Shown here piece by piece: positions 1 to 64,000 of a stretch of DNA of 64,000 bases. This DNA comes from Candidatus Dojkabacteria bacterium (GTDB lineage: Bacteria > Patescibacteriota > Dojkabacteria > B142 > WJKM01). Position 1 is the stretch's first letter, and the number at the start of each line of letters is the position of its first letter. The position numbers and the translations under genes were made by a program. The DNA lies in NCBI GenBank assembly GCA_014729085.1, contig WJKM01000011.1, positions 234,852 through 298,851 of the forward strand, read 5' to 3'. The notes beneath the pieces are model-generated. The model saw only the letters and a program-made list of their open reading frames with translations. It was not told the origin of the DNA and ran no database searches.

Positions 1-1037
1 AGGATCAACTGAGTAATAGAATAAGTAGCGTAGTTAATACCTTTGATAGAGAAGATGAAAAGACAGAATTATTTGAGCAAGTAGAGTCATCTAAAACAGA
101 ACTGAGCAAGGTCGATGTCTTTGAGGAGAGGAGAGATCAACTTCTTGGGCAATTAAATGAATTGGCCGACAAAATCAATAGAAGAGTAAGAATTACAGAT
201 CCCCAAATTATTAAAGATTTTGGTGTTATAGAAGGAACTGTCCCTTCGGATATTGATATTTATAATGAAAGATTATACGTAAGCGACAAAGGTAATGGAA
301 TTATCTACTCAATTGATTTACAAGGTGGCGATATGCAAAGAATTGCAGATGATTTGCAAAGCCCAAGTACAATATCTGCCTCTACATTAAACGAATTAAT
401 TTTTGTTGTTCAAAATAATGAAAGGGCTTTAGGAAAGGTGAATTTAGAAGGAAACATAGTTACGTTATTTCCAGGTATTACTCAAGAAAGGCTTGGTAAT
501 GTGACTGAAATAGATGCTTATGAAGTTGTTCCGGGAGATAATAGAGTATATGGTGTAAGAGAAGATAAAAAGGAGGTTATTCAGACGAAAAGAAGTACTG
601 ATAGCTATGGTTTGCCAAATGTACGTTTGAAGGAGGAAGACTTTTCAGATTTATTGGATATTGATATCTATGCAGGAAAGATATATGTGATTTCAAAAGG
701 TCAGGGTGTGAGAAGATTTTACGGAGACGAGATGGAGACTTCGGTGAGAGGGATTATTAATCAAGATAATTGGAATAACGCCTCATGCATTTACGTTGAT
801 AAAAAATATCTTTATGTTGGGGATAATGAACAAGACAGAGTAATGATTTTTAATCAAAGTCGCGGAAATGATGTTACTATTATTGATTTTTTGCTGCAGT
901 ACGACCTTTCCCAGATTTTGGGAGGTAGTGATATAATCGACATTGTTGCTGATTTAGAAAGTAATAGTTTATTTGTTCTGGCCGGACCAAAATTATTTAA
1001 GATAGATTTATCCGAAGTACAAAACTTCGACTATTAG
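1..1037 (+). CDS. Beta-propeller (NHL/YVTN-like) repeat protein, 5' end outside window
   Basis: ORF 162..1037 has no in-frame stop upstream back to base 3, so the gene is truncated by the window edge. Repeated motifs of the type G(K/N)IYV(S/G)D..(G/Q)...(I/V)(Y/F) (ERLYVSDKGNGIIYSIDL, GKIYVISKG, KYLYVGDNEQDRVMIFN) are typical of NHL/beta-propeller blades. Confidence 0.5.
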   Translation, partial: DQLSNRISSVVNTFDREDEKTELFEQVESSKTELSKVDVFEERRDQLLGQLNELADKINRRVRITDPQIIKDFGVIEGTVPSDIDIYNERLYVSDKGNGIIYSIDLQGGDMQRIADDLQSPSTISASTLNELIFVVQNNERALGKVNLEGNIVTLFPGITQERLGNVTEIDAYEVVPGDNRVYGVREDKKEVIQTKRSTDSYGLPNVRLKEEDFSDLLDIDIYAGKIYVISKGQGVRRFYGDEMETSVRGIINQDNWNNASCIYVDKKYLYVGDNEQDRVMIFNQSRGNDVTIIDFLLQYDLSQILGGSDIIDIVADLESNSLFVLAGPKLFKIDLSEVQNFDY

Positions 1038-1083
1038 AATTTGGAATATCAGTAACAATATATAAGAAACGAAGATAGAAGTT

Positions 1084-1536
1084 ATGAAAATTTTGGGAAA
1101 AAATAAAAAGGCATTTCGCGATTATGAAATCATAAAGAGATTTGAGGCGGGTATGGTTTTGGAGGGTTGGGAAGTTAAATCCATTAAGAGCCGAAATTTT
1201 AGTTTAAAAGAAAGTCATGTGTCACAACGACACGGAGAGATGTGGATTTATGGTATGCATGTTTCATCATGGAAATTTGGTGGAAGTTTAGAAGAAATGG
1301 ATGAACAACGTCCCAAAAAATTATTGTTACACAAAAAAGAGATTGAATACTTGATTGGGAGTGAGCAACGAAAGGGCCTGACTATTATACCTTTAAGTGT
1401 TTATTTGGAAAGAGGCTTTATTAAAATTGAAATTGCTCTAGCTAAAGGGAAGAAGCAGTATGATAAAAGGAAAAAGATTAAAGAAAGGGATCAAAAAAGG
1501 CGAATAGAAAGGGATTTAAAGAGTTTGGGGTATTAG
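1084..1536 (+). CDS. smpB: SsrA-binding protein SmpB
   Basis: 150 aa. The N-terminus KKAFRDYEIIKRFEAGMVLEGWEVKSIKS matches the SmpB signature (NKKA.HDYEI.E..EAGI.L.G.EVKS.R). The basic C-tail is as in SmpB. Confidence 0.85.
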   Translation: MKILGKNKKAFRDYEIIKRFEAGMVLEGWEVKSIKSRNFSLKESHVSQRHGEMWIYGMHVSSWKFGGSLEEMDEQRPKKLLLHKKEIEYLIGSEQRKGLTIIPLSVYLERGFIKIEIALAKGKKQYDKRKKIKERDQKRRIERDLKSLGY

Positions 1537-1684
1537 TGTTGTTATGAATGCGAAAATCTATCCTCATGATATAATAATGAGGTTATTTGATAATATAATA
1601 AAAGCTTTACTAATTATAATTAGGGGTTTTTAAAGTGAATACTTTAAAAGTTTCTAAGATTTCAAATCATTTTTTTATCTAGAC

Positions 1685-2113
1685 ATGACACAAGATCCAA
1701 ATCAAACATCCGCAGTTGACGATGATGCAAAGAAAAGTGAAGAGCAAGGAGGAAAGAGCGCAAGCGTAGGAGGTCCGGAAGGACAGCCAATATCGGTCGA
1801 AAGAAGTCCTCAAGCACAAGCAGAAGTAGGGGAGGTTCTCAAACAGATTGAATCGACAGCAGAAAAACAAGCTGAGGCAATAGTACAGAAGGAAAAAAAG
1901 GCTCAAAAGAAGGCTTCGAAGAAACAAAAAGTTAAGGCTAAAAGGAAATCAAAAAAAATTGAAGGTCCAAAGGTATATGGATATAAGATACCTTCGAAGA
2001 TTTCGAACAATCTACATAGAATTTCCAAAATGAAAGGAAAGGGAGATCCAAAAACCGGACTTGCTTGCCTATACGTATTCTTAGATAGGCTTCTCAGAAT
2101 GAATAGATCATAA
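1685..2113 (+). CDS. Hypothetical Lys/Ala/Gln-rich basic protein
   Basis: 142-aa ORF. Its composition (KKAQKKASKKQKVKAKRKSKK) is protein-like. The antisense ORF 1679..1927 looks like a low-complexity artefact. No recognisable domain. Confidence 0.3.
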   Translation: MTQDPNQTSAVDDDAKKSEEQGGKSASVGGPEGQPISVERSPQAQAEVGEVLKQIESTAEKQAEAIVQKEKKAQKKASKKQKVKAKRKSKKIEGPKVYGYKIPSKISNNLHRISKMKGKGDPKTGLACLYVFLDRLLRMNRS

Positions 2114-2349
2114 AGTTATTATTCTCCTTATGCAGAAAATACACGTTTTTTGGTGAAGAATGAATACTAAGTTTCTGCTTCAGAGGATTCCGCATCGAAA
2201 CCATGGGTTGTAGCTCGCAATATTTTATTCTCCACAATTTTCTGAATGTACAGTTAATTATCCCTCTTTGATACTACTTCATGATAGTGTATCATTATAG
2301 AGTATACATTATTTAGATTCTCGTTCGACAATTTGAGAAAGATAGTTGA

Positions 2350-4890
2350 TTGGTTTATTTTTACAATAGCATGTTTCAATTTCGACAATTTTTAAACTTA
2401 GGCTTTATTTTTTCCAGCCAGGCTGCTACCAGAATCGTTAGAAGTTCAGGTGGCTCCAGAGGCGTTGATATTATGGAGCTTGTTGAGGAGGAACCAATGC
2501 TTTTGCTATTTTCAATCATAGGTTTTGCAGTAGGTCTTCTGGTTATCAGGCTTCTTTTCAAATTATTTGCTAAAGGTGTAAAAAATGCATCATTAGAAAA
2601 AAAATCGCTTAATTCTGTTTTATTTGAGATTAGGCTTCCTCAAAGTAATGAGATAGAAATTCAAGCTGCAGATCAAATGTTGTCAGGCTTTTTAGGAATC
2701 AAAAGAGAGGTTGGACTTATGGATAAGCTTTTTGGAGCGGGATATTATATTAGTTTTGAAATAGTTGCTTTTCCGGAATCAATAAGATTCTATGTTAACT
2801 GCCCAAAACAGATTTCTACTTTGGTAGAAAAACAGATTAATGGTGCTTATCCCGATGCAGAAATCATAGTAACCGAAGAATATAATATGTTTATGCCTAA
2901 ACAGAAGGTGGAATTTTGTAGCTTAGAACTTGAAGAAAAAGAATCTCAGCCAATTCGAACTTACGAAGAACTACCTCAGGATGTTTTAAGCAGTATTACA
3001 GCAGTTATGAGTAAACTTCAAGCGGGTCAGGCAATGGCAGTACAGCTTGTAATCGTACCGCCGGGACATTCATGGCGAAAGGATGCTAAGAAATATGTCA
3101 AAAAAGTAAGAGATAATAATTCAGACCCAGAAAAATCCAAGATCGAAGTTGATGAGGACACCCTTACAGCGATTGAAAAAAAGGCAGAGAAAGCAGGCTT
3201 TGCTACAGATATTAGATTAGTTAGTGTTGCAAAGGAAGAACAAATAGCTAAAACAAACCTTGATAATTTAGTATATGTTTTTGATCAATTCAGTAAACAG
3301 GGGGCAAACAAATTTAAGAAGGTAAAATATAAATTTAGCAAAAGAAATCAGCGCAAATTCATCAAAAAGTTCATTTATAGAATGCCTACCGAAACAATGG
3401 TATTGAATACAGCTGAGATTGCCTCCATCTATCATTTCCCAAATCAGAATGTCAATACACCCCATATACATTGGCTAACAGCAAAGAGGGCACCTGCATC
3501 AGGAGAAATTCCAAGTACTTTCGAACCTGGATCTATTTATTTGGGTATTAATCAATATAGAGGTTTAAAAAAGAAAATTTATCTTTCACTAAAAGATAGA
3601 AGAAGACATTTCTACTATGTTGGTAAAACTGGTGCTGGGAAAACTGTTCTACTACAGCATATGATATATCAAGATATTCATAATGGACAGGGGCTAGCTT
3701 TTCTTGACCCCCACGGAGACGCAGTTGAGTGGTTGCTTGAGAGAATACCCCCAGAACGAGCGGAAGATGTAATATACTTCAATCCTGCAGATGTAGATAG
3801 GCCTATTGGTATGAATATCATGGAGTGGTATACGGAACAAGATAAGCATATAATTGTAAATGGATTCCTTGGATTGTTAAGCAAAATTTTTGACCCTCAT
3901 AATCAGGGAATAACCGGACCGAGATTTGAACAGGCAGTTAGAAACAGCATGTTGACTGTAATGTCTAGGAAGGGGACAAGCTTAGTTGAGGTTATGAGAG
4001 TACTACAAAATGACGAATATGCAAAATCTTATTTTCCTTACTTAGATGATGAAGTTGTAAAAAGATACTGGACTGATCAAATTGCAAAAACTCAGGATTT
4101 CCACAAATCGGAAATTCTGGGATATATTGTTTCTAAGTTTGATCGTTTTATTACAAATAAATTAATGAGAAATATAATTTCTCAGAGTTCGTCGGGTTTC
4201 GATTTTAGGAAAGCTATGGACGAAGGAAAAATTGTATTAGTTAATTTATCAAAAGGATTAATTGGGGAGGAAAACTCACAATTTTTAGGTCTGTTGCTTA
4301 TACCAAAAATGCTTCAGGCTGCTATGAGCAGGGCAGATGTACCTCAAGATCAAAGGCGTGATTTCTATCTGTATGTTGACGAGTTTCAGAATTTTGCAAC
4401 ACCAGACTTTGCGCAGATTTTATCTGAGGCTAGAAAGTATAGGTTAAACTTGGTAGTTGCGAATCAGTATATTGCACAGATGAGCGACGAAATTAGAGAT
4501 GCAGTTTTTGGTAATGCGGGTTCAATAGGAAGTTTCAAGGTTGGTGTTAATGATGCCCAATATTTGGCCAACGAATTCGACCCTGTATTTGATCAAAATG
4601 ATTTAATCAACCTAGAAAATCTCAATATGTATGTTAAGTTGCTTTCGAAAGGAGAATATCACAAGCCTTTTTCAATGGCATTGGATACAGATCTTGTATT
4701 TAAGACTCCTGGCGATAAACAAATGGGTGATCTAGTTAAGCAGCTTTCGAGATTTAAATACGGACGTGACAAAAATCTTGTAGAGGCAGAAATTAAGGCT
4801 CGAGAAGAAGGGAGTATTTCCGGAGTCGACCCTTCAAATAATGTAACCCCTAAACCTACACAGCCAACTTTTAAACCACCATTAAAATAA
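2350..4890 (+). CDS. Type IV secretion coupling-protein-like ATPase (VirD4/TraG/TraD family)
   Basis: N-terminal TM helix (LLLFSIIGFAVGLLVIRLLF); Walker A YYVGKTGAGKT; T4CP hallmark FLDPHGD; Walker B LYVDEFQNF followed by a TraG-D_C-like region. The real start is possibly the internal Met at 2473. Confidence 0.55.
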   Translation: MVYFYNSMFQFRQFLNLGFIFSSQAATRIVRSSGGSRGVDIMELVEEEPMLLLFSIIGFAVGLLVIRLLFKLFAKGVKNASLEKKSLNSVLFEIRLPQSNEIEIQAADQMLSGFLGIKREVGLMDKLFGAGYYISFEIVAFPESIRFYVNCPKQISTLVEKQINGAYPDAEIIVTEEYNMFMPKQKVEFCSLELEEKESQPIRTYEELPQDVLSSITAVMSKLQAGQAMAVQLVIVPPGHSWRKDAKKYVKKVRDNNSDPEKSKIEVDEDTLTAIEKKAEKAGFATDIRLVSVAKEEQIAKTNLDNLVYVFDQFSKQGANKFKKVKYKFSKRNQRKFIKKFIYRMPTETMVLNTAEIASIYHFPNQNVNTPHIHWLTAKRAPASGEIPSTFEPGSIYLGINQYRGLKKKIYLSLKDRRRHFYYVGKTGAGKTVLLQHMIYQDIHNGQGLAFLDPHGDAVEWLLERIPPERAEDVIYFNPADVDRPIGMNIMEWYTEQDKHIIVNGFLGLLSKIFDPHNQGITGPRFEQAVRNSMLTVMSRKGTSLVEVMRVLQNDEYAKSYFPYLDDEVVKRYWTDQIAKTQDFHKSEILGYIVSKFDRFITNKLMRNIISQSSSGFDFRKAMDEGKIVLVNLSKGLIGEENSQFLGLLLIPKMLQAAMSRADVPQDQRRDFYLYVDEFQNFATPDFAQILSEARKYRLNLVVANQYIAQMSDEIRDAVFGNAGSIGSFKVGVNDAQYLANEFDPVFDQNDLINLENLNMYVKLLSKGEYHKPFSMALDTDLVFKTPGDKQMGDLVKQLSRFKYGRDKNLVEAEIKAREEGSISGVDPSNNVTPKPTQPTFKPPLK

Positions 4891-4900
4891 GAAAGGAAAA

Positions 4901-4973
4901 TGCTCCAGGGTGGAATTGAACCACCGACCCCCGCTTTATAAGAACGGTGCTCTAACCCCTGAGCTACTGGAGC
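4901..4973 (-). tRNA. tRNA with anticodon UAU (tRNA-Ile, AUA-decoding type)
   Basis: 73-nt cloverleaf read on the minus strand: acceptor GCTCCAG/CTGGAGC, D stem GCTC/GAGC, anticodon stem CCGTT/AGCGG with loop CTTATAA (anticodon TAT), T stem GGTGG/CCACC, T loop TTCAATT. CCA is not encoded. Confidence 0.7.
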
Positions 4974-5143
4974 AGGTTTACGAAAATTTATTTGCTTACC
5001 TTGAAGTGAAAGTCACTTACTTATAAGTTCGTACCTGAAATTATAAATCTTGACAACGATCCAGTCAATTATAAATAGATATATTTGAAATGGATATATA
5101 ATTTAAGAAAGTAGCAAGGGGCAGCTCCTTGTTATTTCAATTT

Positions 5144-6022
5144 CTATAGAGGGATAACTTTTGCTGATTTCTTTTTCTTACGATCTTCTATAAGATTCAA
5201 GTATTTTTCCGTACTTGTAAGTCTTTGGTGGCCTACAATTTCTGCTACTCTTTCGATAGGTATTCCTCTTTCAAGTTGATAAACTATAAATGTGTTTCGT
5301 ATGTCATTAACTGTTGCATCTTCAATACCTGATTTTTCAAAAGCGTTGTTTATCATGGTTCTGATATTACGTACAAGCACCTGTCTGCCGGTTTTGGTTA
5401 TAAAAAGGTAACCTTGATCTTTTTCGGTATTTGGACGAACTTTCAAATATTCCTGAATTGCCTCCACAGCATTTTTATTAAGAGGGATCACTCTCTCTGG
5501 ATTACTTGCGTAAGCTTGAATCTTGGCTGTTGCGGGAGAGGATTCAAGGTCAACATTATCACGTTTGAGTCTTGAAAGTTCTCCTATTCTCATACCTGTT
5601 TGTAATAGTATTTCTATCATTGCATAAAGTCTTTCGTTGTTTCTTGCGGTATCTCTTAATGCTTTATATTCAAGACTGGAAAGAATTCTTGGGTCTTTCG
5701 GTTTGAAAGTGGGATGAGAAATTGGATGTGCAACGTCGGACTCAATATAGTTTTCTCGATGAAGGAATTTAAACAAAGTTTTATAACTATTTATTTTTCT
5801 GGAGACAGTTTTAAGAGTAAATTTTTTTTCTTTGATAAGATGCTCTATCCAAACTTTTATGTGCTTTGTTTTATAATCTGAGACCTTAGAATGCTCATCC
5901 TTATAAAAATCAAATAATTGTTCAATATCTTTTTTGTAGGCAATTATGGTGGAAGGTGATCTATCTTTTTCTTTCAGGTTATCAATGAATTTTTCAAGAG
6001 CCTCTGAATGTGTTAGTGTCAT
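5144..6022 (-). CDS. Tyrosine recombinase / phage-type integrase
   Basis: N-terminal SAM-like core-binding domain. Catalytic region carries an R box (GMRIGELSRLKRDNV), HxxR (VGHQRLTSTEKY) and the terminal Tyr (KYLNL). Confidence 0.8.
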   Translation of the reverse strand: MTLTHSEALEKFIDNLKEKDRSPSTIIAYKKDIEQLFDFYKDEHSKVSDYKTKHIKVWIEHLIKEKKFTLKTVSRKINSYKTLFKFLHRENYIESDVAHPISHPTFKPKDPRILSSLEYKALRDTARNNERLYAMIEILLQTGMRIGELSRLKRDNVDLESSPATAKIQAYASNPERVIPLNKNAVEAIQEYLKVRPNTEKDQGYLFITKTGRQVLVRNIRTMINNAFEKSGIEDATVNDIRNTFIVYQLERGIPIERVAEIVGHQRLTSTEKYLNLIEDRKKKKSAKVIPL

Positions 6023-6244
6023 AGTAGTATATAACTTAAAATAATATTTTGCGTAGTTTAGATTAATCTACATTGCTTTACGATTGTGAATGAACTAGAA
6101 ACTACGCTTTTCGTGAGGCAGAATTTTGCAATATAATTAAAAATATGAGTTAATAGTGTAATTTTATCATTTAAATTTGAAAAATTCAATACTAGGGGAT
6201 ATAATAAGTATAATAAAAATTTGCATTATTAACTATTTTTTCAA

Positions 6245-6682
6245 ATGTTTGTTCCGAAGTTTAAATACAAGATCAGAAAAGTTCTAAATTTAATCAATAA
6301 TTTTCAATCCCATCTTCACTTTAATATTTCTTGGCGGTTAGTTGCGCTTATTGTTACTGCGGGATTTATAACTACTCTTTTATTGACGAATATATATTCA
6401 AGTATCAAGGACATAGAAAAATACCGAATTTTGAACCAAGAGAGACGAAAATTAGATTCATTGAAGGAAGAAAATTACGATTTAATTCAGAAACGAGATT
6501 TTTACAATTCGAAATATTATCAAAGATTATACTCAAGAGAAGCCTTAAATATGGCAGAACCAGATCAGGAAATTTTTTATATAGAGAGGAGAAACATTTA
6601 CGACTATGACAAAATGACAGATATAGGAGAAAAAATAGACTTGCAAAATTTCAAGATGTGGTGGATACGATTGATTTTATAG
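6245..6682 (+). CDS. Septum formation initiator family protein (FtsB/DivIC-like)
   Basis: Single TM helix (LVALIVTAGFITTLLL) followed by a coiled coil (RRKLDSLKEENYDLIQKR) and a C-terminal ..AR..L.M..P.E..F-type motif (SREALNMAEPDQEIFYIE). Confidence 0.45.
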   Translation: MFVPKFKYKIRKVLNLINNFQSHLHFNISWRLVALIVTAGFITTLLLTNIYSSIKDIEKYRILNQERRKLDSLKEENYDLIQKRDFYNSKYYQRLYSREALNMAEPDQEIFYIERRNIYDYDKMTDIGEKIDLQNFKMWWIRLIL

Positions 6683-6728
6683 GGTGTTTCTGCTAATATA
6701 TATATATTCTTCTCGATAATATTGTTAA

Positions 6729-6803
<75 letters not shown>

Positions 6804-7044
6804 GTTTTGGGAAATCTTCAGATGAAATACTTCATATATTGTTTATTATTACGGAAATTGGAAATTTTTTAAATTTACATTTTTCCGTACAAGCTGCCGA
6901 AATCCCGTTTTACGGGATAAAGGCAAATAATTCCGAGCACAGCGAGAATTATGTGCACATCCAAGAGAAATCCAAAGTTTCACTATTACGGTTATACAGG
7001 AAATCTTGAGCAGAGATTGAGGTATCACAATAGAGGAAAGGTGC
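6804..7044 (+). repeat. Direct repeat copy 1 (241 bp) immediately 3' of tRNA-Met; contains the 5' region of the GIY-YIG gene
   Basis: Near-identical (a few substitutions) to 7292..7532 when read directly from the sequence. Confidence 0.85.
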
Positions 7045-7313
7045 GAACCACAAATAGATTTAAACCTGTTGAATTGTTAGGTTACCGTGAATTTGAAACA
7101 AAGGAAGAAGCATTAGAGTTTGAGAAGAAATTAAAAAAGAGTGCAAGTGCAAGAAAGAAATTTATTAAAGAATTAAATGAGAATCGTCAGGCAGGTAACC
7201 TGAAGGTCGCGTGCCTGACAACCGTAGGTGGCAGGTACGTTCGAATCGCCGTGCCTGACATGAGTCATTCAGGCAGGTACTCCCGCAACCAGTTTTGGGA
7301 AATCTTCAGATGA
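6951..7313 (+). CDS. GIY-YIG nuclease-family protein (YhbQ/UPF0213-like), apparently frameshifted or 5'-truncated, with its 3' end running into tRNA-derived sequence
   Basis: HYYGYTGNLEQRLRYHNRGK...TNRFKPVELLGYREFETKEEALEFEKKLKKSASARKKFIKEL matches the YIGxTxNLxxRLxxHN core and tail of the small GIY-YIG family. The expected first strand (YVHIQ..., cf. YVYIL) lies in another frame just upstream (6947..6961). The last ~30 codons are encoded by the degenerate tRNA copy. Confidence 0.5.
   Translation: MCTSKRNPKFHYYGYTGNLEQRLRYHNRGKVRTTNRFKPVELLGYREFETKEEALEFEKKLKKSASARKKFIKELNENRQAGNLKVACLTTVGGRYVRIAVPDMSHSGRYSRNQFWEIFR
7196..7291 (+). pseudogene. Degenerate copy of the tRNA-Met 3' half (anticodon loop to CCA) carrying two inserted hairpin blocks
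   Basis: TAACCTGAAGGTCG + [26-nt insert] + TACGTTCGAATCG + [29-nt insert] + TACTCCCGCAACCA. The outer segments are identical to tRNA positions ~36-76. Both inserts begin C(C)GTGCCTGACA and end GGCAGG. Confidence 0.7.
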
Positions 7314-7532
7314 AATACTTCATATATTGTTTATTATTACGGAAATTGAAAATTTTTTAAATTTACATTTTTCCGTACAAGCTGCCGAAATCCCGTTTTA
7401 CGGGATAAAGGCAAATAATTCCGAGCACAGCGAGAGTTATGTGCACATCCAAGAGAAATCCAATGTTTCACTATTACGGTTATACGGGAAATCTTGAGCA
7501 GAGATTGAGATATCACAATAGAGGAAAGGTGC
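7292..7532 (+). repeat. Direct repeat copy 2 (241 bp)
   Basis: Same sequence as 6804..7044, offset 488 bp. Diverges after GGAAAGGTGC. Confidence 0.85.
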
Positions 7533-7549
7533 ATATAAGTTTCTTCTAA
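7439..7549 (+). pseudogene. Truncated second copy of the GIY-YIG gene (36 codons)
   Basis: MCTSKRNPMFHYYGYTGNLEQRLRYHNRGKVHISFF then stop. It is the copy-2 equivalent of 6951.., cut off where the repeat ends. Confidence 0.5.
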
Positions 7550-7672
7550 CACGGAGTCTAATGGCTTTCCCTATTGAGTAATTAGTATTGAGAGATTGAT
7601 TAGGTAAAAGGTTATTTCCAAACTTTTTAGTATTCTATAGAGTTCTTTTCCTACAACTAAAACTAAAGCCTT

Positions 7673-8038
7673 TTATTTATAAAGGTTATAGCTTTTCAGA
7701 GTGTTTATTATTTCGGTTTCTAATTCATAGTAAGTTGCATTTACTATTTGAGGAAATGGTATGACTAGTGCTTCAAAGTTATCTTTTAATTTTGGAAGTG
7801 TAAGTCGGATGATTTCTCTAAGCAGTCTTTTCACTCTATTCCGTTCTACAGCATTTCCAATCTTTTTTGATAGAACGAAACCAAAACGCGGGTATGTACG
7901 CTCAGGATATATAACTCTTTCTTTAGAATTAACATATCTGAGGTAGATTTGAAGATTTTGGGAATTGAGACTTTTATGCTCTTTGTAAATAAGGTCAAAC
8001 TCTTTTTGTTTTCTTATTCTATATGATTTGGGTAGCAT
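7673..8038 (-). CDS. rnpA: Ribonuclease P protein component
   Basis: 121 aa with RFGFVLSKKIGNAVERNRVKRLLRE, the RnpA signature. It sits immediately downstream of rpmH, the conserved arrangement. Confidence 0.8.
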   Translation of the reverse strand: MLPKSYRIRKQKEFDLIYKEHKSLNSQNLQIYLRYVNSKERVIYPERTYPRFGFVLSKKIGNAVERNRVKRLLREIIRLTLPKLKDNFEALVIPFPQIVNATYYELETEIINTLKSYNLYK

Positions 8039-8071
8039 ATTATCGGAGTTTGAAAGTAGACTTTTGCTATC

Positions 8072-8257
8072 TTATCTCCTACGACTGATTCTTTTATTCT
8101 TATCTCTTCTCACGTCGTCGGAGGTACTAAGCTTTGATCTTCCCTTTTTTCTTCTTCTTTTAAGAACCCTTTTCCCGCCAGAAGTTTTTTTTCTAGCACG
8201 ATACCCCAGCTTTCTAGCCCTTCTTTTTTTTGATGGTTGATATGTCCTCTTTGGCAT
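8072..8257 (-). CDS. rpmH: 50S ribosomal protein L34 with a C-terminal extension
   Basis: [43 protein letters not shown] aligns with bacterial L34 (MKRTFQPS..KR.R.HGFRAR..T..GR.VL.RRR.KGR..L). There are about 15 extra basic residues at the C-terminus. Confidence 0.85.
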
Positions 8258-8420
8258 GATTTATTTTCTTTCCTAAATAATTAACGTATGTGATTTTAAC
8301 ATACAGACTACACTTTAAACAATTATATATTTATTACTCCTAGACATAGTAGCACTTAAATAATTAATATTAGTATAAAATAATATTAGAAAAAGTTAAT
8401 TTATTCGTAAATCTGAAGAA

Positions 8421-9824
8421 GTGAGAAAAATTTTTTTAACATTTTTGATCAGTCTGCTCTTTTTTGGCCTGTTGAACTATATGCTTAATAGCCTATCAGT
8501 TATTGATCAACGAGGTATTAATCAAATTCAGAATACATTTGAAGTATCAACTCAGGAAGAGTTTGATGTTCTATTTGAGGATTTAAAAGAAGTAGGACTA
8601 GTTTATAACTATATTAATAAAAAGCATTTTTTTTCCTTAGTGTTTATATTATTTCTTTTTTTGTTATTTACATTTCTTACGGTTCATTTGTTTATTGACA
8701 AACTTTTTTTTAGGAAATTTTATGAACAACCAGATATGTTTAAAGGGGTAAGAAGAGGATTGTTGTTTTCTTCATTTTGCATTTCTGTTATTTTCATTAA
8801 ACTTTTTGCTTTTTTAAATATATTTACTTTTATTTTAACTCTTTTTATTTTTAGCATTATTGAGTACCTCTTTTTACAGTTTTATAATTCTGGAAAAATC
8901 ATAAAAGAAGGTAAAAATAAGAAAGTGCAGGGAAAGGTTATAAGTGCGGGAGGTATTGTAGCTAGGAGATTAAGTGGGAAAAGACAAATTCTTTTTATTA
9001 ATCATGAACATGCGAAGGGACTTTCTTTTCCAAAAGGACATGTTCAAAATGCAGAGAGTATAGAGGAAACTGCCCTTCGCGAGATCAGAGAAGAAACGGG
9101 ATTGCAGAAACTATCAATCTCTAGCAAATTAGGTGTAGTGAGCCGAAAATCATTGGACAAATCAGAAGGATGTCCACAAAAAGATATTCACATATATTTG
9201 GTTAAGTCGGCTGATTGTAATCATAAAGAGGCAGACAGTGAATATCTATGGGTGGAGCCCAAGAAAGCTTTAAAAAACATGGCTTTTAAAGAGGAGCAAG
9301 AGTTCCTGAAGTCAGTTATAAATAAAATAGAATTTCAAGAAGATCTTAGCAGAGAATCCTTGGACAAATATTCCCGAAAGGTTAAAGATAATCTTGAAGA
9401 ATTAAACATGGATGTAAATATCAGAAATTTTTCTAAAACCACACGTACAGCGGTGGAAGCTGCAGAGGCAATAGAGTGTGAGGTTGGACAAATTGCAAAG
9501 TCGCTGGTTTTTCAAAATCAGAAAAATAATGAAGCTGTACTAATTATAGCGAGTGGAAAAAACAGAGTAAACGTTGAAAAATTAAATCAAAAGATGTCTT
9601 TAAATATAAAAATTGCAGATGCTGACTTTGTGAGAAGTAAAACGGGTTTTTCAATAGGAGGGGTACCGCCTGTTGGACATACGGAAAAAATTAAGACTTT
9701 TATAGATAAAGACCTGCTAGAATTCGAGGAAATATGGGCAGCAGCTGGTAGTTCTAATACTGTTTTTAAGATTAAATCAGATGAACTTGTAAAAATTACC
9801 AAAGGAGAAGTTATAGAAATTTAA
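8421..9824 (+). CDS. Membrane-anchored fusion protein: N-terminal TM region, NUDIX hydrolase domain, YbaK/ProX-type aminoacyl-tRNA deacylase domain
   Basis: About 4 TM helices in the first 160 aa. Nudix box GHVQNAESIEETALREIREETGL (GX5EX7REUXEEXGU). The C-terminal 150 aa resemble the YbaK/ProX editing domain (AKSLVFQN...AVLIIASGKNRVNVEKL...GFSIGGVPPVGH). Confidence 0.55.
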   Translation: MRKIFLTFLISLLFFGLLNYMLNSLSVIDQRGINQIQNTFEVSTQEEFDVLFEDLKEVGLVYNYINKKHFFSLVFILFLFLLFTFLTVHLFIDKLFFRKFYEQPDMFKGVRRGLLFSSFCISVIFIKLFAFLNIFTFILTLFIFSIIEYLFLQFYNSGKIIKEGKNKKVQGKVISAGGIVARRLSGKRQILFINHEHAKGLSFPKGHVQNAESIEETALREIREETGLQKLSISSKLGVVSRKSLDKSEGCPQKDIHIYLVKSADCNHKEADSEYLWVEPKKALKNMAFKEEQEFLKSVINKIEFQEDLSRESLDKYSRKVKDNLEELNMDVNIRNFSKTTRTAVEAAEAIECEVGQIAKSLVFQNQKNNEAVLIIASGKNRVNVEKLNQKMSLNIKIADADFVRSKTGFSIGGVPPVGHTEKIKTFIDKDLLEFEEIWAAAGSSNTVFKIKSDELVKITKGEVIEI

Positions 9825-9867
9825 TGATTGTAGAATATTTACTATTTATAAGTTAATTTACAAAAAA

Positions 9868-10770
9868 ATGTTTAATGATTTAATTTCAAAAAATCAACTT
9901 TTTGATTCGCATTGTCACCTGCATTTTAATAACTATGATAAAGACAGAGATGAAGTATTAAACGAATCTGTTAGGAGTGAGATAGGTACAGTTATCGATG
10001 TAGGTGTAAATTTTGAAGAGAGCAAAAAAGCTTTAAAGCATGCGAGAAAATATAAGGAGGTTTTTGCAACTGTCGGAGTTCATCCCGAGACTTGTATAAA
10101 AGGAAGTGATTTATATATTAATAACTTCGAGAGAATAGTTAATGAATTTGAGGCGTGCAAGCAACTACTAGTTGAATGCAAGGGTACGTCTTCTGAGGAA
10201 AATAGGATTATTATGATCGGGGAGACAGGACTGGATTTTCACTGGACTAAAAAAGGGGATTTAAGTCCTGAAGAGGAGAACGAAAGTAAGCAAAATCAAA
10301 TAGAATTATTTAGAAAACATGTGTCATTTTCGATGGACTATGGTTTGCCCCTTACTATTCATTCAAGGAATGCAATTTTAGATTGTATTGAAGTTCTGAG
10401 ATCTACTTTTAATATTGCTTCCTATAAGGGAAGCAAAAAAGGGGTTTTTCATTCTTTAACACCTGAATCAGGTGATACTGAAGAAGATTTTTACAATAAG
10501 GTTAATCAAGTATTAGAAGTTGATTTTATGATTGGCCTTAACGGTATTATTACTTTTAAAAATGCAGAATTATTAAGATCGGTTTTTATTAAAGTATTGA
10601 AAGAAAGGATAAAGAAAAGTTCTCAGATCGGGCCCTTGGATTTTTATAATGCTGGTTTTGTTTTTGAAACTGATGGACCTTGGCTTTCACCGCAAGGAAA
10701 AAGGGGAGAACGTAATGAACCTGCTAATATCAAAATCATTTACGATTTTGTTAAAAATATAATTTCTTAG
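9868..10770 (+). CDS. TatD-family metal-dependent hydrolase/DNase
   Basis: LFDSHCHL near the N-terminus, GVHP, GETGLDFHW and LPLTIHSRNA motifs. The protein is longer than typical TatD proteins because of an insertion. Confidence 0.7.
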   Translation: MFNDLISKNQLFDSHCHLHFNNYDKDRDEVLNESVRSEIGTVIDVGVNFEESKKALKHARKYKEVFATVGVHPETCIKGSDLYINNFERIVNEFEACKQLLVECKGTSSEENRIIMIGETGLDFHWTKKGDLSPEEENESKQNQIELFRKHVSFSMDYGLPLTIHSRNAILDCIEVLRSTFNIASYKGSKKGVFHSLTPESGDTEEDFYNKVNQVLEVDFMIGLNGIITFKNAELLRSVFIKVLKERIKKSSQIGPLDFYNAGFVFETDGPWLSPQGKRGERNEPANIKIIYDFVKNIIS

Positions 10771-11795
10771 GATTGAAGGTAATAACCGACACCCCTGACG
10801 GAAAGAATACAAGAAGAGGGAAGCCCAAGTTTTTCAAGTTTTTTTCTGAGTCTGCTTAAATGCCTATTAATTGCAGAGAGAGAAAATTTTTGTGTTGATT
10901 TATTACCCCACATAATATCTGCAAGCTCATCATAAGTTAGTACACGGTTTTCTTTGTCTAGAAAATGTTTAAGAATTTTCCGATCTCTTTCAAAAAAATC
11001 TTTGGTGAGAGGTTTATTAGAGATTTCAATCTTGTTCTTTTCATTGAGGGATATAGTTCTTTTATTTTCTAATTTATTTTTTCTCAAAAAAACAGATGAA
11101 TTTTGAGCTAATTTCTTATTAATTATTTTTTTTGATAAAGTTTTTATGGTTTGGGGGATTTTACCTTTATAATCTACAGATCTTAAGAAGCTTTTAGTCA
11201 TGTGATCTATGATGACCTCTTTTTGTTCCCAGGAATAGTTTTCTAAAAGCTCTGAGTGAAATAGAACGGAAAATATCCCCTCTATAAGTACAGTTTCCTG
11301 CATATCTGTTCTCACAAAGATTTTTCCATGTATTTCCTTTTTTCCTTGATGAATTGGAGAACAGAAGGAGCAGTAAGAAGAAAAATTTTTTACATACACA
11401 TCTATATTTATGTCTTTGCTTTCGAGTTTTGGATAAAGTGTGTAGATGTATCTGGTAAATTTAGATTTAATTTTTCTCCAAAAATCTTTCATGTCTGAGG
11501 TTAGTTTTTTATTAACTTTTGATTCATCGAGCTCGGTATTTAGAAATTCTTCGATTTTCTCACATCCTTTTAAATTCTGCTCATCAAAATTTTTGACCTC
11601 CATCCATATATTCTTATAATTCGAATAGTGAATATCGGGATATACAAAGGTTTTAGGGTCTTTCCGGTAATAATCTGTACAGGGGATAAATCCAAACTTA
11701 ATATGGTTTCCCTGAGCGAGGAATTTTAAACTTGCAATAAGGGCTTTTATTTGTGTTTGGTTTGAATCTTTGAAATTTAAGAGAAATTTTCCCAT
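10767..11795 (-). CDS. Putative transcriptional regulator with a C-terminal OmpR/PhoB-type winged-helix DNA-binding domain and an unknown N-terminal domain
   Basis: The C-terminal ~90 aa (LTYDELADIMWGNKSTQKFSLSAINRHLSRLRKKLEKLGLPSSCILSVRGVGYYL) fit the trans_reg_C pattern. No receiver domain is present. Confidence 0.5.
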   Translation of the reverse strand: MGKFLLNFKDSNQTQIKALIASLKFLAQGNHIKFGFIPCTDYYRKDPKTFVYPDIHYSNYKNIWMEVKNFDEQNLKGCEKIEEFLNTELDESKVNKKLTSDMKDFWRKIKSKFTRYIYTLYPKLESKDINIDVYVKNFSSYCSFCSPIHQGKKEIHGKIFVRTDMQETVLIEGIFSVLFHSELLENYSWEQKEVIIDHMTKSFLRSVDYKGKIPQTIKTLSKKIINKKLAQNSSVFLRKNKLENKRTISLNEKNKIEISNKPLTKDFFERDRKILKHFLDKENRVLTYDELADIMWGNKSTQKFSLSAINRHLSRLRKKLEKLGLPSSCILSVRGVGYYLQS

Positions 11796-11942
11796 GTCTA
11801 TTTTATGTCCAGTATATTTGATAGTTCTATTATATCATTATAGGGTATTTTAAAAAAGATATACATTCTTATGAAAATAGGGTTTTTAATATAATTCTAA
11901 ATACAAATCTGTGCCCAAGATTTTATATATTATCTTTTTCAA

Positions 11943-12590
11943 ATGGAAGAAGTTCGACCAGAAAAACCCCAATTATGGTTTGGTGCTGGATCTATGATTC
12001 CCCCAGAATGCCAACAGTCTACATTTGACTCGATACGAAGAAGATGGCAAGATTTAGCAAAAGTTGTAAGCAAGGGTGGCGTAGTATTACCATTTACTGG
12101 GACTGGAAGTAGGTACTGGAATCCACATGTAGACCTAGGTTCTATGCTTCATCTTAATCCTGCCAGAACATTTTCTGAAGCAGCACTGATGGAGAAAGGT
12201 GCTCTCCCTTGCGACCGTGACTTGCCTTTGAGACAAGCTCGTGCTCTACTTAGGGAGGGAGGAATTAGAGCAGATGAACGTGTGGAACTATATGAAAGGA
12301 CACAAGCAGATTTATTCTCAGGAAGAACACCTGAATGGGTAGAGGATCCTTTTGGATATGAACATAAGCTTGTGGCAGCTATATGCAGGCCAGAATTAGC
12401 TTCTGGCTTAGGAGATCCAGGTTTACAAAGAATAGTTGAGGCCGGGGGAGATTCGGTTCATAATAGAGTTGCAATGTATATCCGGGAACGAGATCGTGAC
12501 CTCTATGACACTTCATTACTAGCCCTAACTGATCCTAGCACACCACATTTAGATTCTGGAATTGGCTTTGGACAGATACGAAATCTTTAA
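11943..12590 (+). CDS. Hypothetical protein (compositionally GC-richer ORF)
   Basis: 215-aa ORF with clear coding character and no recognisable motifs. GC looks distinctly higher than the flanking DNA. Confidence 0.4.
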   Translation: MEEVRPEKPQLWFGAGSMIPPECQQSTFDSIRRRWQDLAKVVSKGGVVLPFTGTGSRYWNPHVDLGSMLHLNPARTFSEAALMEKGALPCDRDLPLRQARALLREGGIRADERVELYERTQADLFSGRTPEWVEDPFGYEHKLVAAICRPELASGLGDPGLQRIVEAGGDSVHNRVAMYIRERDRDLYDTSLLALTDPSTPHLDSGIGFGQIRNL

Positions 12591-12873
12591 AGAGGAATTG
12601 TATCTTATTGCTGTTTATATTTTAAGAGTAATTTAACAGATTATTTCAAATAGTAACGAAAGTATTCTTTGACCCCGCCATGGGGGCAGCCCAGTTTTTC
12701 ACTTGGACGAAAACTTAATGTCTTCCTATCTACTGCTGCGAAGAAGAGTGCCCTTAATGAACAGTAAATATTCCAATCAAGACTGCTAGGCATTTGAGCC
12801 TATAATCCCAGTTCTTGATAGCAGTATACATGAAATATTTGTATAACTAGACTAATTATTTCCGAGAAAAGTT

Positions 12874-13707
12874 CTAGTACATAGATTTAGGGCCAACGGC
12901 AATATGTGCCTGTAAAGGGACATCTATCGTGTGTCTAATATCGAAACCAGTTTCCAGCATTTCTTGAGTGGAAAGGTGCTGAATTGTATATTGATCAGGA
13001 TTTAAAACTGCTGTTTCAATCCATTCGGGATTAAAAGAACAATTAGCTAACAAATCGTAACCGATTAAGGCAAGTCTGTTGAGCGGTGCTTTATATACTT
13101 CCCTGTCGACAAGTTCTTCATACACTATAGCCTGAGCTCCTCGGGTGGTATCCAGAATTTCTTGAGGATTAAGAGGGATATGGTGGGCAGACAGATTAAA
13201 CATGACCAAAGTGGGATTTGCTGTAAGAAAAGTCACGGGTAAGTTTTGATTGGCAAAATTAACGTAATTTTCGATATTCTCGGGGGTTTCTAGGTAAAAA
13301 TTATCTTCATTATTAAAGAAAGACTCTTCTTTTAATTCCATAAAATTATCAATCCCAATCCAGTGTGTCATTATTCCAAATACACTAAGGTCGCGGTCCA
13401 TATCAGGTTCAATTGAACCTTGCCCGCAACCAACTGAAATAATGTTGATTATATCCGTCTCATATTCATTGCAGAGATCGAGAAATAGTTTTCTGTAGTT
13501 TTCGAATCCCTGTACTTTATTGTACTCCGACAATATTTTATTCTTTACATCCTCTTGGAAAATTGCTATTTGGTCTGATAAAACGTCTATTGTTCGAATA
13601 AGGGTATTGGAAATCACCTGATTTCCCTCGCGTAAATCTAGCAGATTAACTCTATCCAAAAGGGAGTCGATATTGGTTTGGGGATGCAGCAGGATATCTA
13701 GAAGCAA
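12874..13707 (-). CDS. Hypothetical protein, possibly a SAM-dependent methyltransferase-like fold
   Basis: 277 aa. IISVGCGQGSIE resembles the glycine-rich motif I of class I methyltransferases. Otherwise unrecognised. Confidence 0.35.
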   Translation of the reverse strand: MLLDILLHPQTNIDSLLDRVNLLDLREGNQVISNTLIRTIDVLSDQIAIFQEDVKNKILSEYNKVQGFENYRKLFLDLCNEYETDIINIISVGCGQGSIEPDMDRDLSVFGIMTHWIGIDNFMELKEESFFNNEDNFYLETPENIENYVNFANQNLPVTFLTANPTLVMFNLSAHHIPLNPQEILDTTRGAQAIVYEELVDREVYKAPLNRLALIGYDLLANCSFNPEWIETAVLNPDQYTIQHLSTQEMLETGFDIRHTIDVPLQAHIAVGPKSMY

Positions 13708-13985
13708 TCTATGTCTCTAATCATTCCTTTCCATACCAAAGAGACCGTCAATCACATCGCAGAGCGATTCTTGATTGATATGAAGAGTCTCCAAGGAAAT
13801 ATGAATTGATATGAAATACTTTCAGGTAGAGTATATATGTTTTGTGAAACTTTGGGAATTTATATAGGGGTAAAATACCTTGATCTAATATATATTTTGT
13901 AATTTCCCACTTAGTTAAGAGTTGGAGAAATAAGGAGGAACATTTTCCCATCCCAACATTCTTTTTATACTCATTGTTATGGAAT

Positions 13986-14342
13986 TTAAAGTGGATCTTC
14001 AATATTAATGACTTTTGAATTGTAGGGAATTAAAGGTATATCTCCTATCAAAGGGCAACTTTGAATGACATCTCTTGCATGGGGACCGTTGACACATAGC
14101 TTCGAAGCAGGCATTTCGCATCCATGGCATACAGGATTGTATTTTTCCCAATCTGCCGAATCTGGGGAGACCTTCAGTGTATCATCGTTAGTGTAAAAAG
14201 GTATGTTAGCTGGACGTTGCCCCCCAGAACAGTCCACCAGCCTTGTATATATCCTATAAGTTTTTTCGTTATGACCTCTTGCTAAACCTTTTATTGGATT
14301 ATCTGTCCGAGTACAAAATGTAAGTGGCTTAAGATCTTCCAT
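13986..14342 (-). CDS. Hypothetical Cys-containing protein
   Basis: 118 aa with a CHGCEMPASKLC cluster and further Cys residues. No recognisable family. Confidence 0.35.
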   Translation of the reverse strand: MEDLKPLTFCTRTDNPIKGLARGHNEKTYRIYTRLVDCSGGQRPANIPFYTNDDTLKVSPDSADWEKYNPVCHGCEMPASKLCVNGPHARDVIQSCPLIGDIPLIPYNSKVINIEDPL

Positions 14343-14504
14343 TTTTCGAATTGAATTAAAATTAAAATTGAAAATAACAATGACCTAAAAAATCTATAAT
14401 AGGTTGATTATACTACAGTGTTTACAAAAAGTATTAAATTTCAAATTCAACATGTTAAGATGTTGAATTTCTACAAGCTTTAATAGTTAAGTATGGTCTT
14501 GAAA

Positions 14505-17252
14505 CTAATTAGGCCACTTTGCATACATTAAAGTCTCAGACTCTTCCTCTTTTTTTGGAAATTCCTGCCAGATTTTTTCTGTTATAAACGGAATAAATGG
14601 ATGTAAAAGTCTCAAATATTTATCAAGGCAATACCAAAGAGTCCAAAGAGCAGCTTTTCTTGAATCCTGAGCTTCATCACTAGTATTTATTGGATTTCCT
14701 TTTCTGTCTTTTGTATAGATTCTAGGTTTTATTGTTTCAAGATAGACATCTGCAAATTCATGCCAGATTGATTCATATAGTTCCTGGGCAACTACACCAA
14801 AATTAAAGTTATCCATGTTTCTGGTAGAATTCTCGATTAATTTATCTATATGCTTTATCATCTTCTTATCGTCCTTTTCCATATTATTTCCTATTTCATC
14901 AGGATCGAAATTTTGGACTTGTTCATCTCCAATATTCATTAGTGTGAATTTTGAGATATTCCAAATTTTATTGCAGTAGTTTCTAAAACTCTCAATTTTT
15001 TCTTCATATAGTCTATAATTCTGGCCCACTTTATTACCAATTACAAAACTTAGACGGAGTGCATCTGTACCAAATTCATGCATCATTTTAAATGGGTCTA
15101 TCCCATTGCCTTTTGATTTACTCATTTTCACACCTTCTCGATCTAAAACCAGTCCATGGAGATAGACATTTTGAAAAGGTGTTATTTCTTTATCGGTTAG
15201 ATCAAGGTTTTTATCATCTCTGAGTAGGTAGCTTTTTGCTTTATAAGGGCAGAGAAGCATCATTCTAGTTACCCAAAAAATCAAGATATCCCAGCCGGTT
15301 TCCATAATCTGAGTTGGGTAGAATTTTTCAAAATCACCGTCTTTAGCGAGTAATGTAACGACAGGCCACTGACCTGATGAAAACCAGGTGTCGAAAACAT
15401 CTTCATCCTGCACCCATTTGTCTCCTGGATCATCAACTTGGACTTTCATATACTCCTTGTAATCTTTCATAGAATGCATTATGTCTTCACCAAATCTTTC
15501 TTTCACTTCTCCGGTTTCAGTTACAAATTCTTTAGGTTGAATTTTATACCAAACTGGAACACGGTATCCCCACCAAAGCTGTCTCGTAATGCACCAATCT
15601 TCGGGGGTATCCATCCAATTAAGGTATACATTCTCCTTGCCTTCTGGCATTATATTCGTAAAGTCATCTTTGACAAGTTGTTTAGCCTTTTCTTTTAAAG
15701 GGTCGGTATCTACAAACCACTGATGCGAAATTAAGGGTTCTATCTGGTTTTTACATCTTTCGCAGATTTGGATTCGGTTTTTATATTTTCCATTCAGGTT
15801 GACTAAAATGCCTTGTTTTTTCATATCTTCTTCGAGCTTTTGTCTTGATTCTAAAGCTTTCATACCTTCATACTTTCCGCATATATGATTCAACTTACCG
15901 TCAAACCCAATACATTGTTTTTCAGGCAGAACTTCTGGGTGTTTCATTGCGATATCCCAGTCATCGGGTGCATGAGCAGGTGTAACTTTCATAATCCCTG
16001 TCCCGAATTCAGGATCTATGATTTCATCAGCAATAATGTTGAGTTTTGCATTGCCAATAAGTGTTTGAACTTCAATTTCTTTTCCTACCCAGTCTTTGTA
16101 CCGTTCGTCTTTAGGATTGACACATAAAGCTGTATCTCCAAATTTTGTCTCCGGTCTCGTTGTTGCCAGGATAAATCCAAGATTGTAGTATTTGTCATCC
16201 GGATACTCATCAAACAGTCGAATATGAACCCCAGCAAAGTATTTACTGAATCTATGGAAATGTTTATCCAATTCCTCATCCAGTTTTACTTCTGAATTAT
16301 CTGGATTGATAACTATCAGTTTAAAATCTTTGTCCAATCTAAGCATAAGTCCAATAGTTTTTCCTTTAACCTTGTCTCCAACTTCCAGATCATCAAAACC
16401 TATTAGAATAACATCCAAATCTGAATTATCAGCAGGATTTGTCTCATTAGGAATGCTTCCATAGTAATCAAATTCCCATTTAAACTCTTCACCCTCTTTA
16501 TTTTTGTATTTCATTCCTTTATTCCTTTCGACTAGAACCTCGATTTCCTCCCCCGCATATTTATTTTTAATCTCTACTGCATAGGGATCTGGTTCTGTGA
16601 ATCCGTATTTGAAATAAAACAACTTTCCGGTTGATTCTTTGTATTCGGTATCTATATCTGCAAGTGCTGTCTGGCATCTGACACACCAGTTAATAAGCCG
16701 TTTGTCTCTGTATACAAGCCCATCATCATAAAGATCAATAAAAGTCTGGAGGACTTCTTTTACGATTTTAGGATCAAGAGTAAAAAGCTCTCTGTCGAAA
16801 TCAGCAGAAAGACCCAGATTTTTTTCCTGCTCGCGTGCAGTTTCTGAGTTCTCCATACAGAATTTGTAACATTCTTCATAGAATTTTTTTCTACCCATGT
16901 CTTTTTTAGTTTTCCCCTCTTTCTCAAGTACTTTTTCAAACACAACTTCCGTTTGGATTCCTGCATGATCTTTTCCAGGAAGAAGTAGAACTGCTTTCCC
17001 CTTCATTCTGTTGTACCTGCCCATAAGATCCTGGTAAGCATAACCGGACATATGTCCTAGGTGCAGATTACCGTTTGCATTTGGAGGAGGTAAAATGTTT
17101 GTATAGGTTTCTCTCTTATCTGCACCCTCCACATATGCAGTAGAGAGTTTTTGTTCGGAACGAAATTCTGGTTTGAAATAATCGTTTTCTAACCAGTAAT
17201 CAAGTATTTCTTTTTCAGTTTTATTAGGATCATAGGGACCTTTAGGTAGCAT
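14505..17252 (-). CDS. valS: Valine--tRNA ligase
   Basis: 915 aa. PPPNANGNLHLGHMSGY (HIGH region), DTWFSSGQWP and KMSKSKGN motifs. The N-terminal region aligns with ValRS rather than IleRS/LeuRS. Confidence 0.88.
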   Translation of the reverse strand: MLPKGPYDPNKTEKEILDYWLENDYFKPEFRSEQKLSTAYVEGADKRETYTNILPPPNANGNLHLGHMSGYAYQDLMGRYNRMKGKAVLLLPGKDHAGIQTEVVFEKVLEKEGKTKKDMGRKKFYEECYKFCMENSETAREQEKNLGLSADFDRELFTLDPKIVKEVLQTFIDLYDDGLVYRDKRLINWCVRCQTALADIDTEYKESTGKLFYFKYGFTEPDPYAVEIKNKYAGEEIEVLVERNKGMKYKNKEGEEFKWEFDYYGSIPNETNPADNSDLDVILIGFDDLEVGDKVKGKTIGLMLRLDKDFKLIVINPDNSEVKLDEELDKHFHRFSKYFAGVHIRLFDEYPDDKYYNLGFILATTRPETKFGDTALCVNPKDERYKDWVGKEIEVQTLIGNAKLNIIADEIIDPEFGTGIMKVTPAHAPDDWDIAMKHPEVLPEKQCIGFDGKLNHICGKYEGMKALESRQKLEEDMKKQGILVNLNGKYKNRIQICERCKNQIEPLISHQWFVDTDPLKEKAKQLVKDDFTNIMPEGKENVYLNWMDTPEDWCITRQLWWGYRVPVWYKIQPKEFVTETGEVKERFGEDIMHSMKDYKEYMKVQVDDPGDKWVQDEDVFDTWFSSGQWPVVTLLAKDGDFEKFYPTQIMETGWDILIFWVTRMMLLCPYKAKSYLLRDDKNLDLTDKEITPFQNVYLHGLVLDREGVKMSKSKGNGIDPFKMMHEFGTDALRLSFVIGNKVGQNYRLYEEKIESFRNYCNKIWNISKFTLMNIGDEQVQNFDPDEIGNNMEKDDKKMIKHIDKLIENSTRNMDNFNFGVVAQELYESIWHEFADVYLETIKPRIYTKDRKGNPINTSDEAQDSRKAALWTLWYCLDKYLRLLHPFIPFITEKIWQEFPKKEEESETLMYAKWPN

Positions 17253-17484
17253 AATTTTTTTAATTAAAATTTAATAAGTTTGAAAGCCTTTCTGCTTCAG
17301 GCAGGGCATACAATCAATAAAGTTGAAAAATTAATCAACTTAAGCGATTTATTATACAGCATTTACTATCTTGTTAAAGCATATTAAATCAATGGAGTAG
17401 GTATTTATTTCTATTTTATTTGATTATTGTTTAAAAAGTTGTTAATTTTGTTATACTAAATGAGAAATATTTATACAAAAACTA

Positions 17485-18315
17485 ATGCAGAACACAACAC
17501 AAGATTCTGAGCAGGAACAAAATCAATCAAATCAGACTGGTGCTAACCAATCATCTGTGCCAGCTCAACCTGGACAGCAACCCCAACCTGGCCAAACACA
17601 ACCTAATGTACAGCAAACAAACCAACCTGTTCAGCCAACACAGCCTAGCACAACAGCACCTCAACAAGTAAATCAAAATCAACAACAATCTGTACCTCAA
17701 CAAAGTCCATCTCCTGAGAGTACCCCGCAGGTTACTCCATCAACACAAGCACAGGTACCGCAACAAGCTTCCCAGCCTAATGCAATACCAGCGCAACAAG
17801 GTACTGGAGAAGAAGATGAGGCAGGCCTTGGTGCACAAACGCCTAAACCAATCGAAGTTGATTTCCCACCTAAACCGCAAACAGCCGAGGAACAACCTCA
17901 AGCTCCTGCAGCACAAGCTCAGGTAACACCAACGGCAGCTAAGGGAAAAAAGATTTTAATCGTTGAAGACGAAATACCTCTTAGAAAGGCATTAACCAGG
18001 AAACTTACGCAGGAAGGCTATCTGGTAACCGAGGCAGAGAACGGAAAAGACGGATTGAACAAAGCTTCTGCAGAAAAGCCGGATTTAATAATAACAGATA
18101 TTGTAATGCCGGATATGGATGGTCTTAACATGATTAAAAATATTCGGGAAAGCGACTGGGGCAAAGATGCTCATATCATTTTGATTACAAATCTAAATAA
18201 CTCCGACGATGTAGCTACTGCTCTTCAATACAATGTAATTGACTATCTTGTCAAAAGCGATATGAAATTAAAAGATATAATTGATAAGGTGAACGAGAAG
18301 CTTTCAATCGGTTAG
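17485..18315 (+). CDS. Single-domain response regulator (CheY-like receiver) with a ~150-aa Gln/Pro-rich N-terminal low-complexity extension
   Basis: The C-terminal 125 aa (KKILIVEDEIPLRK...PDLIITDIVMPDMDGLNMIKNIRE...ILITN) are a receiver domain with the conserved Asp. The N-terminus is QPQPGQTQPNVQQTNQP-type repeats. Confidence 0.6.
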   Translation: MQNTTQDSEQEQNQSNQTGANQSSVPAQPGQQPQPGQTQPNVQQTNQPVQPTQPSTTAPQQVNQNQQQSVPQQSPSPESTPQVTPSTQAQVPQQASQPNAIPAQQGTGEEDEAGLGAQTPKPIEVDFPPKPQTAEEQPQAPAAQAQVTPTAAKGKKILIVEDEIPLRKALTRKLTQEGYLVTEAENGKDGLNKASAEKPDLIITDIVMPDMDGLNMIKNIRESDWGKDAHIILITNLNNSDDVATALQYNVIDYLVKSDMKLKDIIDKVNEKLSIG

Positions 18316-18383
18316 TCGTATCCTCTTTCAAAGTTTTCAAATATAGTTTAGAATTAATTAACTAAAATAAAATTTGTTGATTT

Positions 18384-20750
18384 ATGGCTTTAGAAGACCA
18401 ACAGGTTGCACAAGCTTATTTAGAGCAATTAAGTGCTGCACAAAAAGCAGGAAATGAGGCAGGTATACGTATGTTGCTCCAGGAGATGGCAAATCAACCT
18501 CCGGAAGTGAAACGGGCAATAATGGCCATCCCAGAGTTAACATCATTTATTGAGCAATTTGGACGGCAACTTTCTCGTGATAGAGAAGGGAGGCCAATTC
18601 CTGTCCATAGTTTATTGTCATTGCATGAGGATGGAAGGCCTGTTGAAAGAAATGTAGAGCCGGAGTCGAAAGCAGAAGAAGTATACGATGGAAGAGTACC
18701 GATAGATCCAGAGTGGCGCCACGTAGATGATTACCATGGACCGGAACTTGATCCAGATGATGTTTATGCAAATTCTAATTCACGACCAGAAATAGATGTT
18801 AATCAAATTGTAGGAAATAATCCACAAGCGCGTAATATGTTTTTTGGTTGGGGATTATGGCAGGGAGAACATAATGCTTTTGGTTTGAGAGGAGGGGAGG
18901 ATGATTACCCTGTTGAGGTAGAAAACACTGTTTATCTTATTGAGCAATTCGGATTTCGCGAGGGATTAAATGGACGTCAATTTCAGATATATAATAAGGC
19001 GAGAGAAATAATTTTGAGTGAAATTAAACCTTATGGTTATCATGGAGACTTAGTCAATAGACGACCAATAAATATGGAACGTCTTGCTAGGGAATTAAAT
19101 GAACTTGGTGGAGTAGAACAAAATACATTTGATACTATAGTAATATTTTTATTGGGTATGGGAGACGTCCGAAGTGCACTAGAGATGGTATTAAGGGCAG
19201 ACCTATTCGCGCCACCTAGGGGAGCAGAACAGATATCAGTTCCTTCTTCTACCCACAGATTGTCTTCTACTTTTGAAAATGCATTCCAAGTATATAGTCA
19301 CACTGCAAGACGTAATTTCGATGTTGTAATGCATAATTATGCAGAACGTTTGCAAGGTACTGGATTAGCTGGAATATCTGAACATGCAGAGGAAAGGTTT
19401 AAAGCAAATCATGCTAGAGAAAGGATAGAGCTAAATCAATCCAGAAATTTTATAAGCACTTCCTCTATTCACTTCGAAATAAATCAACGTAATTTACGTG
19501 AAAGAATGAATGGTTTATTACAGGAAGATAAGGATCCTGAAGAGTTACGTCAATTTCTAGAAACTAAGGGCAGAGAAATGGCTAATGCAGAAGTTGTAAA
19601 TTTATTGATGAGAGAACTAGAATATAGAATAAATCCTCAGGATTCAGCTGACAGAAGATTTCAAGAAGCTATATCTCCAGATACATCTCCTCGCAGAAAA
19701 ATTAGTGGTTTAAGAGAAAATCAGGTTTCAACAATGCTTTACGATAGGGATTATGAAGAAAGATTATATGATCCGGATTCAATCAATCTATCAGATCTTA
19801 GACAATTACTCAGATATCCCGATAGTTATATTTATTCTCTTAGAGAGGCAATTGTAAGGCGTAATAGGGATTTGCGACAGGAAAGTGAAAGAATTGAATC
19901 AACGACTGTTTTTCGTAATCTTGGAGAAAAGTTAATACCGGGACTTGAATATTTAGGCGCTGTTGCCGAAGATGAGACTTTAGGTCCAATATTAGCAAGA
20001 CAATTGAACGTTTCGATTGAAGAATTACGAGGATCTGAAGATGGAGTTGCGAAACTATATGCACAAATAGAAGAGATGGAAACTTCTACGCAAGAAGCAA
20101 TTGGTGCTTTAGAAGCTCCATTTGTCAGATCGACAGAATTTGTACAAGCAGATAGGGATTCATTATCCCGAATTAGAGAACAATTAGAAACTAGAACAAG
20201 TCAAGTCGCACAAGAGACAACAGCAGAGGGAGAATTAAATGCTTTAGCAGTAATCGAAGAGGATCTTAAAGAGGCTGAAGTGAATATCGAATCAGTTGAA
20301 GAAGAATTAGAGAATTTACAAGAAAAGCTAGAACAGCAACAAATAGAAGAACAGAGGTTTACTTCTATAAGTCTTGAGGCTTTAACATTGGAATCCGAAT
20401 TTGATGAACTCAACCTAGCAGTCGGTGCACTAGGAATTAATGAACAAAGTACATATCTCTGGGGAAAATTAAGTCATATAAGTGAAATCAATAGGGATAT
20501 TTTGGCTAGACAAGCTCGATTTTTTGGGTTGGGACAAGGACGAGCTATAGACAGATTAATTAGGCAGGGGGAGGAAGATTTTGACTATGTAGTGACGCAA
20601 TTACAAAGAAGATTAGATCAGGAAGTAACAAGAATAGGACATGCTATTGATAGAACGCAAGTGAATATCGAAGGAGAAACAACTAAATTGAATAGATATA
20701 CTCAAAGGCGTGAAGGACTGGAAGGATTTAAACAGGATCTGGAATCATAG
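18384..20750 (+). CDS. Large hypothetical protein (788 aa), coiled-coil rich in its C-terminal third
   Basis: Long uninterrupted ORF that looks GC-richer than its neighbours. The C-terminus (EELENLQEKLEQQQIEEQ...) is predicted coiled coil. No recognisable catalytic motif. Confidence 0.45.
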   Translation: MALEDQQVAQAYLEQLSAAQKAGNEAGIRMLLQEMANQPPEVKRAIMAIPELTSFIEQFGRQLSRDREGRPIPVHSLLSLHEDGRPVERNVEPESKAEEVYDGRVPIDPEWRHVDDYHGPELDPDDVYANSNSRPEIDVNQIVGNNPQARNMFFGWGLWQGEHNAFGLRGGEDDYPVEVENTVYLIEQFGFREGLNGRQFQIYNKAREIILSEIKPYGYHGDLVNRRPINMERLARELNELGGVEQNTFDTIVIFLLGMGDVRSALEMVLRADLFAPPRGAEQISVPSSTHRLSSTFENAFQVYSHTARRNFDVVMHNYAERLQGTGLAGISEHAEERFKANHARERIELNQSRNFISTSSIHFEINQRNLRERMNGLLQEDKDPEELRQFLETKGREMANAEVVNLLMRELEYRINPQDSADRRFQEAISPDTSPRRKISGLRENQVSTMLYDRDYEERLYDPDSINLSDLRQLLRYPDSYIYSLREAIVRRNRDLRQESERIESTTVFRNLGEKLIPGLEYLGAVAEDETLGPILARQLNVSIEELRGSEDGVAKLYAQIEEMETSTQEAIGALEAPFVRSTEFVQADRDSLSRIREQLETRTSQVAQETTAEGELNALAVIEEDLKEAEVNIESVEEELENLQEKLEQQQIEEQRFTSISLEALTLESEFDELNLAVGALGINEQSTYLWGKLSHISEINRDILARQARFFGLGQGRAIDRLIRQGEEDFDYVVTQLQRRLDQEVTRIGHAIDRTQVNIEGETTKLNRYTQRREGLEGFKQDLES

Positions 20751-20752
20751 AT

Positions 20753-21941
20753 TTAATTGTTTAAATATGAGCTTTTGATCCTATCCACCACCACCACCAG
20801 CACTATTACTCCTAAAATACCCAGAATCGGATAATAAATTACTTTACTAATTTTTTTATATATATCCTCTTGTGTTTTTTGTGCTGAGGTATAGCTATTG
20901 ATATTCAAATCGGATTCCAGCACAGATATAAATTTATCTACTTCTTCAACCGGTTTGCATCTGCTTAGAGTACAGGTAGCTCCTTCCTCGCAATCTAAGT
21001 TGATGGAGGTTGAACAGTACTGTTCGGCTGGTGCTTTGCAAGATCCATTTAATCCATGGCAGATGTAACCTTCGTCACAAACAAGACCGAACGCGCATCG
21101 GTTTTCTGTACAGGATTCTCCACATTGTGCAATATTTGATTTTGTAAATACCCCTTGTTCAACTTCGTTTATAAATTTAATATTTTGATCTATTCTAACT
21201 GCTACTGCTCTATTCCCAATACTGCAGGGGTTTTCATTTGCCTGGCTTCTTGTTGTTGTTATAGAACTGATAATCCCAACCACTTTGTTCGTTCCTTTTT
21301 CGAAAATTGGGCTTCCGCTGTCACCGAAACATATTCCTCCGTCTTTCCCTTTGAGGGTGAAGGTTTTGCTATTTATATCCTCTACACAAAATTGTGCTTT
21401 TTTTCTGAGTTTGTCAAGCTGGCTTCTTTCGTTGTCATTTTCTGTCTTGCCATATCCCAGCACTTCGAAGTCACAGCCAATTTTAGGACTTCCTACTGTC
21501 GCATATTCTTCAACTTCATAAAAATCACGTGGAAGTTTTATTACCGCAAGGTCGGAGTCGACGTTTTGTCCATTCCAAAGTGGATTTATGACCGTATCTT
21601 GAGCAAGGAAATTCTGGTCTAAGTCGAAGTTGAACAGGGAGTACCCCAAATACGCAGTGATTTTGTCATCGAAACAATGAGCTGCTGATATTGCTGTGGT
21701 ATTTGAAATATAAACAGTACCGCAAATACTTGCCATTTCGTCATTATTGTATGCAATTAAATAGCCTGCATATGGATATTCATTATTTGCAATTTGACCT
21801 CCATAAATAGCGCTTGATTCGTCCGGTGCCGTATCTTCTTGTTTTAATTTAACAGTAAGCGAAAAGATTAAGGCAACTAAACCATATATTAATAGAAACA
21901 ATCCCAGAATTTTTATAATTTTTATATTTTTTCGTTTCATA
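20753..21941 (-). CDS. Secreted/membrane-anchored trypsin-like (S1 family) serine protease with a Cys-rich EGF-like module and a C-terminal TM anchor
   Basis: Catalytic triad context TAISAAHCF (His), DLAVIKL (Asp), GDSGSPIF (Ser). N-terminal signal/TM MKRKNIKIIKILGLFLLIYGLVALIF. Cys-rich stretch CGESCTENRCAFGLVCDEGYICHGLNGSC. C-terminal hydrophobic helix. The ORF track extends to 22027, but the Met at 21941 followed by a signal peptide is the more plausible start. Confidence 0.7.
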
Positions 21942-22180
21942 ATATTTCTAGTTAAGTATATCAATTGGTATTCAAGACTTAAACTTAATATTCTCCCAAA
22001 ATTTATTTTGTTTGCAAATTTGCACACAGGTTAGTTTTTTAAATGAGTGGCTATATAATATCTATATAAGTAAATTAAATATTTTATTCTAATATTAATT
22101 ATTATTGAATATGTATGTAATAAACTTTTTATATTGAATTTGCAAACTGCCTAATTTAAATTATTAAATTTTAGTAAATT

Positions 22181-23473
22181 ATGGAATATTTAGGTGAATA
22201 CAATATAGACCCAGACGGGTCAAATCCTATGGAGGAAGCAACTCTCTTTCAGGAAAACCAGTTCATAGCTTTTGATGACAATCCACCTTCGCTTGTAGCA
22301 AGCGGGGATATAGATGGGGATGGATATCCCGAATTAATTGTTGCTAGTGACCATTCGTCTTCCGACGCATCGACTCTGAGGCTCTTTGAAAACCAGGCAT
22401 CTCCTGATGAGTACTTTCAAAGAGTGTTTGTTGATTCAGGCGTTTTATGGGATCTTGATGCACATGTAGAAGCTATGGAGTTTGCTGATTTCGACCTTGA
22501 TGGAGATCTTGACCTCGTAGTGGGATTAGAAGATAGTCCTGGATTATATTATGAGAATGTCGACGGTGAGTTGGTCATGAGGGATAATGTTGGTCCGGGT
22601 TATGATATAAATTCAATGGAGGTTGGAGATATAAATCAAAACGGATTCGCGGATGTCACTTTTATACAAGATGATGGAGAAATATGGCTTAGTGATTTCG
22701 ATCCGGATAAAGGAGAATTTATTCAGCTACCACATCTTATTGAGCCTGGAGTTACAATTGAGGAAGGTAAAATTTGGATAGATGATATTGATGGAAACGG
22801 TATAGAAGATATAGTCTTAAGAAGCGGATTGGTAAACAACCCAAATTATTATGATGATAATGTAGTTGTATATGGAAGAGAAGATAGTAGTGGTATGATT
22901 CAATGGGATAATGCGCAGTCTTTCGAGTCGGAATTTCCAAGCCGAGAATTTATCGGGGATGTTGGAAACCTGGATACAGATCCTGAGCCCGAATTTATAA
23001 AAGGAAGACTAGATCATGCTGATGCGGGTGAATGGTCTTTATCTTATTATGATGTAACTCCAGATAATGATGTAACTGGAGATCCAACAACCTGGAGTAC
23101 GGTTACACTTTCTGAGCAAGGGTTATTGGACGCCGGAGAAGATCCTAAAGTTGCTTTTTATCATTACAATATTGTTGATGCAGACGGAGAAGGACCAAAT
23201 GATATAGTAGGATCTTGGTATAGTGGAACATCAGGTGTAGGGGATCCACCACCACAATATGCAACTGTATTTTCAAGACCCCAAGAAGGGATCCTAAATA
23301 ATCAGATACTTGAAGGCGGACCTGGCAATAGACCGGTGCTTGCAAGTGATATAGATAATTATGGCATCGACGAGCTTATAGCTACGGATAAATATGGGAT
23401 AAAAACTTACGACAATGATAATGACATTTCGATTAGAAAGTCATTTCAACCTATTATGCCAAAGGCTCAATAA
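22181..23473 (+). CDS. FG-GAP (integrin-alpha-like beta-propeller) repeat protein, highly acidic
   Basis: Recurrent DxDGDGxxDLVV-type loops: DIDGDGYPELIVASD, DLDGDLDLVVG, DINQNGFADV, DIDGNGIEDIVL, DNYGIDELIATD. Confidence 0.55.
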   Translation: MEYLGEYNIDPDGSNPMEEATLFQENQFIAFDDNPPSLVASGDIDGDGYPELIVASDHSSSDASTLRLFENQASPDEYFQRVFVDSGVLWDLDAHVEAMEFADFDLDGDLDLVVGLEDSPGLYYENVDGELVMRDNVGPGYDINSMEVGDINQNGFADVTFIQDDGEIWLSDFDPDKGEFIQLPHLIEPGVTIEEGKIWIDDIDGNGIEDIVLRSGLVNNPNYYDDNVVVYGREDSSGMIQWDNAQSFESEFPSREFIGDVGNLDTDPEPEFIKGRLDHADAGEWSLSYYDVTPDNDVTGDPTTWSTVTLSEQGLLDAGEDPKVAFYHYNIVDADGEGPNDIVGSWYSGTSGVGDPPPQYATVFSRPQEGILNNQILEGGPGNRPVLASDIDNYGIDELIATDKYGIKTYDNDNDISIRKSFQPIMPKAQ

Positions 23474-23496
23474 ATATAATTGAATCTATATGAATG

Positions 23497-23523
23497 AAGA
23501 GGTGCTGAAAAGCACCTCTTTTT
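23497..23523 (+). terminator. Rho-independent terminator between convergent genes
   Basis: AGAGGTGCT-GAAA-AGCACCTCT perfect 9-bp stem followed by TTTTT, 24 nt after the FG-GAP gene stop. Confidence 0.6.
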
Positions 23524-23524
23524 A

Positions 23525-25432
23525 TTACTCTTTAAATATTTTTATTATTTTTGTAAAGACGTCGTCGTACTTGGAATGTTTTTTGTAAAAAACTGGGACT
23601 TGAGTTTTGAAGCTAGAATGATACACTCCGGGCTTTTTAGTTTTTCCTGTCCAGAGACTTGTCCATTCAGTATTGTCAGGGATTTTATATTTAAAATTCT
23701 TCTTGTATGGCGGACATACTAAGATATCTGAACCAAATAAGTATTGATATTTAAATCTTTCTAGATTTTGTGAGTTGTCAAGAATAAAATTAGGCAGATT
23801 AATAAGTTTACTAATATTAGATTTAATATAAGGAGTAATCACTTTCCTAATCCGTGTAATTTTTGTAAAGTAATGAATCATATTTTTATCATAAGTTTGA
23901 ACGTTAGCTTTTGGAAAGCTGCCTTCGTGGGTTCGCATGGTGTGTGTGAATACTCCTAATTCCAGCCATCTTTTCATTAGAATTTTAGATCTAGTTTTCC
24001 AGGGAAGTGTTGTATAACCACCAATATCTACGTGTATGTTTGAAATACCACTTATTGAGCTTGTAATCATTGCTAAGGTAGAGGAGGGTAGACCATCATG
24101 AAGATGGAGGTCGGGAAATTGGTCGCCAGTCCAAAGAGACATTACATATTTTAATGAGTTGATAGTTGCGGATCTTTGGAAAATAAATAGTTCTGGATTC
24201 TCAACTGCGATCTCATAATTCAATTTATTCCAGAGGTAAATATATCTGTGATGAATTTTTGAATAAGAAATATTTTTGTCATAATAATTTAAATTTCCTG
24301 ACATGTGCTCCCCAAAGTCAGCCATCCAACCCGAAAAACCATTTTCGATCATGTTTTCTTTAATTACATTTTTGAACCATTCATAAGCTCTTAGATTAGT
24401 AAGATCCACCATAGCTGATTTAAAAAAAGTCGGGCAGAATATGTCTGTCTTATTATTGTGATCCGAAATTAAGTAGTTTGCATCATGCGCATATTGGTAA
24501 ATTCTTGTATTTGCTTTTATAAATGGATTGATATATCCAAGTACTTTTAAATTCTTATTATTGATTTTATTGATGAATTGTTTGATATCAGGGTAAAGTT
24601 TGTTATCCGGAGTCCATGTCCAATTAACTTGTTGAATAAAAGGCGCCTTAGTCTGTCCGCTCCAATCTTGAATCCAAACAGCATTAATCTTGGCATCGTG
24701 CTTCGTTAGTTTGTTAATCTTTTTATTCACTTTCTTTGTGCCACCTTGAATACCGAGTATACATCCATCAAGAGCCCAGTCTGGTGGGTCTATTTCAGCT
24801 TTTAAGTATTTTTTAAGTAAAAATTTGGGAAGAGTTGGAAATTTTGTTTTTGCAATTATGATTTTATTAAACTCTCCATGTATATTGATTACCGTTTTTT
24901 CTTTTCTAAACTGAAATTCAACATAGCACAATGTATCAACCAAACAGCAATAACCAAGTGAAGATATAAATATGGGGAGGGGTAAGTAGGTTGTAAAATT
25001 ATTTCCAGAGGATCTAAATAATTTGAACACTTTACTAGTGAAATCATTACTTCTCCCAATCCCTTGTTCTTCTGAAAATACAGGAACTTTCTTCCCTTTA
25101 AGGTTTAAGCGAGAGTATTGCTCACCCCCTCCTAAAATAATTTCATTCTTCTTGGCTTTCAATTTTAAGGAAAAAAAATTGATATCTTTTTTTACTTTGT
25201 GAGGAATTAATTCGATTTTTTGGGAATGTCTCTGAACTTCAAGTCTAATTGAATTATTGCTTAAAATATCCTTATTTGCTTCACGGGTTATTTCAAGAGG
25301 TGTGTCGATTAAGCTTTTGGATTCTAGTGTACGAAAGAAGGAACCCCTTTTATGAGCTACTTTTTCTTCAATATGCCCAAATCTAAATGAGCTATTATAA
25401 TTGAGAAGATTTTTTATGTGAACATTAGCCAT
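23525..25432 (-). CDS. Glycoside hydrolase family 31-like protein
   Basis: GWMADFGE resembles the GH31 nucleophile motif (K/W-x-D-F/M-G/N-E, cf. YicI KTDFGE). LWTGDQ resembles the acid/base motif (HWLGDN/WSGDN). Confidence 0.5.
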   Translation of the reverse strand: MANVHIKNLLNYNSSFRFGHIEEKVAHKRGSFFRTLESKSLIDTPLEITREANKDILSNNSIRLEVQRHSQKIELIPHKVKKDINFFSLKLKAKKNEIILGGGEQYSRLNLKGKKVPVFSEEQGIGRSNDFTSKVFKLFRSSGNNFTTYLPLPIFISSLGYCCLVDTLCYVEFQFRKEKTVINIHGEFNKIIIAKTKFPTLPKFLLKKYLKAEIDPPDWALDGCILGIQGGTKKVNKKINKLTKHDAKINAVWIQDWSGQTKAPFIQQVNWTWTPDNKLYPDIKQFINKINNKNLKVLGYINPFIKANTRIYQYAHDANYLISDHNNKTDIFCPTFFKSAMVDLTNLRAYEWFKNVIKENMIENGFSGWMADFGEHMSGNLNYYDKNISYSKIHHRYIYLWNKLNYEIAVENPELFIFQRSATINSLKYVMSLWTGDQFPDLHLHDGLPSSTLAMITSSISGISNIHVDIGGYTTLPWKTRSKILMKRWLELGVFTHTMRTHEGSFPKANVQTYDKNMIHYFTKITRIRKVITPYIKSNISKLINLPNFILDNSQNLERFKYQYLFGSDILVCPPYKKNFKYKIPDNTEWTSLWTGKTKKPGVYHSSFKTQVPVFYKKHSKYDDVFTKIIKIFKE

Positions 25433-26625
25433 TCGGGTTTGAATATCAGAAGGATTCCAAGTACTAACATAATTATACCACCGACAAACCGGGAAACACG
25501 GGAATACTTTCCGTGTATACCAACCATATGCAAAGTGACCATCGCGCTGAAAAAGACAAATAGATCATCAATCATAAAGAAAAATATGTAGATCAATAGA
25601 TAGGCATGATACTGTAATTTTGATAAATCGCTAAGAGTTAGAACTTGTGTATAAATTGCAGGAAGTCCTGCTGAACATACAACCTCAACAAGATTTACAG
25701 AAACTGCTAATGCAGAAATACCAATTAAGGCAATAAGTAGATTCTGTTTCTTTGTGATCTTTTTAAGTTTTTCAAAGAAAGTCTTTCTTTTTTTATTGTT
25801 AGATACTTTACAAGCACCCTCCTTGTTAGTATAGAAATCGTAGAAACTGTATATAGCAGCTCCTAAAGCAACAATACCTATGATTTTTTGAAGCCATCCT
25901 TGATATCCAATAACCTCGAAAAAGGAGAGCCACAGGAACATGAGTATATAGTACATTACAGCCGAAACTACTATAAATACCGTTCCAAGCGTCCACATTC
26001 TCTTTTTATCTTTCATACCAAGCAGAAGACTTATTAGAAACATTAATGCCCACATTGCGCAGGGGTTGAAACCATCTAATACTCCGAGTATTACAGTGAG
26101 TACTGGAAGAGAAAACTGACCAGCGTTTACTTCCCCAATTAAAGGAACATGGAACCTTATGTCTTTAAGTCTTCTTATTTCTTCTTGTGTTTGAATTTTT
26201 TCATAATTTCCATCCTTGATTTCTTCTACAGGATCACGGTATTGGGAAAGATTCAGGGTTTCTTCTAGCAGATTTTCAATTTCCTGTCCTTTGATTGCAT
26301 CTGTGTCGTAACCAACAATAGCCTTGGGGCCGATTATGACGATAGGAACTCCGCGATATCTTTCTCCAATTTTTTTAAGTGATTGCTTGGCAAGTTTTTC
26401 GTTATCGTTTTCTGAGATCTCATAACTTTTCAGTTCTACATGGTCATATTTCTCAGCTAAATTTTCCAGGAATGGCTTTGCTTTATGGCAATGAGTGCAA
26501 GAATTTGACCAAAAGAAATGAAGGTCTATGCTTTTCGATTCCGTCGTATTTTCCTGTGCTTCTACCCAAGTAAAAGAAAATAGTAAACCTACAAAAAGAA
26601 AAAAAATCAGCACAAGCTTTTTCAT
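25414..26625 (-). CDS. Thiol:disulfide interchange protein: N-terminal thioredoxin-like domain fused to a CcdA/DsbD-type membrane domain
   Basis: Signal peptide, then WSNSCTHCHKAKPF (CxxC thioredoxin motif). The C-terminal half has multiple TM helices with GFNPCAMWALMF and VEVVCSAGLPA Cys-in-helix motifs typical of CcdA/DsbD. Confidence 0.65.
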   Translation of the reverse strand: MKKLVLIFFLFVGLLFSFTWVEAQENTTESKSIDLHFFWSNSCTHCHKAKPFLENLAEKYDHVELKSYEISENDNEKLAKQSLKKIGERYRGVPIVIIGPKAIVGYDTDAIKGQEIENLLEETLNLSQYRDPVEEIKDGNYEKIQTQEEIRRLKDIRFHVPLIGEVNAGQFSLPVLTVILGVLDGFNPCAMWALMFLISLLLGMKDKKRMWTLGTVFIVVSAVMYYILMFLWLSFFEVIGYQGWLQKIIGIVALGAAIYSFYDFYTNKEGACKVSNNKKRKTFFEKLKKITKKQNLLIALIGISALAVSVNLVEVVCSAGLPAIYTQVLTLSDLSKLQYHAYLLIYIFFFMIDDLFVFFSAMVTLHMVGIHGKYSRVSRFVGGIIMLVLGILLIFKPEWLMFT

Positions 26626-26737
26626 GCTACTGTGTTTATATATTATTTATTACAATTGACAAACTACTTTATTTTTTCAAATTACATTATACTTTAAACA
26701 CACCAAAGTTTACTAAATAAAATTATAATTCAAATTC

Positions 26738-27736
26738 ATGAAAATAGTTTTTTTTGAGATCCAGGACTGGGAAAAAGAAATTATTCAAAGGCAATTTCCA
26801 GATTTGGAGCTTGAATTCTTTAAAGAACCTCTAACTCAACATAGTATTGAAAAGCTAAAGGCCACTGATATTCTTTCAGTTTTCATCTATTCGAAGATTA
26901 CGAGACAGATGATTCATCAACTTCCAAATCTAAAATTTATTACAACAAGATCCACAGGCTTTGACCATATAGACCTGGAAGCTTGCAGAGATAATAATAT
27001 TCAGGTAGGAAATGTTCCTTATTATGGTGAGAATACGGTTGCAGAGCATACTTTTGGATTGATATTGTCTTTATCAAGAAATATCCATAAATCATATGTA
27101 AGAGTTCAGAGAAATAACTTTTCAACTGAAGGGTTGAAAGGATTTGATTTAAAGGATAAGACCATTGGAGTAATTGGGACAGGAAGGATCGGACTACATG
27201 TAATTAGAATGGCAGGGGGTTTCGGAATGGATATTTTAGCTTATGATATTAATCAGGATGGATTTCTAGCTGAAGTTTTAGGGTTTGAATATGTAGGTCT
27301 AGATGAGATTTTGAAAAATTCTGATGTTGTGACGCTCCATGTTCCATATAATAAGCATACCCATCACATGATTAATCAGAATAATATAAACAAATTCAAA
27401 AAAGGTGCAATATTGATCAATACTTCAAGAGGAGGTTTAATAGAAACTGAAGCATTGCTAACCGGACTAAAAAAAGAGATACTTTCCGGTGTTGGTCTGG
27501 ATGTTATTGAAGGAGAGGAATATATAATTGAAGACAAGCAAATGATTCGTGACGACGAAGAATCCGAAGTGTGGGCCCAGATTGTTAAAGACCAGATGAT
27601 TCTGCATAATGAGAATGTAGTTTTTACTCCTCATATTGCTTTTTATAGTCAGGAGGCCTTGGAGAGAATTTTAGATACAACGATAGTAAATATTAGAAAG
27701 TTTCAAAAAGGTGAATTTACCGATTCCTTAGTTTAA
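26738..27736 (+). CDS. D-isomer-specific 2-hydroxyacid dehydrogenase (D-lactate dehydrogenase-like)
   Basis: NAD-binding GVIGTGRIGLHVIRMA...ILAYD. Catalytic region LHVPYNKHTHHMIN...TSRGGLIETEAL...FTPHIAFYSQEA (Arg/Glu/His triad context). Confidence 0.75.
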   Translation: MKIVFFEIQDWEKEIIQRQFPDLELEFFKEPLTQHSIEKLKATDILSVFIYSKITRQMIHQLPNLKFITTRSTGFDHIDLEACRDNNIQVGNVPYYGENTVAEHTFGLILSLSRNIHKSYVRVQRNNFSTEGLKGFDLKDKTIGVIGTGRIGLHVIRMAGGFGMDILAYDINQDGFLAEVLGFEYVGLDEILKNSDVVTLHVPYNKHTHHMINQNNINKFKKGAILINTSRGGLIETEALLTGLKKEILSGVGLDVIEGEEYIIEDKQMIRDDEESEVWAQIVKDQMILHNENVVFTPHIAFYSQEALERILDTTIVNIRKFQKGEFTDSLV

Positions 27737-27744
27737 TACTTACA

Positions 27745-28857
27745 ATGAAGGAAATACTATCCGTTACACAATTTAATACAGTAATAAAAAGTTTCATACA
27801 GGAGCTGGGTATTTTTAGGGTGAAGGGAGAAATTACAGAACTTACAATAACAAGCCGGAAAGGGGTTTACATGACTCTGTCTGATGGCAAGTCAAATTTG
27901 AATATAAGTGGGTATGCTCCTAAGATTAAGGGGCTTGATATGGTTGAAAAAGATATGAATGTGATAGTTGAGGGTGTTTCTGATATATATGTTCCTTATG
28001 GTAAGTTTTCTCTATCTATACATTCTATTGAACCAGAAGGAGCAGGAGCTCTGGCAATAGCATATGAGAAACTGAAAGCAAAGTTGAAAAAAAATGGTCT
28101 TTTTGATGAAGAAAATAAAATAAGTTTACCCCAATTTATTACCAAAATTGCCTTACTTACAGCGAAAAAGTCTGCAGCATATTCAGATTTTGTAAAAATT
28201 CTACAAGAGAAAAAAGCAGGAATTGAGGTTGACTTTTATCCTGTAACTGTACAGGGACAAAAAAGTGAGAAGAGCATTTTGGATGCTATGGAGAAGTTAT
28301 CTATGAAACAATATGATACCATCGTTTTAACCAGAGGTGGAGGGAGTTTGGAAGATTTGAAAAGTTTTAATAGTGAAAAGATAGCGAAAACAATTTTTTC
28401 TTCCAAGATACCTTACATAGTTGGAGTAGGACATGAGAAAGATGAAAGTATATGTGATTTTGTTGCAGATGTAAGAGCTTCCACCCCCTCTCAATGTGCA
28501 TACTATTTAGTTAATCAGAACAAGAAATTTAATGACAAGCTAGACGAGAAGTTTGTTTTTATCGCTGAATATTTGTTAAATAAGAAAGTGAATCTTTTTA
28601 ATGAATTAATAAAAGTGGAGGTAAACATTGAGAATGTCTTGAATGCAAAGATAACACAAGTTAGGGAGAAGGTCTTGTCTTTCGAAAGAATTTTAAATTC
28701 ATTTGATGTAGCAACAGTTTTGCAAAGGGGTTTTGCCATTGTGAAGAAAAAAGGAGATATTGTAACTACAGTTAATAAATTAAAAAAATCAGATAACATT
28801 CAAATATCCTTACAAGACGGGGATTTAGAAGCGGAAGTTAGTAAAATATTAAATTAA
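27745..28857 (+). CDS. xseA: Exodeoxyribonuclease VII large subunit
   Basis: N-terminal OB fold (LSVTQFNTVIKSFI...FRVKGEITELT...GVYMTLSDGKS). The C-terminal coiled-coil region is followed by a small xseB-like ORF. Confidence 0.7.
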   Translation: MKEILSVTQFNTVIKSFIQELGIFRVKGEITELTITSRKGVYMTLSDGKSNLNISGYAPKIKGLDMVEKDMNVIVEGVSDIYVPYGKFSLSIHSIEPEGAGALAIAYEKLKAKLKKNGLFDEENKISLPQFITKIALLTAKKSAAYSDFVKILQEKKAGIEVDFYPVTVQGQKSEKSILDAMEKLSMKQYDTIVLTRGGGSLEDLKSFNSEKIAKTIFSSKIPYIVGVGHEKDESICDFVADVRASTPSQCAYYLVNQNKKFNDKLDEKFVFIAEYLLNKKVNLFNELIKVEVNIENVLNAKITQVREKVLSFERILNSFDVATVLQRGFAIVKKKGDIVTTVNKLKKSDNIQISLQDGDLEAEVSKILN

Positions 28858-28873
28858 ATTTTAATTAATTAAT

Positions 28874-29059
28874 ATGGCTAAAAAGAAAAAGATTGAAGAA
28901 AAAATTAAAGATTTGGATCAAATAATAGAAATGTTTGAAAGCGGTGAAGTTGGGCTTGAAGAAGGCGTAGAGCATTTTAAGAAAGGGAAAAAAATTATAA
29001 AAGAAATAAAAAACGAATTGGAATCAATTGAGCTTGAAATAAAGCAAATAAAGGAATAG
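28874..29059 (+). CDS. xseB: Exodeoxyribonuclease VII small subunit
   Basis: 61-aa helical protein (FESGEVGLEEGVEHFKKGKKIIKEI) 17 nt downstream of xseA. Confidence 0.6.
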   Translation: MAKKKKIEEKIKDLDQIIEMFESGEVGLEEGVEHFKKGKKIIKEIKNELESIELEIKQIKE

Positions 29060-29148
29060 AAGCTATTATCTACAACTACTAGCTTAAATTCTGGCTATAT
29101 AATCATGACATAACAATTGAGCCTAAAATTGTATATGTTATATAATTC

Positions 29149-29862
29149 GTGAGTGTCTACATTACTTTCTTATTTTTTGCAATGAAAATCCTATTGATGG
29201 AGGATGATAAATTTATTGCTACGTTTATCATGCGAAATCTCAAAGATAAAGGTTACGCTATAGACTGGACCGCTGATGGTAAAGAAGGCCTCGAATTAGC
29301 ACGTGTAAATAAAGGGAGTTATACTGTAATTGTTGTAGACATAATCCTTCCGGAAGTTAATGGTTTAAAAATTATTGAAATATTGAGAAAAGAAGAGGAT
29401 AAAACACCAATTCTAATATTATCAAGCCGCGACAAAACCGAACAAAAAGTTGAAGGTCTAAACATAGGGGGAGATGATTACTTGACGAAACCCTTCAAGA
29501 TTTCCGAACTTCTTGCAAGAATTAGAGCCCTTAGTAGACGTAATGAAGTAGAGACAGAAGAAGTTATATCTATTGAAGGACTAACGATCAACCCGAATGC
29601 ACATGAGGTAAGGAAAGAAGGTAATTTGGTTGAATTAACAAATCTCGAGTTCAGACTCTTGTACGTCCTTATGAAAAATAAAGGGCAGGCAGTAAGTAGA
29701 GCGGGTATTTTAGACCAAGTATGGGATAGACGCGGGGAGAAAATGTTGTCTAATTCAATCAGTGTTCATATTAAAAACTTAAGAAAGAAAGTCTTTACAG
29801 GAAAACAAAAAGATCTACTAAAAACTATAAGAGGTATTGGATATTCAATAAAACCTGAGTGA
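29149..29862 (+). CDS. OmpR-family two-component response regulator (receiver + winged-helix)
   Basis: Receiver MKILLMEDDKFIA...VVDIILPEVNGLKI..., C-terminal ...SVHIKNLRKKV...LKTIRGIGYSIKP. The probable true start is the Met at 29182. Confidence 0.8.
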   Translation: MSVYITFLFFAMKILLMEDDKFIATFIMRNLKDKGYAIDWTADGKEGLELARVNKGSYTVIVVDIILPEVNGLKIIEILRKEEDKTPILILSSRDKTEQKVEGLNIGGDDYLTKPFKISELLARIRALSRRNEVETEEVISIEGLTINPNAHEVRKEGNLVELTNLEFRLLYVLMKNKGQAVSRAGILDQVWDRRGEKMLSNSISVHIKNLRKKVFTGKQKDLLKTIRGIGYSIKPE

Positions 29863-29911
29863 ATACCTCTGAACATAAGTTGTTCTGTTTTCTATCTATT
29901 TGTAATCTCAA

Positions 29912-32900
29912 ATGTCTTCAGTTAAAAAAAAGCAGAATAAAGATACTTCAAAAAAAACAAATCTTTTGTTATGTAGTAAAGTTATATTTGATAGGCTTCC
30001 CGTTGGAATATTAATTTACAGCACAAAAACAAGAGAAGTTATTTACTTAAACAAACTACTAGAAAAACTATTATCAATAGAACTTCCAGATGTTAAAAGG
30101 AATATAACAAACGTTTTTAGTTCAATTTCAAATAAGAAAAAGAGAAATGAGGTAATTGATAAATTAAAGAAAAGTTGCAAAGTTAAGAACCAAGGAGATT
30201 TAGAGTCATTAAACTTTGAATATGAAATAATTTCCAATTCCTCGAAAAGGAAAATTAGGCAGATGTGTTTTAATTCCAAGGAAGAAGGGCTTATTTATAT
30301 GACTTTTTGGGATATTACCGAAGAAAAGGAGATTGAAGATCAAGTGCAAAAGTCGGAAAAGAAATATTTAGGTTTTCTCTCTAATCTTCCGGATAGCTGT
30401 TTTGTAATTGATGAAAACTTAAGATTGGACTTTATAAATAATGCAGCATGTAAGTTGTTGCAGATTGATCCCGAGGAATTTATAGGCAAGAAGTTAACCA
30501 AGATAATCCCAGATCGAAAACCTATAGCGATATACAAAGCCTTCAAGAGAGCCCTGCAAACAGGAGAGACAACACGAGTTGAAAGTCTGCTCATTCTCCC
30601 TGATGAAAAAGAAAGAGCTTTTGATATCTTAATATCCAAAGTAGAAGGCGGAATTATTGTATTAGCAAGAAATATTACGGACGAACATAAGACGAAATTA
30701 GCTTTGGAAGAAAGCAAACAAAAATTTTTTGAATTATTTGAAAATATGAGCAGTGGTGTGGCTATTTACGATCCCGTAGACGGAGGAGAAGATTTTATTT
30801 TCACTGATTTCAATAAAGCAGGTGAGTGGATAGAGGGGCTTTCTAGAGATGATTTAATTGGTACAAGAGTATCAAAGGTTTTTCCTGGTATTAAGGAATT
30901 TGGTTTATTAGATGTTTTAAGAGACGTTTATAAGACTGGAGAACCTAAACATCATCCAGTAAAATTTTATAAGGATGGCAGAATACAGGGATGGCGAAGG
31001 AATTATGTTTTTAAAATTTCTTCAGGACAAATAATTGCAATTTATGATGACATAACTGAATTGAAAAGAGCAGAGGAAGAAAAAAATCAGTTAATAAGTC
31101 AACAGAATATCTTGCTTGAAAATATTTCCGAGGGTGTTTTTTTAAAAGATACTAAGGGTAAGTTTGTGGCCGTTAACCAAGCTTATATAGATTTAATGCC
31201 CTATATCAATAAAGATCCTGCAGGAAAAGGATTATTTGAAGTTTTTCCTAAAAATATCGCAAAAAAATATAACAAACTTGAAAAGAGAGTATTAAAGGAA
31301 GGTAACAAAATTATTGCAGAGGGAGTATTAGAGCATAAGGATGGGAGGCAAATTGACATAATTTCTTCCTTAGTACCTGTTACAAATTCAAAAGGTGAAA
31401 ATACAGGTATTGTGGGAACGCTTTTTGATATGACTAAACAAAAAGAGGCGGAGAAAATTATTAAAGAATCAGAACAAAGGTTTAGAGTTTTATACGAAAA
31501 TGCTCCTATCGCTTACCAATCTTTAGATGACAAGGGCAGAATATTAGAAGTCAATAAGGCCTGGCTTACAATGCTTGGATATCAAAAGAAAGACGAGGTT
31601 ATAGGAAAAAGTTTTACTGAATTTCTTACTAAAAAGTATAGAAGTAAATTTAAAGGTAAATTTAATGATTTTAAGAAGATAAAAGAGATTCACAATGTGG
31701 AGTTTGAGATTAAGAAAAAAAGTGGGGAGAAAATCATCGCAAGTTTTGAAGGAAAGGCAAGTTACGATGAGAATGGAAAATTTGTAAGGTCTTTTTGTAC
31801 AGCGTACGATATTACAAAAAGAAAAAGAGCGGAAAGGGATTTAAAAGCCAGTCGAAAGAGATATAAGGCAATCATAGAGGACCAATCAGAACTTATCTGC
31901 AGGTTTAAACCTGATGGTGAAATAACTTTTGCAAATGAAGCCTTTTTGAAATTTTTTGCAAAAGATGGCCAGATAATAATAGGTTCAGATATTAAAGCTA
32001 CCGTATTTAAAGAGGACAGACAAAAGGTTAGGGGGAGGTTTAGCTTATTAAATAAAAATAAGCAGCTAAATAAAGGTCTAAACAGGAATGTTGACAAGAA
32101 CGGCAAGATGCGCTGGATAAGCTGGACTAACCGGGCAATATTTGACGAAACAGGCAAATTAGCAGAAATACAGTCCACAGGTAGAGATATTACTGAGGAA
32201 AGGGAGATGAATCTGGCGTTACGTGAATCTGAGAATAAGTATAGATCTTTGGTTGAGAATTTGAAGCAGGGGATTTTACTTTATAGTCAGGAAGGCGTAA
32301 TCTTTCTAAATTCTGCACTTGCAGAGATTGTTGGTATACCGGAATCAGAAAAAATTGAACCTCAGTTTTCTTTAGAAGAGATTTGGGAATATATTCATCC
32401 TGACGATCGAGAGCAGATTAGAGATAATGCTCTAAATAGATTCAAGGGTAAGAAAGTGACACCGAATTATGAGATGAGAATAATAAGAACAGATGGGGAG
32501 ATAAGGTGGGTAGAAGGATATTCAACAGTTATTGAATATTCTGGAAAACCTGCAATACAAACTGCATTATGGGATATAACTAATCAGAAAAAAGCCAGGG
32601 AGGAGCTCGAAAAAGCAAAACAATTAGCTGAGTCTTCTTCAAAAGCAAAAGAAGAATTTTTAGCAAACATGAGTCATGAGATCAGAACACCTTTAAATAC
32701 GGTAACTGGTATGTCCGAAGTATTACTTCAAACTGAACTTTCTAATGAACAAAAAGATTTTGTTGAGGCCATTAAACTCTCTTCTGATAATTTGCTTATG
32801 ATCATTAATGATATATTAGATATTTCTAAAATTGAAGCAGGGCAGATGGTTTTTTCTGATAATGTTTTTAATATTAGAAAGCTATTAGACAATACATTAA

Positions 32901-33766
32901 AAACCCAGATGTATAAAGCACAAGAAAAAAACCTGAAAGTTGGAATAATAGTTGATTCCAAAATTCCGAAAAAGCTTTTGGGTGATGAGGTTAGACTCAA
33001 TCAAATACTTTTGAATTTACTAAATAATGCAATTAAATTTACTTACAAGGGTAAAGTGACATTGCAAGTGGATTTAATAAGAAGCAAGGAAACGGAAGTG
33101 GAATTGCTATTTAAGGTTAAAGACACTGGGGTGGGCATTCCGCAAAGCAAACAGAGATATATATTCGATAGTTTTACTCAGGTTAAAAATCAAAAAGATA
33201 AAAAGACTGAAGGAACTGGACTAGGCCTTGCGATAGTCAAAAGATTGGTTGAAATGCAGGGCGGAGATGTAGAAGTAAAGAGTAAGGTGGGGAAAGGTTC
33301 AACGTTTAGTTTCAATATGAAGTTTAGAAAAATTTCAAAGAAAGAACAAAGAAAAAAAGATACCAACAAAGTCGAAAAGAAAGATAGCCTGAAAAAGAAA
33401 AAGATTCTGGTTGTAGAGGATAATGTTATGAACCAGGTTATTGTCGGGAGACTGCTAGAACAATGGGGAGCTGAAGTTGAGAAAGCAGGTGATGGCAAGG
33501 AAGCCTTGGATTATATGAAGAAAAGGAAGTTTGATCTTGTTCTTATGGATTTAAATATGCCAGGTATGGGGGGGTATGAGGCAACGGAAAGAATCCGAGA
33601 TAGTAAGGATGAAAATACTGCGCAAGTGCCGATTATTGCAATGACAGCCCATGCCTTTCTTCAGGTGAAGGAAAAAGTTCTAAGTTCCGGCATGGATGAT
33701 TATATTACTAAACCTTTTAAGAGTTCGGAACTCTATTCGAAAATAATTAATTTAATTGAGACGTAA
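29912..33766 (+). CDS. Hybrid sensor histidine kinase with multiple PAS domains and a C-terminal receiver
   Basis: 1284 aa with several PAS-like blocks. H box MSHEIRTPLN, N/G boxes LLNNAIKFT and GTGLGLAIVKRLVEMQGG. C-terminal receiver KKILVVEDNVMNQVIVGRLLE...FDLVLMDLNMPGMGGYEA. Confidence 0.85.
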   Translation: MSSVKKKQNKDTSKKTNLLLCSKVIFDRLPVGILIYSTKTREVIYLNKLLEKLLSIELPDVKRNITNVFSSISNKKKRNEVIDKLKKSCKVKNQGDLESLNFEYEIISNSSKRKIRQMCFNSKEEGLIYMTFWDITEEKEIEDQVQKSEKKYLGFLSNLPDSCFVIDENLRLDFINNAACKLLQIDPEEFIGKKLTKIIPDRKPIAIYKAFKRALQTGETTRVESLLILPDEKERAFDILISKVEGGIIVLARNITDEHKTKLALEESKQKFFELFENMSSGVAIYDPVDGGEDFIFTDFNKAGEWIEGLSRDDLIGTRVSKVFPGIKEFGLLDVLRDVYKTGEPKHHPVKFYKDGRIQGWRRNYVFKISSGQIIAIYDDITELKRAEEEKNQLISQQNILLENISEGVFLKDTKGKFVAVNQAYIDLMPYINKDPAGKGLFEVFPKNIAKKYNKLEKRVLKEGNKIIAEGVLEHKDGRQIDIISSLVPVTNSKGENTGIVGTLFDMTKQKEAEKIIKESEQRFRVLYENAPIAYQSLDDKGRILEVNKAWLTMLGYQKKDEVIGKSFTEFLTKKYRSKFKGKFNDFKKIKEIHNVEFEIKKKSGEKIIASFEGKASYDENGKFVRSFCTAYDITKRKRAERDLKASRKRYKAIIEDQSELICRFKPDGEITFANEAFLKFFAKDGQIIIGSDIKATVFKEDRQKVRGRFSLLNKNKQLNKGLNRNVDKNGKMRWISWTNRAIFDETGKLAEIQSTGRDITEEREMNLALRESENKYRSLVENLKQGILLYSQEGVIFLNSALAEIVGIPESEKIEPQFSLEEIWEYIHPDDREQIRDNALNRFKGKKVTPNYEMRIIRTDGEIRWVEGYSTVIEYSGKPAIQTALWDITNQKKAREELEKAKQLAESSSKAKEEFLANMSHEIRTPLNTVTGMSEVLLQTELSNEQKDFVEAIKLSSDNLLMIINDILDISKIEAGQMVFSDNVFNIRKLLDNTLKTQMYKAQEKNLKVGIIVDSKIPKKLLGDEVRLNQILLNLLNNAIKFTYKGKVTLQVDLIRSKETEVELLFKVKDTGVGIPQSKQRYIFDSFTQVKNQKDKKTEGTGLGLAIVKRLVEMQGGDVEVKSKVGKGSTFSFNMKFRKISKKEQRKKDTNKVEKKDSLKKKKILVVEDNVMNQVIVGRLLEQWGAEVEKAGDGKEALDYMKKRKFDLVLMDLNMPGMGGYEATERIRDSKDENTAQVPIIAMTAHAFLQVKEKVLSSGMDDYITKPFKSSELYSKIINLIET

Positions 33767-33769
33767 AAA

Positions 33770-34114
33770 ATGTATCAACATTTTGATCTCAACAAAATCT
33801 ATGAATATTTCGGAAAGGATAAAGCTATAATTCAAGAATTGATTGAAAAATTTAAAGAGGAGATAACCGAAGGAATAAAGGGGATAGAAATTTTTTTACA
33901 GAATGAGGAGTATGAGGGCATTGCAGATATTAGTCATAGAATTAAATCCTCGTTGCAGTATTTTGGAGCAGAAGAATTGCATGACTTAATTATAAATGTA
34001 GAGAAGATAGCAAAGTCCCAAAATGGTATAAAGCAGATACCCGTTCTTATTGAGAAATTTAATAAAATATATCAGGAATTGGAAAAAGAACTTATTGAAT
34101 ACAAAAATAGTTAA
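33770..34114 (+). CDS. Hpt (histidine phosphotransfer) domain protein
   Basis: 114 aa. DISHRIKSSLQYFGAEEL matches the HPt phospho-His helix. It starts 4 nt after the hybrid kinase stop. Confidence 0.6.
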   Translation: MYQHFDLNKIYEYFGKDKAIIQELIEKFKEEITEGIKGIEIFLQNEEYEGIADISHRIKSSLQYFGAEELHDLIINVEKIAKSQNGIKQIPVLIEKFNKIYQELEKELIEYKNS

Positions 34115-34189
34115 TACTATGTTTTGAGTTTACAATCTTCTGTAAACAGATTATGAGCAGTAATTTTCATTGATTTGTAGATATGGGAA

Positions 34190-34606
34190 CTACCTGGACT
34201 CCAGGATTAAAAACTCTTGTTCCCCGAAAGGCGTAGTGACTTTAATTTTCTCTCCCTTTTGTTTTCCATCTAGAGCTTGAGCCAGGGGAGAATTCATAGA
34301 TATATATCCTTTACCTGGATTTGTAAGTGAAGGTAAAACAATTGTAAACTCTTTTTTTCTACCTTTATGCTTTAATGTAAAGGATTTTTGTTGGAAATCC
34401 GATTCATCAAGTTGGGCTAAATTTTCTTGCAAACTATCAATCTTTTTGGTGAGTAGCTCTTTTTTATCTTCTAGATGTTGTAGTATAACTCTATCTTCGG
34501 AATTATTTTCCAGTCTTTCTTGTTCAATCAGTTTAATAATTTCAGAAATTTTTTCTTTCAAATATTTGATTTTAGACAGTATTTTCTCTTTGCTTTGTTT
34601 ATCCAT
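34190..34606 (-). CDS. greA: Transcription elongation factor GreA-like
   Basis: N-terminal coiled coil. C-terminal FKBP-like domain ISMNSPLAQALDGKQKGEKIKVTTPFGEQEFLILE (cf. GreA SPIGRALLGK..GD.V.V..P.G...YEIL.I). Confidence 0.65.
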   Translation of the reverse strand: MDKQSKEKILSKIKYLKEKISEIIKLIEQERLENNSEDRVILQHLEDKKELLTKKIDSLQENLAQLDESDFQQKSFTLKHKGRKKEFTIVLPSLTNPGKGYISMNSPLAQALDGKQKGEKIKVTTPFGEQEFLILESR

Positions 34607-34762
34607 GATAATTTTGAATAAAAACTAAAAGGAAAAAGTCCTTGATTTGTTATAGTATAACTAACTAAATATGAAGAGAAAGTGAAGTTAAATAAATAGT
34701 AGATTTATATGTTCCCTTGTATCTGAGATAATTACGCAATTATTTAATAAAAGTATATTCTT

Positions 34763-36034
34763 TTGATGATTAATAAATCTTCGGTCCAGACAGTAGACCA
34801 ATCTAACCTGAATAAAGTTTTCAAAAAACCACTCTATAACTCTTATTCTTTTAACAATATTACCGGTTCAATTCTTAAAATTTTTGGGAAAGCAGAAGAA
34901 ACAGGTTTACCAAGCGATGTATTTGAAGGATTCGATAAAAAATATAAAAAAGTTGTATTCATTTTAATTGACGCTTTTGGATGGAATATGTTTGAGAGAA
35001 ATTTTGAGAGAATAAAATCCCTAAAAAATATAGCTGTGATTTCACGAATTTCAAAATTGACTTCTCAGTTTCCCTCGACGACTTCTGCACAGATTACGAC
35101 TCTGAATACAGGTTTATCAGTGGGTGAAAGCGGAATTTACGAGTGGAGACAATATTCTCCTAAACTCGATCGTATTATTCTTCCGCTGAAATATTGTTAT
35201 TTGGGAGATAAGGAAAAATACACAATTCTAGAAGATGGCATTGATCCAGAAGATATTTTTCCTAGAAGTAATTTTTATAAGAAATTAAAAGATTCTGGAG
35301 TTATACCCTTTACTTTAAACTATTCTGGGTATGCAGATTCTCCATTTAATCAAGTAGTTAATAAAGATACTGAAAATCTAAGATATAACACTTATTCTGA
35401 AGCTTTAGTAAAGATTAGGGATTTAATTAAGACTATAAAGGTCAATTCATTTATTTACCTATATCTTGCAAATGTTGACTCGCTTGTCCATATGTATGGT
35501 CCTGATACATCTTATGTAGACGCTGAGATTGAATCATATTTCACTCTACTTGAAAATTTGCTTTTATCTAAATTGAACAACGAAAGAAGGGAAACGTTAT
35601 TTATTATAACTTCAGATCATGGTCAGGTAGCAACTAATCCTGAAACTACAATTTATTTAAATCAGAAAATACCGGGTATAGAGGAATATATTGAACGAAA
35701 TAATAGAGGAGAAATACTGATTCCTGCAGGGTCTCCAAGAGATTTCTTTTTACATATTAAGAAAAGCAGAGTAGAGGAAGCCGTAAGAATGCTCTCTGAC
35801 GAATTATTTGGTAAAGCCGAGGTGTACAAAACAAGTGAATTAATAAAGAAAGGATTATTTGGACCGGTTAATAAAGAATTCAAAAATATAGTTGGGAATG
35901 TTGTAATCTTGCCTTATGTTGGTGAAACAGTGTGGTGGTATGAGCAAGATAAGTTTGAAGTCGATAAACTGGGAGGCCATGGAGGACTTACAAAACAAGA
36001 AATGGAGATACCTTTTATTCTTTTTGAGTTATAG
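34763..36034 (+). CDS. Alkaline-phosphatase-superfamily protein (type I phosphodiesterase / nucleotide pyrophosphatase-like)
   Basis: VVFILIDAFGWNMF (metal-binding Asp), TTLNTGLSVGESGIY, ITSDHGQV motifs typical of the AP/NPP fold. Confidence 0.5.
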   Translation: MMINKSSVQTVDQSNLNKVFKKPLYNSYSFNNITGSILKIFGKAEETGLPSDVFEGFDKKYKKVVFILIDAFGWNMFERNFERIKSLKNIAVISRISKLTSQFPSTTSAQITTLNTGLSVGESGIYEWRQYSPKLDRIILPLKYCYLGDKEKYTILEDGIDPEDIFPRSNFYKKLKDSGVIPFTLNYSGYADSPFNQVVNKDTENLRYNTYSEALVKIRDLIKTIKVNSFIYLYLANVDSLVHMYGPDTSYVDAEIESYFTLLENLLLSKLNNERRETLFIITSDHGQVATNPETTIYLNQKIPGIEEYIERNNRGEILIPAGSPRDFFLHIKKSRVEEAVRMLSDELFGKAEVYKTSELIKKGLFGPVNKEFKNIVGNVVILPYVGETVWWYEQDKFEVDKLGGHGGLTKQEMEIPFILFEL

Positions 36035-36065
36035 TTTATGTTTACTTAAAAAATACTAACTGCTT

Positions 36066-36644
36066 ATGATGGTGAAACTGGGCAAAGATTTCTACCAAGA
36101 ATCAGCCATAGAGCTTGCTCCAAAATTTCTGGGCAAGAAATTGGTGCATGAAACTGAAAAAGGAAGAATTTCTGGGATAATTAATGAAGTGGAAGCTTAT
36201 CCCGCTCATGTGGACGAAGTCTCCCATGGAAATCAGAGAACAAAGAGGACTGAAGTATTATACAAATCAGGAGGATATGCCTATGTTTACTTGATCTATG
36301 GTGTCCACCACCAATTTGCAGTTGTTGTCAATAAGAAGGAAGTTCCAGAGGTAGTATTTGTAAGGAGCGTGATTCCAAAAGAAGGAATAGATTTAATGAA
36401 AGAAAATTTTGCAAGGGAAGTGAGAAATATAAGAAGATTAACTGGATCTCCAGGTAATCTATGCAAATCTTTTAGTATCAATAAAGAACATTATGGTCTT
36501 GATTTGACAACAGATGAGATTTTTATTGAAAACACCGATATTAAAATTTCTCCTGATCGAATTGTTTCAACAGAACGTATAGGTATCAGTAGCAAATTAA
36601 AAGGTAGTACTAATAAATTTAGGTTTAAGATTGATAGGATCTGA
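36066..36644 (+). CDS. DNA-3-methyladenine glycosylase (Mpg/AAG family)
   Basis: FYQESAIELAPKFLGKKL...GRISGIINEVEAYPAHVDEVSHGNQRTKRTEVLYKSGGYAYVYLIYGVHHQFAVVV matches the AAG/Mpg family consensus closely. Confidence 0.75.
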   Translation: MMVKLGKDFYQESAIELAPKFLGKKLVHETEKGRISGIINEVEAYPAHVDEVSHGNQRTKRTEVLYKSGGYAYVYLIYGVHHQFAVVVNKKEVPEVVFVRSVIPKEGIDLMKENFAREVRNIRRLTGSPGNLCKSFSINKEHYGLDLTTDEIFIENTDIKISPDRIVSTERIGISSKLKGSTNKFRFKIDRI

Positions 36645-37266
36645 GAATATTTTGCAGAGGGCTTATGTCGATATGACTTTTACTAATTTCACTATCCTCT
36701 GTTTGTTTATATTTTTGAATAAACTCTTTTAAGTTTTGTATGAACCTTTTCCTTGAATACTTAAAAACTAGATTGTTGAATACAAACTCTATTCTTTTTT
36801 CAAGTTCGTTTCCATAGTGGATAATTGCTTTTTCGGGAAACTTGCCTGCTTTAAAAGCAAGCTTGATATATTCCCATCTTGTAATGTTTATATATTCGAT
36901 TTTGTCAGCATCGCATAAAACCTTGCTTTCGATTGAACTTAGTTCCTCCTTTGAGGCTGGACCGTCTATCTCGTCGATTACTTTAAGAACTTCATTAGAT
37001 TTAGAGTTGGGATATCCGTATTCTTGAAGCACTTTTATCAGTTTCTTATTCTTGTGGTTTTTGCGGTCTACATCATGCCACCATGCAGCAATGGTAATCA
37101 ATTCCTTGTCTACTTTTTTTGAAAGATTTTCGTTTAGAATTATTTTTAGACAGTTTTCCCAGACTTTGTAATGATGGGTTAGGTCATGGCCTAAGTCGAA
37201 AGGATTGTCCAGAAGTATTTTTTGAGCTTTGTGGATTATCTCGAACACAATAGTATCTATCTGCAT
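36625..37266 (-). CDS. HD-domain phosphohydrolase
   Basis: LGHDLTHHYKV (H...HD) and IAAWWHDVDR (second His/Asp pair). Confidence 0.55.
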   Translation of the reverse strand: MQIDTIVFEIIHKAQKILLDNPFDLGHDLTHHYKVWENCLKIILNENLSKKVDKELITIAAWWHDVDRKNHKNKKLIKVLQEYGYPNSKSNEVLKVIDEIDGPASKEELSSIESKVLCDADKIEYINITRWEYIKLAFKAGKFPEKAIIHYGNELEKRIEFVFNNLVFKYSRKRFIQNLKEFIQKYKQTEDSEISKSHIDISPLQNILRSYQS

Positions 37267-37297
37267 AAAAGATTTTGTTTTTTTGAGTTAAAATAAT

Positions 37298-37939
37298 TTA
37301 TTTTGTTTGTTTTTCATAAAGCCCGATTAATTCAGCTTCGTCTAACACGTGTCCGTCCATAGCTTCTATTAGATCATCCTTTGTAGCATTTGTATCAAGA
37401 CCTAATTTTGTATCTAAAGCATAGAGTTTGAAGAAGTATCTGTGTTCTCCAATTGGCGGACATGGTCCTCCGTAATCCAGTTCATCAAAATTATTCGTTC
37501 CTTGGGTTCCTCCGTTCGGGATGGTGTTTTCTCCAACTTCGGTTGTTTTTGGGTCTATATTAAATACCACCCAATGCACCCAGGTCATTTTTGGGGCGTC
37601 TGGGTCTGGAGCATCTGGGTCGTCTACAATTAGAGCTAAGGTTTGAGCATTTTCAGGTACTTCAGAAAAAGTCAAAGGAGGGCTAATATTTTCCCCTTCG
37701 CAGGTGTACTTGGAAGGTATATTTTCGTTGTGGTTAAATTCAGGGCTTTTAATCTGCATAGTGATTTTTGGTGTAATAGATAAAGTAGATTCCTTGATTG
37801 GCTCTTTATTGTGTTCATTTCCTACAGGGGTTGGTTCTGGATCCCGGCTTTGGTCAGGAGAAGCTATGGCTAGAAAATAAAAGGCTATTGAGGCAAAGAT
37901 AATTATAAGTACTATTAAAACTGAGGCTGTATTTTTCAT
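37298..37939 (-). CDS. YbhB/YbcL (PEBP/RKIP) family protein with N-terminal signal/TM
   Basis: DPDAPDPDAPKMTWVHWVVFNI...GPCPPIGEHRYFFKLYALD is the bacterial PEBP signature. Confidence 0.7.
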   Translation of the reverse strand: MKNTASVLIVLIIIFASIAFYFLAIASPDQSRDPEPTPVGNEHNKEPIKESTLSITPKITMQIKSPEFNHNENIPSKYTCEGENISPPLTFSEVPENAQTLALIVDDPDAPDPDAPKMTWVHWVVFNIDPKTTEVGENTIPNGGTQGTNNFDELDYGGPCPPIGEHRYFFKLYALDTKLGLDTNATKDDLIEAMDGHVLDEAELIGLYEKQTK

Positions 37940-37997
37940 AATACTTTTCTTAAATTTTATCTTCTGAGTAGATAGTTACATTTTAGCATTAAAGATT

Positions 37998-38570
37998 ATG
38001 TTACAAAACAATTTCTATCTGGAAAGAAGCGGGATTTTCTCCCTTTTTTTAAAAGTATATACTATCTCAGGAATAGTTAAGAAGATTTGTCAATACTTAA
38101 TTATAAATTTTACAACTAGTTTTATGCTTCTTCCTACTCATTTTTGGATAAGTACATTAGCTGCGAGTCAACTAGACCTTACAGGTTCTGATTTAATACT
38201 TGCTTACGTTTTTGGAACTTTTATTGATGTTGATCATTTATTCCCTTTTTTAAAAGAATATACAAAAGAAAAAGCGCAGTTTTCCGACTTATTTGATACA
38301 GAAAAGAGTTTTCATACTTTTGTTCATGAGCCGCTAGGTGTAATACCAACAGCAATTTTTTCCTGGCTTTTAAACTCCTATATACCAATTTTATTTTGGT
38401 TTGTTCATATATTCACAGACCATATAATACTAAAATCGAAAAAGCGTCCTTTTTATCCCTTTTCAAAGAAATTTTATAAGTACGGTATTTTTCCTCAAGG
38501 TACAAAAATAGAGTGGATTATTAGTTCTCTTTTAAGTTTTGCAGGAATAATCTGGCTGATACTTTTTTAA
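37998..38570 (+). CDS. Membrane protein, possibly a DUF457/YdjM-like metal-dependent hydrolase
   Basis: Several TM helices. HF..S.L pattern and FIDVDHLFP. Confidence 0.35.
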   Translation: MLQNNFYLERSGIFSLFLKVYTISGIVKKICQYLIINFTTSFMLLPTHFWISTLAASQLDLTGSDLILAYVFGTFIDVDHLFPFLKEYTKEKAQFSDLFDTEKSFHTFVHEPLGVIPTAIFSWLLNSYIPILFWFVHIFTDHIILKSKKRPFYPFSKKFYKYGIFPQGTKIEWIISSLLSFAGIIWLILF

Positions 38571-38654
38571 TTTTGATCTCTTATAGTAAATTGTTTTGAG
38601 ATTTTGAATATCAATGATATAATCCACTATATTTACTTCTAAATGTATTAAATT

Positions 38655-38987
38655 ATGGAACAACCAGTGTTTTTGCAGGCAATTGCGCCTTCTGGCCAAG
38701 GTCAAGAAGCTAAAGATCAGATAATACGTAGATTAAGCGGATTTGGAATTGATTTCGATCTTACTGTAAGCCGGAGCAAAGAAGAGGGGCAGGTTGACCG
38801 TGTATATGGTATGGGAGTGGGCAATAGGCAAGGAGCGGAGATAGAGGCTACCAGGCAATTAAATGAAGAGGAATGGTTACCAGCTACGGAAGTATTGGCT
38901 GCATGGACTCCTAAACCTAAAGTTGCTATGCACCCAATAGGATTCATGGATTTACCTGCATTTACTTTACATGTGGAAAGAGAATAA
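38655..38987 (+). CDS. Hypothetical protein (GC-richer small ORF)
   Basis: 110-aa ORF with coding-like composition and no recognisable motif. Confidence 0.3.
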   Translation: MEQPVFLQAIAPSGQGQEAKDQIIRRLSGFGIDFDLTVSRSKEEGQVDRVYGMGVGNRQGAEIEATRQLNEEEWLPATEVLAAWTPKPKVAMHPIGFMDLPAFTLHVERE

Positions 38988-39004
38988 AATTCAACTCTAT
39001 TTAT

Positions 39005-39244
39005 ATGGAAGCCGAGGCGAGAAATATAGTTTACCCTTCAATCGTAATGGGAGAATCCTCTGATTCGTGGCCTGTTGCGGCTATTAGAATGGCAATGGAG
39101 CTAAGATGTGGAGAATGTGGTTTATCCCGTGAATGTAGACCTAAGGTAGTTGATGAAAAAGGTCCTCGAGGGCCCGGTATGCAAGGGGGATGTGTTCATT
39201 TACAAGCATGCCGTATTGCAAATTGTGGGCAAATGGTTGTTTAA
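39005..39244 (+). CDS. Hypothetical Cys-rich small protein
   Basis: 79 aa with 7 Cys in the C-terminal 45 residues (CGECGLSRECRPK...GGCVHLQACRIANCGQ). Confidence 0.3.
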   Translation: MEAEARNIVYPSIVMGESSDSWPVAAIRMAMELRCGECGLSRECRPKVVDEKGPRGPGMQGGCVHLQACRIANCGQMVV

Positions 39245-39262
39245 GATATAAAACTTCTGTTT

Positions 39263-39649
39263 TTAAGTTTCTTTGTTTGGATCAATACCAATAGCTTCAA
39301 TTCTAAACTTATATCCTTCAGGACAAGTCCACGAACCATGTGCACATGGATAAGTACCTGGAGATAGAGCATTTAGTAAAGCATCGAATCCACTAAGTTG
39401 TACAGCTTTTACCTCTCCAAGTTTGACGTCTAAAGATAGTGGTTCATTGATTTTTAAGATGCTTTGTAGAATGTGCGGTTCTACTTGCGAGAGGGCGGAT
39501 GCAATTGGCAGACCTTGATCTGAGAATCCATCAGCCATCAATCCACTTACGCCTACTATACGAGCTAATTCATTTAAACCAGAACAGTGTAACAATGCTC
39601 TTGGGTCGCAGAATTCTATTTGTATTTTTGAGTAAGGTTTTATTTCCAT
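39263..39649 (-). CDS. Hypothetical protein
   Basis: 128-aa ORF convergent with the two upstream small ORFs. Contains ...TYPCAHGSWTCPEGY... Confidence 0.35.
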   Translation of the reverse strand: MEIKPYSKIQIEFCDPRALLHCSGLNELARIVGVSGLMADGFSDQGLPIASALSQVEPHILQSILKINEPLSLDVKLGEVKAVQLSGFDALLNALSPGTYPCAHGSWTCPEGYKFRIEAIGIDPNKET

Positions 39650-40034
39650 ATCTATCCCATAATAATCGGTAGTTGTAATTATATCAATTGAAAAGTTTTT
39701 GATTCAAGCTTTTTAAACCAATATTCGTAATGGCAGTGATAAGAAATAGAAGCTTTGAGGCAAAAATTTTTAAAGGATAGTGGGAATTACAGAACTAAAA
39801 AAACTGAGGCCCGTTTTCATTGGAATTGCAGGAGCTTTATTTTTACATGAGATACAAGATGATATTGACGATGAAATTTTCGGCTATGAAGATTTGGAGA
39901 GGAAATAGCAATAAGCTTTGACGAAGTTATCGATAGAATAGGTGTCTTAGAACAAAAAGAAAAGAAAGGGAATAGAAAAAACCAAACTTCCGAAGCTTAA
40001 AAGAAGTCTAAAATTCTCTTTCTTATTAAAATTA

Positions 40035-40199
40035 TTAGGCTACAGCATCTAATACAACAACCAGTCCAATAATTCCAACCAATATTGCCATACAGACACC
40101 GACTATAATCAGTGCCATTTTATTCTTATCTTTTTGTGTTTTTTGGCTGTTTACTGCTTTTGTAGCTGCGTTTGCTGCTATTCTTTCAATAAGCCCCAT
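40035..40199 (-). CDS. Possible small membrane protein (54 aa)
   Basis: MGLIERIAANAATKAVNSQKTQKDKNKMALIIVGVCMAILVGIIGLVVVLDAVA has a single predicted TM helix. It sits in an otherwise non-coding ~700-bp gap. Confidence 0.25.
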   Translation of the reverse strand: MGLIERIAANAATKAVNSQKTQKDKNKMALIIVGVCMAILVGIIGLVVVLDAVA

Positions 40200-40344
40200 C
40201 AGTATTTGTTAATAAATTTAAGTATATCCTATATTATATTGAGTTTGTAGTTTAAAAACAATGGTTTTGCAGATTTGCAAACAAAAACTCTACATTGTCT
40301 ATTTTGATAATACAAGGGAGATTTTTTATTTGTGAATTTTTATG

Positions 40345-40725
40345 CTAGAAGTTGTTTGATAGCACGTCTTCTACGGTAAGGCTTAGTTCAATTAAATCCT
40401 CTATACTTTCTTCTGTGAAATAAGCAGATTCCCCGATCTCATTGTATTCATCGCCTATTTGGATTCTGGTTCTTCCCAAGATATCCTGTTCAGTAATTTG
40501 AAATATTAGATCCATTGTTGTGGGATTTAAGCAGACAATTTTATCAACTCCGTCATCCCGATCAAAGGGACCGTCTTGATATAACTCACACATCATCTCC
40601 TCAGTTTCAAAATCAGGAATGTATCTTTGGTCCAAGCTATGAGTCCAGAAACTTCTTTCTGTTTCCGAGTTCCAAGCGGTTATCTCAGAAAGTGGGGTAT
40701 TATCAAAAGGATTTTCGTGATCCAT
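40345..40725 (-). CDS. Hypothetical acidic protein
   Basis: 126-aa ORF, D/E-rich, no recognisable domain. Confidence 0.35.
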   Translation of the reverse strand: MDHENPFDNTPLSEITAWNSETERSFWTHSLDQRYIPDFETEEMMCELYQDGPFDRDDGVDKIVCLNPTTMDLIFQITEQDILGRTRIQIGDEYNEIGESAYFTEESIEDLIELSLTVEDVLSNNF

Positions 40726-41101
40726 GGCTCGGATGTTTCATTAAATTGAAAAGTATTGAGCTTCTAATTTGCTTGCGACTTAGCACGTTCTGTTGCTAGG
40801 CATTGTAAACACGTAAAGATACCTTGTTCTTCTCTTATATCTGGCTTTAAGTATATACATTCAGGTAGAACACCCTGGTCAGATCTCTGTACTTCTTATA
40901 AAGGTATACCACAGGGTGGCTGGATTGTTATTAGTTTTTCCATAGTGAGAGTGAGTTAGAATAATATATTTGGATTATATCATTTAACTGGATTTGGTGT
41001 ATAGTATTGGGCTAAATCGATAGTAATGGCTTTGTGTATTGAAAATAAGTAAGTTTTTTCATATAATCCAATATACCTATATTAATTATTATTAAATTTA
41101 A

Positions 41102-41389
41102 ATGGAAGACAAAGATCCTGCAATAACCATTGTGTCTGCTACCCCAAAACCAGATGGAGTTAGAGTAGATGTGGGTGGTAATTGCCCAGAGTGTGTAGAA
41201 AATGTTGCTGGTATGCTACAACAAGCAGCACAAGAAATAGGAGCAGAGGTTCTACCACAAGTAAATCCTTCTCAACCTAATTTTACAACTGGAGGCTGGG
41301 AAGGGAATCCGATCTGGGATGAGATGAGAGAACAAGGAGAGACTAGAAGAAGAGTTGTAGGAGTTTCACCTATTGTCGGAACGGATTAA
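41102..41389 (+). CDS. Hypothetical protein
   Basis: 95-aa ORF followed 19 nt later by a strong terminator hairpin. Confidence 0.35.
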   Translation: MEDKDPAITIVSATPKPDGVRVDVGGNCPECVENVAGMLQQAAQEIGAEVLPQVNPSQPNFTTGGWEGNPIWDEMREQGETRRRVVGVSPIVGTD

Positions 41390-41407
41390 ATAATTCTGTA
41401 ATGTAGA

Positions 41408-41436
41408 AAAGAGAAGATGATTTGTCTTCTCTTTTT
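41408..41436. terminator. Bidirectional rho-independent terminator
   Basis: AAAGAGAAGA-TGATTTG-TCTTCTCTTT perfect 10-bp stem flanked by A/T runs, between convergent ORFs 41102..41389 and 41442..41807. Confidence 0.6.
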
Positions 41437-41441
41437 ATGTT

Positions 41442-41807
41442 TTAAGCTTGTCCGGTTAAAATTTCTATCGTGGTTGCTTCTGGTAATGGCGGCATATTAC
41501 AAAAAGCTGGATCAACTACATTTTTTTGATACCAGACTGAATTTAATAGTAAGTCTGGTTCTCCGTGTACAATTGAAAATAAGTGTCCTCCTTGCTCTGT
41601 CTTCTGCCATCCTGTACAAAGTCCTTTTTGCAAAACCGGGCAACCATCCCTACGATCACAGCATCTGGCAATTTCTGGAGGAAGGGGAAGCCTTGTCCCG
41701 CCTTGGTTTATGAGATGTATTTCTCCTAAGCCTGGTTGTAGGTATACAGCACCTTGAATTTCGTTACCAAAGTGAAGAGAGCCTGCTCCTATAAGATTTG
41801 CTTCCAT
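41442..41807 (-). CDS. Hypothetical protein
   Basis: 121-aa ORF, Gly/Pro-rich, Cys-containing. Confidence 0.35.
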   Translation of the reverse strand: MEANLIGAGSLHFGNEIQGAVYLQPGLGEIHLINQGGTRLPLPPEIARCCDRRDGCPVLQKGLCTGWQKTEQGGHLFSIVHGEPDLLLNSVWYQKNVVDPAFCNMPPLPEATTIEILTGQA

Positions 41808-41938
41808 ACATTTAAGATAATGAATAACAATATGGATTATACCAAATGCGAGGAAGATTTTTCTTTCCTATGTGTTTGACACGCTAGCTTACTTTAAAAT
41901 AAACTCAAAATAAATATCTAAAATAATATCTGTATATC

Positions 41939-42151
41939 ATGAACAAAAATCAGGAAGTGGCAAGACAAGATTCGTGTAATAAGGAAATTTACAAACTCAG
42001 AGTTAAGATAGGGGGAGATGAGTTTGATTTTGAATGTCCCGATAAGCATACTTTAGTGCATGAGGGGATTGAACTTCTAGGTAATACCTTCGGGAGGTAC
42101 AAACCTCAGGATATAAGGGCAAGAATTAAGAAGAGTAGGGAGGAAGAATAA
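41939..42151 (+). CDS. Hypothetical small protein
   Basis: 70-aa ORF. Confidence 0.3.
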   Translation: MNKNQEVARQDSCNKEIYKLRVKIGGDEFDFECPDKHTLVHEGIELLGNTFGRYKPQDIRARIKKSREEE

Positions 42152-42290
42152 AAATTCGGAGGATTTACTTAATTCCTGGATGTAACTATGTTCAAGTATT
42201 GTCTAACTTTTAGAGATTTAAGTCAAAATGATTACTCGGACTAGTTCTCCAAGAGGTAGTCATTAGATTTTTAACAGAAAAAATCCAAGC

Positions 42291-43121
42291 TTATTGTTTT
42301 TGTAAATCGGCACGCCCTCCTTTTCTTAATTTCATTTTTTGAGCTTTTTTCCATACAAAATTAAAGAGCTGCTTCTGCATACGGGCTAAATTTTCATTAT
42401 GCAGTTCAACTCCGAATGCCTCATCTATATATGTATAGATTGCAACCACGTTGTTATAAATAAGTAGTTCAAAGTCCATTTTCAGATCATCAGGGTCTAT
42501 GTATCTAAGTTTATGATGTTTATCTATGTATGCCTGGATATTTGTGTAGGGATCAAAGTGCTGTATGTTAGTAAGTTGACGTGTAACAATACCCCTTTTA
42601 ACAATTTCCAGCCTCATCTTTTCTGCAAATTCTTCACCCGTAAAAGGATGCATACCTTCGGAAATCTCGAAAATGCAGATTTCATCTTTTGCTTCAAGTG
42701 AGTTCCAGGTTATTTGCTTTAGTCCTTCTGGACCTTCGTAATAAAAAGTTTTAGATGATTTTGAGGAGCCTAATTTTATCTCTTCCAGTTTTTTCAGGAG
42801 TTCTTGCTTACTGGTTTTAAGTTCAGCTAGTTCATTCTCCTTTTCAATTAAGATAAGGTCTAGATTTTTCAAGGATTCAATTTGAAATTTTTTACCTCTT
42901 GAGGCTAAAACTTCCTTGACAAGTCCTTTTCCAATTAGGTTTTTTAACAGTCTATATACTTTAGTCCTTCCAATTCTGGTTTTCCTGCTTATTTGCAAAG
43001 CAGACTGAAGATCGTTTTGGATAAGAAACAGATATACAGAAATTTCGTCTCTGTTTAGTCCAAACTTAAGAAGTTTTTGTTTTATTTGATTAAAGGATCT
43101 GTCTGTTTGATCGGACAACAC
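42291..43121 (-). CDS. TrmB-family (winged-helix) transcriptional regulator
   Basis: The N-terminal wHTH (FGLNRDEISVYLFLIQNDLQSALQISRKTRIGRTKVYRLLKNLIGKGLVKE) resembles TrmB_N. The coiled-coil linker and C-terminal domain are consistent with TrmB architecture. Confidence 0.5.
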   Translation of the reverse strand: MLSDQTDRSFNQIKQKLLKFGLNRDEISVYLFLIQNDLQSALQISRKTRIGRTKVYRLLKNLIGKGLVKEVLASRGKKFQIESLKNLDLILIEKENELAELKTSKQELLKKLEEIKLGSSKSSKTFYYEGPEGLKQITWNSLEAKDEICIFEISEGMHPFTGEEFAEKMRLEIVKRGIVTRQLTNIQHFDPYTNIQAYIDKHHKLRYIDPDDLKMDFELLIYNNVVAIYTYIDEAFGVELHNENLARMQKQLFNFVWKKAQKMKLRKGGRADLQKQ

Positions 43122-43188
43122 TTTTGGGATTGCTTTGTTTATAAACTAAAATATGTTTAGAATAGTATAACATTTTAAATTTCTGACT

Positions 43189-43755
43189 ATGTTTAATTTA
43201 ATGTTGCTTACAATCAGTACGTGCTTGGCATTGATTTCTCCTATAATCTATTCAATCGAAATTATTCGAGGAAATGCCCGGCCACATAGAACAACTAGAC
43301 TAGTTCTACTCATTATTACAAGTCTTTCTACAGTTTCTCTTCTTGCGCAGGGAAATAAGACTGCTGTATGGCTTGCATTTGCATCTATGCTTCAATCTAC
43401 AGTTATTTTTCTGTTAAGTTTGAAATATGGAATGGGGGGCAAGTCAGGTTTTGATATTCTGTGTTTGTTAATTGCCTTTCTTGGAATTATTTTATGGCAG
43501 GTAACTCGAAATCCTATATTCGGTTTAGTTTTTTCTGTATTTGCAGATTTTATAGGTATGGTTCCAGCTATCCTAAAAACATATAGACAACCTGAAACCG
43601 AGGTTTGGTTATTCTTTGCCTTGGATACAATAGCTGCCTTATTGAATCTGTTGGTTGTAAGTAATTACACATTTAGTGAAGTTCTTTTTCCTGTATACAT
43701 TTTTGTTATTAATCTGGTTATGGTATTTCTGGCTTTAAGAAAACAAGAGATCTGA
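43189..43755 (+). CDS. Integral membrane protein (about 6 TM), unknown function
   Basis: Hydrophobicity pattern with an apparent internal 3+3 TM duplication. Confidence 0.4.
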   Translation: MFNLMLLTISTCLALISPIIYSIEIIRGNARPHRTTRLVLLIITSLSTVSLLAQGNKTAVWLAFASMLQSTVIFLLSLKYGMGGKSGFDILCLLIAFLGIILWQVTRNPIFGLVFSVFADFIGMVPAILKTYRQPETEVWLFFALDTIAALLNLLVVSNYTFSEVLFPVYIFVINLVMVFLALRKQEI

Positions 43756-43829
43756 AATAGATCAAATACTAGACATATATGTTAAAGTAATCTAAAATTT
43801 TCTATAAATAATTTTGGTTACGGAAAGAT

Positions 43830-44429
43830 ATGTTTAATAAAATAAAGCAGGCACTTGTCATTATTTTTATCGTTTTGATAGTACTTGTAAGTACGAGAGT
43901 TCTAATTCTTTACCTTCCGATGGATCATACAACGGGCATTATTAAAACTTGGTTGGATTTTACTTCGTTGTTTATTAAGCCCTGGGAAGGTATTTATCCT
44001 GATATCGAAAAAGGAAAGTCGATACTTGAAATCTCTTCCTTAGTCGCCATTCTGTTTTATGCCACTACGGGCTTTATTTTCCAAAGATCACTAAGGGTCG
44101 TTAAATACAAAAAATTTCAGAAAGTATTTGCCTCGATTGTAGACACTCTCTTTAAACTAGTTGAATTAGAATTTGCTACAAGATTTTTGTTAAAACTTTC
44201 TAGTGCATCACACAATAGTATTTTTGTAAGGATTATCTATACACTCTCGAATTTTATTCACAGACCTTCAAGCGAGTTTTTGGGAGATCTCAAGTTTGAA
44301 GATTTTGGGGGCGTAATAGAGTTGAGTACTTTAATATTACTTATTATTGTGTTCATCCTTGATGTTATTGCACAGAGATCCATCCGAATTCTTTTTGGCG
44401 AAGTTGAAAAAAACAAGCCAGATGAATAG
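43830..44429 (+). CDS. Integral membrane protein, unknown function
   Basis: N-terminal TM helix plus several further hydrophobic segments. Confidence 0.4.
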   Translation: MFNKIKQALVIIFIVLIVLVSTRVLILYLPMDHTTGIIKTWLDFTSLFIKPWEGIYPDIEKGKSILEISSLVAILFYATTGFIFQRSLRVVKYKKFQKVFASIVDTLFKLVELEFATRFLLKLSSASHNSIFVRIIYTLSNFIHRPSSEFLGDLKFEDFGGVIELSTLILLIIVFILDVIAQRSIRILFGEVEKNKPDE

Positions 44430-44687
44430 ACTTCAATCTAGATATTATGAAGATAAAATGTCAAATATAAGTGATGAGAAATAACAAAAGAGAGAGTTAG
44501 GCGACACGAGTAGGGGATATCAATTTTTGAAACATACCGATTGAAAAAGTTTGAAAAGAGTCCGCTAGACTCCAACCGAAATGACTGTTAGGATGTATAT
44601 AATTTATTTATTGTATTTCTGAAAGATTTTTCGTAGAAAGAAGTGGAGGATAGTATATCAAATATTAAACAATTCTTTTGATTATAT

Positions 44688-45782
44688 TTAATCACTTTCT
44701 TCAAATACTGCTATTCCTTGAAGTTCCTGCGATATTTGTTCATAAATTGTGCGTGAAACAGGTCTGACTTGTACTTCATATTGGCCGGCTCTAAAAGCTC
44801 TGAGGGTTGGGGTGCCATATGCAGCAAATTGATTAGCAATATATTCGTCATAAGAATTCCCTTGTATTGCCTCTTCAACAATTAAACGAAATGAGTTTGG
44901 TACTCGTTCATTTTCAATGAATAGCCGTCCAGATTCATTATCGGTTAGTTCGTATTGGTTTTCAATATCCCCGTAAAGATTTTCGTGTACAGGTGGTTGA
45001 GCGAATTCGGTTGCAAAGAGACTCGCAAACTCACTTGAGTCTGCCTGGAAATCAGGGTTTACCCTTACATAGCTTGGGATTTCACCGTTGGGATTGTCGA
45101 AGACAGTTGCAGCTTGGGCACTCATCCAAGGACCAAGTGGATTTAAGTAAATTCTGTATGGAACAGCCTCGCCATCGACGATTTCTCCTTCGTCATATAG
45201 AATATAGTCGTCGGCATGCATTAAGTATAAGGTTTGGTCACCGTGATCTATCGTAATATTTGGGTTTCCTGAGTCATCCTGATAAAAAATTTCAAAGGAT
45301 CTATCAATGGCTGTTACAAAGTCATCTGTTAATCTGTATCCTTCAAAACCGGTGACTATCTCTATTGGATCGCCATCTAAATCAAAGTTTTGGACTGAAT
45401 GTCTACAGTTTTCATCCCACAGTTCGGTTACTTGATTTGCATAGTCCCATATTGCCAGGTCCCATCGTTCTTCGTCAGTTGCATCCCAGCCATCACCTTC
45501 GGGATCAATTTGATCTAGAGTATCCAAAAGAATATGCTCCGGTAGCTGGTCACGGTATGCACAACCATGATCTATTGCGTCTAGGCTTTCTGTTGGGATC
45601 GGTGTTGGGGGTAGAGTTGGAGTAGATTCTGGTAATGGGTTTGAAGTAGGCATAGGTGTATCAGTTGGTGTCATTGTCTCTGTTGCTTCTTGTGTATCTA
45701 GATCACAACCGCTAGAGGCTATCACTAAACCACACAAGATCGAAGGTACTATCAACTTTTTTAAATTAATTTCTTGTTCCAT
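44688..45782 (-). CDS. Putative lipoprotein with a Pro/Thr-rich linker
   Basis: Signal peptide ending in the lipobox IASSGC. PTDTPMPTSNPLPESTPTLPPTPIPT linker. Acidic globular domain. Looks GC-richer. Confidence 0.5.
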   Translation of the reverse strand: MEQEINLKKLIVPSILCGLVIASSGCDLDTQEATETMTPTDTPMPTSNPLPESTPTLPPTPIPTESLDAIDHGCAYRDQLPEHILLDTLDQIDPEGDGWDATDEERWDLAIWDYANQVTELWDENCRHSVQNFDLDGDPIEIVTGFEGYRLTDDFVTAIDRSFEIFYQDDSGNPNITIDHGDQTLYLMHADDYILYDEGEIVDGEAVPYRIYLNPLGPWMSAQAATVFDNPNGEIPSYVRVNPDFQADSSEFASLFATEFAQPPVHENLYGDIENQYELTDNESGRLFIENERVPNSFRLIVEEAIQGNSYDEYIANQFAAYGTPTLRAFRAGQYEVQVRPVSRTIYEQISQELQGIAVFEESD

Positions 45783-46013
45783 AATGTGTTATTTTAGAAG
45801 TTTTCATTATTGAGTGATTATATCAAAATTTTGAGGTATTTTGTATATTTCAATTCTCTTTACCCCCTGTAATTTAATGGAAGAGATCTGATTTAAACTC
45901 AAATATTATTAGTGTGTTCTTACAGAGTATAATAGCAGCTGTGCAATTCTTGCAAAACAAGATCGCTAGATTTCAAAATTTAACATCGGAAAGTATAGGG
46001 AAGTATCAGATGT

Positions 46014-46039
46014 AGGAGCAGGTTTTGAAACCTGCTCCT
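46014..46039. promoter_or_regulatory. Perfect 26-bp palindrome (candidate operator or transcript-end hairpin)
   Basis: AGGAGCAGGTTTTGAAACCTGCTCCT, 58 nt past the 3' end of the minus-strand gene 46098..46889. No U-tract on either strand. Confidence 0.4.
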
Positions 46040-46097
46040 GCATTCTAGCCAACAATCCTTGGGAGATCTAGAATACTTTTGTTGTATCTAATAACAT

Positions 46098-46889
46098 TTA
46101 CTCATTTAGTATTTTTTCAATATATTTTCTATGTTTATCTCTTGTATTATGGACTCTAATCTCAGAATACTCCTTAATTATAAATCTTATAAAGATCTTA
46201 ATGATTTTTTGTTTCCCAGGATCGCGATCCTTAGTTCCTATATTCTTATATTCATTCATAATTTTGAGAATTTCTTTTATTCGAGATTCATCTCTACAAA
46301 AGATATGTTTCCCCTTTTCGTTATATAGTGGGTTATTAAAATCATTCCAAGTGTATTTGACACATTTGTTCCATTCGCAATCCCCTATGTAATAACTAAG
46401 AATCTTAATAAGTTGATCAAGCTCATTATTTTTTTCGAGTTTAAAATATTGTATGTATCTGATCAGTATCCTAAACTTAAGCTCCAATAGAAAGTATGCA
46501 CGATCAAGTTTTTTTTCAAGGAAATATTTATGGAGATAGATATATTCATAAATAAGAAACAATTCATCAATAAGTCTATTGCTCTTGAATAGTGTTGCAT
46601 TAGAACGAAAGCTTTCGTATTGCTCTGTAAAGAAGGTAGTTTCCTGGAAATCCTTATTTAGAGTAGATATTGCATTTATATACAATTCAGCAGCAAGATT
46701 ATCGATTATATTTTTTTTCTTATCTGTTTTTTTAATATATCTTTGAAGATATGGAATTAGTATTGCTACTACAATAGAACAAAGGGTGAGGCAAGCCATA
46801 ACAAGTTGGATAGAAGCCTCAATGGAAGAAGCAAAAGATTTTAATAGAAGGGGATTCAAATTCAGATTAATAACAATTGGTTGAATCAT
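46098..46889 (-). CDS. Hypothetical membrane-anchored protein
   Basis: 263 aa, N-terminal TM helix, Lys/Ile/Tyr-rich. No recognisable domain. Confidence 0.4.
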   Translation of the reverse strand: MIQPIVINLNLNPLLLKSFASSIEASIQLVMACLTLCSIVVAILIPYLQRYIKKTDKKKNIIDNLAAELYINAISTLNKDFQETTFFTEQYESFRSNATLFKSNRLIDELFLIYEYIYLHKYFLEKKLDRAYFLLELKFRILIRYIQYFKLEKNNELDQLIKILSYYIGDCEWNKCVKYTWNDFNNPLYNEKGKHIFCRDESRIKEILKIMNEYKNIGTKDRDPGKQKIIKIFIRFIIKEYSEIRVHNTRDKHRKYIEKILNE

Positions 46890-46994
46890 TGAGATTATAG
46901 ATAAGATCTTGACGTATTAAGAAAGAAATCTGAGATTGACAGCATTATCCCGGATAATAGTTCGTATACTCACTATTTCCGGGATAAATTCAAC

Positions 46995-47031
46995 AAAAAA
47001 AGAAGCCAAGAGCCAGAGGCTCTTGGCTTCT
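46995..47031 (-). terminator. Rho-independent terminator of groEL
   Basis: On the minus strand: GAAGCCAAGAGCC-TCT-GGCTCTTGGCTTC (13-bp perfect stem) followed by TTTTTTT, 11 nt after the groEL stop. Confidence 0.7.
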
Positions 47032-47041
47032 TAAGTTTCAT

Positions 47042-48724
<1,683 letters not shown>

Positions 48725-48757
48725 TCAGAATTGTGCTTTAAACACAATTAAAGCAGA

Positions 48758-49057
48758 TTAACTAATGACTGCTAGAATTGCATCTTCATCCATGATTAAA
48801 TATTCTTTATCATCAATTTCAATTTCATCAGGAGAATATTTTTTGAAAATAACTTTATCTCCAACTTTAACATTGAATGAGATTTTTTTGCCGTCTTCAC
48901 CGATTCGCCCAGTTCCGAGGGCCACGACTTTACCTTTTTGAGGTTTTTCTTTGTCTACTGTATCAGGAAGAACAATACCTGCAGAAGTAGTTTTTTCTTC
49001 TGTTACAGGTTCTACTAGGATATTTCCACCAATTGGTTTGATCTTAGGTTTTGCCAT
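48758..49057 (-). CDS. groS: Co-chaperonin GroES
   Basis: 99 aa: IKPIGGNILVEPVTEEKTTSAGIVLPDT...GKVVALGTGR. Confidence 0.9.
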   Translation of the reverse strand: MAKPKIKPIGGNILVEPVTEEKTTSAGIVLPDTVDKEKPQKGKVVALGTGRIGEDGKKISFNVKVGDKVIFKKYSPDEIEIDDKEYLIMDEDAILAVIS

Positions 49058-49170
49058 ATGTAGAGGAATATAAGATATAAAGTAATAATATGTCTCTGTG
49101 GAAAATAACTACATACTGTTATTATCCAAAATAGGACATTTTTAATTTGTAAAAATGAAAAAAGTACTGT

Positions 49171-49197
49171 TTAGCACTTTTAAGCAGAGACTGATAA
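49171..49197. promoter_or_regulatory. Degenerate CIRCE-like inverted repeat (possible HrcA operator) upstream of groES
   Basis: TTAGCACTT-N9-GACTGATAA versus consensus TTAGCACTC-N9-GAGTGCTAA (8/9 and 7/9 matches), ~115 nt upstream of the groES start. Confidence 0.35.
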
Positions 49198-49436
49198 AAT
49201 CATACCAATTGAACTTGAGTATTGTCAACACTGTTTACCAATTTACTTGTAAAATCTAAATTTAATATTATATAGTTTAAAAATTTTGAACAGGCGGACT
49301 CCTAAGGTATAACTAAAGATATATTATCACTCCGCTGTCATTTCTGAACTTAATCAGTAATTTTGCGTACAAAAATATTGGGAGGAAAAATTTTTATATA
49401 AAATTAGGTGAAAGGAGTAGAGAACAAAAAGTATAG

Positions 49437-51356
49437 TTAATCCTCAATATTTATTTCAATCTTGCTATCTTTTTCTGGAACTTTTTTCATAAACTTTGGT
49501 AGGAAAAAAGGAGAAAATTGAATTTCATAGTTTTCTACCTTTTCATTAGAAGAAAGGGTAGTTCGTGCTTGGTCCAGATTTTTTCCTTTAATTGAGTTAA
49601 AAATTGAATTTGAATCTAAATCTACTTTGACATCGGTAGACTTTTTTAAATCAAAGGTTACAGAACCATTTTCGTGTAGTTGAACATTTTCTATACTTGC
49701 GGCGACATCAGAGTGGATATTCTCATCCTCTTCGATTCCAAGCTGCGATGTGATCAAGAGGTCGGCAAACTGGTCTAGATCCTTTTGGTCTACTATTAGT
49801 ACAGATATTTCTAGTTCATAATTAACAACGTCGAAACTTTCAGCTTCAGTTCCGACTTCTGGGTTTACGGTAAATGCAATTTCATTGAAGTTCTCGCTAC
49901 CGGGAATCAAAACATCATCTCCCGAAAGTAGGTTGTTAATATCACTTTTAAGTAGTGTTCTTAAGGTTTCATCCATTGATGCTTTAGCTTTATTTACATC
50001 CTCTTCTGAAACGAAATTTATTTGTTTCGAGCTTCCACCTTCTGTACTTCTGTATATTCGCCCGGATAATTCTTGTATTGTATTATAACCACTGATTTTT
50101 ACATCTGTTGCCGAAATATTGTATTGTTCACCATGGCTTTCTGCGACTATTGGTGCATTTTCGTAAGTACTCGGGGTAAATTCGCTTATCCTTGGGGGAA
50201 TAGTAACTGTATCATCAAGCTTGAAATTCAAATTGGAATTTATTGTAGTTATTATGTGTCCCTGTTGCAGGGTAATTTCATTTTCTGTTTTATTGTAAAA
50301 ATCCACAACGCCCCTAGCTCTTTCTCCGGTTTCCTTGGTTTGAGTAGTTGTAAATGTGTCAGAAGTTGATCTGCTTTTAGTAAGTTTACGTAAAGGGATT
50401 TGTTTTTGGTCCAGGTTTACTTCGGATATATCTTCAGAGGCTGAAATAGTCTCGGATACCGATACTGATTCTGTTCTTGGTGTAACCGATACATTAGCTT
50501 TGGTAAGGGTTTTCAAAAGAAAGAATAAAATAACAAGGCCTAAGATACCAATTATGATTGGTTTAATTAGCCCTCCAGTAGTTATTTTTTTTATAAATGA
50601 TCTTAGAGTTTTACTTATCCCTATCCCTTTTTTTTTAAAAGATTTATGCGGATGTGATTTTGTTTTTCTTAAAGGAAAGTCACTCCTGACTGATCTCATA
50701 TCCTTTCCAATAAACGAGGTATGAGATTTGTCCTTGGATGTCAATTTAGTTCTTCTACGAGGCTTTTTTTTCGGTTTTTGTGATGCAAATTTGGTTTCTT
50801 CTTTTATATCTCCTCCAGCCATGACCTCGAAACCACCAATGCTAACTAGTTTAGGTTTGAGCCTTACAGGTTTTTTGATTAATGCCTGCGTTTCTTTTTC
50901 CTCTGCATCATACTCCTGAGGAACAAGAGTTTTTTCTTTGTCTTGTTCCAGCAACTTTTTTTCGTTAGGTATTTTTGTAGATTCTTGCCGAGCGGAAATT
51001 AGTTTTTCTTTAATTTGTTCTCTTCGGTTCTTAAGCTCCTGGATGAGACTTTCAGCTTCATCCCAGGTGTTTTCATCTATTTCCTCAACTTTCTTTACAG
51101 CCTTTAGATTAGTGAGTTCAGATTTGCTTAGAGCCAATTGATTTTTGGTTACGAGAATAACTAGCTTATTTGAAGCGGCAATTTCTCTTGCAAGCAGCTT
51201 CATATTCGTTAAGCTGCTTGTAAGAATTGCATGCTCTGGAATAGTTAGAATTATTTTTTCTTTTTCCTCTTTTAATACGTTTTCAATGGTGAATACTATC
51301 TCCTCATTGAGGTCGACAAAAACTTTTTTTGCTTTTTCTTGCTTTTTATCTGGCAT
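49437..51356 (-). CDS. Large hypothetical bitopic membrane protein
   Basis: 639 aa. Cytoplasmic Lys-rich N-terminal ~260 aa, TM helix GLIKPIIIGILGLVILFFLL, extracytoplasmic C-terminal ~340 aa. Immediately downstream of the FtsA-like gene. Confidence 0.45.
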   Translation of the reverse strand: MPDKKQEKAKKVFVDLNEEIVFTIENVLKEEKEKIILTIPEHAILTSSLTNMKLLAREIAASNKLVILVTKNQLALSKSELTNLKAVKKVEEIDENTWDEAESLIQELKNRREQIKEKLISARQESTKIPNEKKLLEQDKEKTLVPQEYDAEEKETQALIKKPVRLKPKLVSIGGFEVMAGGDIKEETKFASQKPKKKPRRRTKLTSKDKSHTSFIGKDMRSVRSDFPLRKTKSHPHKSFKKKGIGISKTLRSFIKKITTGGLIKPIIIGILGLVILFFLLKTLTKANVSVTPRTESVSVSETISASEDISEVNLDQKQIPLRKLTKSRSTSDTFTTTQTKETGERARGVVDFYNKTENEITLQQGHIITTINSNLNFKLDDTVTIPPRISEFTPSTYENAPIVAESHGEQYNISATDVKISGYNTIQELSGRIYRSTEGGSSKQINFVSEEDVNKAKASMDETLRTLLKSDINNLLSGDDVLIPGSENFNEIAFTVNPEVGTEAESFDVVNYELEISVLIVDQKDLDQFADLLITSQLGIEEDENIHSDVAASIENVQLHENGSVTFDLKKSTDVKVDLDSNSIFNSIKGKNLDQARTTLSSNEKVENYEIQFSPFFLPKFMKKVPEKDSKIEINIED

Positions 51357-51367
51357 GTTTTAGTTGA

Positions 51368-52624
51368 TTATTTGTTTAACAGTAAATCCTTAGCTGGCTT
51401 AATTGAAATACTTGTAAGCGCAGCTGGCACGACATCATGAGTTGTATGCATAAGGCCTGTTTCATCATTAATATTGGCTATTTGTTTTGGATACATATGT
51501 TTAACATTCGGAAATTTCCCAAACGGTAAAACAGTTAGCCAAGGATATGAAATTAGGGCGTCGTACATTTCGGGGAGTTCAGAACCCCCTCCGCTAATTA
51601 AAATTTCAGCCGGAAACTCTTCTACCTCTTCGAATTCTGCTAGCGAGATTTCTATGCCTTCTGCCCAAAGTCTTGAGTCATCCTCTAATATTTTTTTTAT
51701 TTTTTTTTCAGTTGTTCCTTGTAGCTTTTTGTTTGAATAATCTAATTTCATTTTTTCTGCCTTTTCTAGCTCCAAGTTCATATCTTTTGCTAGTCTCCTG
51801 GTAAAAACCCTTCCGCCAAATGCGATCATTTTAGTACCAACTATACCCCCATCTTGTACAATGGCAATATCTGTAGTTCCTCCACCAATATCAATGAATA
51901 TAGAAGAAAAGTCGGATTTGTGCGCCCCCTTGTATGATTTTGAAATTGCGTAAGGTTGTACATCTATTGTCAAGACTTTGAGTTCAAGTCGTTTTGCAAC
52001 TTCGTATAAAGAGTTGACATGCAGAGAAGGGGCAAAGGTGGAGTATACTCGATAAGTTACTTCCTCACCTGTAAAGCCGATTGGATTATCTACTTTTATT
52101 CCATCAATATAAGTTGAATTTATATGACTGTTAATTTCCTTTATTTTTTTAGAATTGATGCCAATTTCCTCAGCAATATCTTCCACAGAGTCACTGAAGG
52201 CTTGGTCTTTAATGTTTTTTACAACTTCTTGTATTTCTTCATCTGTTATTTGCATTTCCGGGTCCTCTCGTTCATAGTTTGCCACAATACAAACTCCTTT
52301 TACAATTTCGCCAGCTATTCCCAACGTAACATAATCCGGAAGAGGACATTTGGAGCCGAGTACTTTATCTGCAACCACTAAGGCTCGGCCAATTCCAATA
52401 TCGCAGGTTGAGACTACATTATCTATGTTGATAACCATAGCACCCTCCATAGCTTTACTATGTTGAGGAATCCTTGAATATCCAATGACATTTGCTGTGT
52501 CATTCTCTACTTTATATATAACGGATTTTACATATTCTGTACCAATGTCTAATGCAAGAAAAACGGGGTCTTCTTCTAAATCAAGATTTTTCGATTTCTT
52601 TTTGTTCAGGAATGGTATTTTCAT
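51368..52624 (-). CDS. Actin-like ATPase of the FtsA/PilM/EutJ (ASKHA) type, most like FtsA
   Basis: LALDIGTEYVKSV (phosphate 1), FIDIGGGTTDIAIVQDGG (phosphate 2), ISGGGSELP (adenosine motif). Length and insertion pattern resemble FtsA. Confidence 0.5.
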   Translation of the reverse strand: MKIPFLNKKKSKNLDLEEDPVFLALDIGTEYVKSVIYKVENDTANVIGYSRIPQHSKAMEGAMVINIDNVVSTCDIGIGRALVVADKVLGSKCPLPDYVTLGIAGEIVKGVCIVANYEREDPEMQITDEEIQEVVKNIKDQAFSDSVEDIAEEIGINSKKIKEINSHINSTYIDGIKVDNPIGFTGEEVTYRVYSTFAPSLHVNSLYEVAKRLELKVLTIDVQPYAISKSYKGAHKSDFSSIFIDIGGGTTDIAIVQDGGIVGTKMIAFGGRVFTRRLAKDMNLELEKAEKMKLDYSNKKLQGTTEKKIKKILEDDSRLWAEGIEISLAEFEEVEEFPAEILISGGGSELPEMYDALISYPWLTVLPFGKFPNVKHMYPKQIANINDETGLMHTTHDVVPAALTSISIKPAKDLLLNK

Positions 52625-52900
52625 TTTTATTTATGATCCTAGATTATGAAGGCTTTTAAATTATATTGTAAGTATATTTTAAACTAGATATTTTATTGTG
52701 CATTGATTATACAATTATATCCTTTTACAGATTAGCATTTGGTAAAAATATAGTAAAGTTGGGTTTAAATTTTGACAGCAAAGTTTTTTATTCAGTTTAT
52801 ATACGTAGTAAGTCCCATAGTGTGTTATAATTGTTGTGAATTAATAAAATTGATAGTTAGTTTGATAAATTAGAAATTTTTTATAGTATTTACAAATTAC

Positions 52901-53941
52901 ATGCAAGAGGAAGTATCAAATGTACCAGGTAGAGTTGAGTCTTTAACAGAAACTTTATCTGAAAAGAATAAAGAATGGGTTTTAGGACAGTACAGTTATA
53001 TGAATGAAACTGTGACTAAAAATGCACATGGCCGCGAACCAAGCATTCTATACACTTTAGCGGTACCAATTATGTTTAAGCAAGCTTGTAAGGATTATTT
53101 AACAACTCATTCATTACGAAAATCGCCTGATTTTATAACACAAGAATGTATAGACTCGACCCTTGCGGTACTTCTCGTTGACGAGCTGATCGAATCAGAA
53201 CTTGAAAGAGGGATAATACCAGACCCCGAAACTATCGTAGCAAGTTCTTTGAGAAATTTTGGAGATAAACCAAAAACACAAGTTCCCAATCTTAAAAATA
53301 GCCTTGAATTGTCTGCTCATTCTATGTTGTTTGAGGACTATTTTGTTAGAGAGACCGAACGAGGAGATGTTGATTTAAGTAGCTTTGAGGAAAATATGAT
53401 AATATCCGGATCTCTGCATGTGATTTTCGATATATTGGATCAACATTTTGATGTATCTACTGAATCCGAATCGGTCTACAAACTTTGCAAAGCCTTTAGG
53501 TATCTTTGTGAAATTGGTTCACATGGTAAGGACAGAAAGGAACTTCTTGAAGGTACAGGGGAGAAGTCACCTTTTGGTAATTTAATTAATGCAAGAGCAT
53601 ATAGACTTTCCCGTGAAAGTGGGCGGAATCGTATAGATTCTGAATCTGTTTTAAAAGCAGAAAATTATTACAAACAAGAATACGAACGTATAATGTATGA
53701 GTTAGAAAGTAATTTGGAATTCTCTCCATCTCTAGAAATTTTAACGAATTTTGTACATCAATTTAGTCTTCTGACTTTGGGTGAAGAGACCATGAACTTC
53801 GAAGAGGGATTGGAGGAGAATATTGCAGGATTTTATAGTAATTTAAATCAGGTTGTGGAACGGTTTAACAAAGATAAACCTGGAGAATTTGAAGCTCTCA
53901 ACCGATATTTAGAGGAGGAACAATCTGAATTCGCCTATTAA
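52901..53941 (+). CDS. Hypothetical acidic protein
   Basis: 346-aa ORF, no recognisable domain. Confidence 0.4.
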   Translation: MQEEVSNVPGRVESLTETLSEKNKEWVLGQYSYMNETVTKNAHGREPSILYTLAVPIMFKQACKDYLTTHSLRKSPDFITQECIDSTLAVLLVDELIESELERGIIPDPETIVASSLRNFGDKPKTQVPNLKNSLELSAHSMLFEDYFVRETERGDVDLSSFEENMIISGSLHVIFDILDQHFDVSTESESVYKLCKAFRYLCEIGSHGKDRKELLEGTGEKSPFGNLINARAYRLSRESGRNRIDSESVLKAENYYKQEYERIMYELESNLEFSPSLEILTNFVHQFSLLTLGEETMNFEEGLEENIAGFYSNLNQVVERFNKDKPGEFEALNRYLEEEQSEFAY

Positions 53942-53945
53942 CAAG

Positions 53946-54638
53946 TTATTGATTTCTAATGTGTACTTTTTCCCCAGGAAAGATTAAATCCGGATTGTCT
54001 CTGAATTGTGGGTTTAAGTTTAACAGTGCTTCTAAAGTCATTCCCGACCTTTGTGCAATAGAAGAAAGTGTATCTCCTGAAACAACTTCATATACTCCGG
54101 TAGACGAAGCCTCTTCCATGGAATTTAAAGCTTGTTGTTCATGAATCTGGGATGCAGAAGTTCGTGCTGCTTGTTCATTTGGGATTGTTAGAGTCTGACC
54201 TGGCTGTATTACATTGGTATCCAGATTATTTTCTTGCATAATAGCAGTATAATACAGTGCATGTTGGTCGCCGTAATATTGTTTTGCGATATCCCAAAGT
54301 GTATCTCCCTCTTGTACATTATGTGTACCACCACCAAATATTTCTTCATTTTCAATCAAACCGATATCTCCAGGTAGCATAGGGCTCCATTCTGCAGGTA
54401 GGGAAGTTTGCGATTCGGGTGACCTGCCGGGCATTCCAGGTAGAGAATATGTTCCTGCTGGAGAATGATCATCGTCATCTTTCCAGGGCATTTCAATATC
54501 AAGGATTACCCCATCCAAACTACCATCCATTACATCCAAGCCCATTAATGCACAGGCCCCAACAGCACCAACTTTTAAGATGCTTTCGGCTGTTTTTAAT
54601 AAAGAAGATTCATTTTGGTTTGGTTCGGTTTCTGTCAA
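53946..54638 (-). CDS. LysM-domain protein (two LysM repeats)
   Basis: HNVQEGDTLWDIAKQYYGDQHALYYTAIMQENNL...IQPGQTLTIP and YEVVSGDTLSSIAQRSGMTLEALLNLNP...IFPGEKVHI are LysM motifs. N-terminal hydrophobic segment. Confidence 0.65.
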   Translation of the reverse strand: MTETEPNQNESSLLKTAESILKVGAVGACALMGLDVMDGSLDGVILDIEMPWKDDDDHSPAGTYSLPGMPGRSPESQTSLPAEWSPMLPGDIGLIENEEIFGGGTHNVQEGDTLWDIAKQYYGDQHALYYTAIMQENNLDTNVIQPGQTLTIPNEQAARTSASQIHEQQALNSMEEASSTGVYEVVSGDTLSSIAQRSGMTLEALLNLNPQFRDNPDLIFPGEKVHIRNQ

Positions 54639-54838
54639 AAGTGTTTTATTAATAGCTACTAATACTTTACAGTTAATTCAGGTAGAAAACAAGAGGGTTC
54701 CATAGTCCGGGTTCCTATTTGGAGAACAAATTATGTAGATTTATTCACAACAAACCTATAATATTGAATCTTTTGTTGTAAAGTTATATAATTACTTAAT
54801 ATTTCTTAAAATAGATAAATGGAAAATTATCCTTTGTA

Positions 54839-55174
54839 TTGTTATCCAAACCATTCAGCAATGCAACCAGAAGGCGCAACTCAATGGAGAGAACCAACCA
54901 TAACTGTGTAGGAGAGTTAAATTGTAGAGCTTTATGCAATGGTCGTTGTACTGATACTTTGCCCCCAAGGCCAGATATAGATAACTTACCCCCTCTATGT
55001 CCAGTGGAGACATGGATTCAAGGTAACATTCCTTTTGCAGAAGGGACACCTCCACAGAGGATGGTTAACTTACTTGAATTGATTGAACTTCTAGAAAGAG
55101 TAGGGAGAGTAGATGGGATTCCTAATGTTTTGCCTTTATTTGGAGGTAAGAGAGTCATTTACCCTAAAGGATAG
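54839..55174 (+). CDS. Hypothetical Cys-rich protein
   Basis: 111 aa containing NHNCVGELNCRALCNGRCTD. An overlapping minus-strand ORF (54855..55055) is an alternative reading, so coding status is uncertain. Confidence 0.25.
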   Translation: MLSKPFSNATRRRNSMERTNHNCVGELNCRALCNGRCTDTLPPRPDIDNLPPLCPVETWIQGNIPFAEGTPPQRMVNLLELIELLERVGRVDGIPNVLPLFGGKRVIYPKG

Positions 55175-55304
55175 TTCATAGTTGAGAAATAAAAAATATA
55201 TCTTAATCTAGAGGTTATTTTAGGTTAGATTTATTGCATAGATTTTATTTAATTGTTCTTCTTAGATTCATTCCAGATTTCGCTATATTTTGATGTATAA
55301 TTAG

Positions 55305-56465
55305 GTGATTTTAATGGATACCAATATGACTCAGACCCAAAAGGCAATATATGCATTTTCAGGAGATCCAATTACATATGGACATATCGACATTATTAAA
55401 CGGGCAGCAAAGGTTTTTGATGCGCTTGTAGTAGCAATTGGTACAAATCCAGAAAAGAAGTACACTTTTTCCATTAAGGAAAGAGTTGAAATGGCAACGA
55501 AATCAGTTGGCGATTTGGATAATGTCAAAGTTGTTTCATTCAGTGGAACTTTGGTGGATTATGCTTACGAAAATTCCATATCTTTGGTCATTAAAGGGAT
55601 CAGAGATGAGCAGGATTTTAACTATGAACTTGCTCTTCATCAAATAGGGGAAAGCCAGAAATTGGGGATAGATACTTTCTTTATTCCGGCCAAACAGAAT
55701 AAGACCCACATCAGTTCGAGTGCTGTAAAAGCGTTACAGCAGGAGCATGGAATGGTTCATGATTATGTTACTCCTTTTGTAAAACAAAAGCTTGAGGCGA
55801 AGCTTTCGAATCAATATTTTGTTGGGGTAACTGGTGAAATAGCGGTTGGAAAAACTTATGTTTGTGAGAAGTTTAAGGAGATAGGAAAAAAGAAAAGAAT
55901 TGAAGTTCATAATATTGAACTTGATAAATTAGGACATCAGATTTTAGAAGACTTAAAAGATCCATTGTATATAGAAGTAAGAGGAAAGATCTTGTCGCAT
56001 TTTGGGAAAGAGGTAGAGTCTCGCAATGGCTTTATTGATAGGAAGAAATTAGGAAAGATAGTGTTTGCAAATCCAGAAGATCTGAATACATTAAATGATA
56101 TTATGCACGAAGCAATTTTAATGCGGGTAAGGAGAGAAGTTTATAATAAACAGGGTTTAATATTACTTAATGCTGCCTTATTTGCAGAATCAGGTATATT
56201 GTATCTTTGTAATAATAATATAGTGCTAGTGTCAGCGGAAAAGGAATTACAAAAGCAAAGATTAAAGGAAAGAGGTTTTTCTTCAGAACAAATTGAAAGA
56301 CGTTTGGTAAGCCAATTTACCACTAGTGAGAAAAGCAGAATACTCAGAGAACAGATAAAAGATAATAATTATGGAAAACTTTGGAAGGTGCAAAGCAAAA
56401 CTAAAGAAAATGAACAGGAACTTCAGGATATATTTGACGAGATAGTAAATTATTTCAGCATCTAG
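55305..56465 (+). CDS. Bifunctional phosphopantetheine adenylyltransferase / dephospho-CoA kinase (CoaD-CoaE fusion)
   Basis: N-terminal 165 aa resemble CoaD/PPAT (AIYAFSGDPITYGHIDIIKRA...ISSSAVKAL). C-terminal 200 aa resemble CoaE (YFVGVTGEIAVGKTYV P-loop, ...IVFANPEDLNTLNDIMHEAIL..., LLNAALFAESG). Confidence 0.65.
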   Translation: MILMDTNMTQTQKAIYAFSGDPITYGHIDIIKRAAKVFDALVVAIGTNPEKKYTFSIKERVEMATKSVGDLDNVKVVSFSGTLVDYAYENSISLVIKGIRDEQDFNYELALHQIGESQKLGIDTFFIPAKQNKTHISSSAVKALQQEHGMVHDYVTPFVKQKLEAKLSNQYFVGVTGEIAVGKTYVCEKFKEIGKKKRIEVHNIELDKLGHQILEDLKDPLYIEVRGKILSHFGKEVESRNGFIDRKKLGKIVFANPEDLNTLNDIMHEAILMRVRREVYNKQGLILLNAALFAESGILYLCNNNIVLVSAEKELQKQRLKERGFSSEQIERRLVSQFTTSEKSRILREQIKDNNYGKLWKVQSKTKENEQELQDIFDEIVNYFSI

Positions 56466-56470
56466 ATCCG

Positions 56471-56935
56471 ATGACAGCTGAACAATTGACATCCTTACAA
56501 TCTCTGAGATATGAGACAGTGGTACCAGTTAATTCGAATAATTATAACGTTCCGATTGCAGGTACTTTTTCTACAGCTCCAAGTTATGCTTTTATCATTC
56601 CAGAAACAGAAGGAAGCGTTAGAATTCGTTTTGAAGATAATCCTTGGTACAATACCCCCCAATCTTACGGTGTATGGACAGGATGGGGTTGGGATTCAAG
56701 GAGAGGGGCAAGTCCAGAATCAGCCGAATTTTTAGTAAGGAGAGGAAACATTGCAAAGGTAATAACATCTAGTATCGGACCCCTGGTTGCTGATTTATTG
56801 CTTCGTTCAGGAACCGAAATTGAATATGTCCCATGGGACACAACTCTGGGAGATCTCTTAGAAGAAGTCGAATATTGTGAAGAGGAGAGTGATACTAAGA
56901 ATGTGATCACTTTTTTGAAATTATATCCTTGTTAA
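56471..56935 (+). CDS. Hypothetical protein
   Basis: 154-aa ORF starting 6 nt after coaDE. Confidence 0.4.
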   Translation: MTAEQLTSLQSLRYETVVPVNSNNYNVPIAGTFSTAPSYAFIIPETEGSVRIRFEDNPWYNTPQSYGVWTGWGWDSRRGASPESAEFLVRRGNIAKVITSSIGPLVADLLLRSGTEIEYVPWDTTLGDLLEEVEYCEEESDTKNVITFLKLYPC

Positions 56936-57227
56936 TAAGCGGAAAGTACAGTTGAGGGCTTTTTATATTCATTGATTTTGTGTATATTAATAACAATTAA
57001 TTCAGATTGTTATTAATGAAACAAGATCTACTTTTGAAAAACGTAGAAGCTTATATCCCGGAATCGGATGAGAATCGTCTTCCTCCAGAGGCGGTAATTG
57101 AATTGATAAAGAATATAAAAGCAGTGAACGGTATTGGCAAAGCAATGGTATGTCTAAAACAATGGGCAGAACAAGACCAGAGATTTGCAAAATACTACGA
57201 AACTCTTTCAAAAAATAGTCCTTCAGA

Positions 57228-57431
57228 TTAGTCTTTGATGATAAATTTTCCTAGTACATAGAGGCATATACCAAGAATCACCATTATGATTCTAAGAACC
57301 CAACCAATGAATGGTCCAAAAAAATCCATCCACATAAGAATTATAAAATTCATGTTGAGAAAATATAGCACCATTGATAGTACACCATATAAAAACATAC
57401 CAAATCCAATGGTTTGAAGTTGATCTTTCAT
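57228..57431 (-). CDS. Small hydrophobic protein (2 TM)
   Basis: 67-aa ORF with two hydrophobic helices. Confidence 0.3.
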   Translation of the reverse strand: MKDQLQTIGFGMFLYGVLSMVLYFLNMNFIILMWMDFFGPFIGWVLRIIMVILGICLYVLGKFIIKD

Positions 57432-57487
57432 AGGAAATAAAAGTTAAAAATTAAAGATACAAAGTCATTATACCTAATGTTAAAGTC

Positions 57488-57522
57488 TAGGGACTAGGAC
57501 TTAGGGATTAGAACTTAGTATT
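57488..57522. repeat. Five tandem 7-bp repeats (TAGGGAC TAGGACT TAGGGAT TAGAACT TAGTATT)
   Basis: Seen directly in the intergenic DNA between two small membrane-protein ORFs. Confidence 0.5.
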
Positions 57523-57543
57523 AAGACTGCAGAGACACATTGT

Positions 57544-57759
57544 GTGAATTTGGAAAAATTTGTCAAAACATGTATTATATTGAGGTTAAATTTAATTACA
57601 AGTGAGAAAATGAATGGGTATGACACAATTATTCAATTTCTGCTTAAGGAACCAATAATTGGGGGACTTTTAGTTGTCGCAGTATTTTTAGGTATTTATT
57701 TCATATACTTAGGTTTTAGAGTCGCTCTTCTGCAGAGAAAGATTCAAAAAAATCAGTAA
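57544..57759 (+). CDS. Small membrane protein
   Basis: 71-aa ORF with one TM helix (IIGGLLVVAVFLGIYFIYLGF). Confidence 0.3.
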   Translation: MNLEKFVKTCIILRLNLITSEKMNGYDTIIQFLLKEPIIGGLLVVAVFLGIYFIYLGFRVALLQRKIQKNQ

Positions 57760-57766
57760 TTAAAGA

Positions 57767-58066
57767 TTATTGTTCAAGTATTATTCTTTTTTCAAATCCA
57801 CCTCTATTTTTCTTCTTGTTCATTCTTATTCGTTCAATATCTTTTAAATCGGTTCCAATTACTTTACTAAATTTAATTAATACTTCCAGGATATCGGCTA
57901 ATTCTTCAGGTTGGAAATCTTCAAAAAATTCATCTACTTCCTCAAGAAGTTTTTTCTTTAGTTCATTTTTAAATTCACGCTCTTTGGCGATATGAATTTT
58001 CGGTTCTTTTCCCGTTTCTCCCCTGATAATTTCAGGAATTTTATCTCTGACTAATTTTTGATTCAT
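57767..58066 (-). CDS. MazG-like nucleoside triphosphate pyrophosphohydrolase (small all-alpha NTP-PPase)
   Basis: KLVRDKIPEII near the N-terminus, the EExxE-type helix LLEEVDEFFED, and EELADILEVL, as in the YpjD/MazG-like housecleaning family. Confidence 0.55.
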   Translation of the reverse strand: MNQKLVRDKIPEIIRGETGKEPKIHIAKEREFKNELKKKLLEEVDEFFEDFQPEELADILEVLIKFSKVIGTDLKDIERIRMNKKKNRGGFEKRIILEQ

Positions 58067-58145
58067 TTTATTACAAAATAAGTTAAATAAATTAATTTGA
58101 TATAATATTCACCGTTATTTAATTTTAACAGAGACTTTTAATCAA

Positions 58146-58244
58146 TGAATAAGTCAAAAAAAGTAGCGAGAAAAAAAAGAAGAAGAACAAAAGCACGAAA
58201 AAAGGGCAAAAAGCTTAAAGTAAAAGTCGAATACAGGGGGTAAA
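58146..58244 (+). CDS. Possible very small basic protein (32 aa)
   Basis: MNKSKKVARKKRRRTKARKKGKKLKVKVEYRG; ribosomal-protein-like composition. Could equally be a non-coding A-rich spacer. Confidence 0.2.
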
Positions 58245-58284
58245 TTTATCAAGAATCTTGATATATAAATTTTATTCATGAAGA

Positions 58285-59247
58285 TTATTCAAGATTATCT
58301 TCTGGGTTGTCAAAGTTAAATGTATATATTTCTCTTAGAGAATATTTCAGAGAAAATAAAAGAGATGGAATCATATTTCGTAGTCTGAATCCATAAAATT
58401 TTTGTATTATCATTTTTTGTTCTTTAATTCTGAGCAGAGTGTACAGAATAGTAAGCACTAGGTGATATTTATACAATAACTTTTTTCTACTAATTTCCGG
58501 ATATTCCCACTTTAAAATTGTTCTATATGTTTTTTGCTTTTGTTCTCTCATTAACTTCTTGGCTTTAGTTTTGTGCTTGGGATGAGTAAAGAGTGTGTGG
58601 ATACCTGCTTGAATGTCATCTTGCATATCAACCCAATCATCCATATATTGGATATATGCACCAAGTTCAAATAAAGAGTTGAATTCAGCTTTTTTCATAC
58701 TTGGTTTTAAATGATGAATCAGTATAACCATTGTATATCCACCCTTTTTACGCGTTATTGATTGTAACTCCTCCAATGATATATTTTCATCTTTTTGGAA
58801 ACGACTCTTTTGTTGAGTATTATGGAGTTTTTGAAGAACCGCGTTAAATGAAGAATAAGTTTCATCTGGGATTCTATCTTTAATTTCTTTGAAAAGCTCA
58901 AGTGTTATGGTTTCAAGAGTGGTCTTAGGTACGAAGTCAGAGGTTTTCTTAAACATTAAATCCAAGCGATTTGGAGATATTTTCATATCGTCGATCAGAC
59001 TATCGTATGGAGAGATTAAAGCCGCAATTAAGGTTATTAGCTCTTTTTCCTTTCTAGTTAATCTATGATTTTTGAAATCTAAATAGTCATGTATAAAAGT
59101 TATCGGAATCATAATTGAGAGAAGTCTTGAAAAGGAAATAACATCTGATACTAATTTGTTTTTTGAATTTCTAGCTTTTAAAGCATTTTTCAGAAGTTTA
59201 TTCGATAGCCAGATTTGAGGAAAGAGTCTAACAAGAAAACGAAACAA
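58285..59247 (-). CDS. Hypothetical protein with isoprenoid-synthase-like Asp-rich motifs (squalene/phytoene-synthase-like?)
   Basis: ALISPYDSLIDDM and ELGAYIQYMDDWVDMQDDIQAG resemble the two Asp-rich motifs of class I isoprenoid synthases. Confidence 0.3.
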   Translation of the reverse strand: MFRFLVRLFPQIWLSNKLLKNALKARNSKNKLVSDVISFSRLLSIMIPITFIHDYLDFKNHRLTRKEKELITLIAALISPYDSLIDDMKISPNRLDLMFKKTSDFVPKTTLETITLELFKEIKDRIPDETYSSFNAVLQKLHNTQQKSRFQKDENISLEELQSITRKKGGYTMVILIHHLKPSMKKAEFNSLFELGAYIQYMDDWVDMQDDIQAGIHTLFTHPKHKTKAKKLMREQKQKTYRTILKWEYPEISRKKLLYKYHLVLTILYTLLRIKEQKMIIQKFYGFRLRNMIPSLLFSLKYSLREIYTFNFDNPEDNLE

Positions 59248-59368
59248 ATATTTTATTAACCTAATAAGATTGTGAACACCTCTTATGTTTAGTTTTACCG
59301 CTTTAGTGATTTTGTAAATGATATTATCTTAGATTGATTTAAATCAATATTGAACTATATTTATAATT

Positions 59369-60163
59369 CTAAAATACTTTTACTAATCCTTTATTTAGTA
59401 CTTTTTTATAACAATATTTTAAATATATCAGTGTCAGGATTAGATAGCCAGTATTAAGCATAAAGCTTATGATTATTTTATTCCAATCTAATATCCCTTC
59501 GTTAATTACCTCTCTCATACCTTCAAAAATGTAGCTTGTTGGAATAAGAGTCGCAATATTTTGTGCCCACATAGGAAGTATTTCGATGGGATAATAAACA
59601 GCCGAAAAAGGAGAAAGTATGGCAACAAAACTCCAAGCTAAAATTTCTACCTTGGATCCATAGCGTAAGATAATACCCATAACAAGAAATCCAACCCACC
59701 ATCCTGTTAGAAGTAGATTTAAGATAAAGGGAATTAGAGAAAACCCAAGTACAAATAAATTTGTTTGGTATAGAATAAACGCGATAAATATTGAAAGGAC
59801 AAAAGTTAAGCCTAACTTAGATAATGCAAATAACAAGGTGCCTAAAATATACTCCCAAAATTTCACAGGAGCTACAAAGTAATGCATAAAACTTCTATTC
59901 CAAAAATCTTCAAGCATGGATACTGTAATCATGTTTTGGTTTCTGTAAACCAGCATCCAAAATATAATACCGGACACTACCATTAAAAGTATATTGGGGA
60001 TACTAACAGTACTACTTTCGATGTATTTACTAGTAAGTCCCCATAATAATAAATCAATTACAGGCCAGAAGATCGTATCCATCATTCTAGTTATGCTGTG
60101 CATTGATTGGAATGTGTGTCTTAGGATTATTCCATATATTCTATTAAGTCCTATTTTCTTCAT
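59369..60163 (-). CDS. ABC-2 type transporter permease
   Basis: 264 aa, 6 predicted TM helices. Its start overlaps the stop of the ATPase gene, so the two are translationally coupled. Confidence 0.6.
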   Translation of the reverse strand: MKKIGLNRIYGIILRHTFQSMHSITRMMDTIFWPVIDLLLWGLTSKYIESSTVSIPNILLMVVSGIIFWMLVYRNQNMITVSMLEDFWNRSFMHYFVAPVKFWEYILGTLLFALSKLGLTFVLSIFIAFILYQTNLFVLGFSLIPFILNLLLTGWWVGFLVMGIILRYGSKVEILAWSFVAILSPFSAVYYPIEILPMWAQNIATLIPTSYIFEGMREVINEGILDWNKIIISFMLNTGYLILTLIYLKYCYKKVLNKGLVKVF

Positions 60164-61064
60164 CTTGTTTTGCGACTTCTAAAAAATAATCTTCGAGACT
60201 AGGTTTTTCTATACTAATTTCATCATAATTTATATTATTTACCGCAAGTTGTTTTAACAGTTGTGGTATCATCACCTCTTTTACTTCAACTTTAATATAA
60301 TTATCTTCCTGTTCATAATTAATTTCGTTTCTTTCACAATATTGCTGAATTTTATCTATTTCCTCCCCCATAAATTCTACATGGGCGGATTTTATACTTT
60401 TCGCAAGATTGAGTGGTGTATCTTTAGCAATTATCTTTCCTTTATCTATGAATATGACTCTGTCACAAACTTCTTCAATTTCTGCCATGTTATGCGATGT
60501 GAAAATCATTGAAACATTAAATTCTTTTCGTTGGTTTTTCAAAACTTTCCGTATTTTATTTGCAATATCTGGATCAAGAGATGCGGTCGGTTCATCAAGT
60601 AACAGTACTTTTGGAAAATTAATAAAAGATTTGGCAAGATTGATTTTAGTCTTCTGACCGTCTGAGAGTTCACGAATCTTCTTGTTCATTAATTTATCCA
60701 AAGAAAATATATTTTTAATTTTTTTTATCCGTTTTTTTCTATTTTTGATTTTGTACAGATAGGAAATATAGGTGAGATTCTCTCTGACAGTCATCTCCCA
60801 AGGAAAGTTGATATATGTTGAAGAAAAATTTACTCTTTCTAGGATTTCAACTCTGTGTTCAAATATGCTTTTTCCAAAGTATGTTACTTCGCCTGAACTG
60901 GGAGTGAGTACGGCAAGGAGCATCTGGATAGTTGTGGTTTTACCAGCTCCATTAGGACCAAGCAGTCCGAGAATTTCTCCTTCCTCGAGTTTAAAAGAAA
61001 TATTATCAACTGCTGTGAAATCTTTAAATTTTTTTGTTAAATTCTTTACTTCTAAGATTGCCAT
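60144..61064 (-). CDS. ABC transporter ATP-binding protein
   Basis: Walker [11 protein letters not shown], signature LSDGQK, Walker B LLLDEPT, H-loop TSHNM. Confidence 0.85.
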   Translation of the reverse strand: MAILEVKNLTKKFKDFTAVDNISFKLEEGEILGLLGPNGAGKTTTIQMLLAVLTPSSGEVTYFGKSIFEHRVEILERVNFSSTYINFPWEMTVRENLTYISYLYKIKNRKKRIKKIKNIFSLDKLMNKKIRELSDGQKTKINLAKSFINFPKVLLLDEPTASLDPDIANKIRKVLKNQRKEFNVSMIFTSHNMAEIEEVCDRVIFIDKGKIIAKDTPLNLAKSIKSAHVEFMGEEIDKIQQYCERNEINYEQEDNYIKVEVKEVMIPQLLKQLAVNNINYDEISIEKPSLEDYFLEVAKQDEENRT

Positions 61065-61258
61065 ATCAAACTAGAAACATAATTACTTAAATAGTCTATT
61101 GGAATAAAGTATGCTCGTCAAAATTATGAGCATTGGTTTTTGAGTAGCATGAATTTTTGTTAGTTAAAATCTGCATCTAATATTAATAACGTAATATTTG
61201 CTCATAAGTGTTGGTGAAATATACTATAAAAAAGAGTTTAATATAGTTATGCAATTAG
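60823..61258. repeat. Direct repeat copy A (~436 bp): first ~75 codons of the ABC ATPase plus its divergent upstream/promoter region
   Basis: Aligns base-for-base (a few substitutions and small indels) with 62753..63166. Confidence 0.85.
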
Positions 61259-61488
61259 TCGAATTAAACCCTTGCTTTTATCTATTATAGATGAATCGCG
61301 TTGAAAGGAAATAACTGAGATATAGAACAAAGAATATTGCAGTATGAGTATATAATAACTCAAGATACTGTTCTTTAAATATATAAAATCATAGAACTTC
61401 GTTTTGTTTGCAAAGTTGCAAACTATTAAACATATTTCAATCCATCTTATATAATTTATATATATTTAAAGTTTTTATATAATAAATT

Positions 61489-62262
61489 ATGGAATTACCT
61501 CCAGATATTAATTTAAATGGAATACCGGACGATCAAGATCCATTTATAGAGGGATATGGTATAAATTTTGATACTGATGGCAACAGTGTTGTTGATTTTT
61601 TAGATATACAAAATCCTGAGCATCCATATCATGCACACGCAAATTTGTTAGATCCAGCTTTAGTAAGGGCATATACGGGATATGAGAATGGTGAGAATGG
61701 GATTTACCATGCAGACCAGGATCATGATGGACTCCACGATCAGGAAGATCAGTACCCAGCTAGACCTGATAATAATCTTAATGGGATATTAGATGGAAAT
61801 GATCCTTTTTACGAAATAAGTCCTACAAGTGTCGATGTTGATGGTAATAGTGTAGTTGATTTTTTAGATGTATACTGGAATCCTGATCACCCGCATCATC
61901 ATTTATTAGACCCTAGATTGGTTAGAGAATACACTGAGAATTTTCGGGGCCACGATCAAGGAGTGAATGGAGAATTTCATTTAGACCAAGATCATGATGG
62001 ATACCATGTATTTGAAGATCCTGATGACCAGGATCCAAATATTCCTGAAAAACAACCTGAGGTGGAAGAAGAGAGTGACGTATTAGAACCCCAGGTAGTA
62101 GAAAATCCACCTTCGGATAATAATGTAGTCGAGGTTGCTCCTCAGAACGTTACATCAATAAGTTTGAAACCATCAGCTGAAATAATGGATAAAGATAATA
62201 AACGTGTTTTACCAAAGACAAAGGGATTTTATTTTGATCAGCACCCAAAACCAAAGGATTAA
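61489..62262 (+). CDS. His/Asp-rich protein with two ~100-aa internal repeats and Ca-binding-like loops
   Basis: Repeat 1 DINLNGIPDDQDPF...DTDGNSVVDFLDIQNPEHPYHAHANLLDPALVRAY...YHADQDHDG and repeat 2 DNNLNGILDGNDPF...DVDGNSVVDFLDVYWNPDHPHHHLLDPRLVREY...FHLDQDHDG. The DxDGNSVVDFLD loops look dockerin/EF-hand-like. Acidic C-terminal tail. No signal peptide. Confidence 0.45.
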   Translation: MELPPDINLNGIPDDQDPFIEGYGINFDTDGNSVVDFLDIQNPEHPYHAHANLLDPALVRAYTGYENGENGIYHADQDHDGLHDQEDQYPARPDNNLNGILDGNDPFYEISPTSVDVDGNSVVDFLDVYWNPDHPHHHLLDPRLVREYTENFRGHDQGVNGEFHLDQDHDGYHVFEDPDDQDPNIPEKQPEVEEESDVLEPQVVENPPSDNNVVEVAPQNVTSISLKPSAEIMDKDNKRVLPKTKGFYFDQHPKPKD

Positions 62263-62335
62263 AGAAGCGATTTTGAATATTTCGTCTCCATAAAACACAA
62301 AATAACGTTACTTTATAGCTTTTTAATCAAAAAAT

Positions 62336-62743
62336 ATGCAAGAGGATGAAACAAGGTGGTTTTCGGTTATACCCGAGGGAGGGTCAATATTTACTGATCC
62401 AGATGGAGGAAGACATTATTATTCTACCACGCTTGAAGGCCGTAGTACTGCTCCATATATACTGCCTTCTGTTGTTTGGTGTAATAGAATTCCAGTTTCC
62501 CCAGATGATAAATTTTATCAAGGGGTAGAGGTTGTTGATCCAGAAACTTGTCCTGCTAGGACAGAAGATAATAGATGTAGAGCATGTGGGGTATTCAAAG
62601 TTAGTGATCATGTTGATAATGCGGTTCCAGCACTATGTATTGTAAATACACCAGAAGAATTGAGGAGGAGACCGCAAGTTGGAATATGCCTTACAAATGA
62701 TATACATCGAGCCGCATTAAGAAGTGCTCTAGGGCCAGAATAA
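62336..62743 (+). CDS. Hypothetical Cys-containing protein
   Basis: 135-aa ORF (…CPARTEDNRCRACGVFKV…CIVNTPEEL…) co-oriented with the His/Asp-rich gene. Confidence 0.35.
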   Translation: MQEDETRWFSVIPEGGSIFTDPDGGRHYYSTTLEGRSTAPYILPSVVWCNRIPVSPDDKFYQGVEVVDPETCPARTEDNRCRACGVFKVSDHVDNAVPALCIVNTPEELRRRPQVGICLTNDIHRAALRSALGPE

Positions 62744-62752
62744 GAACAATTT

Positions 62753-63166
62753 GAAAAATTTACTCTTCTAAGATTTCAACTCCGTGTTCAAATATGCTTT
62801 TTCTAAAGTAGGTTACTTCGCCTGAACTGGGAGTGAGTACGGCAAGGAGCATCTGGATAGTTGTGGTTTTACCAGCTCCATTAGGACCAAGCAGTCCGAG
62901 AATTTCTCCTTCCTCGAGTTTAAAAGAAATATTATCAACTGCTGTAAAATCTTTAATTTTTTTAAATTCCTTACTTCTAAGATTGCCATATCAAACTAGA
63001 AACATCATTACTTAAATAGTCTATTGGAATAACGTATGCTCGTCAAAATTATGAGCATTGGTTTGTGGGTACTATTAATTTTTGTCAGTTAAATCTGCAT
63101 TTATTTGCTAATAAGTGTTGGTAAAATATACTATAATAAAGAGTTTTAATATAGTTATGTAATTAG
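62753..63166. repeat. Direct repeat copy B (~414 bp)
   Basis: Second copy of the ABC-ATPase 5' end plus promoter region. It contains a 4-nt deletion relative to copy A. Confidence 0.85.
62760..62989 (-). pseudogene. Frameshifted fragment of the ABC ATPase N-terminus within repeat copy B
   Basis: Begins MAILEV... as in the intact gene. The 4-nt deletion shifts the frame after ~10 codons. No continuation beyond the repeat. Confidence 0.6.
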
Positions 63167-64000
63167 ATGCCGAAGTTATATACAAGCGAAAGCGTAACAG
63201 AAGGTCATCCTGACAAGCTTTGTGATCAGATAGTTGATACTATCTTAGACGAATGTCTGGAACAAGACTCGGAATCTAGAGTTGCAGTTGAAGCAATTTT
63301 AAAATCAAATAAAGCCGTTGTTTTTGGGGAAGTTACTTCTAAGGCAAAAATAGATGTAGCTCCTATGGTGAAAAAAATTTTAAAAGATGCAGGATACTCA
63401 AAAGAGTCATTAGGTTTTGGCCTTGATGATTTGAAGATAGTGGAATTTCTTTCTAAGCAAAGTGAAGATATCTCCCAAGGTGTTAGCGAAGACAAAGAAG
63501 GATTAAAAGAACAGGGAGCTGGAGATCAAGGAATTATGTACGGTTATGCTTGTCGGGACACTTCAGATTTTATGCCTCTTCCAATTACAATTGCACATAA
63601 GATAGCTGTGAAAATGGCCGAAGTAAGGAAAAAAGGTAAAATCGATTACTTAAGGCCTGACGGCAAAACCCAGGTTACATTTGAATATGAAAAAGGTAAG
63701 CCTAAAAGGTTGCATACTGTTGTACTTTCCTCTCAGCATAGCGAAGATGTGGAATTACAAGATTTAATAAAAGACATGAAAGCTAAAATCATCGAACCAG
63801 TATGTAGTGAATGGTTAGATCTGAATACAATATTTCATATTAATCCTACAGGAAGATTTGTTATTGGGGGCCCAGTTGCAGATTCGGGCCTATCTGGTAA
63901 AAAAACTGGTGTTGATACATACGGTGGTCTTGCTAAGCATGGCGGAGGCTCTTTCTCCGGGAAGGATCCATCAAAAGTAGATAGAAGTGCAACTTATGCG
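63167..64000 (+). CDS. metK: S-adenosylmethionine synthetase (3' end outside window)
   Basis: MPKLYTSESVTEGHPDKLCDQIVDTILDE..., GAGDQGIMYGYA, DGKTQVT, GGPVADSGLSGKK and GGGSFSGKDPSKVDRSA are MetK signatures. The ORF is open to the window edge, so it is absent from the ORF track. Confidence 0.9.
   Translation, partial: MPKLYTSESVTEGHPDKLCDQIVDTILDECLEQDSESRVAVEAILKSNKAVVFGEVTSKAKIDVAPMVKKILKDAGYSKESLGFGLDDLKIVEFLSKQSEDISQGVSEDKEGLKEQGAGDQGIMYGYACRDTSDFMPLPITIAHKIAVKMAEVRKKGKIDYLRPDGKTQVTFEYEKGKPKRLHTVVLSSQHSEDVELQDLIKDMKAKIIEPVCSEWLDLNTIFHINPTGRFVIGGPVADSGLSGKKTGVDTYGGLAKHGGGSFSGKDPSKVDRSATYA

Follow-up and report, generated by a model that had tools for sequence, protein, structure and literature searches.

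In Campbell-type insertion-duplication, a circular DNA that carries a segment homologous to the chromosome is integrated by a single crossover. Promoters are also known to be duplicated or captured in bacteria through recombination, duplication and deletion (PMC3488235, PMC6614815). Putative mobile promoters (Matus-Garcia, Nijveen & van Passel 2012, PMC3488235) were described from upstream stretches of 100-150 nt, after cases in which the copies shared a neighbouring coding sequence (CDS) had been filtered out. In promoter capture in E. coli, the breakpoints have microhomology and the products are complete tandem units or simple deletions (PMC6614815, PMC11111574).

The locus examined here comes from a metagenome-assembled genome (MAG) of an uncultured member of Candidatus Dojkabacteria, which belongs to the CPR. 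The genomes of CPR/Patescibacteria are very small and streamlined, so it is slightly unusual to find that a 0.4-kb duplicate containing a dead gene stub has been retained.

A duplicated 0.42-kb module lies between an ABC transporter operon and metK

Two direct repeats, copy A at 60823-61258 (436 nt) and copy B at 62753-63166 (414 nt), lie 1.9 kb apart around two orphan genes. A preliminary description of this DNA had placed the repeats at these positions, and a repeat search, in which the pair consists of the co-linear blocks D1, D2, D3 and D7, a self-blastn of the window (the whole 64-kb stretch of DNA that was analysed) and a MAFFT alignment all agree with it. The self-blastn match spans 437 columns at 89.9% identity with gaps counted (E 1.8e-168). 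The MAFFT alignment, which maps the ends of the copies to the same bases, has 393 identical columns, 20 substitutions (95.2% identity over aligned bases) and 5 indels, with 1, 4, 1 and 17 nt absent from copy B and 1 nt absent from copy A. Of the differences, 9 fall in the 242-nt coding part and 16 in the 194-nt intergenic part, and an exact block of 134 nt (60883-61016 in copy A) is common to both copies. The copies have the same orientation and a similarity far above chance, as is expected of a segmental (dispersed direct) duplication; the duplication is genuine, fairly old and intrachromosomal, and its unit is a module of 0.42 kb. The only other repeat in the window pairs 6789-7044 with 7277-7532, which indicates that the module is not part of a dispersed repeat family. 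The window contains a 1.5-copy tandem duplication of a tRNA/GIY-YIG unit.

Copy A comprises the 5' 242 nt of an intact ABC ATPase gene on the minus strand and a divergent intergenic region of 194 nt, while copy B comprises a decayed 5' stub of the same gene and 177 nt of intergenic region. The preliminary description was right about this content, except that it counted ~75 ATPase codons and we find ~80. The intact copy of the module stays with an ABC-2 transporter operon that continues from copy A. The ATP-binding protein (60144-61064, minus strand; 306 aa; Pfam ABC_tran 5.1e-30, DrrA1-3_C), whose first ~80 codons lie within copy A, has as its closest homologues proteins of 63-67% identity, all of CPR type. 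Its gene is overlapped by 20 nt by that of an ABC-2 type permease (59369-60163, minus strand; 264 aa; Pfam ABC2_membrane 2e-8), which places both in the same operon, and the gene pair is conserved among relatives.

The ATPase fragment in copy B is a pseudogene stub (62753-62989, minus strand) that retains its ATG and is frameshifted, as had been noted earlier, by a 4-nt deletion in codons 9-10 and a 1-nt deletion in codon 76. Four non-synonymous changes (K7R, F13I, G64R and R71G) are all derived in copy B by comparison with 118 homologues; copy A has the family-consensus residue at each of these sites, which are conserved in 75-114 of the 118. The two frameshifts and the four derived changes in the stub are the relaxed constraint expected of the redundant copy in a segmental duplication, and, judged from these sequences, the pattern of divergence is one of in-situ decay of copy B. 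The confinement of these indels and derived changes to the stub argues both against an assembly artefact made from an exact repeat and against a diverged functional donor.

Copy B fits exactly between ORF2 and metK

The gene downstream of copy B is metK (S-adenosylmethionine synthetase; 63167-64000, plus strand; start MPKLYTSESVTEGHPDK), which matches Pfam S-AdoMet_synt_N, _M and _C and leaves the window after its 5' 278 codons. The first base of copy B is 9 nt past the TAA of ORF2, the second of the two orphan genes, and its last base directly precedes the metK ATG; metK keeps its full upstream region, as the preliminary description had it. Excision of copy B in silico leaves TAA-GAACAATTT-ATG between ORF2 and metK. 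Such a junction is normal for an operon in this DNA, since 5 of the ~16 same-strand neighbour pairs in the window are spaced by no more than 11 nt or overlap. We found no microhomology, target-site duplication or terminal inverted repeat at the repeat junctions; the sole feature is a 9-mer near-repeat, GAACAATTT|GAAAAATTT, at 62744-62761. The stretch of 9 nt that separates copy B from the ORF2 stop contains no terminator-like site, and the only one downstream is a hairpin at 63036-63058, within copy B.

The two genes between the copies are orphans with native codon usage

The two open reading frames between the copies are co-oriented, as previously described. ORF1 (GF362_04790; 61489-62262, plus strand) encodes an acidic protein of 257 aa with 14% Asp, 15 His, a net charge of -43, two internal repeats of ~90 aa and no hydrophobic segment. 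ORF2 (GF362_04795; 62336-62743, plus strand) encodes 135 aa with 6 Cys. Both are orphans: a word-indexed search of ~5.8 billion proteins returned only self matches for either, an exhaustive phmmer search of 1.84 billion representatives returned only ORF1 itself, and an exact-sequence look-up of both found no record. Neither had a credible match in Pfam, PHROGs or NCBIfam at lenient thresholds, or any match among PDB sequences; there was no match for ORF2 in IMG/VR viruses and GenBank phages, or for ORF1 in PLSDB plasmids. Single-sequence AlphaFold (AF2) models reached a pLDDT of only 35 for ORF1 and 42 for ORF2, too poor for a fold search.

The composition of both genes is that of their surroundings. 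GC3 is 0.23 for ORF1 and 0.20 for ORF2 (window range 0.22-0.36), and their raised GC is confined to codon positions 1-2 (for ORF2, GC1/2/3 is 0.55/0.49/0.20). Their codon-adaptation values (CAI-like; 0.761 for ORF1 and 0.757 for ORF2) are among the highest of 45 genes. The atypical composition of a horizontally acquired island is not seen in either gene, and we rejected a compositionally foreign island on the host-like GC3 and codon usage. Because amelioration would be impossible within the ~5% divergence of the repeats, the native codon usage also indicates that the two genes are not recently foreign.

Promoter-like sites in the two copies and in the ORF1 leader

Promoter prediction was applied to both copies and to the unique, AT-rich leader of ORF1 (61259-61488, plus strand), with the reservation that promoter-like calls in this AT-rich DNA occur at chance density (9 found versus 11.8 expected). 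On the ABC side, copy A has TTGACG-17-TAGACT (61093-61121, minus strand), a consensus match only, with 28 nt from the end of its -10 to the ABC ATG, and copy B (63018-63046) has the same two hexamers. The -35 of this site is overlapped by a palindrome, ATGCTCGTCAAAATTATGAGCAT (61111-61133, plus strand), which is also identical in copy B (63036-63058) and could be an operator or a weak terminator. On the metK side, copy B has TTGCTA-16-TATACT (63105-63132, plus strand), with 34 nt from the end of its -10 to the metK ATG, a spacing that is typical of this genome. The copy A version, TTGCTC-16-TATACT (61198-61225, plus strand), ends 263 nt upstream of the ORF1 start and, with a -35 match of 3/6, scores below the threshold of the scan.

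The ORF1 leader has a palindrome, GTTTGCAAAGTTGCAAAC, at 61406-61423 and two promoter-like sites of its own. The -10 of the proximal one, TAAACA-17-TATAAT (61427-61455), ends 33 nt before the ATG, again the usual distance in the genome; the second is TTTATA-17-TATAAT (61455-61483). The proposal that a second version of the metK-side promoter precedes the two genes is true only in its geometry, as ORF1 has a better-scoring site of its own at 33 nt. We rejected leaderless transcription of ORF1 from the TATAAT 5 nt before its ATG, as -10-like hexamers are not enriched at that distance genome-wide. Folding of the leader is only marginally above that of shuffles (z = -2.06), and Rfam, at the gathering threshold and at E<=5 over 60900-63300, gave no riboswitch or sRNA.

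No mobility functions are found in the segment between the copies

The preliminary description had argued that ~420 bp is too long for a target-site duplication and that the segment has no transposase, and both points stand: the repeats measure 414-436 nt, ~30-200 times the length of a transposase target-site duplication, and no transposase was matched. Nor does the 1.5-kb segment contain a recombinase/integrase, a terminal inverted repeat or an attC-like site. A scan of the larger ORFs within ~12 kb upstream gave no recombinase match; downstream, the sequence stops at 64000. The only tyrosine recombinase of the window lies 55 kb off, and its Pfam matches are to the generic phage-integrase family and are not diagnostic of integrons. 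A transposon or IS insertion was rejected on the length of the flanking repeats and the absence of a transposase and of terminal inverted repeats; no inverted repeat pairs 61259 with 62752, and there is no target duplication of 2-14 bp. An integron cassette was rejected as well, as only 9 nt follow the ORF2 stop and there is no attC, and no integron integrase or attI nearby.

The closest relatives in the searched collections are distant

The best matches to the genes on either side of the locus are 67% identical for the ABC ATPase and 58% identical for metK. In a search of one genome per GTDB species, the ABC ATPase had matches at 80 loci, of 63% identity at best, and neither metK nor ORF1 or ORF2 was found in the 10-kb flanks of any of them. 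Among 5.8 billion proteins the top non-self match of the ATPase was 67% identical. The top match to metK in metagenome contigs was 58% identical, and the orthologous ABC gene never adjoined metK; the ABC genes that do lie beside it there are unrelated paralogues of 25-29% identity. In JGI metagenomes, a degenerate DNA pattern with two anchors (YINFPWEM codons, 450-480 nt, EGHPDK codons), meant to match an ABC-metK junction without interruption, gave 0 matches, a weak test as relatives are absent there. An uninterrupted junction in related genomes, which the earlier reading called for, was not found, and no relative was close enough. Because the searched collections hold no close relative, the ancestral junction is unobservable and the event cannot be polarised by comparison; its polarity rests on boundary parsimony.

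History of the locus

We favour, with modest confidence, a history in which a native operon of ORF1, ORF2 and metK received a copy of the promoter module in the narrow gap between ORF2 and metK. The ancestral order would have been the ABC/ORF1 intergenic region followed by co-directional ORF1, ORF2 and metK, with ~9 nt from the ORF2 stop to the metK ATG. The upstream module would have been copied from 1.9 kb away into the ORF2-metK junction by an illegitimate route, which may have been templated insertion, a template switch, or tandem duplication with later trimming through a deletion. The exact fit of copy B between the ORF2 stop and the metK ATG means that a single insertion point accounts for both ends. 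The event would have provided metK with the complete promoter-like element that now lies 34 nt before its ATG. ORF1 and ORF2 would be read from the proximal promoter-like site of ORF1. The passenger ABC fragment has decayed into the frameshifted stub. The ABC-side promoter kept in copy B may fire antisense into the stub and ORF2, and the copy B hairpin may insulate metK from ORF2 read-through. Gene conversion between the copies may be ongoing, which would explain the perfectly identical core of 134 nt. Under this explanation, the spacing of the -10s in copy B (28 and 34 nt) is a modest coincidence, expected in roughly 20-40% of cases by background.

The preliminary description had assumed the opposite direction, in which a cassette entered between the ABC operon and metK. 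In that history the ancestral arrangement was a divergent pair of ABC and metK genes around one intergenic region. The 1,494-nt segment with ORF1 and ORF2 was then taken up there, and 436 nt of the target were duplicated; this could have come about by a Campbell-type single crossover of a ~1.9-kb circle with a copy of the module on it, by tandem duplication of the module and subsequent insertion at the junction, or by a filled-in long staggered break. We regard this history as possible but rather doubtful. The geometry is indeed that of insertion-duplication, in which direct repeats of the homology segment flank the insert and one target gene is intact and one truncated, but the insertion requires two unrelated coincidences, a breakpoint at the metK ATG and an insert that ends 9 nt past a stop codon. 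Copy B and metK resemble an ordinary compact divergent promoter region, with -10s at 28 nt (ABC) and 34 nt (metK), as this history predicts, and the promoter-like sites of the ORF1 leader are what an autonomous cassette could be expected to bring along; however, the segment lacks mobility genes, inverted repeats and att-like sites, and has no viral or phage match (ORF2) or plasmid match (ORF1). Recently acquired accessory genes are often orphans, as ORF1 and ORF2 are, but the codon usage and GC3 of the two are as native as those of any gene in the window. The ABC differences are pseudogene decay in copy B, and not the mostly synonymous changes expected from a diverged functional donor. The failure of the junction pattern to match in metagenomes also counts against insertion, but weakly, as relatives are absent. 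In sum, boundaries, codon usage and the absence of a terminator favour the reverse history; a native ORF1-ORF2-metK order with insertion of the module appears to fit the internal evidence better, and the 1.5-kb 'cassette' is probably not the moving part.

A two-step history, which we consider improbable, agrees with the favoured one that ORF1 and ORF2 are native. Here a 1.93-kb unit (module, ORF1 and ORF2) would have been duplicated in tandem, and deletion of the second ORF1-ORF2 would have fused the second promoter copy to metK, so that metK captured it by deletion. Tandem duplication followed by deletion is the commonest route of promoter capture in experiments (PMC6614815), the 62752|62753 junction has the shape of a tandem-duplication junction, and the window holds a 1.5-copy tandem duplication at the tRNA/GIY-YIG unit. 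However, the endpoints of the duplication and of the deletion would have to coincide at the base before the metK ATG, the putative deletion junction has no microhomology, and self-blastn of the window revealed no remnant of a second ORF1 or ORF2.

It is unlikely, given how the copies diverge, that the duplication is an artefact of short-read MAG assembly, the refutation that the preliminary description had proposed. In that case the module would have one true copy, and the second copy, or the whole unit of module, ORF1 and ORF2, would stem from a strain-variant mis-join or from a separate small circle that shares the module. The source is a metagenome-assembled genome with a second partial duplication in the same window, and an exact block of 134 nt can tangle a de Bruijn graph, the other path through which is an uninterrupted chromosome plus a 1.93-kb circle. 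Nevertheless, with 20 substitutions and 5 indels between them, the copies are not identical sequence that was collapsed or duplicated, and the 62752|62753 junction, from the ORF2 end to ABC codon ~80, requires that some genome was really rearranged. In the path that was assembled, the ABC gene is intact and every degenerative change falls in the stub; if the 134-nt block were resolved the other way, the chromosomal ABC gene would receive the 4-nt frameshift.

There is only a slim chance that ORF1 and ORF2 with one module copy are a 1.93-kb recombinase-less gene cassette, a 'homology-arm hitch-hiker' that enters and leaves the chromosome by a RecA-dependent single crossover through 0.42 kb of captured host promoter DNA, in a CPR bacterium presumed to depend on DNA uptake. 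If so, its cargo would be two proteins unique to the lineage, one of them very acidic and rich in His and the other rich in Cys, which may serve an episymbiotic lifestyle.

Comparison with known systems

The locus would be a clean natural case in which a copied promoter region rewires an essential gene, metK, without a mobile element. It also draws attention to two orphan genes that look expressed, and its direct repeats predict a population polymorphism in which ORF1-ORF2 is looped out. It is a modest curiosity that leaves current understanding unchanged.

With transposon or IS insertions the locus shares a segment between direct repeats, but these are 414-436 nt rather than 2-14 nt long, and with integron gene cassettes it shares small ORFs that have no mobility gene of their own and lie behind an external promoter. 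Like a Campbell-type insertion-duplication, it has direct repeats of the length of a homology segment and one truncated and one intact target gene; unlike one, it has no replicon, marker, recombinase or evidence of a circle, its insert is compositionally native, its boundaries are at gene ends, and the copies differ by in-situ decay and not by donor-recipient divergence.

As with putative mobile promoters (PMC3488235), a conserved upstream regulatory region (>80% identity, >50 nt) is present twice in the genome before non-homologous genes. However, these are defined by at least 50 nt of at least 80% identity in the first 100-150 nt upstream of non-homologous CDSs, and here copy B abuts the metK ATG while copy A ends 230 nt upstream of that of ORF1. 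In addition, the copies have in common the 5' end of the neighbouring divergent CDS, the first ~80 codons of the ABC ATPase, and there are two copies only, 1.9 kb apart, and no mobile element.

In promoter capture in E. coli (PMC6614815, PMC11111574), as here, a local rearrangement sets an existing promoter before another gene without a mobile element, and partial gene copies remain. This locus differs in its duplicated piece of only 0.42 kb, in the lack of visible microhomology and in the age of the event, which at ~5% divergence is old. The type of event, a local duplication or promoter capture, is ordinary and well documented both experimentally and by comparative genomics.

A diverged direct repeat brackets ORF1 and ORF2

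Comparison of the whole 64-kb window with itself by blastn pairs 60823-61258 (copy A) with 62753-63166 (copy B) as a single match (437 columns, 89.9% identity with gaps, E 1.8e-168), and a repeat search of 59000-64000 finds four co-linear direct-repeat blocks (D1, D2, D3 and D7) that span 60837-61258 and 62766-63166. In global alignment, the copies (436 and 414 nt) differ by 20 substitutions, with 95.2% identity at aligned bases, and by five indels, of which four (1, 4, 1 and 17 nt) are absent from copy B and one (1 nt) from copy A. Both alignments return exactly the repeat coordinates of the preliminary description; the repeat pair is a real feature, and was well described there. The sole other repeat in the window (6789-7044 against 7277-7532) is unrelated, and thus this is a two-copy local duplication rather than a repeat family.

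Copy A comprises the first 242 nt (∼80 codons) of the ABC ATPase gene (60144-61064, minus strand, 306 aa, Pfam ABC_tran 5e-30) and the 194 nt upstream of it; the gene overlaps by 20 nt that of an ABC-2 permease (59369-60163, minus strand). Downstream of this operon is a 320-aa ORF (58285-59247) whose only match, to polyprenyl synthetase, is faint and misses the Pfam cut-off (E 0.0024); the ORF has no counterpart beside the ABC operon in 80 ABC-anchored related loci. Copy B holds the ABC ATG and a disrupted start of the coding region, followed by the upstream region in a shorter form of 177 nt. As had been proposed, the ABC stub is frameshifted (4 nt are deleted at codons 9-10 and 1 nt at codon 76), and metK keeps its own full upstream region, since its first base (63167; MPKLYTSESVTEGHPDK...) directly follows the last base of copy B. 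The metK product has the N, M and C domains of S-AdoMet synthetase (Pfam). Between the copies, a unique, AT-rich leader of 230 nt precedes ORF1 (61489-62262, 257 aa, GF362_04790), and a 73-nt spacer separates ORF1 from ORF2 (62336-62743, 135 aa, GF362_04795). The ORF2 stop codon, TAA at 62741-62743, is followed 9 nt later by copy B.

Copy B carries the decay

The differences between the copies look like the in situ decay of a redundant copy. The coding part differs by seven substitutions and two indels (9 differences in 242 nt, against 16 in the 194-nt intergenic part), and at each of the four non-synonymous differences (K7R, F13I, G64R and R71G) copy A has the residue conserved among 118 homologues while copy B has a derived one. 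This pattern counts against a diverged but functional donor gene as the source of one copy. The ABC operon is served by the intact copy A; the fragment of its first gene in copy B is no longer functional. A perfectly identical run of 134 nt (60883-61016 and 62812-62945) covers the Walker A region, while the remainder is ∼5% diverged; such a run has P about 0.002 if the 25 differences are spread evenly. Gene conversion between the intact gene and the dead stub is suggested as the simplest explanation of this core.

ORF1 and ORF2 look like resident orphan genes

ORF1 encodes an acidic protein (14% Asp, 15 His, net charge -43) with no hydrophobic segment, built of two ∼90-aa internal repeats with the motif NLNGI.D..DPF...D.DGNSVVDFLD...HLLDP.LVR.YT...DQDHDG.H. 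The repeats reflect an internal tandem duplication: the units are ∼45% identical, and a 61-nt stretch is 80% identical in DNA (61575-61632 and 61839-61899). ORF1 bears EF-hand/dockerin-like D-x-D-G-N-x-V-V-D-F-L-D motifs and His clusters, from which metal or calcium binding can only be guessed. ORF2 has six Cys. Neither protein matches protein families, phage families, NCBIfam or PDB; ORF2 has no match in viral or phage collections, and ORF1 has none in a plasmid collection. Even when 1.84 billion representatives were scanned exhaustively with HMMER, ORF1 had no homologue. Single-sequence AlphaFold models were unusable (pLDDT 35 for ORF1 and 42 for ORF2).

Their composition suggests two genuine, resident genes. 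At the three codon positions, GC is 0.61/0.28/0.23 in ORF1 and 0.55/0.49/0.20 in ORF2; the third-position values match the host (GC3 of 0.22-0.36 across the window), and the codon-adaptation indices, trained on the other 43 genes of the window, are among its highest (0.761 and 0.757). Thus, amino-acid content rather than a foreign origin explains why GC is mildly raised in the segment.

The module, rather than ORF1-ORF2, probably moved

The final structure, L-R-X-R'-metK, in which R and R' are the copies of the module and X is the ORF1-ORF2 segment (61259-62752), would result either from an insertion of X that duplicated R or from the placement of a second R between X and metK. The relatives are distant: the closest other ABC ATPase is 67% identical among ∼5.8 billion proteins, the best is 63% identical when one genome per GTDB species is searched, and for metK the metagenome collection offers 58% identity at best. 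The orthologous ABC operon occurs with metK in none of 160 fetched loci, and none encodes an ORF1- or ORF2-like protein. A degenerate two-anchor pattern for the uninterrupted ABC-intergenic-metK junction had no match in the metagenome collection, which itself lacks close relatives.

We lean towards insertion of a module copy before metK, with ORF1-ORF2 native. The boundaries favour this reading. Removal of copy B leaves TAA-GAACAATTT-ATG, which is typical of tightly spaced operon genes (of ∼16 neighbouring pairs on the same strand in the window, 5 overlap or lie ≤11 nt apart), and a single insertion point accounts for both ends of copy B, as the only constraint is that ORF2 and metK remain unbroken. 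It is also favoured by the host-like codon usage of ORF1 and ORF2, by the lack of mobility features and by the 9 nt that separate ORF2 from copy B, which contain no terminator-like site (the closest one is a hairpin within copy B, 63036-63058). The preliminary description, in which ORF1-ORF2 was the inserted part, probably mistook which piece moved. Such a copy could have arisen by template switching, as templated filler at a break or by illegitimate integration of self DNA; the junctions show no microhomology, target duplication or inverted repeat.

Insertion of the ORF1-ORF2 segment with duplication of the module, Campbell-type or otherwise, is, in our view, less likely. Copy B and metK together resemble a normal divergent promoter region, in which each -10 box stands at a typical distance from its start codon, as expected if ABC-intergenic-metK is ancestral; otherwise this spacing is only a moderate coincidence. 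However, this history requires a right breakpoint exactly at the metK ATG, even though the duplication preserves metK wherever the breakpoint fell, and an insert end 9 nt past a stop codon, two independent coincidences. A two-step variant of native ORF1-ORF2, duplication followed by deletion, is improbable. Least likely is an assembly artefact, against which the decay pattern counts, as the copies are neither identical nor interchangeable and the assembled path is the one that leaves the ABC gene intact.

Promoter-like sites and predicted expression

Promoter assignments here are consensus matches and are inferences, since promoter-like density is at chance for AT-rich DNA (9 found, 11.8 expected). 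Both copies retain a leftward site, TTGACG-17-TAGACT, which in copy A ends 28 nt before the ABC ATG and is overlapped by a palindrome or hairpin, ATGCTCGTCAAAATTATGAGCAT, identical in the two copies (63036-63058 in copy B). The rightward site of copy B, TTGCTA-16-TATACT, lies 34 nt before the metK ATG; the copy A version has TTGCTC. The proposal that ORF1-ORF2 sit behind a duplicated metK-side promoter holds only in geometric terms: the copy A site ends 263 nt upstream of ORF1, which has its own, higher-scoring site (TAAACA-17-TATAAT, 10/12 consensus) ending 33 nt upstream. Immediately upstream of this proximal site, a perfect palindrome, GTTTGCAAAGTTGCAAAC (61406-61423; GTTTGCAA-AG-TTGCAAAC), could be an operator. 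Rfam searches found neither a riboswitch nor any other family.

We would expect ORF1-ORF2 to be transcribed from the proximal ORF1 promoter and metK, independently, from the rightward promoter of copy B. Read-through from ORF2 would encounter the weak hairpin in copy B, and the conserved leftward promoter there may yield antisense RNA over the stub and ORF2. RecA-mediated recombination through the 134-nt core could readily loop out ORF1-ORF2; that they have persisted while the copies diverged by ∼5% suggests that selection maintains them.

Window-wide, none of the 45 larger ORFs has a Shine-Dalgarno-like motif upstream; the upstream regions are AT-rich, and -10-like hexamers cluster mildly at 30-40 nt ahead of the 45 starts. 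These features suggest Shine-Dalgarno-independent initiation of translation in this Dojkabacteria genome.

A second partial duplication in the window

A second partial tandem duplication occupies 6729-7560. tRNA-Met(CAT) (6729-6803) precedes a small gene for a GIY-YIG nuclease (6951-7313, Pfam GIY-YIG 7.6e-14). A segment that runs from the final 12-15 nt of the tRNA through the spacer into the first ∼30 codons of the nuclease gene (6789-7044) recurs at 7277-7532 with 98% identity. Just ahead of the second copy, from ∼7189, lies a degenerate copy of the 3' two-thirds of the tRNA, split by two GC-rich insertions (26 nt at 7209-7234 and 29 nt at 7248-7276) with the common motif GTGCCTGAC. The arrangement resembles a tandem or decayed tRNA-linked GIY-YIG element. 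Some 700 bp upstream, a 292-aa tyrosine recombinase (4900-6022; Pfam Phage_integrase and SAM-like N domain), probably XerC/D-type, adjoins tRNA-Ile(TAT).

Comparison with known systems

The defining features of an IS or transposon insertion, of an integron cassette and of a compositionally foreign island are absent from this locus, where the GC3 and codon usage of ORF1 and ORF2 are native. Campbell-type insertion-duplication has the same geometry, but none of its other hallmarks is seen here. The nearest parallels are the duplication of promoters, or 'promoter propagation' (PMC3488235), and promoter capture by duplication or deletion, which has been observed experimentally (PMC6614815). The locus falls outside the formal definition of a putative mobile promoter (PMC3488235), as copy A is >150 nt from ORF1 and homology to the upstream CDS is common to both copies. 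We regard it as a local rearrangement of an ordinary kind that encloses two orphan genes; it is the genome (CPR) that is unusual.
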